Assembly (NCBI RefSeq): GCF_052425735.1
Contig: NC_135769.1
Coordinates: 32,984,001 to 33,048,000, forward strand
From: Oculina patagonica
Taxonomy: Eukaryota
DNA length: 64,000 nucleotides
Reading direction: 5' to 3'
Positions within the stretch are counted from its first letter, which is position 1. Each line of letters opens with the position of its first letter. This document shows, piece by piece, positions 1-64,000 of the stretch. The notes under the pieces were generated by a model. It made no database searches. It was not told the DNA's origin and saw nothing but the letters and a program-made list of their open reading frames with translations. Position numbers and translations under genes: made by a program.

Positions 1-3000
1 GCGAGGTTACTTTATGGCCTGTGGTCCGCTCGTCCATGTAGATTTCAAAGTCATTTCCTCCCTGAAGTAAGTAGAAAGAGAGAACAGTTTTATTACAAAA
101 CGCGCGCACTTGACTTTCTCGCACACTAATTGTGATTAAATATCAAATTATGAAATGAATTTGTAGGACGAAAGTTATGCATATAAATTCTGGACTCAAA
201 GGGATGCAGGCGATATTAGTAATTAAGGTTTTTAAAAGCTTATGGCGATGTGTTCTGTATCATTGCCATCCAGTGACATTTTTAATAACGTTTGACATCT
301 TCAACTGATGACTTCAAATAGCTTACATTCAATTTGGTCAATTAACTACCTTAATCCCATCCAGATTTGCATGGTAGTTTGACTGAAAATAGCATAAACC
401 AGGTCAAAAGTAAGCCTGTTGCATTCCCACATTGAACAAAGTGTAATAACGAATGTAAAAGAAAAAACTCTGAGTTCCCAACAGGAGTCAAATTCATGAC
501 TTTTGGTACACTAGTCTGATGCTGGGCACACTGAGCTACAGGGAGACTCATCATTACTAGGTTCATAAGAAAACGAAATAAGATGGACAGTTGGGGCTGG
601 TCCCGAAAGGTGTCCGTCTTAGAGAGAGAGAGTTGACTGTAAATGATAGTTTTATTTATTACGTATCAATGACTCAGTGACTTTATTAGATAAGAGGTTA
701 GAGGTACCTGATAGCATTTATCACCAAAGAAATGGATTTCCTTGTACCCATCGTTTTCAACATGTCTCAGGCAATACGTTTTGTCCCAGCCTTTTGGGAA
801 GACGTCAAAACTTATTTGACCACCTATGCTTAGCTGTAGTCCATAATCAGCAAATTTTTCTCTCAAAATTGACACAAACTTGTCTCTAACTTTGTGAACC
901 TGTGGAAAAACACACCACAAGGCAATTAATATAAAAATAATTAATACTCTTCAAAATGAGCTACTCTCTTTTTGTGGGCTCAAGTCTTTCTCCCCCCCAA
1001 GAAATACATGTACAGATTTCACCTGAAAACCCCCTACTGACACATACTGGGCTTGAAAACTACTTGAATTCCAGCTTGACATTATTTCAGACAAGCAGTA
1101 CTTAAGCACTTAAATTTTGTTTTCCTTGGGCAGTTGTACATTTGTATGCTTGTCTTAGCTTTCTCTTTTTACAATTTAGCTGGCAAGTAATTTGCCTGGG
1201 TCCTTGCCCATCAGACACCAATGCAGTGTCTCTGAATAGCTGCTGCTTGTGTTTTAATTTTTGCACAGAAGTAACAACCACCCAGTGACACTGCATGGAT
1301 CTCTGCAGAGTACACTTTACAGATGTATATCTCCTTTTTAAGTGATGACTTGTAAGTGATAATGTCATCGCTTTATGTCATCGAACGACCGGTTCTTTTT
1401 GTCTGTTTAGCACCGACGAACAAAAATCCCGGGGGGTTACTCCCCAAAATTTTTTACGGGGAGCGGAGTTTCGTAGCTATGCTTGATCATGCTTAATCAG
1501 GATTCTGGGGGAAAATCGACCCTGTTCCAGATAGAAAGGCTGAATTCTATACCCCGTTCCAGAGTCAGGGAGGCAAAAAAGCATACACTGTTGAGCGGCA
1601 CATACCTCTATAGCCCATAGATGGAAGTACCCCCCCCCCGGACAGAAATCATTTTAACTAAACAAGAAATCGCCGCGTAGAACACAAAAGAACAATATTC
1701 CCGTGCAGGTAGAAACGAACACTACAGTGTATAACCGAAAGGGACTAATTATATTTGATTAGTTCAAGTAGATTTAGAAGACAAGAAATGTCTAAATTCT
1801 TTTGACAAACAGGACCACAAAGGGCCGCCGAGACCAAGATACCGTTTGACCTTTAATAAGCTTGCTCGCGTGTATCGTATGTTGTTTATCGGATGTAACA
1901 CGACAATATAACGTAACCTTTCTCCAGGCAACAAAGGGAAATGTAAAAATAAAAGTAAAATAAAATAAAATATTACTGTTGTTCAATTGTGCAATTAATC
2001 TACGTCCGTTCTCTGTTGTTTGTTCCAAAACATTTATCGTGTGTAAATATTTAAAGCGCGATCGACAGGAATTAATGTCACGTGGGTTACGTTTATTAGT
2101 GAAAATATACTATACTATTAGTGACAGGTCAAACACGACTCCCGTCGGTCGCTAAAAGTTAGCCTTCAGTCTGTTAACGGAGGATTTCACTCGCTCTCTG
2201 GAGCCGCTACAGCATTGATATTTATGCCATTGTGTCTGCTAGCACTCTGGCATATTTCGTTAGATTTATCAGCTCTTGTTTGTTGAAAGATTCTTAATTG
2301 CCTTCAAAAGAATGTTGTAGTCTATAATGTTTATCAGATCAGTGGGTCTCTAACCGTCATCTTGTTTGAAGTGGCGGTTAGCTTGCAGGATAACGTTTCG
2401 TTATTCCACGGTTGCGAGGGTCTAAGATCCAAGTATTTTTATGGCTACTACAGTCTCTAGGCATTGAGAGCGATGGTTTCTTTGAGTTAATGTTTAGCTC
2501 CCCTTAGTTTGAGTGGTTGTGATTTGAGTTCTTGTATGGGGTTAACTTTACCTCCATTATTTTTTAACTGTCTTGTTGCGTTACTTGCATCCAACAAATA
2601 AATTCTATGGCAGTTTGATTACTGCATTTGAAGTTTCTAGGATGCTGCAACTATGTCTCCTGGCAAATGTTTTATCTTAAGCAAGACTCGAGTTTCGGTC
2701 CTTCAGTGGACCTCATCGGTTGCTCCTATGTTTTAACAAGTCATCGGTTGCTCCTATGTTTTAACAAGTCATCGGTTGCTCCTATGTTTTAACAAGTCAT
2801 TGGTTGCTCCTATGTTTTAACAAGTCATCGGTTGCTCCTATGTTTTAACAATTCATCGGTTGCTCCTATGTTTTAACAAGTCATCGGTTGCTCCTATGTT
2901 TTAACAAGTCATTGGTTGCTCCTATGTTTTAACAAGTCATTGGTTGCTCCTATGTTTTAACAAGTCATTGGTTGCTCCTATGTTTTAACAAGTCATTGGT

Positions 3001-6000
3001 TGCTCCTATGTTTTAAAAAGTCATTGGTTGCTCCTATGTTTTAAAAAGTCATTGGTTGCTCCTATGTTTAAACAAGTCATTGGTTGCTCCTATGTTTTAA
3101 CAAGTCATTGGTTGCTCCTATGTTTTAACAAGTCATTGGTTGCTCCTATGTTTAAAAAGTCTCATCGAATGATTTGGAATCATTCTATTTGCCGTTTTTG
3201 TACTTGACTGCAGGCTCGAAAATTCTGCTTTCTAAATCCCATTTTCAAACGTCATCGCTTCTGCACTCATTGCGTGCTGTTTATTTCTTTTCTTGCTTTA
3301 AAAACTGTATGTGTATGATATGTTTTTTGGGTCATCAAGTACGAAAGTGGTGCAAAGAGAGACATTTGTCCGCTTAGGCCAAGAAATATTGAACTCTTTC
3401 AGCCCCAAGCGGAAATTATAATGGTTTTCTTTTGTTTTGAGAATTTGGTAGAACATGTACATCAAGACAAGATGGTTAAAAGGTCTTGTGGTCTTAATTG
3501 TATGGCTAGATGCAAAGAATGGCTGGGGGCAAGAGACTCAATCACAGTAGCCAAAATGGTGTTCCCTAATAGTGCAAAAACGTTTCCACAACAACAGAAT
3601 ACAAATTTTAGGAACACCAATATGGCTGCAGTTTTGTAATGTCAAAATGTGTTGTACCAGAAAATATCCATTCCCCTCCCACGGAAAGGTTTTTGGTTTG
3701 AATCCCTCCCACCCCTCTGAAAATAGTTTAGCTCCATACTTTCCTTTAAATATTTTGGCTTTTGAGACCCCCCACCCCCTCAGAATTTCCAATGATCTTC
3801 CGTGGGGTGGGTATGGATTTTTTTCTGGAACTGCACAATAACTGATAGTTCCCTTTACACACTTTGTCATACTCAAAGAATGCAATCCTCTCCTCTTGTG
3901 TGCAGTTTCGTCCAATAGGTGAAACATTTAACATGCCATTTCTGAACTCAATAAAGGTTCCTCTGAAGGATAATAAAACAGACTGAAATTAGACTGTTGG
4001 TTAGCCACAAGTTAATGAAATGCAAACACACAAAAAAGCATAGAATGTAATGGAACCAAAAAACACCTTTGGTGTTTTTCATAATAAATAATTATAATGG
4101 GTGGTCAGCTCTTTAAGATATAACATGTGCTGTGATTGTCTTACTGTCAGGGCCATATTTTCCTGTAATGTCCAGTGTGGCATAGAATCACATAGTAAAC
4201 TTCTTACATTCGATAACTCCCACAAGCTTGGGTGCATATCACCATTGATCTTTTTTGTACAGACAGGGCAACACGAGGTCCATACCAGAAAGACCCCAAG
4301 CAATATTCAAAATTGTGTCTCAAATAAACTGCACAAGTACATGTCCCATATGTGTATAATTTATTAAGTATACCTCTTCACAGGAATGTCCAAGTCGGCA
4401 ATATATTTCAAGCAAAAGTTGATGAAAGTCTTGAGCTTTTCTTCACCAACAAAGGATTTGATGCTCTTTGAACAAATAACAAAACATATTAACTCAATAT
4501 TACTGCATAATTATTTAAATGTATATTTATACAAAATTGGTTGGAGAAATCAGAAGGGGGAAGGAAGTAAACTTGCACTTGTTCAACTGAGTGATGCAAA
4601 TCTGTGGGAAATGACTTGTGGTTTGAGTTGTTGAGAGGTATGAGAAATTAGGGTCCACTGTACATTCTAGACATCTGGCATAGACCCAAGTACAGGTAAC
4701 ACACTCTACCTCCCCCTCCCCCACCCTCCCTCAAAAGACAAACACACTTCTCCATAAGTATAGTAAGATTAATTTTAACCTGAGTAATGATCCCAGACAC
4801 ATATACTGTGTACAGTTACAGTTATCAGGATAGCATTTTTTCTGAACTTGCTCGCCTTCATACATTGTATAAAGAGGCTATGAAGTTAGATCGTGGACAA
4901 AATGTTCGACTTGTCGTTTCGTTATTGCGTTTCGTCATTTCGGCACGCCGATACTTCTATTCGAGTCGTCGTTTTCTGAGTTCGACTCGTCGAAATGCAA
5001 GTTCGTTTCGGCGTTTTACGGGGTCGACTCGTCGTCTCCTGAGTTCGACTTGTCGTCTTGTCTGTTCGACTCGTCGGCTGACCTATTCGACTCGTCGTTT
5101 TTGCATAGTTGGTCGTTATACCGTTTCGTCGTTTCGTTATGTCGTTTCGTCTCGTCGACTTTGGCAGGATATAATTCGTTACAAAATATATGAAGTATTA
5201 CTTGATTCTATGCGCCAATACATGAAGTCGGAACGCGGGAACGGCGGAACGAGAATCGGCGTATCGATTTTTTTAAATAACTAAGTTAATTTATTGTTAT
5301 GAACAAAATTAAATTAATAAATTTTCACTTTGCAGACCTGCAGACAGCAGTACCTGGAACCAATTTTTTTTTCTTCGCAATATCGGTATATCTGGTATAT
5401 GGCTTATTTGATCTCTAGACTTACGTAAAACGGGGTAAAACTAGGCAAAGAAACAAAGAAGCAAACCAACAGCCCAACAGGGCTTAACTTCGGCCATCGG
5501 ACAAGAAACGTCTCTTTCCATGTGGTATCAGTAAGAGCGCGTAAATGACGTAAATCAGTGCATAAAAGTTAAGACCAGTTTTGGCAGGAAAGTACCAAGT
5601 TTTCAAAAAGATCCATTTAAACCAGGTATTTCTTTTTCTCTATCTGCATGACTTTTATAACCCTTTGTCTCGTCTGACACTGACAGCACAAGGATAGGAC
5701 TGGTTTTCGTCTGATCGCTAAAGTTAAGCCCTGTTGGGTGACCAACTGAAAATACCCCTTGTTGTGGGCTTTTCGTTTTCTTTCTATCTTTCTTTTTCTT
5801 ACAAAATCAGTAACTTCTCAGGCCCTTCTACTTTTTCCAACGGCTTCGTTGACTTGCTTCGGTTTTGTATGTTTCATTGTCTCGATTGAGGCGTGAAAGT
5901 TTGAAGGGCACTATAAAGTCGCGCTTCTTGAAATTCTCACTCGAAATAAACTTGAATTCCTGGCTCTAGATCGACCTCAAAGGATTAAAAAGATGTGGGT

Positions 6001-7570
6001 GCCCATTATTTTGTGGGATACTATTTACTGTTGGTTTGCTTCTTTGTTTCTTTGCCTAGTTTTACCCCGTTTTACGTAAGTCTAGAGATCAAATAAGCCA
6101 TATACCAGATATACCGATATTGCGAAGAAAAAAAAATTGGTTCCAGGTACTGCTGTCTGCAGGTCTGCAAAGTGAAAATTTATTAATTTAATTTTGTTCA
6201 TAACAATAAATTAATTTAGTTATTTAAAAAAATCGTTACGCCGATTATCGTTCCGCCGTTCCGCATTCCGACTGCATGTATTGGCGCATAGAATCAAGTA
6301 ATACTTCATATATTTTGTAACGAAATTATATCCTGCCAAAGTCGACGAGTCGAAACAACGAAACGACATAACGAAACAACGAAACGGCATAACGACCAAC
6401 TATGCAAAAACGACGAGTCGAATAGGTCAGCCGACGAGTTGAACAGACAAGATGATGAGTCGAACTCAGGAGACGACGAGCCGACCCCGAAAAACGCCGA
6501 AACGAACGTGCATTTCGACGAGTCGAACCCAGAAAACGACGACTCGAATAGAAGTATCAGCGTGCCGAAATGACGAAACGCAATAACGAAACGACGAGTC
6601 AAACATTTTGTCCACAATCTAACTTCATTAGAGGCCCATAAGCCGATATTTTCTTCCCATTTAAATTGATATACTTTTCCAAGCCAAAAAAGGAATAAAC
6701 TGTATGCATATGAAGGAGACTACCGTATATGCTTCTAATACCTTATTCTAAACCAAAAATTACATTATTGATGTCTGACAACCATTCACTTCTTCCACAT
6801 ACTTCTACTGTCCAGTATCATACAGCTCAGGGAGTACCTCCCCTCACCCCCCCCCCCCCCCCCGACATCCCCTTCCTTAGGATTAGACAAGTAAAGGCAG
6901 TTAGGGGTGAGTATAGTGGCCACAATCGTTTCATATATCAATTAAAAAAATAGCTTTGGACAAACAAACCTGTGTAGCTATTAGCTCCCCATTCTTGTAA
7001 GCTACAAGGCCATTCTCAGGAAAAACATAATCATATAGGCTAGTCACTGAGAAATGACAAGAAAAACGTGTTAGACGATTAGAAGACCTTTGACTATAAA
7101 TCAGAGTTTTCACTGTTAAAACAAGCCATAAAACTTGTATATTAACAGCTTCTTTTAATAGTAAACTAACATAACACAAATTCATCTGACTTCACAAGAA
7201 TTTTCATCACAATTCGGTAAGCTGTCTTATTACCGCAAATTTCTCAAAACACAAACCTACCATCTTCGCCTCCCATCTGTTCTTGAAGTTTTGGAAAATC
7301 TGAACCTCCAACTAAACCGACTGCAACCTTCTTTCGAAGTTCCTTCATGAAATTTTTCATTTCTGGAGTGACAACCTACGATGGAGGTCGAGTTGCATCA
7401 TTTATCGAATGAGCTTTAGATAATATTTAAAGACGTAACCACGCAAATTAACCTCCCATTCTCACAAATAGTACAGGCCTTCGAGCTACGCTTACCAATC
7501 TGGCGGGAGTAACAGTGCCATCAACATCAAATAAGCACAAAATATCCTTGCAGTTATTTACGGCTGCCAT
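1..7570 (-). CDS. PMM2: Phosphomannomutase (eukaryotic HAD-family PMM), 7 exons visible, last exon runs off the window start
   Basis: Exons 7496-7570 ([28 protein letters not shown] DxDGT motif), 7261-7375 (VGGSD), 6970-7046 (FPENG), 4374-4465, 3863-3962 ([18 protein letters not shown]), 708-899 ([26 protein letters not shown]), <1-61 (GGNDFEIY). All GT-AG with consistent phases. Confidence 0.95.
1428..1641. mobile_element. MITE with CCCGGGGG...CCCCCGGG termini in PMM intron
   Basis: Termini cccggggggttactccc / ggaagtaccccccccccggg; flanks acaaaaat (1420-1427) and acagaaat (1642-1649) are a near-perfect 8-bp TSD; same terminal type as 47628-47955. Confidence 0.6.
2680..2724 (-). ncRNA. Minimal type-I hammerhead ribozyme motif (Penelope-like/retrozyme type), core variant CCGAUGA
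   Basis: Minus strand reads AGCAA-CCGATGA-GGTCC-ACTGAA-GGACC-GAAAC-TCGA-GTC-TTGCT: stem I AGCAA/TTGCT, stem II GGTCC/GGACC, GAAA, minimal stem III with palindromic loop, GUC cleavage triplet. Confidence 0.7.
2713..3160. repeat. 28-bp tandem minisatellite, 16 copies
   Basis: Unit tcat(c/t)ggttgctcctatgttttaacaag repeated head-to-tail without spacers. Confidence 0.95.
4880..6628. mobile_element. Non-autonomous foldback DNA element with ~600-bp terminal inverted repeats in PMM intron 3
   Basis: 4880-5472 is the reverse complement of 6028-6628 (atgaagttagat...atctaacttcat); flanks aagaggct / tagaggcc resemble a degraded 8-bp TSD; inner inverted pair cccaacagggcttaactt (5473-5490) / aagttaagccctgttggg (5721-5738). 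Confidence 0.85.
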
Positions 7571-8863
7571 CTTTTCTTTATGTGATACTGTTCAAAGTTC
7601 GGGAAGAATTTGACCGAGAGCGCTTGGTGACACGTCACCTCACACACCTCCAAAATCAACCAATCAGCGTGTAGCATTCTTCTCACGAGGCTAAAATTTA
7701 CCACGGTGATTTCTTTTGCTTTGAGTTGGCGTTGGTTACGAAAATTTTCATTTGTAGTAGCCCTGATGAAGAAATTTTCAGTTATCTGTAATGTATGTAC
7801 GTATGAGTAGATCTACTACCAGGGGAGTGGGATGGGAGCGATGCCACTGAAGTGGTACGAGAATGTGCGTGACTTTATTTCTAAATCAGTCACGCAATCA
7901 ATATCGAAGGTCACGCGAGAAAGCCAAAATCTGAAACCAGACACGTTTGCCATTTCAGTGATTGACAACCGAGTTTGTAGACTGTACGAGATATCATTTA
8001 TGAGAACGAGGAAAAAAAAGGCAAGATTGCCATGCTTTCCCTAGTTATTGGTTTACCATTTGAACACACTAGGAATAACAATCAATGATAGTTAATAAAG
8101 GAAAAAAGTTGCGAGTTTGATTGCTATCGATTGCCGATAGAAATAGGTAGGCATAGATTGGTATTGATTTATACCATTTATATATATATTTTTTTTTGCC
8201 TTTTTAGAGATTATACTGTAAAATACTTTTTTGTATTAAAAGTTTTACAAGTATCCACAAAACACTAGGAGAAAACAACTGAGATTTATAGGATATGGAA
8301 AACTACTGAATAACAGCACCCTATACCAAAAGATGGTAGCAATCTGGAGGGCTGCATTTCCGTGTATTTATTGAGGTGATCAGGATTGCAAATCTGTGCA
8401 ATGTTGTCACAAAAGAAATATAGTCAATAGCGTGGTAGTGACTGGATAGGTTGCCGATCCTTTATAACCCCCCCCCCCCAAAAAAAAAAAAACAACAACA
8501 ACAACAACAAATAAACAACAAGTGGAACGTAATGGACACTCCGCCAGGTGGAAGCTATCATAAAATAATTACCGACACACAATAATATTTTTAAACAAGT
8601 TTTTATTGTTCTATAAACTTTTTTTTTTTTCGTGCACATTCTTATTATACAAGCTATTTAAAAAAACTCTCACAGAGAAATACGAAAAGTTAAAAATACA
8701 ATTCTTGAGAATTTTATGCTCTAAAAATTAACAGAAAATAATATAAAATTACAGCGCTTAATTATACTGCATACTTGTGATTGTCTGTGACTTCCAGCTC
8801 AAAAATTGTGACAAAAAATTGCAAAATTCACTTAATTAAAATTGAACATTCTTCTTATTGTTG

Positions 8864-11800
8864 TTACTTCACATTAGTCATTCTAAACACCCATGCCCAC
8901 TGACATGGCAGATCAGACACAGACAAGGGTGGAATCGTTATAATGATCCCTTTGTCAGCAGACATCTGCTTCCAAGGAAACTTAACATCTGGAAGGCCAA
9001 GGAGAGTGATAGTGGTCGCCTCTGTTGGGATTGGTACACCAAGACTTAGTGTGTCTGCTTTTGGCCAATCTAACACAATTGCATAGGTTAGCCCTGTTTT
9101 GTTATTGCTGGTATACCTGTAGAAAAAGAAATCAATGTAAAGGTAGCCTGTCTACATGTAAGTGCCTTTTCTGATCAGCCTGAACTGCTGCCTGTATGGC
9201 CCACTTTAAAATCGTTACTTTATGTGAGCAAGACATGCAGCACATGGGGACTACCCATATGGGAAAATGTATTAATTAAGTAAGCTATATACTGTCAATA
9301 AGGGCTCCCTTATATTCCATACAGGCAGTTCACTTAGTAACAGAGAAAACACAGAATTGAATAATCTTTATCCATGTCTATAACATGGAATCTTTCATAA
9401 TTATGGACACTTAGCGCTTGTCAAACCTAAATAAGTGAAGCCGATGACTTTCTTTATTCTCACCACTTATTAGCCTGCGAAAACAGCCGCCTCTCAACAC
9501 AACAAGTGGATCGGAGCATGAGAGGCGGCTGTTTTCGCAGGCTAACCACTTATCAGCTTGAAAACATATCAGTATTGTAGGAGAAAACAGATTTTGAACA
9601 CTGTTGGAAATAACAGTGTTTCTTACCATATGTGAGGGGTTGTGGTATCATTCTGAGCCCGCCAAGGCTTGGTTCCATAAATGCCTTCCCCATTAACCCT
9701 TAGCCAGTCTCCCATTTGCTCAAGCCGTTCCTGGAAAATGGGGTCAATCCTGCCATCAGCTGTTGGGCCTACATTCATAAGCATGTTTCCTCCACAACTA
9801 ATAAAAGAAAAAGAAAACTACTATTAGAGTTAGTGATCACAGCATCTCAATCACAATCTGAATGTAGGACAGACAGATGGCCATACCGGGCAGGATGACA
9901 GGCAGATGGGCAGACAGATGAAATAGAATGAATGAAAGAGAAATGGAAGGAACATGGAAGGGAGGGTAGTCAGGCAGGGGGGAGGCAGTAAGCAAGGAAA
10001 GTCACTCTTATCTCACCTTACAGTTGAAGCAAGAATAGACGTCAAATCATCCATAGTGAGGAAATCTGCCATAGTTGTGTTTCTGCGATAGCCCCAGGAC
10101 TTTTTATCAACTGTCATAGCATCTTCCCATTTGTGATTCTGCAGAACACCTGATAAAGAAAGACATCAAACAGTAGTGTCAATTTATATAATTACATTAC
10201 ATTTTTTTTACTGCCCTGTTACTGAGTGGTAAAAGTAGCATATTAAAGTATACTCTTTGTTTGTGCATTTGAAAAAACCTTATAATAGTTATTTAATTTA
10301 AGTCATATACATGTACCAGAAGATATAGATTACTTCATAGAAAGTGCGACGTACGAAATTTTATTCATGAGTTGCATAACTTTGGAAAACGAACGAGTGA
10401 GTAAAGCGAACGAGTAAGTTTTCAAACGTTTTGCAACGAGTGAATAAAATCCGTACAAAGCACTTTCTATGCTGTTATTTGTTTATTATATATAACGAGA
10501 ATTCAACCATTGGAAACATCACGCAATTTTTCTAGTTCATAACCGTTGAAACATTACAGTTTAATCACCCAGCAGCGCAAGGATCGAAAAAATAAGCTGC
10601 AAAATGAACGTCGCTTTCCAAGCGAATTCGTTATGAATCATAACAAAAATTACTGGAGACAAATTCTCCTAGACAAACACTTTATTTAATAAATAAAATA
10701 TGCAACATTTTAAAACTAGCAAAACTTTTCGCATCGCATCGCATCGAAGAAACGTCGCCACAAGTGAATGAACTACTGGCAGCGTATCAGCAGGCAAATT
10801 TTGAACAACTTGTGATAACACAAGAAGTCAGTTAATTAAACAATAATGACGACGTAAATCCACATTTAAAACTGCGATTTACTTTACCAAGGCGTTCCCA
10901 AGAGTGCTTGAATATTCCTAGAAAGTCTGCTGATGCTTTGTAAGTTCCGAAGAAAGTCTTGTCTTCGCTTTCTCTTATCGACACTTGTTTGTCTTCATTC
11001 CGCCTTTGAAGAATGATTTTTGTCATTACTGAATGCTAAAGGTTTTGCTGAGCATGTTTCTGTCGGCTTGCCATTCCACAAAGTCATTTAAATAAAGTGA
11101 GAGTTTTGCAAAGAAACACAAATTGTAGCAATGTTTTCAAAGCATAAATTGCCGTCGAGAGCAAACTTGCGCTCGCTGTTTGCTCAACCTCATTGGAACC
11201 CATTTGAGTTCTCGCACTCTGATTGGATGAGTCGTTCTGCACTAGATGCTGATTGGTAATTTTTTTCACATGTGAAGAAAGCTATATGCGAAGCTGATTG
11301 GACGTATCGCTTTTCTCACATGTGAAATATAGCAAATATAGAAATCTATTTGCAAGGTTTATTCCCCAAAATTCTCACTGTATATATAATAAATATCTTT
11401 ACCTGGGTTATATCTGTCAGCACAAGTATATACACCACCATGATGACACATGTCTCCAGCACCCCAGCGGTCATTCACAACTACAGTATCCTTGACTGGA
11501 CTGGAAGACAAATCATATAAGGCCCTTAGTATAGACCAGTGGCTAGTTGTACATTGTATGTCATTTCACACTGTCTTCGAGTTGTGAAAGTCAGTTTTCA
11601 CTAATTGAACTATTTGAGGCACACTTGTAAAACACTAGGCATGTTCTCCTACTAATGAACTCAAATGTTACATGCATTTCATTGATGAGTTTAAAAGAAG
11701 CCTGGACAATTTAGATAATAATTCACAGACCATTAGACTTTCTGCAGTGAGTTTTTCTTAAACAAAAGAGTTCAGCCAATGAGATAAGACTACTTACATT

Positions 11801-14800
11801 CCTTTTTTGGGTTATTTTTCTAAATGCCATGCAACAAATGACAACTTTCCCCGGAATACCTCTCATTGTACAGCCAGGCCAGAAATTCTTTGCTTTTCCA
11901 GTATTTATCAGGAGCCTCCCAGTCTCCATCTGACCAAACATACGCAGGCTTGTAAGAGTTTATAATATCATACAACTGAGGCAGCATAATTTCCTATAAA
12001 ACAAAACAAGGGTACTAAACTTTGTGAAACTATCTTTTTTGAAGGTTCATGACATGATCCCCTTATCAAAACTACACATGTGCACACATGTGTTACACAT
12101 GTATTACACATGTGAAAACTTGGTGTTATTCACCCAGACCAATGTAACACATGTGTCACACATGTGAGCAGGATTTTGCTGATTGTTTGGTGCTTACTTA
12201 CACATATGTACATATGTGTACTGAACATGTGTAATACATGTGTAAAATATTACACATGTGTCACACATGTGTATTTTTTTACATTGAATGCAACTTAACA
12301 TCGCACATGTGTTACACATGTGGAGAAATATTACACAATTCGTATTTAAACATTACATATGTGTTACACATGTGTATGGTAGCACACAAAATGCAACTTA
12401 AGCGGGAAAGTCGAAAGACTTATATATAAGCTTATATATAGCGGCGCTAAAATTATAACAGTAGCATGAACATTGTATATACTTCATATACAAACAGCCA
12501 AGCAGTCAAAGGAGCCAAGAACAAAAAATGAGCATGATCATTCCATAAAGAAAGCATTGCTTTACGAGATATTATCAGAAACAAATTTCAGACCTGACCA
12601 TTTTGCGTTCCTGCTGCACCGGCCTTCACTGAATTAATGCCATCATGAGTGCACTGAGTTTATAAGGCTTTCCACCCTTAAAATTCTTCAAAACCATATG
12701 GCAGATAGACTAAGCACCTTATTTGTGTTTCATTTTCAACATTTATTCTTCATAAAGCTTGAGAATTTCACGAGAATGAGATCGTGTGAAACAATGAAAT
12801 CGTCTTTCCCGTCTGCTTGCGATCGCCATGTTTATTGAGACTGCAGTACAAGGCTCCAGCGGATATCCCTGGTTTAACCAATCACGGAACGTAACTTATC
12901 CCACGTGACTATATCGTTATTCATTCTCCATTTTGGCGCGGTCGTTTTGAAATCGTTCGTGCTAGTGGTCAGTATTGTTGTGTTTTTTGTGTTTCCTTTG
13001 CAATAATCAAAGGAAACAGATCGCACGGTGTTAAAATCTGCTTATAGTGTTTTAAAGCTTGTGATTCTTGGAGCGGATCAAAGGTTTTGTTTACAGTATG
13101 AGGTGATTTATCAAATGGCAGACGTTTAACATTTAGTGCTTTGGTGAGTACAACTGAGCTTATGTTGAATGGAATATCTTCTTTTTCCTTTTAAAACTTC
13201 AACAAATCATTTCCAGGTAGTATATATTTGTAGAAAACAGTTTTAACATATTTACTGTAAAAGGTTAATTTTGAATAAAACATCATTTCAAATATAATTG
13301 CCAGCCTTGTGACTTTGTCGATTAAGTACTGTATCACATGCATGCAAGTTAACATGTGTATACATGAAAGTACACACAGTACACATGTGTATCACATGAG
13401 AGTACACATGTGTAACACATGAAAGTACACATGTCTGACACATGAAATTACACATGTGTGACACATGTGTTACACCATGATTTAGTGGGCAAATTTTATA
13501 GTGTGTTTCACATGTGCTACACATAGTGTAACACATGTGTTACACATGTGTCACACATGTGTCACACATGTGTAAAACATCTGCAGTCCCATGAAATTCA
13601 CATGTGTATTACACACAATTTACACATGTGCAGTTTTGGTAAGGGGAAACTGTCAATCTGAACTGAAACCAGTTATTATCATAAAATGAACATCAACTGA
13701 GTATCACACTACCGACAACTTGTACTGTGTAGTTTTATATACCGGTAGTCTGCAATTTAAGTTGTTAGTACTGTTGCCACTCAAGATGACAAAAGGTAAG
13801 TAAAGTTGATTTTAACATTCAAAGAAAATGTTTTTCTTCATCAATCTGTAAGTGGCCATATGATGTGCTGGTTGGAAATCTTACATTTGCTATACACATG
13901 AACATGCCAATGTGCAGTTCAATTTTACCTTTGGTACAATTTGCTCTCTCCTCCGCAGAGGTCTCTTTCGTGTTTCGGGCTATATGGAGAGGAACGGGGA
14001 GAGCTGAAAAGTAAGCGAGCGGAGTCTGGAGAGAATCGAAATGAAAGCGCGCGGGGCACACTGCGCTCCCCCTATTTTTCATTTTTTGTGTTTTCGCCTT
14101 CCTCTCCTCGTGTTTTTTCGCCTCCCCCCACGAAAGAGGCCTCTGCGGAGGAGAGAGTACAATTTGTATTTTCCTTTGTTTTATATTCATTATCATACAC
14201 CAGAACAAAGGGTGATACCAAATTATACCAAGAGTAAAATATAATCACAACACCAACACCACCCCCAAAGATTTTAAACTGCATGGTGAAATTCAAATCA
14301 AAGAGTCCTTCATATCATGTCAGAGATGATTTAGGAAAAATAATTATGTTACGTTTTGAATTTATTTTTCTCAAATCTGAAGAGGAGTTTCATTTAAAAT
14401 CTGAAAGCAACTACTGTATGTCTTTGTTTATTAAGGATTGTTTTGGCACAACTCACATCAACATATTCCTGTGTTGCAAATTTACTCTTTTTGTCCTTAA
14501 CATAGAGAGGGTGAAACCACTCATACAGAGAATAGTACAAGCCAAATGTGATGTTAGTACGCTTCCTGATAGATGACGCAAGGTCACCTGTGAAAACAAC
14601 GACAAGAGTCAATTAAAATTACAGAAGGATAATTAATAGAATTGAAATTTGTTCATTTGGACTCGCCTGCACAGTCTGTTTACCCCCCCCCCCCCTCCCA
14701 CCTCCTCCCTAAACATACATGTATTGTATTTAGAAAATGTATATAATATAGCAATAATGTTGTTATCGAAAAAAGAAAAAAGATATAAATGGAAATTAAT

Positions 14801-17800
14801 TAGCATAGTTTCATAACTAATATTTTTACAGAAACTCATCAGTTTTTATCTGCACACTTTGTGACCAGTCTTTTTTATTCCGAAACAAGATAAGCTTAAT
14901 AAAATTGATTAAATCGTATTTTGAGGCATGTTAAGGCCATCTATGTGAACAAATTTTATGCATGCACTTAATTAATTCCTATTTGACTTTTTCCTTTTTT
15001 CCTTTTTCTATGACAACCTTATTGCAATTAGGTGTATGTTGTGGTTCAATTTTATGCTTGGTTCAAATTTTCTTTTCCTTTGTTTTTGGGTATGGTAATG
15101 TATGATAATGAGTTTAAAAAAAAGGAAAATAAAATTTGAACCAAGCATAAAATTGAAAAACAACATAAAAAATTATATACATGTATATAAAATTTTGAAA
15201 TTATTTTGAAAGACATTTTAAAATATCCTCCTTTAAACTCATAGCTTGCTTACCAACAAGATCCCTGTGAGGGCCATTTTCAACAGAGTTCCAGTTCCAA
15301 GAAACGTTTGATCGCCAGTTTGTAAATCCTTCGTGGTGCTTACTAGTTAAAACAACATACCTGTGCATATGAAACACAAACAAGGATAAACACTGTAAAT
15401 ATTATATTATTACATATTAAAAAGATCAGAGGTACAGTAACAAGGTGTCAATGTGGAAGAGGTGTTATGTAGGAAGAGGTTTTTTCCAGAGGGGTGGTGG
15501 GGAATAGCACATTTGCACGATGTCGTCATTTGACTACAAATACCAGAATTCATTTCGCCTTTCCTTTGTTATTCAAATTTTGAATTCCCAGTGGGGTTTG
15601 AAAAACAATTGCTCTAATTAGAATGACAAAAAGACAAAGCGGAGGATTCTGGTAGTTGTAGTCAAGTGACGCCATCATGCAAATTGCCTATTGTTGAAGT
15701 TAGGGCCTCTTCATATGAGCCCGGTTGACCGGGCTGGCCCAGTTTCCGAGATCTCGCCTCACTCCTATTTCCCTTGTAAAAATCTCGGCGTTTTCATATG
15801 AGAAGGTGGGATGGCCCGGTTGCCGATATCTCGCTTTTTCCAACCGGGATCTCGGCAGACGGGCCGGAAATTTTTTCCATATGAACGCTTTATCCCGGTT
15901 ACCGCGGCGAATTTCGTTCATTTACGCATGCCTTGCATAAAGGTCGCTGACGGAGCGCGGCTTCAGACAACGTGGTCAAACATGGCGGCAAATCTTGCAA
16001 TGGAAGATACTTCTGCTCCCTTGCCTCCGAAGCGGTTCCGATGGAGCACAGAAATGATCAGCCAGTTGATCTTCTGTTTAACCGAATACAAGTCGAACAT
16101 GGAATATAGAAGCCTCGATTTCGACGCTGATAAACAAATTCAATACCAGGAATTGCGAGTGGCTATGGCGAAACTGTACGCGGACAATGTGTCTTTCTTC
16201 GGTCCTGTGGCTGCTTCGCAGTTACCGGATGATTTTGACACTTTTTCAGTGCCCGAAAAGGCCGCCGCGAAGAGTCGTGTTAAAGAATCGAAGGAGATGA
16301 TTACTAGAGGACAAAAGAGAGTAATGGAGAAAGTCAAAGAAATGAGACAAGGGTTCTCAAAAGCGGTTGTTTCTGGCAGCCGAAGTGGAAGCGGAAAGAT
16401 TGTTTACGAATTTTACGACAAGTTGATTACTCTTTGGGGTGGTTCGGCCGGTACTGAGCCACTTTCTTATGGCGTAGAAGGAGATACCTTTGAGGAAGAC
16501 GTTGAAGCTCATAGAAACGATGGTCTGGAAGATGACAGCAGTTTGGATTTGGAAGCAGCAGTTCCCTCGCCTAGCTCAAGTGAGATAAGTGAGGTCAGTT
16601 CTAGAGTTGATGAGGGCAATGAAAATGATCATGGTGCACCTACTGGTAGTAGGAAACGCAAAGCTAACTGTGTAGCAAATTTTGGGCAAAAAATAAATAA
16701 TAAATTAAAAGCAGGGTGAATTAATGGCGGGGATGTGACATTTTTGCCTACCAAGGAAGCGGCGTTGAGGGTTCGGTAATATTTGGAAGCCACTCCAAGT
16801 GATTTTGCCAAATCCCCCTTCCCCATGCACTAATAGATGAAAGCACCCTAAGTGAGAGATTACATGGAAAGCTATGTTGAGTTTCATTTTTCTTCTATCT
16901 TTCACATGTTTGTGAATATTAAATTTGAACTGTTTGAACCTAAAGTTCACCCTAGGTCCTACATTGTCTTTACAAACAGCTGTACTTACCTAGTACATTT
17001 TGGTGAGATTAAGTGCTGTTTGAAACATGTTGAGTATCATGATGTTGGCATTTGTTTATAATATTAAATTATGTACCCTAGATACAATTGAAGGACATGG
17101 AAGTAACTTGTTTTTTTCTGCAGGGCTTGTCCTTAAGGCATAACTAACTCTTGGTGACTTTCTGTTCTATTACTTTTGGTTGCAAATTAGCAGCCAGGAA
17201 AATGAAAGAGGGTGCTCGGGTTTTACATTGAACTGTTACAAGTCAAATGGCATACGTACATACATGTAAGAACAAAGATCAACGAAAACTGGAGAGAAGA
17301 ATAAGATAGTGTCTCTCCTGGTTCATTCAGATTGCTCTCTTCTCTGGCACCTGACTGTGTACAGTTTATTGCAGAAACCCAGGGCCTTAAGTTAATAGGT
17401 TAGTTATGATGCTTTTATTTACGTAACTTTATGTTCAAAACCAATTTTAAATTCAAAGTGCAAATTTAAGGACACCTACAGTGCCTCTTTCTGTATTCAC
17501 TGTAAGGTAGATCCATTATGATCAAGCAGTTTTTAGCTGGTGTTGTTAAGACCCTCCTAGCTTATCACACATTTGCATATGTAAAATCTACCTTTGTGTT
17601 AAGAATGTTCAGTTTCTGTTGTAAAACATAGGGTTAACAATGTTAAGCTTGAAAAGCTACTATAATTCAGCAAAACAATAAAATGAATGAGTTGTGGTTG
17701 GGGTCCTGAGTTAAAGATTCTTCAGTATTAATTCTGTGAGGGTTGTCCTAACAACACTCCCCTCTCCTACATTACAAGAGTAGATTGGGTCAGGAACATT

Positions 17801-19952
17801 TTGAAACTGCACCTCATTTTCCTTCATGTGTTCAATTTGACATTCAACCAAATCGTCATCAATGTACGCATTGTTTTTCTCACAGTAATTGTGTAACACA
17901 AAACATGCATAGATAATTGTTGGTACTGACTCAAGTTTCATGTCCATTTTTGTTGTAAGTATGGCCCATCTTGCTTAGAGTCGGCCAAAGGCACATTCAA
18001 TTGGGTTTCTAGCAGATCGTAACATGTTGTTGAAAATTACTTGTTCATTGCTAGAACAGGTTTCAAACTCTTTCATGCAAAATGGCAGCAATGGATATGC
18101 TGGATCACCAATGAGGTAATTAGGTATCTTGACCCCACCTGGAACAGGAGTTTGAAATGTGGTTGGCAATTTGTTGTCCCTTAATTTGGCATTGATGGAA
18201 GAATTGGCAAAGACTTTTGCATCGTGTACACTTCCTGGCCAGCGACATTCAACATCCATAAACATGCCTTTGTAGTCGCACACAGCCTGTACACTCAATG
18301 AATAGAATTGTTTGTAACAGAAGAAATCTTGTGAGTTCTCTGATGGGCATTTTATGGGAATGTGTGTCCCATCAATGCAACCGAAGGCTTGTGTCATACC
18401 AAATTTTGCCTCAAATTCTGCCACCTTCTCCCTCATGCCTTCTTGATCTTTGGGTAGATGTAAATATTTTGGGCCAAGAAAATTTGATATGGCCTGACAA
18501 ACCTCAGTTACAACATTTGATGCTGTATTGAGTGCGATTCCAAAGCTATTGGCTGTCATTCTCAGGGAGCCAGTGTCTTTCAAAAAATAGAGTGCTATTG
18601 CTACCTTTTTTTCAGCACTCAGTGCCCTGTGGTTGGGTGACTTTGGGTTGGGTGAAATGTAGGGTCCCAGCTCTGCCACTAGCTTCACAAAAGAGTCCCT
18701 TAAAAAAATACAAATATATCACTTTATTTAAGTGTCGATGTATTTAGCATTGCTGTGCTAATAATTTATTGTGGACAGTGTAAATAGAGAACAAATATTA
18801 TAAATCGAACAGAAATTGTTAAAAATCCAAGCTGCGTGGAGGAGTTGAATTCGTGACCACCGAACACAAATCCATCTTATGGCAGGGAGGATTTGACAAA
18901 CCTTGTCATCCTGAAGTTCTCATTCCAACATTCATCTGGTGCAACTCCTGTCCAAATGTTTTCCCACCACAAGTCAGTTCGACCAGGCTTATGCCAACAC
19001 CTTCGCTTACTTCGGTTCAAGCATCTTTGCTTTATTCGCTTCAAACTTCGTAGAGAATAGTTTCGCTTCCGCAATAATGCGGCCCGAATAGCATCATTTT
19101 GCCGTGTCTGGTGTATTTTCCACATCATTAATACTCCATTTAGCTGCAGCAATACAGCTACAAGAGTTGACAAAGCCAAGATGGGCACGAAAGTTATGAG
19201 TTTGCGTTTCGCCGCCATGTTTGTTTTGTTTCTTGAATTTCGCGCCATAACTCGTCCCCAGGATCTTAGCGCCTTTTCTCACCTTGGTTACCGGGATAAA
19301 ATTTCTCATATGAACCCAAGACAACATTCGTCTCGGTAATCGAGCCAGCCCGGTCAACCGGGCTCATATGAAAAGGGCCTTAGTCTCGTGACTTTCAGCT
19401 GCCACCAAAATTTCTCTTTTCTCTCTACCGGTAATCTGACCGGTAATTTTGTTTACCTTCGTGGTTCTATAATATTATCTTACATCATTTTACCTTACCT
19501 TACATTTCTCTAACTTAAACTAACAAAGAAATAAACTTACAGTGAATAGATTTTATCAAAACAGCGCAACCGCGACCTAAAAAAAATCGATCAGTTACAT
19601 AAGCTTACCTTGCTCCAGAGCGCGCCAACAGATCTGCCCAATGATCAGGATCAAAAAATTCTGCCTTGAACATCGGTGCAAAATCAGCATAAGAGAATCC
19701 CGGACGATAGTTATTTTTCATGAACTCGACGCATCTTGGATCATTTTGTCCTTTCCAATGCCACCAAAACCACTCTGAGTTAAAACTCGGAACTGAATAA
19801 ACTCCCCAGTGCATGAAAATTCCGAACTTCGCCTCGTCATACCACGAAGGAAGCGGTCTCGCATCAAGTGACTCCCAGGTAGGCTCATATTTGGCTTGTA
19901 CATCAAAAAACTGGCTTATAAACAACAGAAAAACAGTAACATGCGAAAACAT
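8864..19952 (-). CDS. FUCA: Alpha-L-fucosidase (GH29), 8 exons, 456 aa with signal peptide
   Basis: Exons 19609-19952 (signal, [34 protein letters not shown]), 15254-15360 (LTSKHHEGF), 14457-14587, 11860-11993 (WSDGDW nucleophile motif), 11403-11500 (VVNDRWG), 10017-10149 (KWE, SWGY), 9627-9797 ([10 protein letters not shown]), 8864-9116; total 1371 nt in frame. Confidence 0.96.
9471..9544. mobile_element. 74-bp palindromic MITE, TAG...CTA ends, 9-bp TSD (AcademH-like)
   Basis: tagcctgcgaaaacagccgcctctc...gagaggcggctgttttcgcaggcta flanked both sides by accacttat. Confidence 0.8.
10321..11398. mobile_element. Unclassified non-autonomous element with internal inverted repeats in FUCA intron 5
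   Basis: agatat...atatct ends; hairpin atagaaagtgc...gcactttctat at 10337-10470; tttattatata (~10482) inverted against tatataataaa (~11383). Confidence 0.45.
12059..13646. mobile_element. Non-autonomous TIR element with ACACATGTGT subterminal repeat arrays (CACTA/CMC-like architecture)
   Basis: Termini ccccttatcaaaactacacatgtg / cacatgtgcagttttggtaagggg; dense cacatgtg repeats at 12075-12375 and 13335-13630; no convincing TSD. Confidence 0.75.
13944..14157. mobile_element. MITE with 9-bp TSD
   Basis: ctctctcctccgcagagg...cctctgcggaggagagag inverted termini flanked both sides by tacaatttg. Confidence 0.8.
15504..15692. mobile_element. Short inverted-repeat MITE abutting the Harbinger element
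   Basis: tttgcacgatgtcgtcatttgactacaaataccagaat is the imperfect reverse complement of attctggtagttgtagtcaagtgacgccatcatgcaaa. Confidence 0.6.
15982..16719 (+). CDS. Harbinger accessory Myb/SANT-like DNA-binding protein (possibly 3'-truncated)
   Basis: Part of ORF 15811-16719 from Kozak-like aacATGg; [16 protein letters not shown] helix, [25 protein letters not shown] motif, acidic tail, RKRK basic cluster; inside the Harbinger TIRs. Confidence 0.75.
   Translation: MAANLAMEDTSAPLPPKRFRWSTEMISQLIFCLTEYKSNMEYRSLDFDADKQIQYQELRVAMAKLYADNVSFFGPVAASQLPDDFDTFSVPEKAAAKSRVKESKEMITRGQKRVMEKVKEMRQGFSKAVVSGSRSGSGKIVYEFYDKLITLWGGSAGTEPLSYGVEGDTFEEDVEAHRNDGLEDDSSLDLEAAVPSPSSSEISEVSSRVDEGNENDHGAPTGSRKRKANCVANFGQKINNKLKAG
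17711..19218 (-). pseudogene. Harbinger (HARBI1-like) DDE transposase, 2 exons, one in-frame nonsense codon
   Basis: Exons 18902-19218 and 17711-18698 (GT-AG intron joins FRMTR-DSF); motifs [33 protein letters not shown]; TAA at 17975-17977 then in-frame ARWAIL...CFVLHNYC. Confidence 0.9.
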
Positions 19953-20675
19953 TTTTGCAAACGGCGATTATAAAGTTAGTTCGAGGAGCACAAACTCGAA
20001 CAGTCTCTCGAACAAATTTTGACAGTAGTGAGCCAAACAAAAGATCACCAACCCTTACATATAAGCCAGCATGAATTATCTCACAAAAATAACCAGAGGC
20101 GCCGTCCCAGTCTCCTTCGCTGCCTTTGGTATGAGGTCGTCAATCGTCACGCAACGCTTCTTGCCCACATAAAAAAGGTAGATATCAGAGCATATGTAGA
20201 GCATATAGCTTTTGCCTATTTATTTTTTTAGGTCTGAAATGGGACCCGGGGAACAATTAGGTATAATATTTTGGAAGAAACTATTTCTTATGATTGCCCG
20301 AAGCGGTTCCTGTTTATTCTGAATATGGTATTGATTTTGGGTCAGGTCTGAAATTGGATTGGGGAATCACATATTTTGTTTGGAAATAGGCTAGGAGACA
20401 GGTTTTTAGAAGTGCACCACACATCCTAACTAAACACATATTTTTGGGTAGTATCCCACAGGATATCAGAACTGCGTGCTGGCAAGCGACCACGTTGTAT
20501 CCCTGACATGGAAATATAAATTTCAAAACAAAATTAAAGTTCTTATGATCTTATGATCTTTCTTTTCAACTATATTCTCAGTTTTATTGAGGTTTTCATA
20601 CAAAAACAGTATACTGGGTGGTCTGGGTGAGACAGACCAAGGCAAAATTTTAGACATTAGATTAGGGCAGGAGGT

Positions 20676-20740
20676 CAACCTCGTTCCCAGGACTTTTCCC
20701 TTTCAAATTACCAAGGGAAAAAACCCTGGGAATGAGGCTG
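20676..20740. mobile_element. 65-bp palindromic MITE with 9-bp TSD
   Basis: caacctcgttcccagg...cctgggaatgaggctg flanked both sides by gcaggaggt. Confidence 0.75.
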
Positions 20741-21133
20741 GCAGGAGGTTTGGTGTAGTTAGTGGTCTTGTGAAGTCAGATGTTGTCACTTAATTTTGCA
20801 TTATGATATTGAAGAAGTTTGGAAATCTAAACATGAATATATTTTATTTGCAAGTTTCTTTAGACCCTATAAAATGTTTGGTCAGTTTCCTATGGTTGTC
20901 TGAATGGAAGTAAGATGCAGTACTGACCATAGGAAAGGTCGATGTTATAGTTGTTTATGTTCTCTATCATTATCATTATTATTTTTTAATTATTATTACT
21001 GGAATGACAGTGAGCAATCAGAGTTAGTCAAACTACAGAGAAACTTCAGAGTTGCATAGTCAGTATTTATCATTGCTCAGCCATTTAAATTCAGTACCTA
21101 ACCCCATGTTGACATGCACTTAAATGTCACCAG

Positions 21134-22378
21134 TTACAGCTTGCCATTTTTAGAAATTTCCTCAAAATGTTTCTTGATATTTTGGGTTATAGACGTGCGG
21201 GCAGCCTCTGCTTGTCTTAAGACAAGTCTTGCTAAAATACGAGGTGCAGTGTATTTAGCATGATCCGCTAACATTGTACCATCTTTGCCATTCTCAGCAT
21301 CAGTTAAATCAAAGCCTTGGTTAATTTGTAACATTCCATGCTGTGCTTTAAGCTGAGTAGATACGTTTTCCTCTAGCACCGTCACAGCCGCATGGAAGGT
21401 AAAATTACCGGTGTCGTAGAATCCAAAGAAAACAACCCTCTCTTGAATGTCAAGCTCAACAACCCTTCGTCCATCCGCATCTTGTGATCTGACAATGTTA
21501 CTTATACCAGTGCTATTCAAGTGAAAAAGTATGCTGATAAGGTTCAAAAAATGTTACTATAATCGAGTATATCATAATTAAGAGAGGCAATACAAATGAT
21601 AATGCTAATCAGCAACTTGTCCCCCGCCCCTAGCCCTCAGCTTGTAATTTTCCGTTCTAAAGCATTATTTCCAATTCTCAGAATCAATTTCTATCCCTGG
21701 AGAACCTGACGAGTTAGGGCAAAGAAATACGGGAGCTGGGAAAAGGCGCATCGGTTCCTTTATAATTTCACAGCAGACCTTTGCATCTGAGATATACTGA
21801 CGCGCATTTAAAATGCCTTGTCTTTCTCTCCTCCATAGCAACAATGGAATTTGATCATGATGTGCTTGGAAATGAAAAACACTCATCAAGCTTCGTTATG
21901 GCATCCGTAACTTTTCCTTCAAATATTTTTCTGTATTGATATGACTTTACAGTGGGACGAGCTCATCAAGCAATGAAGAGAGAGCGCACGTCGTGGCGTG
22001 ACTGGACACACCTGGACGGGTTTGCGGTTTGATAATTACTTCTTACTTCCGATTGATCTTACAAGCTTAATTGCTTTTAAATTATGTTGGTTATCGGCGT
22101 GACTGGGTTTAAATAGAGCCAACAAAGATCTGAAAGATGACCTACAATGTACGCGCAGCTATTCATACACAAAATGTATTCGCTTACCACAAAGGATGAA
22201 TTTTGACCCAAAATTCGGGCTCTGCATCTATCAACTTTCGAAACACATCCGACCGCTTTGCAGGTATATAAATTGGATCAAATGAGAATCCCAGCGTTAC
22301 AACCTGCAGTTCCCTGTAAGCCAAAAAGCCGAGAACTGCCACCAAACACGACCAGAAAACTATCTTCGTGGCTGCCAT
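21134..22378 (-). CDS. 189-aa protein with N-terminal signal/anchor and probable SRPBCC (START/Bet v1/polyketide-cyclase-like) domain, 2 exons
   Basis: Exons 22188-22378 (MAATKIVFWSCLVAVLGFLAY...IYIPAKRSDVFRKL...KIHPL) and 21134-21512 join in phase 2 (TG|C); IxAxxxxVF, HP and a long C-terminal amphipathic helix fit SRPBCC. The fold call is an inference. Confidence 0.7.
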
Positions 22379-22676
22379 CGCCCAGCGATCTTTTGACCAA
22401 GAAGTGTTGCGTGACAGAAATAATGACGTCACCACATTGGTGCAGTTGCGTAATTTGACGGCCTGCCCGTGACTGTGAAAGTGTCACTTTCAGTTCTTGA
22501 GTTGGAGAAGTGAGAATCAGTCTTTTTGTTAGTCTATGGCAGCCGTTAAAAAGTAAGGAACTATTATATAATCCAAAAGCTGCTATCTTGATACGCTTGA
22601 GTCGTAAACTCTGACTTCTTCTTGAAGTTTGGAACAAAAATGGTGGCTTCCTCTAGAATTTGCTCACGAAGCACCG
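22379..22676. promoter_or_regulatory. Putative bidirectional promoter (298 bp between divergent ATGs) with perfect CRE and reverse CCAAT
   Basis: ATGs at 22378 (-) and 22677 (+); TGACGTCA at 22424-22431; ATTGG at 22436-22440. Confidence 0.6.
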
Positions 22677-24333
22677 ATGACGTACAGTTTTGTGGGCGCT
22701 AATAGTGTGAAGATGACAGAGAAAGATGATGAAAGCGAGAAGTGGTGTGCTGTATGCAATGACAGTTCTTCTGGCTACCATTACGGTGCAAACACTTGCG
22801 AAGGATGCAAGAGTTTCTTCAAAAGAACAGTACAAAAAGATCTTCTCGACAAATACGAGTGCAGCGGTAACGAAGATTGCTCTGTGGACAAACAATCCCG
22901 TGCAAAATGTCAATTCTGCAGGCTGCAGAAGTGCTTTACAGTAGGAATGGTTGCAGAAGGTATTATCTATGTTTACCTGGGTAAATTAAAACTCAAAAAA
23001 ATTATCTTACATGAATCCGTTTGTGGGATATGAATCAAAGTTTACATGTACGTAACTGTGTTTATGTAGTAGTAAATATGTAGTAGTCGCCTGGCGGACG
23101 GCTGATCTATGAGAAAATCGAATTATTTGCTGTATAAACGCTTTAGCTGTATTTGAGTAGCAAGCTGAACGCAATTCTAAAAGGAAAAGAAAAGTTTATT
23201 AGGATAATCACATCCTTTGGACCTTTCAGAGTTTGAAACTAGCACATGTCACGTGACAATACCTGTTTACATCAACAGGACACCCAACCTTTTAGTCCAA
23301 GAGGACTACTCTAGGTCGATATCTAAATTCTCCTTGCCATCTGTCATAACCTGCGATCAGGTGGAGGGGTCAACGGAAAAATGAACGCCTGATACAATTA
23401 CTTGTTGAGTCGTCTGTAAAAAGTCCAGAATCTGTTTTTTTTTTTGCTGATTGGTCAGGATACAAAAGGCAACATTAGAACCCTATCCTGATTGGCTAAT
23501 TGAGTTCAAGCGTAACTTCCGGTCAAAACATATCGCGCGTGAATGATTTTTATCTGGCGGGTGTTGAGCGCAATGAAGGAAAGAGCGAGTTTTTCGGTTT
23601 TTCTAGCTTTAAGATAATCTTTCAAGAGTTTTGTTTAAAGCCAAACAAAGGGAGTGTATTGGACGAATAGTTTGTGAAAGAAAAGATGTTTTGGTGGTGC
23701 TTCCAACGGGATTTCAAATCTATTCCAATGGTGTCGAAGATAATTACAACATCGCACCACCAAAGACGCCAGACGATCGTGCCAGTGACGAAAACTACGG
23801 CCTTGAAATGTCTGACCTGAGCCTTACACAAAACCAGCCCTTCACTTGCTGAAGACAAATTTTAAAAAACCTCCGATCAGCTCGTTCAAAAAGGGTTAAT
23901 CATTTAAATACATGTTTGCGAAAGTAAAAATATAATTTGAAGGCGCTAATGCGATGCGACCGCAAAAGGCCACATGGGGAGTCCCTGCAGGCCTGTCTTT
24001 AACTTTATGCATCAGTCAATTCCAGCAGTGCCCATCCCCCCCCCCCCTGGCTCCCCCCCGGGGTTTTTTTTTTTTTTAAAAAAAAAAATTTTTTCCGGGG
24101 GGGGGGGAGAAAAAAAGATCATTCTCCCCCTCGTTTTTTNNNNNNNNNNNNNNNNNNNNNNNNNNNNNNNNNNNNNNNNNNNNNNNNNNNNNNNNNNNNN
24201 NNNNNNNNNNNNNNNNNNNNNNNNNNNNNNNNNNNNNNNNNNNNNNNNNNNNNNNNNNNNNNNNNNNNNNNNNNNNNNNNNCTTTTTCCCCCGGCCCGCC
24301 CCCCACCCCACCCCCCCCCCCCCCCGGGGAAAA

Positions 24334-24369
<36 letters not shown>

Positions 24370-26352
24370 TTTTCACAAAGCGAAACAGTACCTTCGCCAG
24401 CTGAAACGCTACTCTCACAGAGATAGAAATTTTTGGTCAACTTTTTTGCACAACTCATCTACGATTGCCAAAATGAAAGATACTTTAATAAGGGGGCGGC
24501 AGACGACTCGAGAAGTAATTGTATCAGGCTTTCCTTTTTTTCTTCTTCCCTTTACGCGAAAAAAAGAAAGCCTGATCGCAGGTTACATCTCTCATACATT
24601 TCCCTTCAAAGAATTTGGAAGTAAATATTCAAGATGCTATTTTATTTATAGTGATATCGATTGTTTTGGTGATTGTGATCACTTTTTAGAAGTTAGGTGT
24701 CCAAGTGGAAAATATATTTGACTCTGTGTGTGTGTGAGTGAGTGTTGTCATTGGCTATGGGAAATGTTTGTCAGCAGAGGTTGAACTGAATGTTTCTGGG
24801 TTTTTTTCCAGGGGTGAGAAAGGAAAAAAGGCGTGGTGGCCGATCCTTCTATCCTTTGAAGAAACAAAAATGTGAGCAAGAAACTCAAACTTCTCTAAAT
24901 GAAGATCGTGACATTGTATATTGCTCTGAACTCGTTGCAAAACTGATGACCAGTAGTCCATGCATTGTTCCTCCTGGTGAGTCACATGAAAACTCAAGGG
25001 AAGCCATCGTTACAGAGAGCAGAGAAGGAATACTGACGAGACTTTCAAATGCAATCACCAAAGAGCTCTACCTGATTGTGGAGTGGGCCAAACTTGTCCC
25101 AGGTTTTGACGCACTTTGTAGAAAGGATCAGATTGCTTTGCTGACTGCTGGTGGCATGGAGTTAATTGTGTTTCGAGTCATTTATAGATCCATTCCATAT
25201 AAGGATCATGTGTACATGAGCACAACTACCCTTCTTGTGAGAGAAGATAGTTATAGTGTGCTGAATAAAGAAATTGTTGACATGATTCTAGATGTCGTGG
25301 AGAGACTTAGACCACTGGCTATTGATCAAGTTGAGTTTGCCTGTTTAAAGACAATTCTGTTAGCTGACCCAGGTAATATTCTCAGTAGATATTTCACTGT
25401 ACATAATGATTAAAGAGTGTTTTCTTTTCTTGTCTGTCCAGGCATTAAACCATTTAACCAAATTAAATTGCTTGCAAAGTCCTAAGAGATGTCTATTTCT
25501 GTGCTCCACACATATGTGGGGGGGGGGGGGGTTTGACAACTTCCAGCAGTTCTTTGCTGGATTCAAGTAATATGACTAATCCCCATATAAGTTATTCAGG
25601 TCAAGGGTGTATTTGACATGCAAGTGTCAGTTTCCTTTCATTATGCAAATTATTTGCATGCCAACCTGCCGGCCAACCACATGGTACGTACAACTTCCAG
25701 CCGGGAAGGTAACCATCTGCAGGCTCAATAGTAGTCTGCAGTAGAGTTATTAAACAACATATGCTTTGTCACTGTGGGCTCTGTTACCTATCAGCAGATA
25801 ATTTGAACAGCTCTAAAATTCAGTTGGTTTCATCCATGAGGATGGACCGTTTAAGATCAAACATTGTCACGTTATTAGTCAGAGAAGATGGAGTCTCTTT
25901 TTCTTCCCTCTCAAACTAAATTGCATTATTTAAAATGATCATGAGCAGGGAACTTTGCTTCCAGTAGCAGACTGAAATGGTAAATTAGACCTGACAGACC
26001 TCAGACATTATGGGTCTTAAGTGCAAAATAGGAAGTTATTTGCCTCGTCCAGACTTAAAGCTCATTCTGCAGTCCTAACATCTATGTATGTTTTTCAGAG
26101 ACACCTGGTCTTTCTGACAAGATGGCTGTTGAAGCACTTCAAGGGTCATTTCTTGGAGCTCTTAAAGAGCACATGGAATCAACTTACCCTGATCATACTG
26201 GACGCTTTGCAAAGCTACTTCTCCGTCTTCCAGCTCTGCGTGACGTATGCACCAAGGGTTACCAATATTTTTTACTTGTGCGAGCTAAGCTCGAGGGAGA
26301 AATTCCCATGTCAACACTGTTACAGGAAATGTTTGAATCTGCAAGGTTTTAA
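22677..26352 (+). CDS. Nuclear receptor, NR3/ERR-like (candidate cnidarian NR3E), 3 exons, 365 aa
   Basis: Exons 22677-22959 (two C4 fingers, P-box CEGCKS), 24812-25372 (T-box [11 protein letters not shown]; [30 protein letters not shown]), 26099-26352 ([16 protein letters not shown]-2 [11 protein letters not shown]); 1098 nt in frame. Confidence 0.92.
23347..24585. mobile_element. AcademH-like non-autonomous transposon with RecQ-helicase remnant, in NR intron 1
   Basis: TIRs taacctgcgatcagg / cctgatcgcaggtta; 9-bp TSD catctgtca / catctctca; 23631-23715 translates KAKQRECI...[11 protein letters not shown] (RecQ motif 0/I start); contains the N gap. Confidence 0.75.
24140..24281. other. Assembly gap (N run) with low-quality homopolymer flanks
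   Basis: Run of n, flanked by poly-C/G/T/A tracts. Confidence 0.99.
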
Positions 26353-28312
26353 AGAACATTATTTTTCCAACTACCCTTCATCTCCTCCGCACTGACTGCA
26401 TGGCAGTTACAAGTTCCAAAGGTTGAATGTATCAAATCAATGCAGATTCTTGAAAAGTACTTTAAATGCTGGTTTTCAAGTATGTAAACTTTTCACAATC
26501 TTTCTCAAAATGAAATGCTTTCTATGAAAAATCAAACAACTTTGATAAACCTCTTTTGCACCTTGAAGGCCAATTATGAAAGTCCCTAGTTTTACAGGGC
26601 AAGACTTAAAGCGTCTATGTACTGTGTCTACTTATTCAATTTTTTAATGGTGTGTTAGCACAGGTTAATGTGTATAGGTTAGGTGTCCCAATTAGCATTG
26701 TATGCTAGCAATTTGACACGATAATAAAATTATCATCATCATCATCATCATAAGACAAAGTACTCTTAAGGATGGGCCAATACCAGTTTTTTAAATCAAT
26801 ATAATACCCGGAAATACTGACTTACTACTGCAATATATCAATATCGATACTGACTTTATTGACTTAGCTGGTATATCACATGATTTGTTGATCAAAGAAA
26901 GGCAGTATGGCACTGTAAATATTGATCATCACTGTGTTTTTTTTTGCATTAGCAATGTATGGACAACAAGTCAAGGAAGTCAAATGTTTAAATTTATTGA
27001 CAAAAATACCATTAATTGTTAATTTCAGGCTCTACTCAATATCAAATTTATAAATGTCAGGAGCTGACCAGCAGACCGCGGGCTCACGCATATCAAAAGC
27101 TTTAATATTTTTTGGAGTATTATTATTTCCTATAATGTTTTTGGTATTGCAGTATTGAATATTTGGTATCGGGTAGAGGACCATCCTTAGCACTATATTC
27201 AAAATAAGCCGTCTGCCTACATCCGTGGGAGGGCCAGTACTTTAGGATGGTAAAATAAGAACCAATTATAAGACATTATTAAACATATTTTCTCTCTTAT
27301 TTTGTGACACCTCCCCACCCACCCCTCTTTGTAAGAAAAAGAAGCACCCAATATTGTCAAATTATTTCATACAAATCCCTATCACTTGTTTATCCTTTAG
27401 TACCTATCTGGGCTGATCACTAACATGTATTTCCACAAATCACTGATTTTGTTGTGTAATGTAACAAATATCCTCAATTTTATGTAAATAAGTTTTAATG
27501 CAAAAATGGCACCCTGGGTGGTTGTTTGATTGTTTGTATTTTGCAATTCACGACAGCAAAAAGCAGTGCAAATAATAAATGTGGTATTAGCTTCGTTACA
27601 GTTGAATTCTTTTATACGGTTCTGAGTCTACAATTTGCGAGCTTTTCTGTATTAAATAAGGTTGCGTACATGTATGATTACGTTTTGTACAAAAAAGTAT
27701 GTTAGAAAAGGGAAAATCAATTTAATAGAAAGAAGAATAAATTTGATCTGCATATTAACATGTGAATCTTTATACAAATAAACATAAATTTTATAGTACT
27801 AAAACTGCTATTTTAATCAAGTTTCAAATGCTTGCCCAGTAAACCTGGTCTGCCTGAGTAATTTAACATAAATCACTGATTCATGGAAACTTAACACTTT
27901 CAATGCCAAACATAGGCGTACGAGGCGGAGGGGGGGGGGGGGGGGAGGAAAGGAATAAACACTATACCGTGGACCGATTTTAGAATGTCAGAAGCTGGAA
28001 ATAAAAAGGCCTAAAAGGAGTATTCTCTACAAAAGCTATTAGTTTTGTTTGTCAAAGAATAAAAGTTGACGGAAGATTTTTTATTATACCGCCATATATC
28101 ACTCGTGGCTGCTCGTTTCTTCGCCGCGGGGGCTCGTTATATCGCAGGAGATGTTCTCCTGTATCATCGCAGTTCGCTTTATCATCGAGGAGCGTAGACG
28201 AACGAGGCGGGGAAAACGATTGGAATTCTGGTAACAAGCCAGGAGAATAAACTAGAAAATAGGCCTACAAATATCAGCATTACACCCAGAATGAATCGCA
28301 TCAATAGAAATA

Positions 28313-28802
28313 CCGTATTTACTCGAATAAGCGCCGCGGCGCTTATTAAATTGTTCGCGTCTCAAGTGCGGCGCTTATTCGAGGGTGGCGCTTATTTAAA
28401 ATTTGGACGCCACAAATAATCTTATCTTTTACAGGTATTGAAAAGAGCGTCTTTTGATTGTCAGTTTTTGTCTCTTGCTGAGACAGAAGTGGCGCTAGCT
28501 GTCCTGGAAAAGGTTGGCGGCCTTCGCAACATTTACAGAACTACGCATTGTTAGAGTGTTGAATAGAAAAACTAATGGGAGAGCGAAAAAACAATCACTC
28601 ATAACTGCAAAACATCGCTTTTGATGCAAAGAAATGTTCAAGCTTGTCTTAGAGTTGCTTTGTAGTGCCGTTTTAAGCAAAACGAAATTCTTCAAATAAG
28701 CGCCGCATCGAGACTGCGGCGCTTATTCGGGTGCGGCGCGTATTAACTTTTGTCTTAAATGCGGCGCTTATTCGGGGGCGGCGCTTATTCCAGTAAATAC
28801 GG
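28313..28802. mobile_element. Tc1/mariner-pogo-type MITE, TA TSD
   Basis: ta|ccgtatttactcgaataagcgccgc ... gcggcgcttattccagtaaatacgg|ta with repeated gcgcttatt motifs. Confidence 0.85.
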
Positions 28803-29058
28803 TAGTTTTGGAAACTTACCGAACTTTGTGTAACAAAAAGTCTAAATTTCTCATTTATCTACTTTCGTTTCCTTTTAGAAATTTCTATAACCATGTTTCA
28901 ATTTTTCTCCCAATTCAAACTCGCGTGCGTCTCAGTTTGATTCAGCTGCAATCATTTCGAAGTGAGTGGGAAATTGTCGAGGGCGACCAGACTATTAGAC
29001 TTTTGCATAGCTCGCGCGGTGGATCCAGTGCCGTAAGAAGTTGAAATAAAGCTGTTAC

Positions 29059-29942
29059 TAGTCCAGTCCCTGAATTCTCTCTTCGATGTTGCAACTAACG
29101 AAGAGATGCATCAAGAAACAGAACCGATAACCCGGCAACACATCAAGAACGGTCGATTAATTATGAGAAAAACCCTCAGAAATACGTATTCACAAAACTG
29201 GCTGGGCACCCAGAATAGTTCATCGTCAACTTCAAGAAAAAAATTTACACACAAGGAAGTTAAAAAGAGCTATGAATTTGAGAATTACTTAACAACAGTT
29301 AAAAACCCAGCACACAGAATAAGCCTGACAAAGCTTAGATTAGGATGTCATGCATTACGAATACAGACTGGAAAATATGAAAATAAAGGAGCATCAATCC
29401 CAGTAGAGCAAAGAACATGCTTGGTATGTAAACAAAATTACGTAGAAGACGAAAAACATTTTTTGATGTGTTGCCAGGGGTTTACAGCCATAAGACATGA
29501 ATTATGTTCTCACATTTCAAAGGTTGATGTAAGGTACATATATTTAAGTGAAAACGAGAGGATTAAGTACCTACTTAGAGCTGACAAAAAACATACATCA
29601 AAAATAGTAGGTAAATATATACATTCAATGTTTCAAAAAAGGAAAGAGCTTCTTAACTTACAAGCACAATGAACATTATAATTTATTTAATTTTTACATT
29701 GACATTATGAATTGTATAAGAATCTAGTTTTTTGTTATTTCTTAAATGTATTAGTAAATGTTAAAACCTTTGTTGTAAACGGACCAATGGAGGGTAAGGC
29801 GCAATAAAGATATACTATTACTATTATTTTTCCGCACTCCCTTATTTATAGGGGCTGAACCCAGGTGCGAACCTCTTTTCGCGCCTGGGTTCAACCCCTA
29901 TAAATTAGGGAGCGCGGATGAGAGAGTTTAGGGACTGAACTA
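29059..29942. mobile_element. Palindromic TAG...CTA MITE (9-bp TSD) interrupted by a LINE fragment
   Basis: tagtccagtccctgaattctctc / gagagagtttagggactgaacta termini; agctgttac duplicated at 29050-29058 and 29943-29951; hairpin core 29831-29920. Confidence 0.8.
29084..29830 (+). mobile_element. 5'-truncated non-LTR retrotransposon (LINE ORF2 C-terminus plus 3' UTR)
   Basis: ORF 29106-29672: RISLTKLRLGCHALRIQTGKY...RTCLVC...EDEKHFLMCC (CCHC region of LINE ORF2); aataaa then tactat-type tail at ~29803-29830. Confidence 0.85.
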
Positions 29943-30877
29943 AGCTGTTACATATACGATGAAGCTAATGCTTTTGACTCAAACGTAAAGCTCTAATCAT
30001 GAGCGCTAGCTCAAAACTCTTAGTGAAATATAATAAGAGAACATTTCGGTAATTTTTATAGTAAAATTGAAATGTAATAACCCATTTAATTACCCCTGAG
30101 TGTATAAAAAAAGAGGGGGAAATAATGTAGATTGGCTACCCTAACATACCATTTGCTGAACTTCTGAGATTGAATTAAAATAATTTACGAAAAAAAAAAA
30201 AAAGAAACATCTGACATCTGACACACTGACATCTTTGAATAACGCCACGAAATTAATTAAAGAGCTGACTTTTTCTTTAAGCAAACAAGTAAGGTTTACA
30301 CGCAACTATTTTGATGCATGTTTTGTTGTCCATTTCACGTGCCTCAAATAGTCAGCCTTCACCGCATGTCGCTTTTTTCGGAAAATAAGGTGCCCCTTCA
30401 GGCCTCATGGTCCGAAGGGGCCCGTACGGCTATGCCAGGAAGGCTTGTTATGTCGTCGAAGGAGTTTGTTTTATCCCCCCCCCCCCCCCCACCCCACACA
30501 CCTATTTTCGCAGGGTAAGTTCGTTCAACTGAGTATGGCGCAGAGCAGATTGTTGCCTTCCAGACAAAGTTCGTTCGGGAGGTACGGTACTTCGTAATCA
30601 CAAATTCCGTTTCGTGTGGGTACTCGTCGTATCTATTAGGACTGGCCTGGGGAGGTGTATACTCAAAGGCACATCGTCGGCGAAGTCGTCGTCATCCTTG
30701 TTCGTTGTTATAATTATCGCAAATTTCGTTATCGCGAGGCTCGTTATGTCCGGAGGCTTTTTAAATCATTTTTCTTAAAAAAAAAACAAATAGCAAGTTC
30801 GTTATACGTGACACAAATTGTATCGAAATTATTCTAGAAGATCGAGCAACAAAACAACAACATACCCTTTACCGTGA

Positions 30878-33072
30878 TCGATTAGTTTATTTGCTGTAAT
30901 GACGTCAAGAATCACTACAATATCATATCCGTTAATTAGATCGCCTTGTTTATTTGCTGTAATGACGTCAAGAATCATTTCAATATCATAGCCCTTAGCT
31001 TAACTAGATCGGCTTGTTTATTTGCTGTAATGACGTGAAGAATCACTACAATATCATAGCCGTTAATTAGATCGCCTTGTTTATTTGCTGTTATGACGTC
31101 AAGAATCATTACAATATCATAGCCCTTAACTAGATCGGTTTGTTTATTTGCTGTAATAACGTCAAGAATCATTTAGCCCTTAATTAGATCGGTTTGTTTA
31201 TTTGCTGTAATAACGTCAAAAATCATTTAGCTCTTAGTTAGATCGGCTTGTTTATTTGCTGTAATGACGTCAAGAATCATTACAATATCATAGCCCTTAA
31301 TTAGATCGGTTTGTTTATTTTCTGTAATGACGTCAAGAATCATTACAATATCATATCCCTTAATTAGTTCGGTTTGTTTATTTGCTGTAATGACGTCAAG
31401 AATCACTACAATATCATATCCCTTAATTAGATCACCTTGTTTATTTGCTGTTATGCCGTCAAGAATCATTTAGCCCTTAATTAGATCGGTTTGTTTATTT
31501 GCTGTAATGACGTCAAGAATCATTTCAATATCATAGCCCTTAATAAGATCGGCTTGTTTATTTGCTGTAATGACGTGAAGAATCACTACAATATCATATC
31601 CGTTAATTAGATCGCCTTGTTTATTTGCTGTTATGACGTCAAGAATCATTACAATATCATAGCCCTTAACTAGATCGGTTTGTTTATTTGCTGTAATTAC
31701 GTCAAGAATCATTTAGCCCTTAATTAGATCGGCTTGTTTATCTGCTGTAATGACGTCAAGAATCACTACAATATCATATCCGTTAATTAGATCGGTTTGT
31801 TTATTTGCTGTAATGACGGTCCGGCAAGAATCATTACAATATCATAGCCCTTAACTAGATCGGTTTGTTTATTTGCTGTAATTACGTCAAGAATCATTTA
31901 TCCCTTAATTAGATTGGCTTGTTTATTTGCTGTAGTGACGTCAAGAATCATTACAATATCATAGCCCTTAACTAGATCGGTTTGTTTATTTGCTGTAATT
32001 ACGTCAAGAATCATTTAGCCCTTAATAAGATCGGCTTGTTTATTTGCTGTAGTGACGTCAAGAATCATTACAATATCATAGCCCTTAACTAGATCGGTTT
32101 GTTTATTTGCTGTAATAACGTCAAGAATCATTTAGCTCTTAGTTAGATCGGCTTGTTTATTTGCTGTAATGACGTCAAGAATCATTACATTATCATAACC
32201 CTTAAAGATCGGTTTGTTTTTTTTTGTAGTTTTTTTTAGATCGGTTTGTTTATTTGCTGTAATAACGTCAAGAATCATTACAATATCATATCCCTTAATT
32301 AGATCGGTTTGTTTATTTGCTGTAATGACGTCAAGAATCACTACAATATCATATCCCTTAATTAGATCACCTTGTTTATTTGCTGTAATGACGTCAAGAA
32401 TCATTTCAATATCATAGCCCTTAATAAGATCGGCTTGTTTATTTGCTGTAATGACGTGAAGAATCACTACAATATCATATCCGTTAATTAGATTGCCTTG
32501 TTTATTTGCTGTTATGACGTCAAGAATCATTACAATATCATAGCCCTTAACTAGATCGGTTTGTTTATTTGCTGTAATTACGTCAAGAATCATTTAGCCC
32601 TTAATTAGATCGGCTTGTTTATTTGCTGTAATGACGTCAAGAATCACTACAATATCATATCCGTTAATTAGATCGGTTTGTTTATTTGCTGTAATGACGT
32701 CCGTCAAGAATCATTACAATATCATAGCCCTTAACTAGATCGGTTTGTTTATTTGCTGTAATTACGTCAAGAATCATTTAGCCCTTAATTAGATCGGCTT
32801 GTTTATTTGCTGTTGTGACGTCAAGAATCATTACAATATCATAGCCCTTAACTAGATCGGTTTGTTTATTTGCTGTAATAACGTCAAGAATCATTTAGCC
32901 CTTAATTAGATCGGTTTGTTTATTTGCTGTAATGACGTCAAGAATCATTACATTATCATAGCCCTTAATTAGATCGGTTTGTTTATTTGCTGTAATAACG
33001 TCAAGAATCATTACATTATTATAGCCCTTAATAAGATCGGCTTGTTTATTTGCTGTAATGACATCAAGAATT
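30878..33072. repeat. Satellite array of 63-bp and 54-bp units (~36 copies) with higher-order structure
   Basis: Consensus aatcattacaatatcatagcccttaattagatcggtttgtttatttgctgtaatgacgtcaag; the short unit lacks acaatatca. Confidence 0.95.
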
Positions 33073-33878
33073 CCCCTTTATTTATGTCAGTTTGTTCATA
33101 ACTAACTTGTTTGTTATTTGGCTGAATGTTCTCATGCCCACCACTTTCACCGTTACAGTTTTACATAGTAAATACAGTGGATGGCATTACTGACTTTTTT
33201 ACGTAACTCCGTAAGTCTCTCTTGGATCGTTTTCGGCGTACACGCGCTCACGTACTTTCTTCGTCAAAAGGAACTAATATTTTGTACTTCATAGTCCTGA
33301 AGTTTAAATGCCGCGTAACGCAGACAAACGAACCAGTTATTAAACTATTTCACAGAAAAATGTTCGCTATTTGGGTTATTTGTGTCTTTTCCAGCAGAAT
33401 ATGTCGGAATGATGGCGTCCAGCAGAACAAGAACCAAACGGTGGACGACCAGGAAAATCAAAATATGAGAAAAAGATAAGATACAGTTGGACAAGGCTGG
33501 CGCCCAGAACTTGTTTTGATCTCCATGTAGTATATAAACAAGAAGAGCTCTTAGGAATGTAAGCTTTAAGAAATAAGTCTGGAAAAATCTGTGTAGGCCG
33601 CTGTTCTAAATTCGGAATGATCCTTTAACATTGGAATCTCGATTTCTAGAACCGTGAGGTGAAACGAAAGTTGGTTACGGGTTAAAACTGCAGTGTTCGA
33701 CTTAGGGAAGTAAATCCAAGGGAAATGACGTTTGGTTTGAGTAATCGAGGGTTCAACAAATCAGAATTCTACTGTATTTTCGATCCAAAAAACGAATAAA
33801 AAAAAACATATAACACTAAACACAACCAGTATCTCGAGCTTTGTTCAATAAACAATTTTATTTATAAAATATAAAGTA

Positions 33879-34297
33879 CCGTATTTATTCGATTAAGCGC
33901 CCAACCTCGAATAAGCGCCCACCTCGAATAAGCGCCCACTCTGTAGGTAGGAAAAGTTAATAAGCGCCCAGCCTCGAATAAGCGCCCACCCCCACCCCCT
34001 AAAAAATGACATGCACCAGAGGAGTAAAATGAGAGGTGAGAAATTGACTAAGTACTAGTTAGAGACCACCCCGAAGACCAAGCTTTCTCAATAATTTACA
34101 GAAACTTTCAAGGATCAGTGAAAATGCGACTCTTGGAAATCTTCACGTTCTGTTATTATTTACTTTTTCTTGCAAAATAACCGTACTACTTGCTAAAAAT
34201 GGTGAAAATTTAATAAGCGCCCAGCCTCGAATAAGCGCCCACTCTCAAGGTCCAAAAATTTAATAAGCGCCCAGGGCGCTTAAACGAATAAATACGG
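33879..34297. mobile_element. Tc1/mariner-pogo-type MITE, TA TSD
   Basis: ta|ccgtatttattcgattaagcgccc ... gggcgcttaaacgaataaatacgg|ta with aataagcgccc repeats. Confidence 0.85.
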
Positions 34298-34941
34298 TAC
34301 CTAAAATCATATATCTCTTTCATGAATATTTGTATGCTGTAGTGTCATGCATAATTTTAATTTCTAATATCCTTTGGTTTTTATAGATTTATTCCACCAT
34401 ACTAGAGGCTGAACTGTAACAAACGATCAATATTCACACAAAATTTAAAAATACAAACACGACATAGCTTGGGTACTAGAGGTTTCTCTGCATGGCGCCG
34501 TTGAGGACTGGTCAACCGAAACATGCCACGAGAAAAGCTTTTAGCACAAAAACAAAACACGACAAACTCAAAAAACAAATTGTAGCCTTAAGAGTCAAAC
34601 GATTTTCGTTGTGTAGTCATTTGCATCAATAAAGAGAGCGATGTTTAAATTCGATTTGAAAATTCCACACTGATGACGCAGCATAACAGAGATCCGTCTC
34701 TCTGATTGGTTGAATTTCCGCGCACAAGTAAACCAAACAGAGAAACAACACGGATCTCTGTAGTACAGTCTACATCAACAGTATGGAATTTTTGGCTCGA
34801 ATTTCACACATATCTTTCCAGAGGATGTAAATGAGTGCTGTTACCAGGTTCCGACGGTTTCGTACTGCCAAGGCTAAGCTGAACCAAGCTTGCACTGGCA
34901 ACTCAAATATAATCCCAGGCTTAGTAACACTAATTTTCTAT

Positions 34942-37900
34942 TCATTTCATGGACTGGTCGCCATCTTCACTTGTGAGAAGAAGATGAATTCGTCGAGAAA
35001 GTTCAGGACCAATTCTACGGCTAGTGGCGAGTACCCCGGCACCGCGACGGACCTACAAGGAAAATAGATATTTTTTACCAGTAAGTATCACGCATCAAGT
35101 ATAATAATTGGCACAAAAAAAGACCGTGAAAAACGAGTAATGGTTGACGAAAAGCTGTCTGCTCTTTCTTCTTTTTATATCAAAATCATTTCTTCGGACG
35201 CGTTCGCACTTTCAGCGGTGAAGATATAGCAAATCGAAGAAAACTGACGTATCTACGATTTATCTCTCACTGTTGTAAACTTACCTGGATGTCTTGAAGA
35301 AGTTTCGAAGCTTCTTGTGTGCTGTTACATCGTTTATACGCCTACAAAATATGTTAACAACAAACCCTTCTTACTAAATGTGCGAATGAACTTTCTTAGA
35401 TTACCTTAAACTGTAAGCGGAAATCACCGAAAACAAAACCACTACTGTTTGAAAAAGGGCACCTGGCAGTGGCATTTTTAAAGTTGGTAGGCTAAAAACG
35501 ACATTCTCCTAAGCGGAATTAAAGAAAATTCATGAAAACCAGAGAGGAGATTTTCAATGCCGATCTCGCAAAAAAATCCTTCGTTACCTGAAAGAGACTC
35601 TGTGGGCTGGGGTACACAGCAACTATAGCGGCCGCCATATCAGCTGAAACATTCCTAAACTGTTGGAAATGCTGCTGCCAGACTTTCTTCAAACCTTCTC
35701 CTTCTTTTGTTACCTACAAAATGATAAAAATTGAGATTTGAACAAGTCACAAATGTTTCAGTCTCGGCAAATATAATGGTTAGTTAAATGAAGATTAATT
35801 CGCAAACAATAAAGAAGCAAAATAGTGGTGTTTCCGCGGTTATTTTTACTTCTGTTTACATAACTTGGGCCGGAATACCGGGGGAGAGTGGGCAACAAAG
35901 GAGGAACGTGGACGAAGGGAAAAACACGAGGGAAAACTTATGAGGATCCATATCATATACAGTGTACACCTCTCCCAACCCCACTGAGCTAATTGTCGCC
36001 CGTCATGCAGATTAGCAAATGAAGGACCAGCGGCCTGGTCATCTCAAGAAAGTCTCATCAGTTGACAAACTTTGGAAACAAATTCTCCCAGCGAAAGAAA
36101 AAGGGAATAAATGACTGCAGGAAGGAGAATTTGTAAGTTGATAATGGACCGTCTGACCTTCACAGATCCTTTTTCACCTCCTTCGACACAGAAACTGAAC
36201 GACTCCGGTTGCTTTTTCCTGTTGATAAAAAAAGTTTAATTTTCTTACTCATGATTTAAATTTTGCAATTTTACTTGGTATTTAGATAAGGTACAGCAAG
36301 TCACTAAGGGAGGAGTGCTTCTGTAAAACATTGTGTGCTGTTTCCGTGGTTAATGAAACTTGAATCTTACTTGAACGGCGCCTCAGCCACAGCTTTAGTG
36401 AACATGGTCAGCAGTTCAACAAACTCCTCATCTGTTTCACACATGCGTACTCGGCATTTTGGTTGCTTTATCTGTAGGTCCACAAGCGCTTCTTCCACGT
36501 CAACCCTCGATACCATGACGCTTGGTCCAGACTCCTTTTTAGACTTCTTCCGTCCTTTACCGCTTGTGTTTTCCGTGTCCGAGGAGCTTGGGCCGAGAAC
36601 GGCGCTTCGAAAGTGGCGTTGTTGAGTGACCTTTACATCTCTTCAGAGAGAAAAAAAAAGAATGAAAAGTGGGTTACATATTAAGCAGTATTGGACAGCA
36701 GTAGAATAACAGACTTCATAGTACAATGTAGAGCCATACATTATAACACACCTGCAATACTTTTCAAGTCCTAGCACAACAATTGTAATAATTTTTCCTG
36801 GGTAAATTGCCAGAGCTCTTTCGCTAAATGTGCACAAGGTTTCCTCATCGGCGATCACAGAGATGGTGGGATTTTGCATCTCCTGAAAAAAATAAGGAAA
36901 ATGCATACTGGTTGAGAACCTCGATGGCACATTTTAATGTGCGGCTTAAAGGAGTTGAGGTGTGAATAAAATTCACATTTGTTTTTCTTTTTTTTAAGCA
37001 CTCATAACTATCGCCGACATATCTGAACCACCATTTGGATTGCTGAGGAGTCGATGAAAGAGCCTTTTCTTCAATTGTTGTAGCTCTCATGAAAAATTCA
37101 AAAATCATTTCCTTAGCACACTCATTATCACATTTATTGTATATTTTATAATTTTCTTTCATATAACACCAGGCACGCCATAAGTTATTTACATATTTTT
37201 ACTGAAGAAGGTTGCAGCAGTAACCCAAACGTCAGAACATAGTTTATAAAGCCAGTGTCGCCTTTTTATGTTTGGCTACAAACAAAGTATTTTTAAATGG
37301 GTTTTATTTGACACAAATTGCATGCTATTTTGCCATTTGATCTTACCTCACGAAATTGAAAAACCATTTCAACGAACTTAATGGCTGACAAGCGAACGAC
37401 TGCATGTTTTTCGTCTGTAAAAGAAGTCTTTGTGGAGATCTAAAATAAGGAAAAATGATTCAGTCATTACGAGAATGCCTCTGATGGCTATATACAATGC
37501 TGTAGTAAATTACCTTTTCATTTTCTTAACTTTGCAATTGGATTAAAAAAAGACTGCAACGAGCTTGAGGATGTGTTTTCTATCCATCAGGTAAATCGAG
37601 ATTTTTCCCGCGCTAGCCTACAGAATACACCGATTCAGCGTAAGCCGGAAGTTGCATGGAAACGAGGCCTAAGGGCCCTCGGCGGCTAAAAACTATAAAG
37701 ATTTTACTAGCGTGTGGGGCATTTCGAGTCGAAAGAAAGCATTTCCTTTACAAATTAGCCAGGATTCTTGATCCCTATCAGTGCAAACGTATAAAGAGAA
37801 GAAATGTTAATGTCTACCAGGCGACAGGCGAAATTCTAACAGCTTTAATAGCGGTAAGATTTTGCCGCCAACTTCAATATTCCCTCGCCAGCATTGGCTG

Positions 37901-39671
37901 AATTTCATCCGTTCTCTCAGGTAGTTTACAATCAATTTTGAATTTTGTTGATCAATAAAATGAAACCACTTAAAAATCCAGAATACCTTTTAAGAAACAG
38001 GTTTTTCTGTGGGAAGGAAGCCCTTTGGTTTTTTGATCTAAATGAAAACTTTCTAATATATTAATGGCGAAACTCGCGAAAACGTCACGCACACATCATT
38101 AAAGACAGTACTGATTCTGTTACAGAATTTGTTAGATTTTTTCAGTAGAATTTGTGATTGGCATGAACTGTTTCAAGTGTAAATTGAATTTTACATGTAT
38201 TTGAGTTGCAGATTCATACAGGTTAATAATAAAATAAAGCCAACTTTCATATCAAAAGAATTATAATATAAAGTACACAACGTCGTTTTCGACGCCAATG
38301 GCTGAGTTGTGTGTATACACGGAAGGTTATTTAGTGTTTAAATTCATCGATGCTTTTTAATTAAACACACAGATTCTAGAGTAGTAGCAAAATGTAGCAG
38401 TGTATTCATAGCAGACTCGGTTGTTATTACCGGTAAAATTATACTGACCTGGAAGCTTACATGTAAACAATAAAATCTTCTCTTGCCGGTCAAATTCGAT
38501 CCAGTTCAGAAATGAAGTCAGGTCCGTAAAATAATTCAGTGAAAGAAATCTGACATACCTGTATTTGACTGGGTTGACTGTACGCTTTTCGATTGTTGAT
38601 TAATTATTATGATTGGGAAATGTTACAACAAACTGCGATACATGTTTACGTGATCTTTTCTGTCGAAACAAACTAACATAATTTAGATAACTGAAACTAT
38701 TTGTGAGACATGTTTACGCGTGACTCTCTACGATTCTATGTCGATACCTGCAACTTTTTATTCGGATTGAAAACCTAAGGGGCTCTCAAAACCAAATTAA
38801 TTTTGTTCTTCAAAAGTTCCATTCAGTGAATCATAAGGTAGTTACGTTCGTTTTTATTGATTAACAAAATCCAAAATTGAGTGTAGCCAGAGAGCGGCAA
38901 ACATTCAGGCTATGCTGATGAGTAAATATAAAATATTCGATTCCAAAGAAGATGACAACAAAATCTTACCGGTAAGATGTAAGAATTTCTTCTATAGCCT
39001 GCAAGACCTTAAATTTCTTCTTCTTATACTTTTGAACTAATAAGAATCAAGATTCGTGGCTAATTTGTAAAGGGAATGCTTTTACCAACTCAAAATGCCC
39101 CACACGCTTATAATTTTGAGCCGCCGAGGGCCCTTAGGCCTTGTTCACATGCAACTTCCGGCTTTCGCTGAAATTTGAGTTACGGTACGGACAACCTTGG
39201 CTCTTAGATGTCTTCTTTCTGCTGCATGTATTCTTGCAGGAGCAGCTCTGTGGTAAATAAAACACGTTCCAATATATAGATTCAAGTTATCTTAGTACCC
39301 GTATGTGTGAAATATAATAATAGCTGAACAACACTCGCCACTCGATTTAAGACGACCACGTTGGTTGCGGTCGCTTCATTGTCGATTTCTTTTAGCCTCG
39401 ATTAAAAAACGGCGACTGTTGTTAAGCTTTCACCGCCTGTTATTATCTCCATATCCATATCCATATTCATATTCATAATCTCACGCCTTTGCCTTACCGA
39501 GGAGAGCCGCGGAGATTTGCACATACATTTGGTAAAGACGCGCAAAAAGTACGTAACACGGGAACTCGCGTACACCGGAACTCACGTACACAGGAACTCG
39601 CGTACACCGGAACTCACGTACACCAGAACTCGCTTACACCGGAACTCGCGTATGACACTTGCATATGGCGT

Positions 39672-39704
<33 letters not shown>

Positions 39705-42700
39705 ATCCTTTAAAATATCGTAATTAGTGCAGGATATCCTTGCCGCTGCGTTTACTCGCAAGGAAATGGGTTTTGTGGTTTGGCAAGGCTATTTTTAACT
39801 CGTTTTAGTACGTGAGAAACTGCCGTTCCTTGTCACTACTCTGGTATAAATAGGAGCACGTGTTTAGCTCGTAGTCAGTTTAGTTCTCGAGAATTTACTG
39901 AGTGGATCAAGAGCAGAAAGAAAGAGCTTGCTTCTAGCAAGGTAGGCTCGATTGGTTTGTTTATTTGCTATTAACAGTACTTGACCTCGCTAATTTCTGC
40001 ATAATTCTAGTCGCTTTATCTTGTAGCTTTAGTCTTCGTTGTGTTTTTTTAGCTTAATCTTAGAGTTTTGTTTAACCAAGTTAGAAAAACACAAATATTA
40101 TATTTGGTGATGAAAGCAATCAAGATAAAGTTGAAAGTTGTTCACGTGCCCACCACCACAGGCATCCGTGGGGCCACTTGCCACACTAAGCATAAGTACT
40201 CAAAAAAGGGCAGATTAGACCAGATTACTGGTGTCAAATCCCCCGCCTAGGAGCATAACCAGAGACAGCACTGAGCCTGACTTTCGTTGGCGAAGACTTA
40301 AAGAAAGGTGTGAAACAAAATGTATATAGTATAACGACACAAAAAATAATCTTACAAGAAATACCTTTATTTCTCTCTCAGCGTTTGCCTCTTGTTCACG
40401 GTGGCGAGCAAAAGCACTGAGATTTCTATTTACTAAAACCGCGGCTGTTTTGTTTTTACACGAAACTTTCTTCGTCCCGCACTTGCAATTGTCACAGGCC
40501 AGCTCAAATTTGAGTCACGGCACGGACAACCTTGGCTGGTAAAGACGTGCAAAAAGTACGTAACACCGGAACTCGCGTAACACCGGAACTCACGTATGAC
40601 ACTCGCGTATGGCGTATGTAAACAAAAACAAAGGTGTAGCTGACTAGGGTCCTTTTAAATATCGTAATTAGTGCAGGAAACAACAACGATCTTTTATTTC
40701 GTGCCCAGAAGAGTTTATATTAAGTAAATACATGCAAGAGTAAGGCTACTCGAGCTAAGTGGCTGGGCCTAGCGGGAAAAAATATCCTTGCCGCTGCGTT
40801 TATTCGCAAGGAAATGGTTTTTACGGTTTGGCAAGACTATTTTTAACTCGTTTTAGTACGTGAGAAACTGCCGTTCCTTGCCACTACTCTGGTATACACG
40901 TACACTGATTCAGCGTAAGCTGGAAGTTGCATGGAAACGAGGCCTAAGGGCCCTCGGCGGGTCAAAATTCATAAAGTTTTTATTAGCGTGTGGGGCATTT
41001 CGAGTCGGTAAAAGCATTCCCTTTACAAATTAGCCGCGAATCTTGATCCTAAGTTCAAAAGTATAAGAAGAAGAAATTAAAGGTCTAGCAGGCTAGAGAA
41101 GAAATTCTTACAGCTTACCGGTAAGATTTTGTTGTCTCCTTCTTTGGAATCGAATATTTTATATTCGCTCATCAGCATAACCTGAATGTTTGCCGTTCAC
41201 ACTCAATTTTGGATTTTGTTAATCAATAAAACGAACTACCTTATGATTTACTGAATGGAACTTTTGAAGAACAAATTTGGTTTTTAGAGACCCTTAGGTT
41301 TTCAATAATAAAATAATAATAATACTCTTTATTTCAACACGGTAAAAAATCATCAGGACTTAAAATACATAGTAATACTTATTTAAAACTACTTAATACC
41401 TATTTTACATAATAAATTTAAATTACATTAGTCGTCTACAATGAATTAATTAGTTATAATAAAAGAAATGCCTGCTTTCCATGAATGCCGTGTGATGTTA
41501 ATATTTACATTGATTCTAGCCAAAAACGAAACTGCTGCAGCCGAATTTAAAGCTAGTGAGAGTTTGTGCTTGCCGAAGGTCGACAGGTAAACTGTTCCAC
41601 AGCACCGCACCTCTATAGACCTCTATAGCTAAAACTGTTTTTAAAACAGTTAGTTTACCCGCGGACCCTCTCAGTGAATAGGTACATGTATTGCTTCTAT
41701 TAGAAAACATTGTCCTAAGGTAGTCAGGTGCAAGACCATTGAGTGATTTATAGACCATGACGGCTGTTTTAAATTTAAATTGGACATCGAGTTTATTCCA
41801 GCCAAGTCTTGCAATAAGATCATCAGCATTGGCATCGTAGGAAGAAGAGGTCAAGATACGCGCAGCATGGTTTTGCAGTTTTTGTAGTTTACTTGCCAGA
41901 GTTTTACTGCAATTCCCCCAAACGACACTACAATAATCAAAATGGGGTTGTACTAAAGAGTTATAGATACATAGTAATGTCTTAAATGGAACAAAAGACC
42001 TGCTACGCTTTAGGGTGCCAATGCCAGATGCAATCTTTTTAGAAATATTTGTAATGTGTAGATTCCAAGTTAGGTTCTTATCTATATATACACCAAGGGA
42101 TTTTGTAAATTCAACTTGCTTTATAGAGTCACCATTTATTGAGAAGGACAAAGGTCTACTCAAAATACTTAATCCGAATAAAAAGTTGCAGGTATCGACA
42201 GTGTCAGATACGTAGAGAAGGTCACGCGTAAACATGTGTCACAAATAGTTTCAGTTATCTAAATTATGTTAGTTTGTTTCGACAGAGAAGCTCGGGTAAA
42301 CATGTGCTGCAGTTTGTTGTTACATTTTCCAATCATAATAATTAATCAACAATTGAAAAGCGTACAGTCAACCCAGTCAAATACAGGTATGTCAGATTTT
42401 TTCACTGAATTTTTTTACGGACGGACCTGATTTCATTTGTGAAATGGATCGAATTTGACCGGCAAGAAAATATTTTCTAGTTTACATGTAAGCCTCCAGG
42501 TCGGTATAACTTTACCGGTAATAACAACCGAGTCTGCTTTGTATACACTGCTACACTTTGCTACTACTCTAGAATTTGTGTGTTTAAAAAGCATTGATGA
42601 CTTTAAACACTAAATAAGCTTCCATGTATACACACCGACTCACCCATTGGCGTCGAAAACGACGTTGTGTACTTTATATTATCATTCTTTTGATATGAAA

Positions 42701-45700
42701 GTCGGCTTTATTTTATTATTAACCTGTTCCATGAATCTGCAACTCAAATACATGTACAATTCAATTTACACCTGAAACAGTTCATGCCAATCACAAATTC
42801 TACTGAAAAAATCTGTCAAATTCTGTAACAGAATCAGTAGACTGTCTTTAATGATGTTTGCGTGAATACGCGAGTTTCTCAATAATACTAGAAAGTTTTC
42901 ATTCAGATCGAAAACCACAGGGCTACCTGGTAAGGAAAGGGTTAAAAGGTATTCTGGACTTTAAAAGGGTTTCATTTTATTGATTAACAAAATTCAAAAT
43001 TGATTGTAAACTATCTGAGAGAACAGATGAAATTCAGCCTATGCTGGAGAGATGGGGGGAATATTGAAGTTTGGCAGCAAAATCGTACCGCTAAGCTGTT
43101 AGAATTTCGCCTGTCGCCTGGTAGACATTAAAATTTCTTCTCTTTATACGTTTGCACTGATAGGGATCAAGAATCGTGGCTAATTTGTAAAGGAAATGCT
43201 TTATTTCGACTTGAAACGCCCCAAACGCTAGTAAAAACTTTATAGTTTTTAGCCGCCGAGGGCCGTTAGGCCTCGTTTCCATGCAACTTCCGGCTTACGC
43301 TGAATCGGTGTATACAGTTACATAAATTCCCGAGCTTCTAACTGGTGGTAAGAATTACTTCCGGTTACGTTTTCCCGCGCTTGCTGCCAGTGACCTGTTT
43401 TTTTCGCGCTCTCCATTGATTACATTTTCCTTGTTTGCCACTGGTATACATGAACTCCAGTTACTGCTATTGTTCTGAGTTAATAGTGTCTTGCACCATT
43501 TCAGGTTTTAGTTTTAGTTTTACAACACAGTTTAGCATAAGAGGTTTTTTTTTTTTACTGTTACAAGTGACCAACAAGTCGAACATAATTAAATAAACCT
43601 ATTTTAACAATCTTTATTGTAAGAGATCTTAGCGCTTTTTATCTTTTTATCATTGTAACAATTTATCTATTTTTAGCGTTTTTATTTTTTATTTTACCTT
43701 AATATAGTTTTAATGTTTTTTATCTACTAGTTTTAATGTTTTATTTACACACGACCCCACAAGCTATGTAGCTTTTTTATCCCATCGTGTATAAATAAAG
43801 GTTTTGATTTGATTTGATTTGAAGTAATCCAGTCTTTGCTTTGGTTTAAAAAAATAAAAATAAAAAAAAAGAGGTTGCGTTTTAACCTAATACCGAGCAA
43901 AAGCTACACCAACCAAGACTTTGTCATTCAACAAAATTTTTTCAAAAGATCTCTTCATGTAAACTGCACCTGAAGTGTATCTGACTGCACATCATGCTGG
44001 AGGCAAGCTCTCTGCCATGTGATGCTGCCAGGAATCTGCTGTGATTGTGTTTTGTGACTTGCACCCAGTGAGTCCAACTTCTGAAGGAGAACACTTTCCT
44101 CTGGAAGCTGACCATTGGTTAGAATTTCAGGGTCGATGCAGACCACTATTTGCTGTTGAAAGACATTTTAACCAAATGCATCATAAAAGGTACCGTACAT
44201 AATTATCATTATCATCATCATTATCATCATCATCATTATCATCATAATCATTATCATCATCATTATCATCATCATTATCATCATCATTATCATCACCAAC
44301 AACAACAACAACAGCTACAATAAATAATATTTGGCATTCTGCAGTAATTTAGAAGAGAAAAGGTAAATTGCCTTGTACCTTGATACAGCCATCCAATCGA
44401 TTATTTTTTTGATTCATACTCTCTGCCTAAACCAAGAAATGATAGAAATCCATTAATTTTGGTAAATAACTTACAAGTTGAAATCTGCTATCAAGTTGGA
44501 TTACATGTGTAGTATTGTACATGAACAAACAAGTAGAACAGCAGAAAATCCTGGAGTGGTAATACTCTGAGGAAAACCAACAACCTTACAGGGAAGGTTC
44601 TGCATGAAGGACCCATCGCAGAAAAAAGATAGATGAAGACCAAATAGCACCTGAAGAAGGAACATGCTAGTTCAGCAGAAGAAAACCAGTCAAAGTACAA
44701 ACCCATTTGATAAACAAAATCATGTAGTTTACAAAATTATGGTGAAATTTCTAATTTTTAAAGTTTGAACAGATACCAGTTTTAGACTGAATTCAATTGA
44801 TGGGATTAATTTTGTCTAAAATACAATGTTTTATGTACAGGATCATGCGGTCTTTAGTTCACTCCTTATTGGATAGCACCCCAAAACAATGACCAAGGTC
44901 AGGAAAGGCAGCCCAGAATCAAGCTTGCTGGTAGGAGGTCATCAATGACCTAGCAACTAGGCCTTGAAGTATATCCTTTGTTCCATTTACAAACCTTTTT
45001 CAATAGTTTCTCTTTATCTTTAGCCATTTTTATCTTTCCTCTAGCTTGTGCTCTGGCCTGCTGTTCTTTCTCTATAGCTTCCTTCTTGGCTTGCCGTTCC
45101 TGTTCTTTGGCTTGTTTTTTCAACTGCAAAACATTATTTTGAAGCAGTAGGAGAATTATTCACTGGCTACAGACTGCAATCAGGAATGTAGCAGGAAATT
45201 TAGTAAAGCACAAACTTACAAGCACACACAATAGTTTAATACATGATGTGGCATTTTACAGGCATTTGCAAGCACTTGCTGAAGCAAGCTACATCTGTAT
45301 CTGTACAAGGCTACAGACTCAGTCTGATTTGTAGGATTGTGTTGTTCCAGGAAATATAAAAATACCTCATGGAAAGTTTTCTGGTAATTGAACCTGTCCA
45401 AATCACTCCCCCTACCCCTCCACCTCTGCCTCCCCCTCCCACCTTCCTCTACCCTTCTTGATGACCCTTACTGGTTACCAGTCATTTCCTGTAAAGGATC
45501 AGGAAGGATCTTCTGAGCAATCAACATAACAAGAAAAGTTACATTAAACTTACAAGAGCGTCATTCCTTTGCCTTATGATTTCCTCTGGTGACCTTTTCT
45601 TTCTCTTTCCCGGAATTTCAGAATCCTCTTGAGATTCAAGGTTGCTGCTTCTTTGCATTCTAGAGTCACTGCTTTTGTAATTATCTGTGCATGAGCTGGT

Positions 45701-48355
45701 AAAAGAATGGCTGCTCCCTTCACTACCCGAATGCAAAGAAGATGGCAAAACACAAGGAAGGTCGTCGCTATCTTCACAGCTGTCTGTGTCGTGATCAGAT
45801 GGTGATGAATCAACAAATTTTTTGCCATATTTTTCAAAGTACTCCTTTCTAGCATTCTTGTTCTGATATGGTGGTCCTGCCTTACTTGTGTGTGGTTTTT
45901 GTTTCTTAACTAAAACACAGTCATCCTGGGTTGTTTTTCGTGATTTAGCGGCATATGAATGTAAACTGTTTTGCTCTTCTTGACTGTCATCATCTGAGGA
46001 GGAGAGATCAACTATTGCGCTTGTTCGTTTGTGCTTTGTCGACATTTTCTTGTTTTCTTCCCCTACATGACAAGATGTTTCCTTGGCTGTTGTTACCTCT
46101 GAAGGCTTTGATTGTTTGGAACAGCTTTTATCAGATTTTCTGTCATTCATTCTACTCTTTAAAGCACTAAATAAACTTTTCCTCTCTTCTTGAACTATCA
46201 TAATGTCATCGTCATCATCTGTATCAGTATACACATCAGTGTCACTGGAATCGTTATTACTTTGCTGTGACTTTGCCCTGTTAACAGATGCTGTTGAACT
46301 CTTGGAGGTTGCAGAATCAGCTGCACATCTTTTAACTTGATCCTGGGTTCGGGTCTCCGATGATGTGCTTTCAGCATCAAAATCAATATTAACTACTGTA
46401 GGAAACTGACAATTGATACAAAATCAAATAATTAATGTCAACTCTCTATGACAAATATTTAATACATGTACATCAAAATGGCACCAATATGAGAAGCATG
46501 GACAGTAATAACTATTATTTGATATATTTATTTGTTTTTATAGATAACTCAGAATTTAAAACGTTGACTTTTATGTATTACAATTTATGTAATGGTTCAA
46601 CCCTCCGAGTTTATTTTTTTTCTTTTTGGCATTTTGCCCAATTTTTTTTTTTGTCGAATTAAATTTTTTTTTTTAAATTTATCTCTTTTTTTTTTTTTTT
46701 TTTTAAATTTTCCTTTTTTTTTTTTTTTTTTTTTTTGGTGGTTGGTAAAAAGATTATTGTGGGAGATGTGGTGGCCTGAGTGGTCTGAGTTCCACCCCTG
46801 GCCGGGATAATTGTGTTGTGTTCTTGGGCAAGAAACTTTACTCTTATAGCTTCTGTCTCAACCAAAGTGTATAAATGGGTACCGGCAAATTATCTGGGTG
46901 GTTACCCTGCAATGGACTAGCCTCCCATCTAGGGGGGGGGGGGGGGGTTTTCTTATGCAAAATAGGATAAGCTCTGGTGGTATGGGCCACTTGGCTCAAT
47001 GAAATCAATAATTACAAAAACCTTAAAGTCATGGATAGATCGTTTTCACATGACATAAAGTACTAAAATCCGAAACTTTTGAGACACCACTGACCAAAGG
47101 TTGTATCTAACTCAGGCATAAGAAGTACTAAAATGAAATCTGTTTACAACTTTTCAGCTCAATAGCGTCCTTTGTTTAGAAGCTAGCACCTATTGAATTT
47201 CAGTGTTATGGCGGTGCGCGACATAAAGTTACGATCATGTTTGTCAAAAAATATATATTATTTATCTTGTGATTTTTAGCGATTTGAGAAGTTAAAGTAG
47301 CAGGAAAAGTGTTCATGTAAATGTTTATTTGTCAACTACAGATAAGGCCTAGATGACCAATTTGGTTCCAAATGTTTACATTTTTTTCCGGCATGGTGTA
47401 CCGCGGAAGTACAAAACAGATGGCGGCTCCATACTAGCTCATAGTCATATATACTGGGCTCTGTAAGTTTCTGCAATAAGTTTCGGCGAATATCTGAAGT
47501 TTGGGATAACGCACAAACCTAAAACTTGGAGAAATGTCTTCTTTATTATCTCCTTTAGTATCCCATTTTCTTGACTTCATTGACTGAATGGTTTTTCGAT
47601 TTTTCTTGCGTGACAGTGAAAACGATCCCCGGGGGGGGGGGGGGACTCCCATATTAAAGGGACGGGGATGCTCGTTGGAAATTTTGAAAAGAACCCCTAA
47701 AAGAGACCAATCTGGGCGTGACTCAAGCTATTTTAGACCCCTAAAAGATACCAAAATTCTCAGAAAAAGAACTTAGATTTGTATATTTCTTCGTGTGCAA
47801 CCCTAAACGAGACCCTGACGGCTAAAAATATTGTCATTTTCTTGCATTTTCTCCAGAACACCCTAAGCGAGACCCAAAGTCCGAAATTTATACCCCTAAG
47901 CGAGACGATGAGCATCCCCGTCACTCCCATATGGGAGTCCCCCCCCCCCCCCGGGAAACGATCTATTGTTCATCAGTCATGAAGAGATTTCCGAATAGAT
48001 CCACACTTCATTGTCCAGTATTTATTTCATGCTATGCTTCACACACAAAAGGGAGTCGTTAAAAGACCGAGAATTACAAACCTGATATCAATCAGTATGC
48101 ATTAATCGATTATTTAGACCCCCGGCCTCTTGCAGTCACATAGCAACTGACATGTGGAATAAGCTTGCGTAAAACAAAATCTGTATGCTCACTTACCTGA
48201 CCGTCCAAAATTCTGTTGATTGTACGTGTTGCACTTCCTGTGATGACCAAATCCTTAGCTACATCCTTACGATCTACATCTGGGCAGATTGACATCACAT
48301 TGTCGATCATACTTTGTGGTACACTCTTGTACGGTGAAACAGCTTCGTCCGCCAT
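34942..48355 (-). CDS. EME1: Crossover junction endonuclease subunit EME1 (MUS81 partner), 12 exons, 739 aa
   Basis: Exons 48197-48355, 45554-46405, 44995-45123, 44379-44426, 43970-44152, 37347-37439, 36752-36882, 36371-36640 (SRVDVEEALVDLQ...FTKAVAEAPFK), 36158-36218, 35588-35713 (VWQQHFQQFRNVSADMAAAIVAVYPSPQSL), 35285-35341, 34942-35052 (VRRGAGVLATSRRIGPELSRRI); 2220 nt in frame. Confidence 0.93.
37628..39172 (+). mobile_element. Copy A of a ~1.55-kb non-autonomous TIR element
   Basis: Starts ta|caccgattcagcgtaagccggaagttgc, ends gcaacttccggctttcgctgaa (last few bases missing); reverse-complement match to 40903-43310. Confidence 0.85.
39556..39651. repeat. 16-bp tandem repeat, 6 copies
   Basis: acaccggaactc(g/a)cgt units; 2 copies at the paralogous site ~40563-40596. 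Confidence 0.85.
40903..43310 (-). mobile_element. Copy B (inverted) of the same TIR element, TA-flanked, with nested LINE fragment
   Basis: ta|cactgattcagcgtaagc ... gcttacgctgaatcggtg|ta; colinear with copy A except for the insertion at 41307-42173. Confidence 0.85.
41307..42173 (-). mobile_element. 5'-truncated CR1/L2-group LINE (ORF2 C-terminus)
   Basis: ORF 41516-42235: KSLGVYIDKNLTW, IYNSLVQPHFDYCSVVWG, LQKLQNHAARIL, YRGAVLWNSLP; aat-repeat tail at ~41304-41325; the empty site (caat|ccgaat) is visible in copy A. Confidence 0.9.
44203..44312. repeat. (ATC/ATT)n grading into (AAC)n microsatellite
   Basis: Direct reading. Confidence 0.9.
46761..46998 (+). mobile_element. Degenerate tRNA-derived SINE-like element
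   Basis: gtggtggcctgagtgg (A-box-like), gagttccacccc (B-box-like) followed by ttgtgttgtgttcttgggcaag core. Confidence 0.5.
47628..47955. mobile_element. CCCGGGG-terminal MITE (8-bp TSD) nested in the right end of another MITE (47033-47966)
   Basis: cccgggg...actcccat / atgggagtcccc...ccggg termini, aaacgatc duplicated on both sides; host termini atagatcgttttcac / gtgaaaacgatctat. Confidence 0.8.
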
Positions 48356-50993
48356 TTTGGATTGCGCGCTTTTTTGGAAGACTGCATTTGCATTGCGGGC
48401 TCAGATGTGTCATGTGTCACGGGGTGAGTCGTACTGACGATAACATGACGGAGCAATTTTCTTGTCTTTTGTTGTTTCCAGGTAGCTTTATATCTTTCTA
48501 GAAGTAAATATCGAGAAGCTGGGAAATCATGAAGTGAGCACTTAACAAAATTTCGAAAGCAGAGTATCCCTCAATGAGACACGCCTGCAAGGAATGAGTC
48601 AAGGACACTTTTGTTCAGTTGAATACCGTGACTACCATGACTCCCTGTAGGCGCACCTCTCTTGAGTCAACTTCATAATATTATTTCACATAATTTACCT
48701 TTTCCAAAAGAAACTCTGTATATTGCTCATTTTTACCGGCCATAAGTCGATTGTCTTGTAACTGAAATAAATTATATTCAGTTATTGGGCTGATGGTGAT
48801 TTCTATTATTCAACAAATGTCCACTGCGACGACACTGCGACCCTTCTTTTGGAGGCTGACAATATCAAATTGGCCTAAATTCTAGTTTTACATCCAAGCC
48901 TCACTTCCAAAATAAACTTGTATCTCCATCCATTCGATATTCCACGCCGTAATGTAATGTAATGTAAAATAAAGTTTTACATTACATTATTTTTTGTGAA
49001 TCAGATGTTTAACGGATAAAACTTGCATATGTCTGTGAACGGTCGAAATAAAAGTAATTGTACTTTTCATGCCATGCTTATAGCTCAGTACACATTTCAT
49101 CCCGAGGCGAATCGAGACGTTTGATTCCTCAGGTCTTGAACAGTTTATATTACGTGTCTTTTTTGGATTTTCAAACTCTTCTCGAGTCTTGATTAATGTC
49201 TTTACCTTTTACTAAAATGGCGTGAAGCGACATTTTTCGATTTCTAATTAATTCTTCAACTTATTGAAGAATCTAAATTACTAGAAAAAAATATGTTGTA
49301 GTTAAAAGATTTTGAACTTCTCGTGGGCCGAATAAAAAAATTATTGGCTCAGTTTCAGTTATAAGCTAATTTGTGTTCATTAAGCCAAGATAAGTCAGTT
49401 GACAAAGGACTCTAGAGAAATGTACATTTGTTTTTTATTCATTATTATTTTTTATGGTACAAAAGAAGCCCATGGCCAGTTGTTTTGTGTTCTCATTAAA
49501 GTACCTTCATTATATCGCTATTCAGTTATAGATATGTAAGTATAATTATTTAGTATAAACGAAATTAATCATTTCAGTGTGAGCTAAAGAATAATTAAGC
49601 ACAAGGAGACTACAAGGTCCTTCGACGTTAGCCGACTGTACCATATAGAGATATCACTGGATGTGATACATAAAGTCAGAAAACGCTAACAAAAGTAACA
49701 GCAAACCAAAGATTACTTCTACAAACACAATCCTGTACATAGGGTTTTTATCTTATGCTATTAGAGAAAGCTTGAAATGTGTTCATTGTTATCAGCAAAG
49801 CCTCAATTTGTGAGATTATCTAGTTTCCGTTAGGAAGTATTTGGTCTTGAACGGAAGATATAGTGAAACAACCGAGGCCAACTGCTTAGATTTTACGTGT
49901 ACTCTCAAAAGTTCTCCATTAAGTTGACACAGTTTGGTTTTCCACAAAATACTTCTCTTTAAATAGTTAAGTTGGATGAAGTAACAGTAAATCGATAATT
50001 GAGCTTTTATCTTAAATTAAAAATTTCACGAATATAAGATCCGGTTCGATGAAGACATAATCATGTTCTGAGTCTAAAAACCTTACACAATATCGTTAGT
50101 GGAACACAACCGCTTACGGCAAATCAGTGTAATGCTAATATCAAAGACATAGAAAATGAAAACTGGTCAGTATTAAAATACCCTTAAGCTTGCAGGATGT
50201 AAATTTAAAGCTATGTCATATTGGATTTTTTTTTTTAATTTTTCGCGGAAGGAATCAACAGGGCGATGAAAGGCGAAAGTTAGAAATATTTTTTGAATAA
50301 ACAAAGCATCCTCTAAAAAAGTGACTTTTCCCCCTCAAAAAGGAAATAAAAACGTGGAATATTCCTTGCAGCTAATTTTAAAAATCTCGAATGAAGTTTT
50401 GAGTGTATTTAGATAAAAAAAAAAAGTTATAAAAATGTCTGTTTCAAGAACGTGCTGTCCATAAGAGGAAACAAAAATGTCTTCATTAAAAACTCAAACG
50501 ATAAATGATTCAAAAGCCTTTTCATCGCATCCGGCATTTAAAACTCTTTTATCCGAACACAGTCAATGAACATTTAGTAATGATTACACAAAATAAAGCG
50601 GTGCTGTATTCAAAATGATTCGCCATGATGGTATAGGGGAAAAATGCTGATTATTTGGAGAAAACCAAATTACAATTAAAGAGCGAAGGTTTTCGCCAGA
50701 ATAAAAAGACGCCTGTGAACAAAAGAAAATTTGTTTCTTAGTTTCACTGATTAAAATCTAGCACAAAGCAATAATATTGAATGAAAAGGTGGAGCATTAA
50801 TTGTGCCAAGAAATAAAAAAAAATCTACTTGTTAATGAGGAGCGACCGGATGCGCATTAACCTACTAATTGCAAGCAGTGAGTGGGAGAACATTTGTTCC
50901 CTGAGAAGGAAAGAACATTTTATTTAATGACGATAGTGAACACATAATTAAAAATATAATTGAAGTGTTGATAGAAAATGTTTAAAACGGAAA

Positions 50994-51110
50994 GTATATA
51001 TAAGCTTTGTCATTTTCATGCGGAGATCACTTTAAGCCGGTGCAAGCAGTCAACCGCACACATTGTTAGCTTGCTTCGACCACAACTTTGAGAAGCGACA
51101 ATAATTTACA
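50994..51110 (+). promoter_or_regulatory. Putative TATA promoter and non-coding first exon of the GHIRamide gene
   Basis: gtatatataagc TATA-like box, donor-like CAG|GTACAG at 51110; the coding exon is preceded by a strong acceptor (ttccttcctttccag, 52727) 7 nt before the ATG, which implies an upstream exon. Confidence 0.45.
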
Positions 51111-51633
51111 GGTACAGTGATACATAAGTTGAATTTTCTTGTAAGGTTATTGATCTTCGGCAGCTCTTTCGTTTGGTTTTTCTTTTGCATTTTAGGATTA
51201 TTTTATTTGCAATAACCTAAATAACAAAAACTCAGCAACATTTTTTTCGGGATACAACCCCTAAACGTCTTCTTGAAATTAAGCTTTCTTTGATTAATTC
51301 GAGTTAATCAACGACGGTTTTAAAAAAATGTTTTGTTCAACTCTCTTAATGCCCCGCCTTTTCATTAAATATTACTGCTTTGTGCTGGATATTTATCAGT
51401 GAAACTAAGAAACAAATTTCTTTTATTCACGGACCAGTTTTACAGGCCAAAACGTTCGCCCCACAATTGCAATTTGTGTTTTTTCCAAATAATCAGCATT
51501 TTCTTCCAATACCATCATGGCGACCGTCTTTGATTTTAGTTTTTATTTTGTGTAGTCATAACTTATTTTTAAATGTTTATTGACTGTATTCAGATAAAAG
51601 AGTTTTTACTGCCGTATGCGATGAAAAAGCTTT

Positions 51634-51770
51634 GGATCAATTTAGGTTTCTGGGAAACTGCTCACCTACCCCTCCCCAAACCTAACATTAACCCTTACTT
51701 ATCGCTTTGGGCAAAATGTTAGGTTTGGGGAGGGGTAGGTGAGCAGTTTCCCAGAAACCTAAATTGATCC
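51634..51770. mobile_element. 137-bp palindromic MITE, 8-bp TSD
   Basis: ggatcaatttaggtttctgggaaactgctcacctacccctcccc / perfect reverse complement; aaagcttt on both sides; absent from paralogous sites at ~61405 and ~63148. Confidence 0.9.
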
Positions 51771-52734
51771 AAAGCTTTTTAGGTCCTTTGTTCCTAAAAA
51801 ATTTGCTAATCCTCTGGAATATGACTCCAACCAAAATCGAAATACGCGTAATGAATAAATGTTTTACTTGAAATTTTAAAAGCATGTTTCAATTCTTTCG
51901 AAAAGCAAAGAAACCTTTTGTTTACAAAATATTTTGTACAGGTTTGCTCCACTTTGCATGAAAAGACTGAGTAGAAAAATGGTTAATTTGTTATAATTTT
52001 ACTAAATTTAAAAAGCAAAACTTAAGTGTATTTATCTCTTGAACTTTTTACGTTAGCTTTTCCTTGTCAATTTTACCATGCAAACTCAACTTTTAGTTCG
52101 TAACCCTTGACGTGTATTCATTCTGGTTTTAAACAGATGTGGTCACTATATTCATGTTATTGTTCGTTGTATCTGTATATCGAGTTCTGTTCTTGTCAGA
52201 GATCTTTTTTGATAATAAGACACTTGCCAGATTTGAATGTGGCGTGAACTTTTCACCAAAGTGATAAGATGGGAATTTTAGGCTAACTTCTTCTTTTGTT
52301 TGTTTTTGTGTATTAGGTGTTTAGTTCCTCCTTGTTTTATGTTGTAAAACTTCATCTCTTTTTCCTCTTATAAATGTTCTGATTACATCTTTTACATGTA
52401 CTACTCATGAAATCTCCCAATCTATTTATCGGATTTTTGCTGCACTAAAAAAAAACTGCGCATGAAATGTTACACGGCTGAAATTATATCTGGAAATAAC
52501 TGAAAACATCTTTAGCTACAAAATCCTTTGGTTGATGATTTCCACTATTACATCGCCTGTCTGACTGACAATTGGAAATAATGGCCTAGCAGTATTCTTA
52601 ATTAAGGGGAAACAGTCATTGAGCGCTTTTGTGTAACAAGAGTTACATGTTAGCACAGTCAACATAAAAAAACTAGGTACTGAAACAATTAATTATAAAA
52701 CTAACTGTGAATTTCCTTCCTTTCCAGATTAACG

Positions 52735-55517
52735 ATGTTTTTAAGACTTGCCATCTTTTTTTCTGTGGTTTGCCTAGCAAGCTGCGAAGCGGAGAAAAAA
52801 TCCGAAGATCCTCCGTGGGCCGAGGCACTTAACGCAAAATATTTTGGCCATATTAGAGGCAAAAGAACGGTAAGAATAAAGGAAATAAATAAACAACCGA
52901 TACGATAACTTTTTAGTGAGTAAAGCATTGTATCTCTTTAATTCTAAGAGCCAAATCCCGTAATTACCATAAATAAAAAATGAAGGCTTTTTAGCAGTGC
53001 GCTCATGTACTGTTTGCTTATTTGTAATTCATTATATTTTTGTTCACTAACATACAATTTATATCATCTTTTTGTAAGCCGGACATTAGAACAATATCTG
53101 TACGAATCGAAAAAGTTAAAAAGGCTTTAAGGATATTACTGATTAGCACCTCTGTGTATTACATAATTGCGATCATATCATTTGATACCGCCTGTGAATG
53201 AAGTACTTGTTTGTAACTTTTGTAATTTCTCACAGCCAATCTCCTCTCCTTTAACATCTTTTAAAATACACTTCATTAGCAAATTTCTATTCAATCTGAA
53301 AGTTTTAAAAACGATAGTTCGCATTTCATATTCGTTAAGAAAATGTCTTTTCAGTCAATCTTCTCATAATAAGATAAGTTGTTTTGCAATTTTAATAAGT
53401 TTTTTTTTTTACTTTCACCCAACACAGGATTCAGAAGACTCTCCACCAGGCTTGGAAGAGGCTCTAAACAACGCTTATTATGGACATATCCGTGGAAAAA
53501 GAACGGTAAAAAAATTAACAAACTCTCAATTACACGTTTGCATTGGAAAGTGGTCATGTTACCTTTCATTGTGAGCATAACATAGGGACGAAATATTGAA
53601 AACTCGCAAACTGATTGGTCAACCAGGCCATCGTTATGTGCGCGTTTTTGCGTGTGAGCAACTGAGTAAGTTTACGTTTCTAACTGTTGTTACTTTACTG
53701 AAATGGCAATTGGTGTATATTTATTCTAACAGAAAGATTTAGAAAACTTTCCACCATTAGAGGAAGCACTTAATTCAGCTTATTTTGGACATATCCGTGG
53801 AAAACGAACGGTAAGAATTATATAAAATGGAACAACATAAAAAGAAACAGGTCAAGCAATTTGTTATTAGGTACAAGACTAATCCCAACAGTTAAGCTAA
53901 ACTTGTACATAACGTGAGTTTTACTAAAATATGAAAATGCGACTGCCTTACATTCGGTGTAAAATAGACTGATGAGAGCCTAAAGCAAGCTAACCACGTT
54001 TTCAATTTTGACTTTGGATCCAAACATTCCGTGGTGCGGACACTCAGGAAATAAAACGGGTTTAGCCATTCCAAATTTCTATTATTTTATTTAATGGACT
54101 GATTGAGTAACTATTTTTTTTAAACATCATTTAAACATCATATCTTCCGTTAATGCATGGTAATTAAGATATAAGGTTTAGGGTTCAGTATTTGGACCAA
54201 AGTTAATTGGTTCATTTATGTGCTAAGCCTCAGTTAAAAAAAATGCCATTTATTTGTCGTGATGGAGAGGAATATCGAGTGATAAGTCATTTTAGAACAG
54301 TGCAGTTACCATGGTTACAATTGACGCGCGTTACACCCTTAAGTTCCACGAATGATCTTCTATTTTCTCCTTATAGAACACATAGGGCAAGAAAATCACG
54401 AACATGATCATCTTGATTTGTTAATCAAATTCTCCCAACAAGTTTTATATATAAGAAACGTATAAAAGCGAGCAAGAGAATCTGCATTTATTTTACTTTT
54501 ACTTTGCATTCCATTTGTTTTACTTTTCTTTGCATTTGTTTTACTTACTTTACAGCTGGAAGGTTGGGGTTATAATCCTGCGCTTCGTGAAGCTCTCAAT
54601 AGGCAGTATTTTGGCCACATTCGGGGAAAAAGGACGGTAAGAAATCCAGTTAAACACGCTGGAGACGTTTCGCGTCACTTTAGGGGGTGGGGGATGGCGC
54701 AGTGGTGAGAGTCTCCTCCCCCCTTTTGGCGGGTTCCGCCGGGTTTTTTTTTTTTTTTTCTTTAAAAAAAAAAAAAAAATAAAAAATTTAAACGATGGAA
54801 ATTAAAACCTGAAAACGTTTGCATTGAGCTGTAGCTTGTTGTGTTTGTTTTTGCAGGGAGGCTGGGGATCAAATAAGAACTTGCTTGAGGCGTTAAACAA
54901 TGCCTACATGGGCCATATCCGCGGAAAAAGACAACAGGTATACACAACACATTCTAAACACTGCAGGTTGATTTTTTTTGTTTTGTTTTGTTGTTTTTGC
55001 TGATGTTAATGCACCTTTTATAAATGGCTCGTCCGCTCTTTTAAAAACTGGCGCTAAATTGATAAGAAGATAACGGTAGTCAAAATTTCTAAGTCAGAAG
55101 AAACATAAGAACAAAGGGAGCTAACGAAAAAATGTGAACATAAACATTTGCCAACTTTCTGCGCGCCGGGCCATTTCGAAATTATGACGTCGCACAGTCA
55201 ACAAAAGGGCTATCGTTTTCTGATAATAGGAAACCTTATCTGACGTCATATAATCGCAAAGGAAGATCATACACATTACACATACACATTAAAATGGTTG
55301 ATACTTGGATCCAATTCTTTGTAGCATTTTAAATTATTCTATTGTAACACATCTTGACAAGTTTATAAAACAGACTAAACAATTTAATGGCAGTTTCGTT
55401 AACAAAGGAAGACATACCAATTAGGGGTACCATCAAGCATTTTTTATTTGTTAATTTTAAATATTTCGTTATTTTGTTTTATATTTTCAGGACACAGAGG
55501 AGAAGTCAGCTGAATAA
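52735..55517 (+). CDS. HIRamide-type neuropeptide precursor (159 aa): signal peptide plus five GHIR-amide peptides, one per exon
   Basis: Phase-0 exons: 52735-52869 MFLRLAIFFSVVCLASCEAEKKSEDPPWAEALNAKYFGHIRGKRT; 53428-53505 DSEDSPPGLEEALNNAYYGHIRGKRT; 53733-53810 KDLENFPPLEEALNSAYFGHIRGKRT; 54556-54636 LEGWGYNPALREALNRQYFGHIRGKRT; 54857-54937 GGWGSNKNLLEALNNAYMGHIRGKRQQ; 55491-55517 DTEEKSAE*. G-KR is the amidation plus dibasic cleavage signal. Confidence 0.92.
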
Positions 55518-56615
55518 AAACCTGTTGAGGAATGCCATAAAAATCCGATAAATGATACCATTACCGATCTCGAGTCAACATTATATGCTAAATAACTAAG
55601 AAAAATTGATGTTGAGTGAAAAATAAATTGTTCTTTCCAGTCGACATGTTTCATGACAAGTTATAAATAAATCAACACAGAGTCGACTGAACACAAAAAA
55701 TTTGTAAATGTGAAATAAAATAAAGTTTAACAGAAGAAGCAGACGAAATTGAGTTGCACTGGTGATCATTTGTTCCTCAAGAAAGAAAATAAATGAAAAA
55801 ATAGAAAAACAAACACGAAAAAATGCTAACACAACCAACTAAATACAGAATAATGACAATATTAAGGCAAAAAAGAAATGTTGTTAGCTACTATCACATG
55901 ACATCAGCAAAAGACAATGAAAAATTGGATCAACTATAAAATATTACTGAAATTCACCGCAATTTATCACTCCGTAGGTGGAAACGGCCGACTCTAAAAA
56001 CATAAATGTTTAGATAATGGTTTTTTACTGCCTGTCCACCTTTCAACAATTTCATTTAACAATTGCTGCGACATTTCTTAAATCAATATTTAATGACTCC
56101 CTTTTTCTGATACTTACTCTCAAGCAAATTATAACGATTCGTTATATAAGGTGATATGAAATAATAATACATCATCCAATAATAATATGTATACCTCCAC
56201 CGAAGCACATCCCTTCTTTCCTTTAAGAGGCCATTTTCAAGACAACCTTTTCCTCTGTTTCAAAACAAGTCTACGTGCGAAACCATTTATATGTTTTGAA
56301 ACAGAGACTAAGGGGAACTCGGAAATGGCCTGTTGCCTTGCATAATGCCATGTAAATGTAATAGTAAGTTTAATCTCGTAACAGAAATTTAAAAACAAAT
56401 AAATGCCATCGGTTTTGTTAATGCAATATGCAAGCTATAGCTAATCGGTTTGAAAACACATCCGTTCCTTATATTCTTATTAATTAAACTGTAAAGCTTC
56501 ACGGTAATGACAATGAAGAATGCTTTTTTCGAAATAACAGTTTTTTTTTTATTTTCTAGAAAATTTCATTGATCACAACAGATTTGAACACTAGTGATCC
56601 AAACATACTCCCAGT

Positions 56616-58124
56616 TTACGGCATAGACTTTTTTCCAGTCATAATGCCGCACAATAGAAATTCCCCAGCTTTCACTACCCTGACTGTTAACACGTGACTT
56701 CCAGAAGTCACATTGTGTGCCACAGTGACAAGCTTTGTGTGGCCAAATGGAGAATACGTGTTGACAACGATTCCAGGTTTGTCCTTCTCCAACCAAATCT
56801 CTGCTTTTCCACCGTGGCCGCTCGTACGGAACACTACAACAACATCCCTGGTGACCTTGCCTCTCCCCACATCTAATGGCAAATCAAATTGGAGTTTCAA
56901 TGTAGAATTTTCTATCTCTGCTTTCCACCCGCCAAATCCATCCGTTCGTAAAGGTCTGACGTTATATTTTTCCTGCATCGTTTTGTGAAAACCGATAGCA
57001 ACGTCTTTAACTTGTTTAAATCCGATATTTTTTATTTCTCTGACAGAAAGCGACGGATTAAAAAACGTGTTAGTTACATCTGGAGTGACTAAAGTATAAC
57101 AGAGTGGGTCTGGAACAACTCCCTGGGTGTCCATGAAATAAACAGGTCTCTGCAAGTCGTGTGAAGGTAAAGGATGGGAACCTTGTTTTAAACTTTCTAT
57201 GGCCCTCAGTAAAGCATTACGAACACTGTTGATAATCATCAGTGCCATTTGCGCATGTGCAATAATGCTGGCGTGGTTACCATCAGATGAAAACATGGTA
57301 GGATATTTTTTCATTCCATTATTTGGACATAATGTATCTCGCGTGCTGAAGCTTGTAATCCCATAATGCCAGGCAAGCATTGTCTGTCCATTATTTTCCA
57401 GATTATCACATACGGGAACATAACTTTGTCCTTGAATAAAGTTCACAAACATGACAGCGGGTAAAGTGTCTTCACTCAACAGCTGCCTTGTAAGTCTTTC
57501 GAGAGACATTGCCCTTGGAAGCCGAGTGTCTTTAAAAAGCATGCAATCGTTAACTGAAAACTCGAGGAATACAATGTCCAGGTTGTCTTCAGGTTCCATT
57601 AAAGTTTTGTAGCAAAACGAGAAAAAGTTGCTAGCAGTTCCTCCAACGGCGAGATTACGAAGCCCAATGTTCGATCCTGTGAGAGGCTGTACGGCTTTGT
57701 GCCACCAATCGATAAACACTCGGTAATAGATGCCACTTAGATCGGAGTAATCGTTAATTATTCCACCGCCGGCCGATATCGACCCACCCATGACTGTAGT
57801 GCCAATGTTTTGACCGAGTAAAGCTCTTGTCATAATATTTTGAAGACGGTCTTTCGTTGTTCTTCTTTCGACAATCTGTTTGTTATAAGACTCTGTAGTT
57901 AGTGACAGATCTTCCAAAGACTTAAACCTGTCTTTAAAATACCAGATTTCAAAAGGGTTCCTTTTAACGGAACGTTTGAGAGCATCGATTTGAGTGAAAG
58001 TCTCAAAAGGCCTGCTGTTCACTTCTTGTTGCTTGTCACGTAAAGAATGGAAGCTTTTCCTCTCTTCTTGTGCCAAAGTTAAACACACGATGATGGTGGA
58101 AATGATGATATTTAGACGAACCAT
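56616..58124 (-). CDS. Intronless secreted SGNH/GDSL-like hydrolase, 502 aa, with C-terminal beta-rich domain
   Basis: Signal-like N-terminus; block I MGGSIS, block II AVGGTAS, block III LEFSVND, block V DGNH. Confidence 0.88.
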   Translation of the reverse strand: MVRLNIIISTIIVCLTLAQEERKSFHSLRDKQQEVNSRPFETFTQIDALKRSVKRNPFEIWYFKDRFKSLEDLSLTTESYNKQIVERRTTKDRLQNIMTRALLGQNIGTTVMGGSISAGGGIINDYSDLSGIYYRVFIDWWHKAVQPLTGSNIGLRNLAVGGTASNFFSFCYKTLMEPEDNLDIVFLEFSVNDCMLFKDTRLPRAMSLERLTRQLLSEDTLPAVMFVNFIQGQSYVPVCDNLENNGQTMLAWHYGITSFSTRDTLCPNNGMKKYPTMFSSDGNHASIIAHAQMALMIINSVRNALLRAIESLKQGSHPLPSHDLQRPVYFMDTQGVVPDPLCYTLVTPDVTNTFFNPSLSVREIKNIGFKQVKDVAIGFHKTMQEKYNVRPLRTDGFGGWKAEIENSTLKLQFDLPLDVGRGKVTRDVVVVFRTSGHGGKAEIWLEKDKPGIVVNTYSPFGHTKLVTVAHNVTSGSHVLTVRVVKAGEFLLCGIMTGKKSMP

Positions 58125-59200
58125 TTTGCCTTTTGTTTGTAGTTTAGGTTTGAAAAAATTAGACCATGATCATTGGTAGTCTTCGAGCCAAGCTCTCAAG
58201 TAGAATTTTTAAATAATTTTAACAAATCATATCATGTTTATCTACCCGCAGGATATGCTTGGAATTAGCGTCAGTTCAGCACCTTTCGTGAAAACAACAA
58301 CTTGTGGTAACTGGATGCAATGACCAGTTTACAGGTGTTTAAAATTTCGCAATATCCATTGTCAAAATTAAAAAGAGGCAACTGGTTCGTCTTGGTTTTA
58401 GTAGGCTAGTTGAGCCTTAATTTTAGCCGTTTATCATCTATCAGCCATTTTGGAACGGGTCATTTAATTTTGGTTTTAAATTTCACTAGGGTTCACTTGT
58501 CAGAAGTGTTAACATTATGGGATACAATTGCTGGTGTTCTTCAGGAAAACCATTAAGAACCGCTATGAACCATACAAGATGGTCAAACGGGCAGAAAAAC
58601 GTTAACATCAGTCATGGCATTCAATATTATACATGTATACCAAGAATACGGTGTTACGAAAATCAGTCTACACGTACGTTAACTAATTTTATGGTGAGAA
58701 GTAGAAAATAAATAAGTTGTATAGACGTTTCATTGTCTCATAACTACAATCTGGTATAAAATACCGATTCCCCAAAGCATCAACACAGTTGCGAGTTAAC
58801 ATATGATGGGTTTACAAAAGAATTCAAAGCTGCTTTTGTAGAAATGTTGTTATAGATGTACTCTATCGGCCACAATATAGCGTAAAATTACAATTAAAGG
58901 ACATAAATCTCCAAACGACACCAAGTAAATCACGCTTGTGCCGCGCGTGTGCTCGAGGTGGCCATAATGTATTTAAAGCACAACACAATGATCAGTACTC
59001 GATCGTTCCCGAAAGGCTTGATCCGGCAAGAGTTCGACGCATTGGCCACAGCTAGGTGCCTCTTAAATTGTTTATGCTGTTTTTGTGTTTTGAATGACAA
59101 ATGGTCTGAAGTTATGAAACTAGTACTGAGTACTCAGGTCCATCCTGAACTGAGAAACTTAAGCTACCCTTATGGTTACAAAGAAGGCAAACACGATGTG

Positions 59201-59765
59201 TCATTTGTACGTTGGCCCAATGACAACACCCGACAAAATAAAAAACCCAGGGGTTTTTGTTCTGACGCTAAGCACATTACGTCCCGGTATCACTTGACGT
59301 GCGATGGTGAAACGTTTAGTGTGACCAAACACCGAGCGAGTGTTTATTATGACTCCTCTCTCTTTGTATTCATTCAACCAGACTTTTGCTGTCCCGCCAT
59401 TACCGTGTGTTCTTACGGCGACAGCGACATTCCTGGCAACAGTTGAATCTTCCAAAAGACACTGTTTAGAAAGCGAAGTTAACGGTACTAGTATTTCTAA
59501 TTCCAGCATGGAGTTGGCCGAAAGTGATTCCCATCCACCATATGCATCAGTTCGGAACTTCTGAATTTCAAACGGCTGAATCTGATGCACTGGGCTGGGC
59601 TGGTCATATGTCGTGTTGACTGAACCTCTTTTATTAATGAACATTTTTGCATCACCTTAAATCCAACACTTCCTATTTCTTTTACAGGAAGGCTTTGACC
59701 GCCGCAGTGTCATATTCTTGGTGAAGTCTGGTGTTATCTGAGTAAAGCACAAAGGATGTTCGCGG
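59201..59765 (-). pseudogene. Frameshifted 3' remnant of a paralog of the SGNH hydrolase
   Basis: ORF 59201-59644 aligns to the 502-aa protein (RTDAYGGW vs RTDGFGGW; RTHGNGGTAKVWL vs RTSGHGGKAEIWL; FGHTK); upstream frames give SLPVKEIGSVGFK and PLCFTQITPD with frameshifts; cut off by the tandem repeat. Confidence 0.8.
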
Positions 59766-59786
59766 AATTTTTTTCTGTAGCTCTTA

Positions 59787-62700
59787 AAATGGCTGAAGAT
59801 AAATGAATTTTATCAAGAGGTAAATGAAATTCCTTTTGTTTTCTTCAAAAGATGACATTCGGTATTGTAAAAGACTTTTAACTTTCATTAAATGTTTTAT
59901 GATAAGCCATCATTGGCAAACCTTATATTTGTTGATTAACATTCTGCACCTGCACCTGATTAAATATGGCTGCCCGCTTTTAAGTGTTAAAAGCGAAGAA
60001 GTGACAATTTGTTTGAGGTTTGTCTTGAGGCATAATATAGCTAGTCTATTTTTTATTGTCTAAAAAACAATTTGCATGGATAAATAGGCGTGCACCATTC
60101 CGTCAGGTCAGTAGAAGCCTTAAAATGTGCGAATATCGCAGTTGAAAAGAGTCCAGAGCTGTTGACATAGCCTTCATATCCAGAACCATCCAATTGAGAA
60201 TACTTGTGTTTAACATACTTTGATTTTGTTTTTGGATTTTGGCAGATCGTAGACGACAAAAAGCGAGTTTTAATCAACTCTCATGCGAGTACTCAAGTGT
60301 GGAAACAAACACAGCGAAAAACAAATAAACCTGGATTTATTTTAATGGTTCGTTTACTGTGTAAATTTGTTCGTTTTAAGACTTCTGTTAAATTCTGTCT
60401 TCTACTGTAATTAACATTCGCTAAGGCTTGTTTGCCTTGAAGAATTTGCCATAGAAAATTTTGAGCAGTTTTACCTTAAGTTTCTTTAAGAAACGTGAAT
60501 AAAATTAAGCTGAGGAACGAAAATTTAAAGAAGCCACCGACAGAAATGTCATTATTTTTTATCTTTTATGTAAACATATGGTATGAACTGTTTAAGTAAT
60601 TTGCAGTTTTTTGTCAAACTAAAAACGTCCGTCATTAAAGTGTGTTAATTTCTGCTCTATGTTAGCTCGCTCATTAAAAGTTATTCACAATCCGAACAAT
60701 TTTGCATAAACATCTGTAGCTATTAAACATTCTTTACTTTGTCCCAATAAACAGGTTAGTATATATAAGCCTTGTCGTTTTTATGCTGAGATCACTTTCA
60801 GCCGGTGCAAGCAGTCAGCCGCACACATTGTTAGCTTGCTTCGATCAAAACTTTGAGAAGCGACAATAATTTACCGGTACAGTGATACATGAGTTGAATT
60901 TTCTTGTAAGGTTATTAATTTTCGGCCGCTCTTTCATTTGGTTTTTCTTTTGCATTTTAGATTTTTTTTTGCATTAACCTAAATAACAAATACTCAGCAA
61001 CATTTTTTTAGGATACGACCCCGAACATCTCCTTGAAATTAGACTTTCTTTGAATAATTCTAGTTAACCAACGACGGTTTCAAAAAAATCTTTTTGTTCA
61101 ACTTTCTTAATGCCCCGCCTTTTCATTCAATAATACTTCTTTGAGCTGGATACTTATCAGTAAAACTAAGAAACAAATTCCTTTTGTTGACAGGCCATCT
61201 TTTTATACTGGCTAAAGCTTTTGGCCCACAATTGCAATTTGTGTTTTTTCCAAATCATCAGCATTTTCTCCTAATACCATCATGGCGAACAACTTTGATT
61301 ATAGCAGCGCTTTTTAGTTTTTATTTTGTGTAGTCATTACTTATTATAAATGTTCATTGACTGTATTCACATAAACGAGTTTTAACTGCCACATGCGATG
61401 AAAAAGCTTTTCACGTCCTTCTTGCCTAAAAGTTTGCAAATTCTCTAGAATATGACTCCAACCAATATCGAAACACGCGTAATGAATACATGTTTTACTT
61501 GAAATTTTAAAAGTGTGTTTCAATTCTTTCGAAAAGCAAAGAAACCGTTTGTTTACAAAATATTTTGTACAAGTTTGCTCTGGCCACTTTGCAAGGAAAG
61601 ACTGAGTAGAAAAATGGCTGAAGATAAATGGAATTCCTTTTGTTTTCTTCAAAAAGATGACGTTCGGTATTGTAAAAGACTTTTAACTTTCATTAAATGT
61701 TTTATGATAAGCCATCATTGGCAAACCTTATATTTGTTGATTAACATTCTGCAACTGCTCCTGATTAAATACGGCTGCCCGCTTTTAAGTGTTAAAAGCG
61801 AAGAAGTGACAATTTGTTTGAGGTTTGTCTTCAGGCATGATATAGCTGGTCTATTTTTTATTGTTTAAAAAAACAATTTATATGTTAAATAGGCGTGCAA
61901 CATTCTGTCAGGTCAGGTTACAATGTGCGAAAAAAGCAGTTGAAAAGAGTCCAGAGTTGTCGACATAGCATATCCAGAACCACCCAATTGGGAATACTTG
62001 TGTTTAACTTACCTTAATTTTGTTTTTGGATTTTGGCAGATCGTAGACGGCAAAAAGCTAGTTCTAATCAACTCTCATGCAAGTATTCAAGTGTGGAAAC
62101 AAACACAGCGAAAAACAAATAAACCTGGCTTTATTTTAATGGTTGACTGTGTAAATTTGTTCGTTTTAAGACTTCTGTTAAATTTCGCCTTCTGCTGTAA
62201 TTAACATTATTAGGCTTATTTGCCTTGAAGAATTTGCCATAGAAGATTTTTCGCAGTTTTACCCGAAGTTTCTTTTAGAAACTTGAATAAAATAAAGCTG
62301 AGGACCGAAAATTTAAAGAAGCCACCGACAGAATTCGAAATGCCATTATTTTTTATCTTTTTTGTTATGAACTGTTTAAGTAATTTGCAGTTTTTTGTCA
62401 AACAATAAACGTCCGTCATTTAAGTGTGTTACTTTATGCTCTGTGTTAGCTCGCTCATTAAAAGTTATTCACAATCCGAACAATTTTGCATAAACATCTG
62501 TAGCTATTTAACATTCTTAACTTTGTCCCAATAAACAGGTTAGTATATATAAGCCTTGTCGTTTTTTATGCTGAGATCACTTTCAGCCGGTGCAAGCAGT
62601 CAGCCGCACACATTGTTAGCTTGCTTCGATCAAAACTTTGAGAAGCGACAATAATTTGCAGGTACAGTGATACATGAGTTGAATTTTCTTGTAAGGTTAT

Positions 62701-64000
62701 TAATTTTCGGCCGCTCTTTTATTTGGTTTTTCTTTTGCATTTTAGATTTTTTTTTTGCATTAACCTAAATAACAAATACTCAGCAACATTTTTTTACGAT
62801 ACGACCCCCGAACATTTCCTTGAAATTAAGCTTTCTTTGATGCCCCGCCTTTTCATTCAATAATACTTCTTTGAGCAGGATATTTATCAGTGAAACTAAG
62901 AAACAAATTTCTTTTGTGAACAGGCCATCTTTTTATACTGACTAAAACTTTCTGCCCACAATCGCAATTTGTGTTTTTTCCAAATAATCAGCATTTTCTC
63001 CTAATACCATCATGGCAAACAACTTTGATTATAGTAGCGCTAGCGCTTTTCAGTTTTTATTTTGTGCAATTATTACTTATTATAAATGTTCATTGACTGT
63101 ATTCAGATAAAAGAGTTTTAACTGCCACATGCGATGTGCGATGAAAAAGCTTTTTACGTCCTTCTTGCCTAAAAGTTTGCAAATTCTTTAGAATATGACT
63201 CCAACCAATATCGAAATACGTGTAATGAGTACATGTTTTACTTGAAATTTTAAAAGTGTGTTTCAATTCTTTTGAAAAGCAAAGAAACCGTTTGTTTACA
63301 AAATATTTTGTACAAGTTTGCTCTACTTTGCAAGGAAAGACTGAGTAGAAAAATGGCTGAAGATAAATGAAATTCCTTTTGTTTTCTTCAAAAGATGACG
63401 TTCGGTATTGTAAAAGACTTTTAACTTTCATTAAATGTTTTATGATAAGCCATCATTGGAAAACCTTATATTTGTTGATTAACATTCTGCACCTGCTCCT
63501 GATTAAAGATGGCTGCCCGCTTTTAAGTGTTAAAAGCGAAGAAGTGACAATTTGTTTGAGGTTTGTCTTCAGGCATGATATAGCTGGTCTATTTTTTATT
63601 GTTTAAAAAAACAATTTATATGTTAAATAGGCGTGCAACATTCTGTCAGGTCAGGTTACAATGTGCGAAAAAAGCAGTTGAAAAGAGTCCAGAGTTGTCG
63701 ACATAGCATATCCAGAACCATCCTAATTGGGAATACTTGTGTTTAACTTACCTTAATTTTGTTTTTGGATTTTGGCAGATCGTAGACGGCAAAAAGTTAG
63801 TTCTAATCAACTCTCATGCAAGTATTCAAGTGTGGAAACAAACACAGCGAAAAACAAATAAACCTGGCTTTATTTTAATGGTTGACTGTGTAAATTTGTT
63901 CGTTTTAAGACTTCTGTTAAATTTCGCCTTCTGCTGTAATTAACATTATTAGGCTTATTTCCCTTGAAGAATTTGCCATAGAAGATTTTTCGCAGTTTTA
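59787..64000. repeat. ~1.8-kb tandem segmental repeat, at least 2.3 copies, continuing off the window
   Basis: aaaatggctgaagataaatg recurs at ~59787, ~61612 and ~63351; duplicated ORF-track peptides at 59824/61515/63367 and 60204/61998/63737; the second half of the unit is homologous to 50990-51985. Confidence 0.93.

Follow-up and report, generated by a model that had tools for sequence, protein, structure and literature searches.

HIRamide precursors in Hexacorallia

Preprohormones of the FHIRamide/FGHIRamide type (neuropeptide family #6) have been reported from 6 scleractinians and 4 corallimorpharians, covering the genera Acropora, Montipora, Pocillopora, Stylophora, Porites, Orbicella, Amplexidiscus, Corynactis, Discosoma, and Ricordea (Koch & Grimmelikhuijzen 2020, PMC7523074, Additional file 6). 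These published precursors already have the EALN core, FGHIR at the C-terminus, and copies of both the PP type and the GWG type, and some of the listed sequences, derived from transcripts, show the copies in the order of the gene described here (PMC7523074). In Nematostella, HIRamides have been detected by mass spectrometry, with the in situ signal located in neurons, cells bearing neurites (Hayakawa et al. 2019, PMC6756747), and 2 HIRamide GPCRs have been characterized, with EC50 values of 2 nM and 190 nM (Thiel et al. 2024, PMC11087051). Prior knowledge covers the peptide family, its likely amidation, and, for an anemone, the receptors. The literature searched contained no report of neuronal expression or GPCR activation for coral HIRamides. 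HIRamide precursors of the Nematostella and coral type are specific to Hexacorallia.

The gene analyzed here lies within a 64-kb stretch of stony coral DNA (hereafter, the window). With the published coral and corallimorpharian preprohormones its product shares the signal peptide (MFLR...CLASC), the EALNxxYFGHIRGKR core, and the short acidic tail, as well as a succession in which the PP-type copies come before those of the LEGWG and GGWGS types. Copy 1 (DPPWAEALNAKYFGHIRGKR) is identical to a copy of Amplexidiscus, and the five copies follow one another as in the Corynactis australis transcript (PMC7523074). All five copies are intact in the window gene, as opposed to three or four in the published entries of Orbicella, Porites rus, Stylophora, and Pocillopora. 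The peptides, which a preliminary description of this DNA had put forward as a potentially new coral variant, are therefore not novel, since precursors of the same kind are found in PMC7523074, Additional file 6. That work presents protein sequences alone and says nothing on exons; the window adds another species.

Like the HIRamide precursor of Nematostella vectensis, the coral precursor is multi-copy, with long peptides that start with X-Pro-Pro, carry an aromatic residue before the HIR-amide, and are followed by Gly-Lys-Arg sites. However, anemone peptides end with F/Y-HIR-NH2 without the glycine and have a Pro-rich middle (PPYIDLTEPS) where corals have EALN. Due to the additional glycine in the coral peptides (FGHIR versus FHIR), the receptor data obtained for the anemone may not be transferable to corals. 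Anemone precursors contain 5 to 10 copies, and the entry for Phymanthus is a single-frame translation of a genomic contig through all nine copies (PMC7523074). As labeled, this entry implies that all Phymanthus copies reside in one exon, in contrast to one exon per copy in the window gene.

Gene structure

As judged from sequence signals and homology, the FGHIRamide-type neuropeptide precursor at positions 52735–55517 (plus strand) is a real split gene with five GHIR-amide copies, one per exon. The 6 coding exons (135, 78, 78, 81, 81, and 27 nt) are all bounded by AG and GT, are all in phase 0, and each have a length divisible by 3; joined, they form a 480-nt coding sequence for a 159-aa precursor without internal stops. 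Every acceptor consists of a pyrimidine tract followed by AG, and the donors are GTAAG, GTAAA, or GTATA. The predicted junctions are further supported by gene models and transcripts of other species. Exons 1 to 5 each close with EALNxxY(F/Y/M)GHIRGKR and a further one (Thr) or two (Gln-Gln) codons. The arrangement of a signal peptide and symmetric phase-0 exons, each with this motif, which had been proposed from inspection of the sequence, is accordingly borne out.

Exon 1 (52728–52869, plus strand, as for all features below) follows the acceptor ttccag and comprises 7 nt of 5′UTR and a 135-nt coding part (52735–52869), which starts with the ATG at 52735 and encodes the signal peptide MFLRLAIFFSVVCLASC and copy 1 (DPPWAEALNAKYFGHIR-GKR-T). 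The signal peptide, called from hydrophobicity and alignment, combines a basic n-region with a hydrophobic core (mean Kyte-Doolittle value above 2 over residues 1–17), and it aligns with the signal regions of 3 other coral precursors (P0002–P0004, see below) and of the published ones. The internal exons, all in phase 0-0, are exon 2 (53428–53505, 78 nt, DSEDSPPGLEEALNNAYYGHIR-GKR-T), exon 3 (53733–53810, 78 nt, KDLENFPPLEEALNSAYFGHIR-GKR-T), exon 4 (54556–54636, 81 nt, LEGWGYNPALREALNRQYFGHIR-GKR-T), and exon 5 (54857–54937, 81 nt, GGWGSNKNLLEALNNAYMGHIR-GKR-QQ). The coding part of exon 6 (55491–55517, 27 nt) encodes DTEEKSAE and is closed by TAA. The five copies have the C-termini Y(F/Y/M)GHIR-G-KR and, as noted previously, fall into 2 N-terminal subtypes, with PP-type copies in exons 1 to 3 and GWG-type copies in exons 4 and 5. 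The predicted peptides are 17–24 residues long, with Glu or Asp in the middle. No Pfam family matched the precursor, as expected, and a tRNA-derived SINE sought in intron 4 with ARAGORN was rejected for lack of any match.

The gene extends beyond the interval of 52735–55517 given in the preliminary description, which holds for the coding sequence but not for the whole gene. A putative promoter with the TATA box TATATAAGC (50997–51005) and a predicted non-coding 5′UTR exon (exon 0, approximately 51027–51111) are located about 1.7 kb upstream of the coding exons. The same TATA box, identical in sequence, is found in the Desmophyllum pertusum locus L002, approximately 30 nt upstream of the annotated first exon; the start of exon 0 was set correspondingly at 30 nt after the TATA box and is approximate. 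Exon 0 shows about 80% identity to the annotated first exon of D. pertusum (gene model P0003), with the donor (ACAG|GTAC) at the same position, and no upstream ATG was found in it. At the other end, the probable 3′UTR (55518–55771), with AATAAA at 55622, 55666, and 55714, is 81.6% identical to the Tara Pacific scaffold L001 up to position 55771.

Selection on the encoded peptides

In a six-frame translation of the 64-kb window, HIRG[KR][KR] occurs 5 times, always on the plus strand and within this gene, as opposed to a mean of 0.01 in 200 shuffles. Additional decayed peptide exons can be discounted, with no match at E<0.3 in the introns or the rest of the window. Over the 15-codon core, differences among the paralogous copies affect 84% of the synonymous sites but only 15% of the non-synonymous ones, confirming the earlier observation that codons diverge while the motif is kept. 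Comparison with the orthologous locus L001, in which the exons stand out as islands of conservation, yielded a dN/dS of 0.12. Selection thus acts on the encoded peptide and is purifying, and it is strong on the C-terminal half of the peptides in corals.

Conservation of the one-copy-per-exon layout

Homologues were detected with a HMMER profile of the five exons, which was the productive search; a word-index search with the 135-aa ORF around exon 2 (40-residue region) returned a single candidate, P0001, leading to L001. The profile matched full-length spliced precursors of Porites lobata (P0002, E=1e-57), D. pertusum (P0003), and Stylophora (P0004), at E=1e-57 to 1e-54, in agreement with the earlier assignment to the HIRamide family, as are the copies listed in PMC7523074. 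It also matched about 20 single-exon genomic ORFs, which read “GKRTV...” into the intron GT. Genomic mapping recovered the exon-per-copy structure for P0002 (144/81/75/87/81/21 nt) and P0003 (147/75/78/84/24 nt), and the same layout is seen in Pocillopora meandrina (L004) and in the metagenome loci L001, L005, and L007. Exon 1 has orthologues in L001–L004, exons 2 and 3 in L001, L002, L003, L004, and L005, with the same AG/GT boundaries for exon 2, and exon 5 in L001–L005 and L007. The exon 6 junction is common to the P. lobata and D. pertusum gene models, and its L001 orthologue encodes DTEEKSTE*.

The window exons are closest in sequence to the Logan contig L007 and to L001. When units were matched between species, the best hit fell on the positionally equivalent exon in 22 of 25 cases. 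Synteny is also kept, with EME1 upstream and a GDSL-like ORF downstream; the linkage to EME1 is found in P. meandrina as well. The layout is common to complex and robust corals, being retained in Porites, Pocillopora, Desmophyllum, and the 3 metagenome loci. The words “exon” and “intron” are absent from the key HIRamide peptide papers, and the layout is undescribed in the papers searched. The structure is, however, implicit in the deposited gene models of P. lobata, P. meandrina, and D. pertusum. What is new here is the explicit gene layout and the oddly conserved exon 4, the peptide family having been published in 2020.

A similar plan is known from vertebrate hormone genes, such as proglucagon (glucagon, GLP-1, GLP-2), VIP/PHM, and TAC1, where a separate exon is devoted to each bioactive peptide together with its processing sites, and these exons are the products of duplication. 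Such genes are known to be alternatively spliced, and in TAC1 cassette exons alter the peptide set. The window gene has no sequence relation to any of them.

Unusual conservation of exon 4

Synonymous divergence in exon 4 is 0.16, about three-fold lower than in exons 1, 2, 3, and 5 (0.46–0.57), and it is the lowest or tied lowest in every species pair computed, including the window versus Porites (0.16 versus 0.46–0.82 elsewhere) and versus L007 (0.11 versus 0.12 for exon 5). The high-conservation block (54529–54678) takes in the flanking introns, with about 27 nt upstream and about 42 nt downstream of the exon, and in blastn it matches L001 at 93.5% and L002 at 94.6% identity, compared to 83–90% for the other exon blocks. 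Exon 4 is also the exon that is broken or omitted in several species: it is present in the gene models of P. lobata (P0002) and P. meandrina (P0027) and absent from those of P. damicornis (P0028), Stylophora (P0004), and D. pertusum (P0003). In D. pertusum, an A-run in exon 4 is 1 nt shorter, which breaks the frame, and in P. meandrina (L004) a Trp codon is replaced by TAG.

RNA structure was rejected as the cause of this conservation, given a fold z-score of +0.43 and a weak consensus structure with no real covariation, that is, a fold neither stable nor covarying. The lack of an Rfam match at exon 4 likewise argues against a known RNA family or miRNA, and the only long-range complementarity around the exon, between AT-rich arms that are 76% complementary and could loop it out, was judged to be due to chance.

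Proposed processing and alternative explanations

We consider it very likely that this locus is the stony coral orthologue of the hexacoral HIRamide (FHIRamide/FGHIRamide) preprohormone gene and that its product is processed to five amidated signaling peptides. Transcription would start behind the TATA box near position 51000, and the short non-coding exon would be spliced to exon 1, with the 6 phase-0 coding exons joined into the message for the 159-aa secretory precursor. Following removal of the signal peptide, prohormone convertase would cleave after each Lys-Arg, carboxypeptidase would trim the basic residues, and the exposed Gly would be converted to a C-terminal amide, so that the G-KR would act as the amidation and cleavage signal, as initially proposed. 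The products would be five related peptides ending with Y(F/Y/M)GHIR-NH2. On this reading, the gene would be expressed in neurons and its peptides would act through GPCRs. By analogy to the Nematostella peptides identified by mass spectrometry, copies 1 to 3 probably begin at X-Pro-Pro, yielding peptides of about 17–18 residues, whereas it is uncertain where the two GWG-type peptides begin. Each internal exon would represent a complete processing module, consisting of a spacer, the peptide, Gly-Lys-Arg, and one more codon. One copy per symmetric exon is consistent with the exon duplication suggested earlier; the five modules would be old duplicates, already in place before complex and robust corals separated, and they are probably also older than the split from Corallimorpharia, because the Corynactis transcript has five copies.

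Since the internal exons are self-contained modules in phase 0-0, skipping one would drop one peptide and leave the rest intact, and a cell could thereby set its peptide mix by splicing. For this idea, raised in the preliminary description, indirect support is confined to exon 4. Exon 4, and perhaps other internal exons, could accordingly be a regulated cassette, with the extra constraint on the exon and its intron flanks reflecting splicing-regulatory sequence, a possibility that we consider less likely than not. In vertebrate and insect studies, the classical marks of conserved alternative exons are high conservation of the exon and its flanks and a length divisible by 3, all of which are displayed by exon 4, along with its low synonymous divergence in every pair and its variable inclusion among the gene models. 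The P. damicornis RefSeq entry is, moreover, listed as “isoform X1” in PMC7523074. Yet, exon 4 matches its neighbors in splice-site strength, no stable or covarying RNA structure accompanies it, its omission in 2 species is tied to lesions (the A-run in D. pertusum and the TAG in P. meandrina) rather than to regulation, and it is included in the Corynactis and Ricordea transcripts (PMC7523074, Additional file 6).

The peptides might instead be secreted and amidated without being neuronal transmitters, for instance, in epithelial or glandular secretion. Koch & Grimmelikhuijzen (PMC7523074) doubted that such peptides are genuine neuropeptides because of their length and acidic residues, and the predicted coral peptides, at 17–24 residues with a mid-peptide Glu or Asp, are of this kind. 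We regard this explanation as improbable, considering that the Nematostella family was detected by mass spectrometry and is expressed in cells with neurites (PMC6756747), that 2 Nematostella GPCRs are activated at nanomolar to sub-micromolar concentrations (PMC11087051), and that strong purifying selection acts on the C-terminal half of the coral peptides. Both a fortuitous series of short ORFs and a dead gene are refuted by the motif count, the intact splice sites and phases, the dN/dS value, and the presence of the orthologous structure in at least 6 other coral loci.

Implications for coral neuropeptide genes

The orthologous HIRamide gene described here provides, for one more stony coral, a complete FGHIRamide precursor gene with five copies, a putative promoter, and a 5′UTR exon, and makes explicit that in Scleractinia each peptide of the family has its own phase-0 exon. 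The layout accounts for the varying number of copies (three, four, or five) in published coral precursors, since single exons are lost, broken, or missed with the frame left undamaged. Exon 4, with its constrained synonymous sites, provides a concrete and cheap test case for cnidarian neuropeptide variation by splicing. The broader scenario, in which the stony coral HIRamide gene was rebuilt from the apparent many-copies-in-one-exon state of anemones into symmetric one-peptide exons, with exon 4 as a regulated cassette constrained beyond the needs of the peptide, is speculative and, in our estimate, rather unlikely. If true, splicing would determine the neuropeptide mix of corals, and a lineage could drop or acquire individual peptides with the gene left intact.

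Structure of the peptide gene

Reading of window positions 52400-55900, combined with a scripted check of splice signals, revealed six coding exons on the forward strand: exon 1 (52735-52869, 135 nt), exon 2 (53428-53505, 78 nt), exon 3 (53733-53810, 78 nt), exon 4 (54556-54636, 81 nt), exon 5 (54857-54937, 81 nt) and exon 6 (55491-55517, 27 nt including the TAA). Without exception, the acceptors consist of a pyrimidine tract followed by AG, all donors start with GTA and all coding exon lengths are divisible by three; the joined exons form a 480-nt coding sequence for 159 amino acids with no internal stops. Exon 1 contributes both the hydrophobic leader, MFLRLAIFFSVVCLASC, and peptide copy 1. 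In each of exons 2 to 5, a spacer precedes a peptide with the C-terminal sequence EALNxxY(F/Y/M)GHIR, which is followed by Gly-Lys-Arg and 1 or 2 additional codons. Exon 6 specifies an acidic tail of eight residues. Translated in six frames, the complete window contains the motif HIRG[KR][KR] five times, always on the forward strand within this gene (mean of 0.01 in 200 shuffles), and a relaxed tblastn search found no decayed additional copies. The leader and five phase-0 exons, each carrying EALNxxY(F/Y/M)GHIR-G-KR, that were recognized in the preliminary description are confirmed at the sequence level.

The same description placed the gene at 52735-55517, which holds for the coding exons but not for the start of the gene. 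An acceptor, ttccag, followed by attaacgATG, lies immediately 5' of the start codon, and the gene model of the Desmophyllum pertusum homolog (P0003, locus L002) has a first exon approximately 1 kb upstream, spliced to the equivalent site. The window contains a sequence homologous to this exon (approximately 80% identity), which ends at the common donor between 51111 and 51112, lacks an upstream ATG and is preceded by a TATA box on the forward strand (50997-51005). The TATA box and the Desmophyllum-like exon place the predicted start of the gene approximately 1.7 kb further upstream, and the sequence points to a TATA-driven gene of seven exons.

Two other features were observed in this region. 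The approximately 1.5 kb upstream of the promoter (49714-51238), between EME1 and the peptide gene, aligns at 70% with the Desmophyllum locus and contains no open reading frame (ORF) of at least 80 amino acids; this conserved noncoding stretch could have a regulatory role. Intron 0, between the upstream exon and exon 1, carries an inverted repeat (51624-51780) whose 66-nt arms match perfectly across a loop of 25 nt. On both strands, it has sub-threshold similarity to several miRNA hairpin models from plants and animals; it probably represents a MITE-like palindrome or an insertion of recent origin.

Conservation of the one-peptide-per-exon layout in corals

Querying a word index with the ORF that surrounds exon 2 retrieved a single protein (P0001). 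It is encoded on L001, a 7.7-kb scaffold from a Tara Pacific metagenome, in which all five peptide exons and the tail exon are present in the same order as in the window, with AG/GT intact. A HMMER profile built from the five exon translations yielded 26 matches among 1.84 billion representative proteins, including three full-length spliced precursors, from Porites lobata (P0002, five copies), D. pertusum (P0003, four) and Stylophora pistillata (P0004, four). A later search added the precursors of Pocillopora meandrina (P0027) and P. damicornis (P0028); all five proteins are labeled hypothetical or unnamed. The other HMMER matches each cover one exon, in ORFs derived from coral DNA within metagenomes and sequencing runs; these ORFs continue as 'GKRTV...' into the GT of the next intron, indicating that an exon boundary one codon past the dibasic site is general.

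Mapping of the Porites and Desmophyllum proteins gave exons of 144/81/75/87/81/21 nt and 147/75/78/84/24 nt, respectively, all in phase 0, and the one-copy-per-exon layout was also found at the P. meandrina locus (L004) and at loci L005/L006 and L007. Across species, a peptide unit matched best to the unit occupying the corresponding exon position in 22 of 25 cases; in the other three, the similar exons 2 and 3 were interchanged. Hence, the five exons represent five old orthologous sets, and these unit-by-unit matches gave no sign of concerted evolution among them. The arrangement of one copy per symmetric exon is consistent with the proposed origin by duplication. Judging from the available sequences, synteny is also kept: EME1 is located upstream of the gene in P. 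meandrina, and a convergent single-exon ORF of 502 amino acids (56616-58124, reverse strand) follows just downstream at all loci, with DNA identity of approximately 80-84% in L001 and Desmophyllum and a syntenic position in Porites and Pocillopora. Its sole Pfam match is a weak one to GDSL-like lipase (17.5 bits, below the cut-off).

Twelve residues are invariant across the five copies, with codons differing between them. Within the 15-codon core, the share of sites that differ between paralogs is 84% for synonymous and 15% for non-synonymous positions. The duplications are thus old, and selection has maintained the peptide, the latter as the preliminary description had suggested. The comparison with L001, in which blastn revealed the exons as islands of conservation amid poorly alignable introns, showed 25 synonymous and 13 non-synonymous differences (dN/dS of 0.12). 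These sequence patterns show purifying selection on the C-terminal 15 residues of the modules.

Relationship to published HIRamide precursors

The peptide family, its coral form and both copy subtypes (PP-type, exons 1 to 3; GWG-type, exons 4 and 5) are already published. Ten HIRamide peptides were detected in Nematostella by mass spectrometry, and the gene was localized to neurons surrounding the mouth (Hayakawa et al. 2019, PMC6756747). 'Neuropeptide family #6', defined by a C-terminal FHIRamide or FGHIRamide, was described from Actiniaria, six Scleractinia, four Corallimorpharia and Zoanthus (Koch & Grimmelikhuijzen 2020, PMC7523074), and Additional file 6 of that study prints precursors with the EALN core and both copy types. 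Consequently, the assignment as a HIRamide-type precursor and the two N-terminal subtypes stand, but the suggested novelty of the peptides does not, as judged by the criterion that the preliminary description itself had set. The copy order of the Corynactis australis transcript (PPW, PPY, PPY, LEGWG, GGWGS) is that of the window, and the first Amplexidiscus copy is identical to ours.

RNA-derived precursors in that file, such as that of C. australis, have copies joined exactly at the window exon ends. The Amplexidiscus, Stylophora, Orbicella and Discosoma entries continue into the intron after GKRT or GKR(E/Q)Q, the Orbicella 'GKREQVHTEH' paralleling the window read-through 'GKRQQVYTTH'; such entries are traces of the exon layout. 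The Phymanthus entry, by contrast, is labeled as a genomic contig translated in a single frame and spans the signal peptide and all nine copies; this label suggests that the copies of sea anemones may share one exon. Neither 'exon' nor 'intron' occurs in PMC6756747, PMC7523074 or PMC11087051, a full-text search for FHIRamide returned only PMC7523074, and searches combining neuropeptide, exon duplication and Cnidaria returned nothing relevant. In the literature searched, this arrangement of exons has thus not been described, although publicly deposited gene models contain it implicitly.

Anomalous constraint on exon 4

A block that extends from exon 4 into the adjoining introns, by approximately 27 nt on the upstream and 42 nt on the downstream side (54529-54678), is 93.5% identical to L001 and 94.6% to Desmophyllum, compared with 83-90% for the other exon blocks. 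Counted exon by exon across seven loci, synonymous divergence is 0.16 in exon 4 versus 0.53, 0.50, 0.46 and 0.57 in exons 1, 2, 3 and 5, respectively, and exon 4 has the minimum, alone or tied, in all computed species pairs. Against Porites, the values are 0.16 for exon 4 and 0.46-0.82 for the others; against the near-identical L007, they are 0.11 for exon 4 and 0.12 for exon 5. At non-synonymous sites, exons 4 and 5 have diverged to a similar degree (0.06 and 0.08, respectively). A stable RNA fold at exon 4 was not supported (z = +0.43), and neither covariation nor an Rfam match was found there.

It is nevertheless exon 4 that has failed in several lineages. In its Desmophyllum ortholog (L002:13265-13345, GCA_029204205.1), a run of five A residues is reduced to four, leaving 80 nt and a lost frame; the gene model skips the exon, and the annotated protein lacks that peptide copy. 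The difference may be a real lesion or an assembly homopolymer error. The P. meandrina ortholog (L004:6230-6350) has TAG for a Trp codon and GRFR for GHIR, and the deposited model rescues the exon through a shifted exon-3 donor and a shifted acceptor. The P. damicornis and Stylophora models are without an exon-4-type copy. The best available reading of the constraint is that exon 4 carries splicing-regulatory information, as in conserved cassette exons. Its splice sites are not weak, and because lesions offer a simpler reason for the omissions, we regard this role as tentative and rather doubtful.

The P. meandrina model also reads through the exon-5 donor, giving a C-terminus unlike that of the RefSeq P. 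damicornis isoform quoted in PMC7523074. Separately, intron 4 of the window contains an insertion (54680-54800) that the orthologous introns in L001 and L002 lack. It has a G-rich head, gggggtgggggatggcgcagtggtgagag, then T16 and then A16, and resembles a small retroposon or hairpin-forming element; ARAGORN detected no tRNA in it.

Predicted processing and implications

The predicted precursor combines a secretory-type leader with five conserved modules, each ending in Gly-Lys-Arg, in line with the proposed amidation. Following established prohormone biochemistry and the Nematostella data, a convertase would cut after Lys-Arg, a carboxypeptidase would trim the ends and the Gly would be converted to the amide, yielding five peptides with a GHIR-NH2 end. 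In Nematostella, N-terminal trimming proceeds stepwise at Pro-related sites, and two HIRamide GPCRs respond with EC50 values of 2.1 nM and 190 nM (Thiel et al. 2024, PMC11087051). Copies 1 to 3 would accordingly begin at Asp/Ser/Phe-Pro-Pro, giving peptides of 17-18 residues, and the products may be released from neurons and signal through class-A GPCRs akin to R21 and R29 of Nematostella.

What is added to the published family is modest: the one-peptide-per-exon architecture, here made explicit and found to be conserved, and the unusual constraint that acts on exon 4. With each exon symmetric and self-contained, the gene could lose, skip or duplicate one of them, altering the number of peptides and leaving the rest of the precursor unharmed, which fits the three to five copies found among corals.
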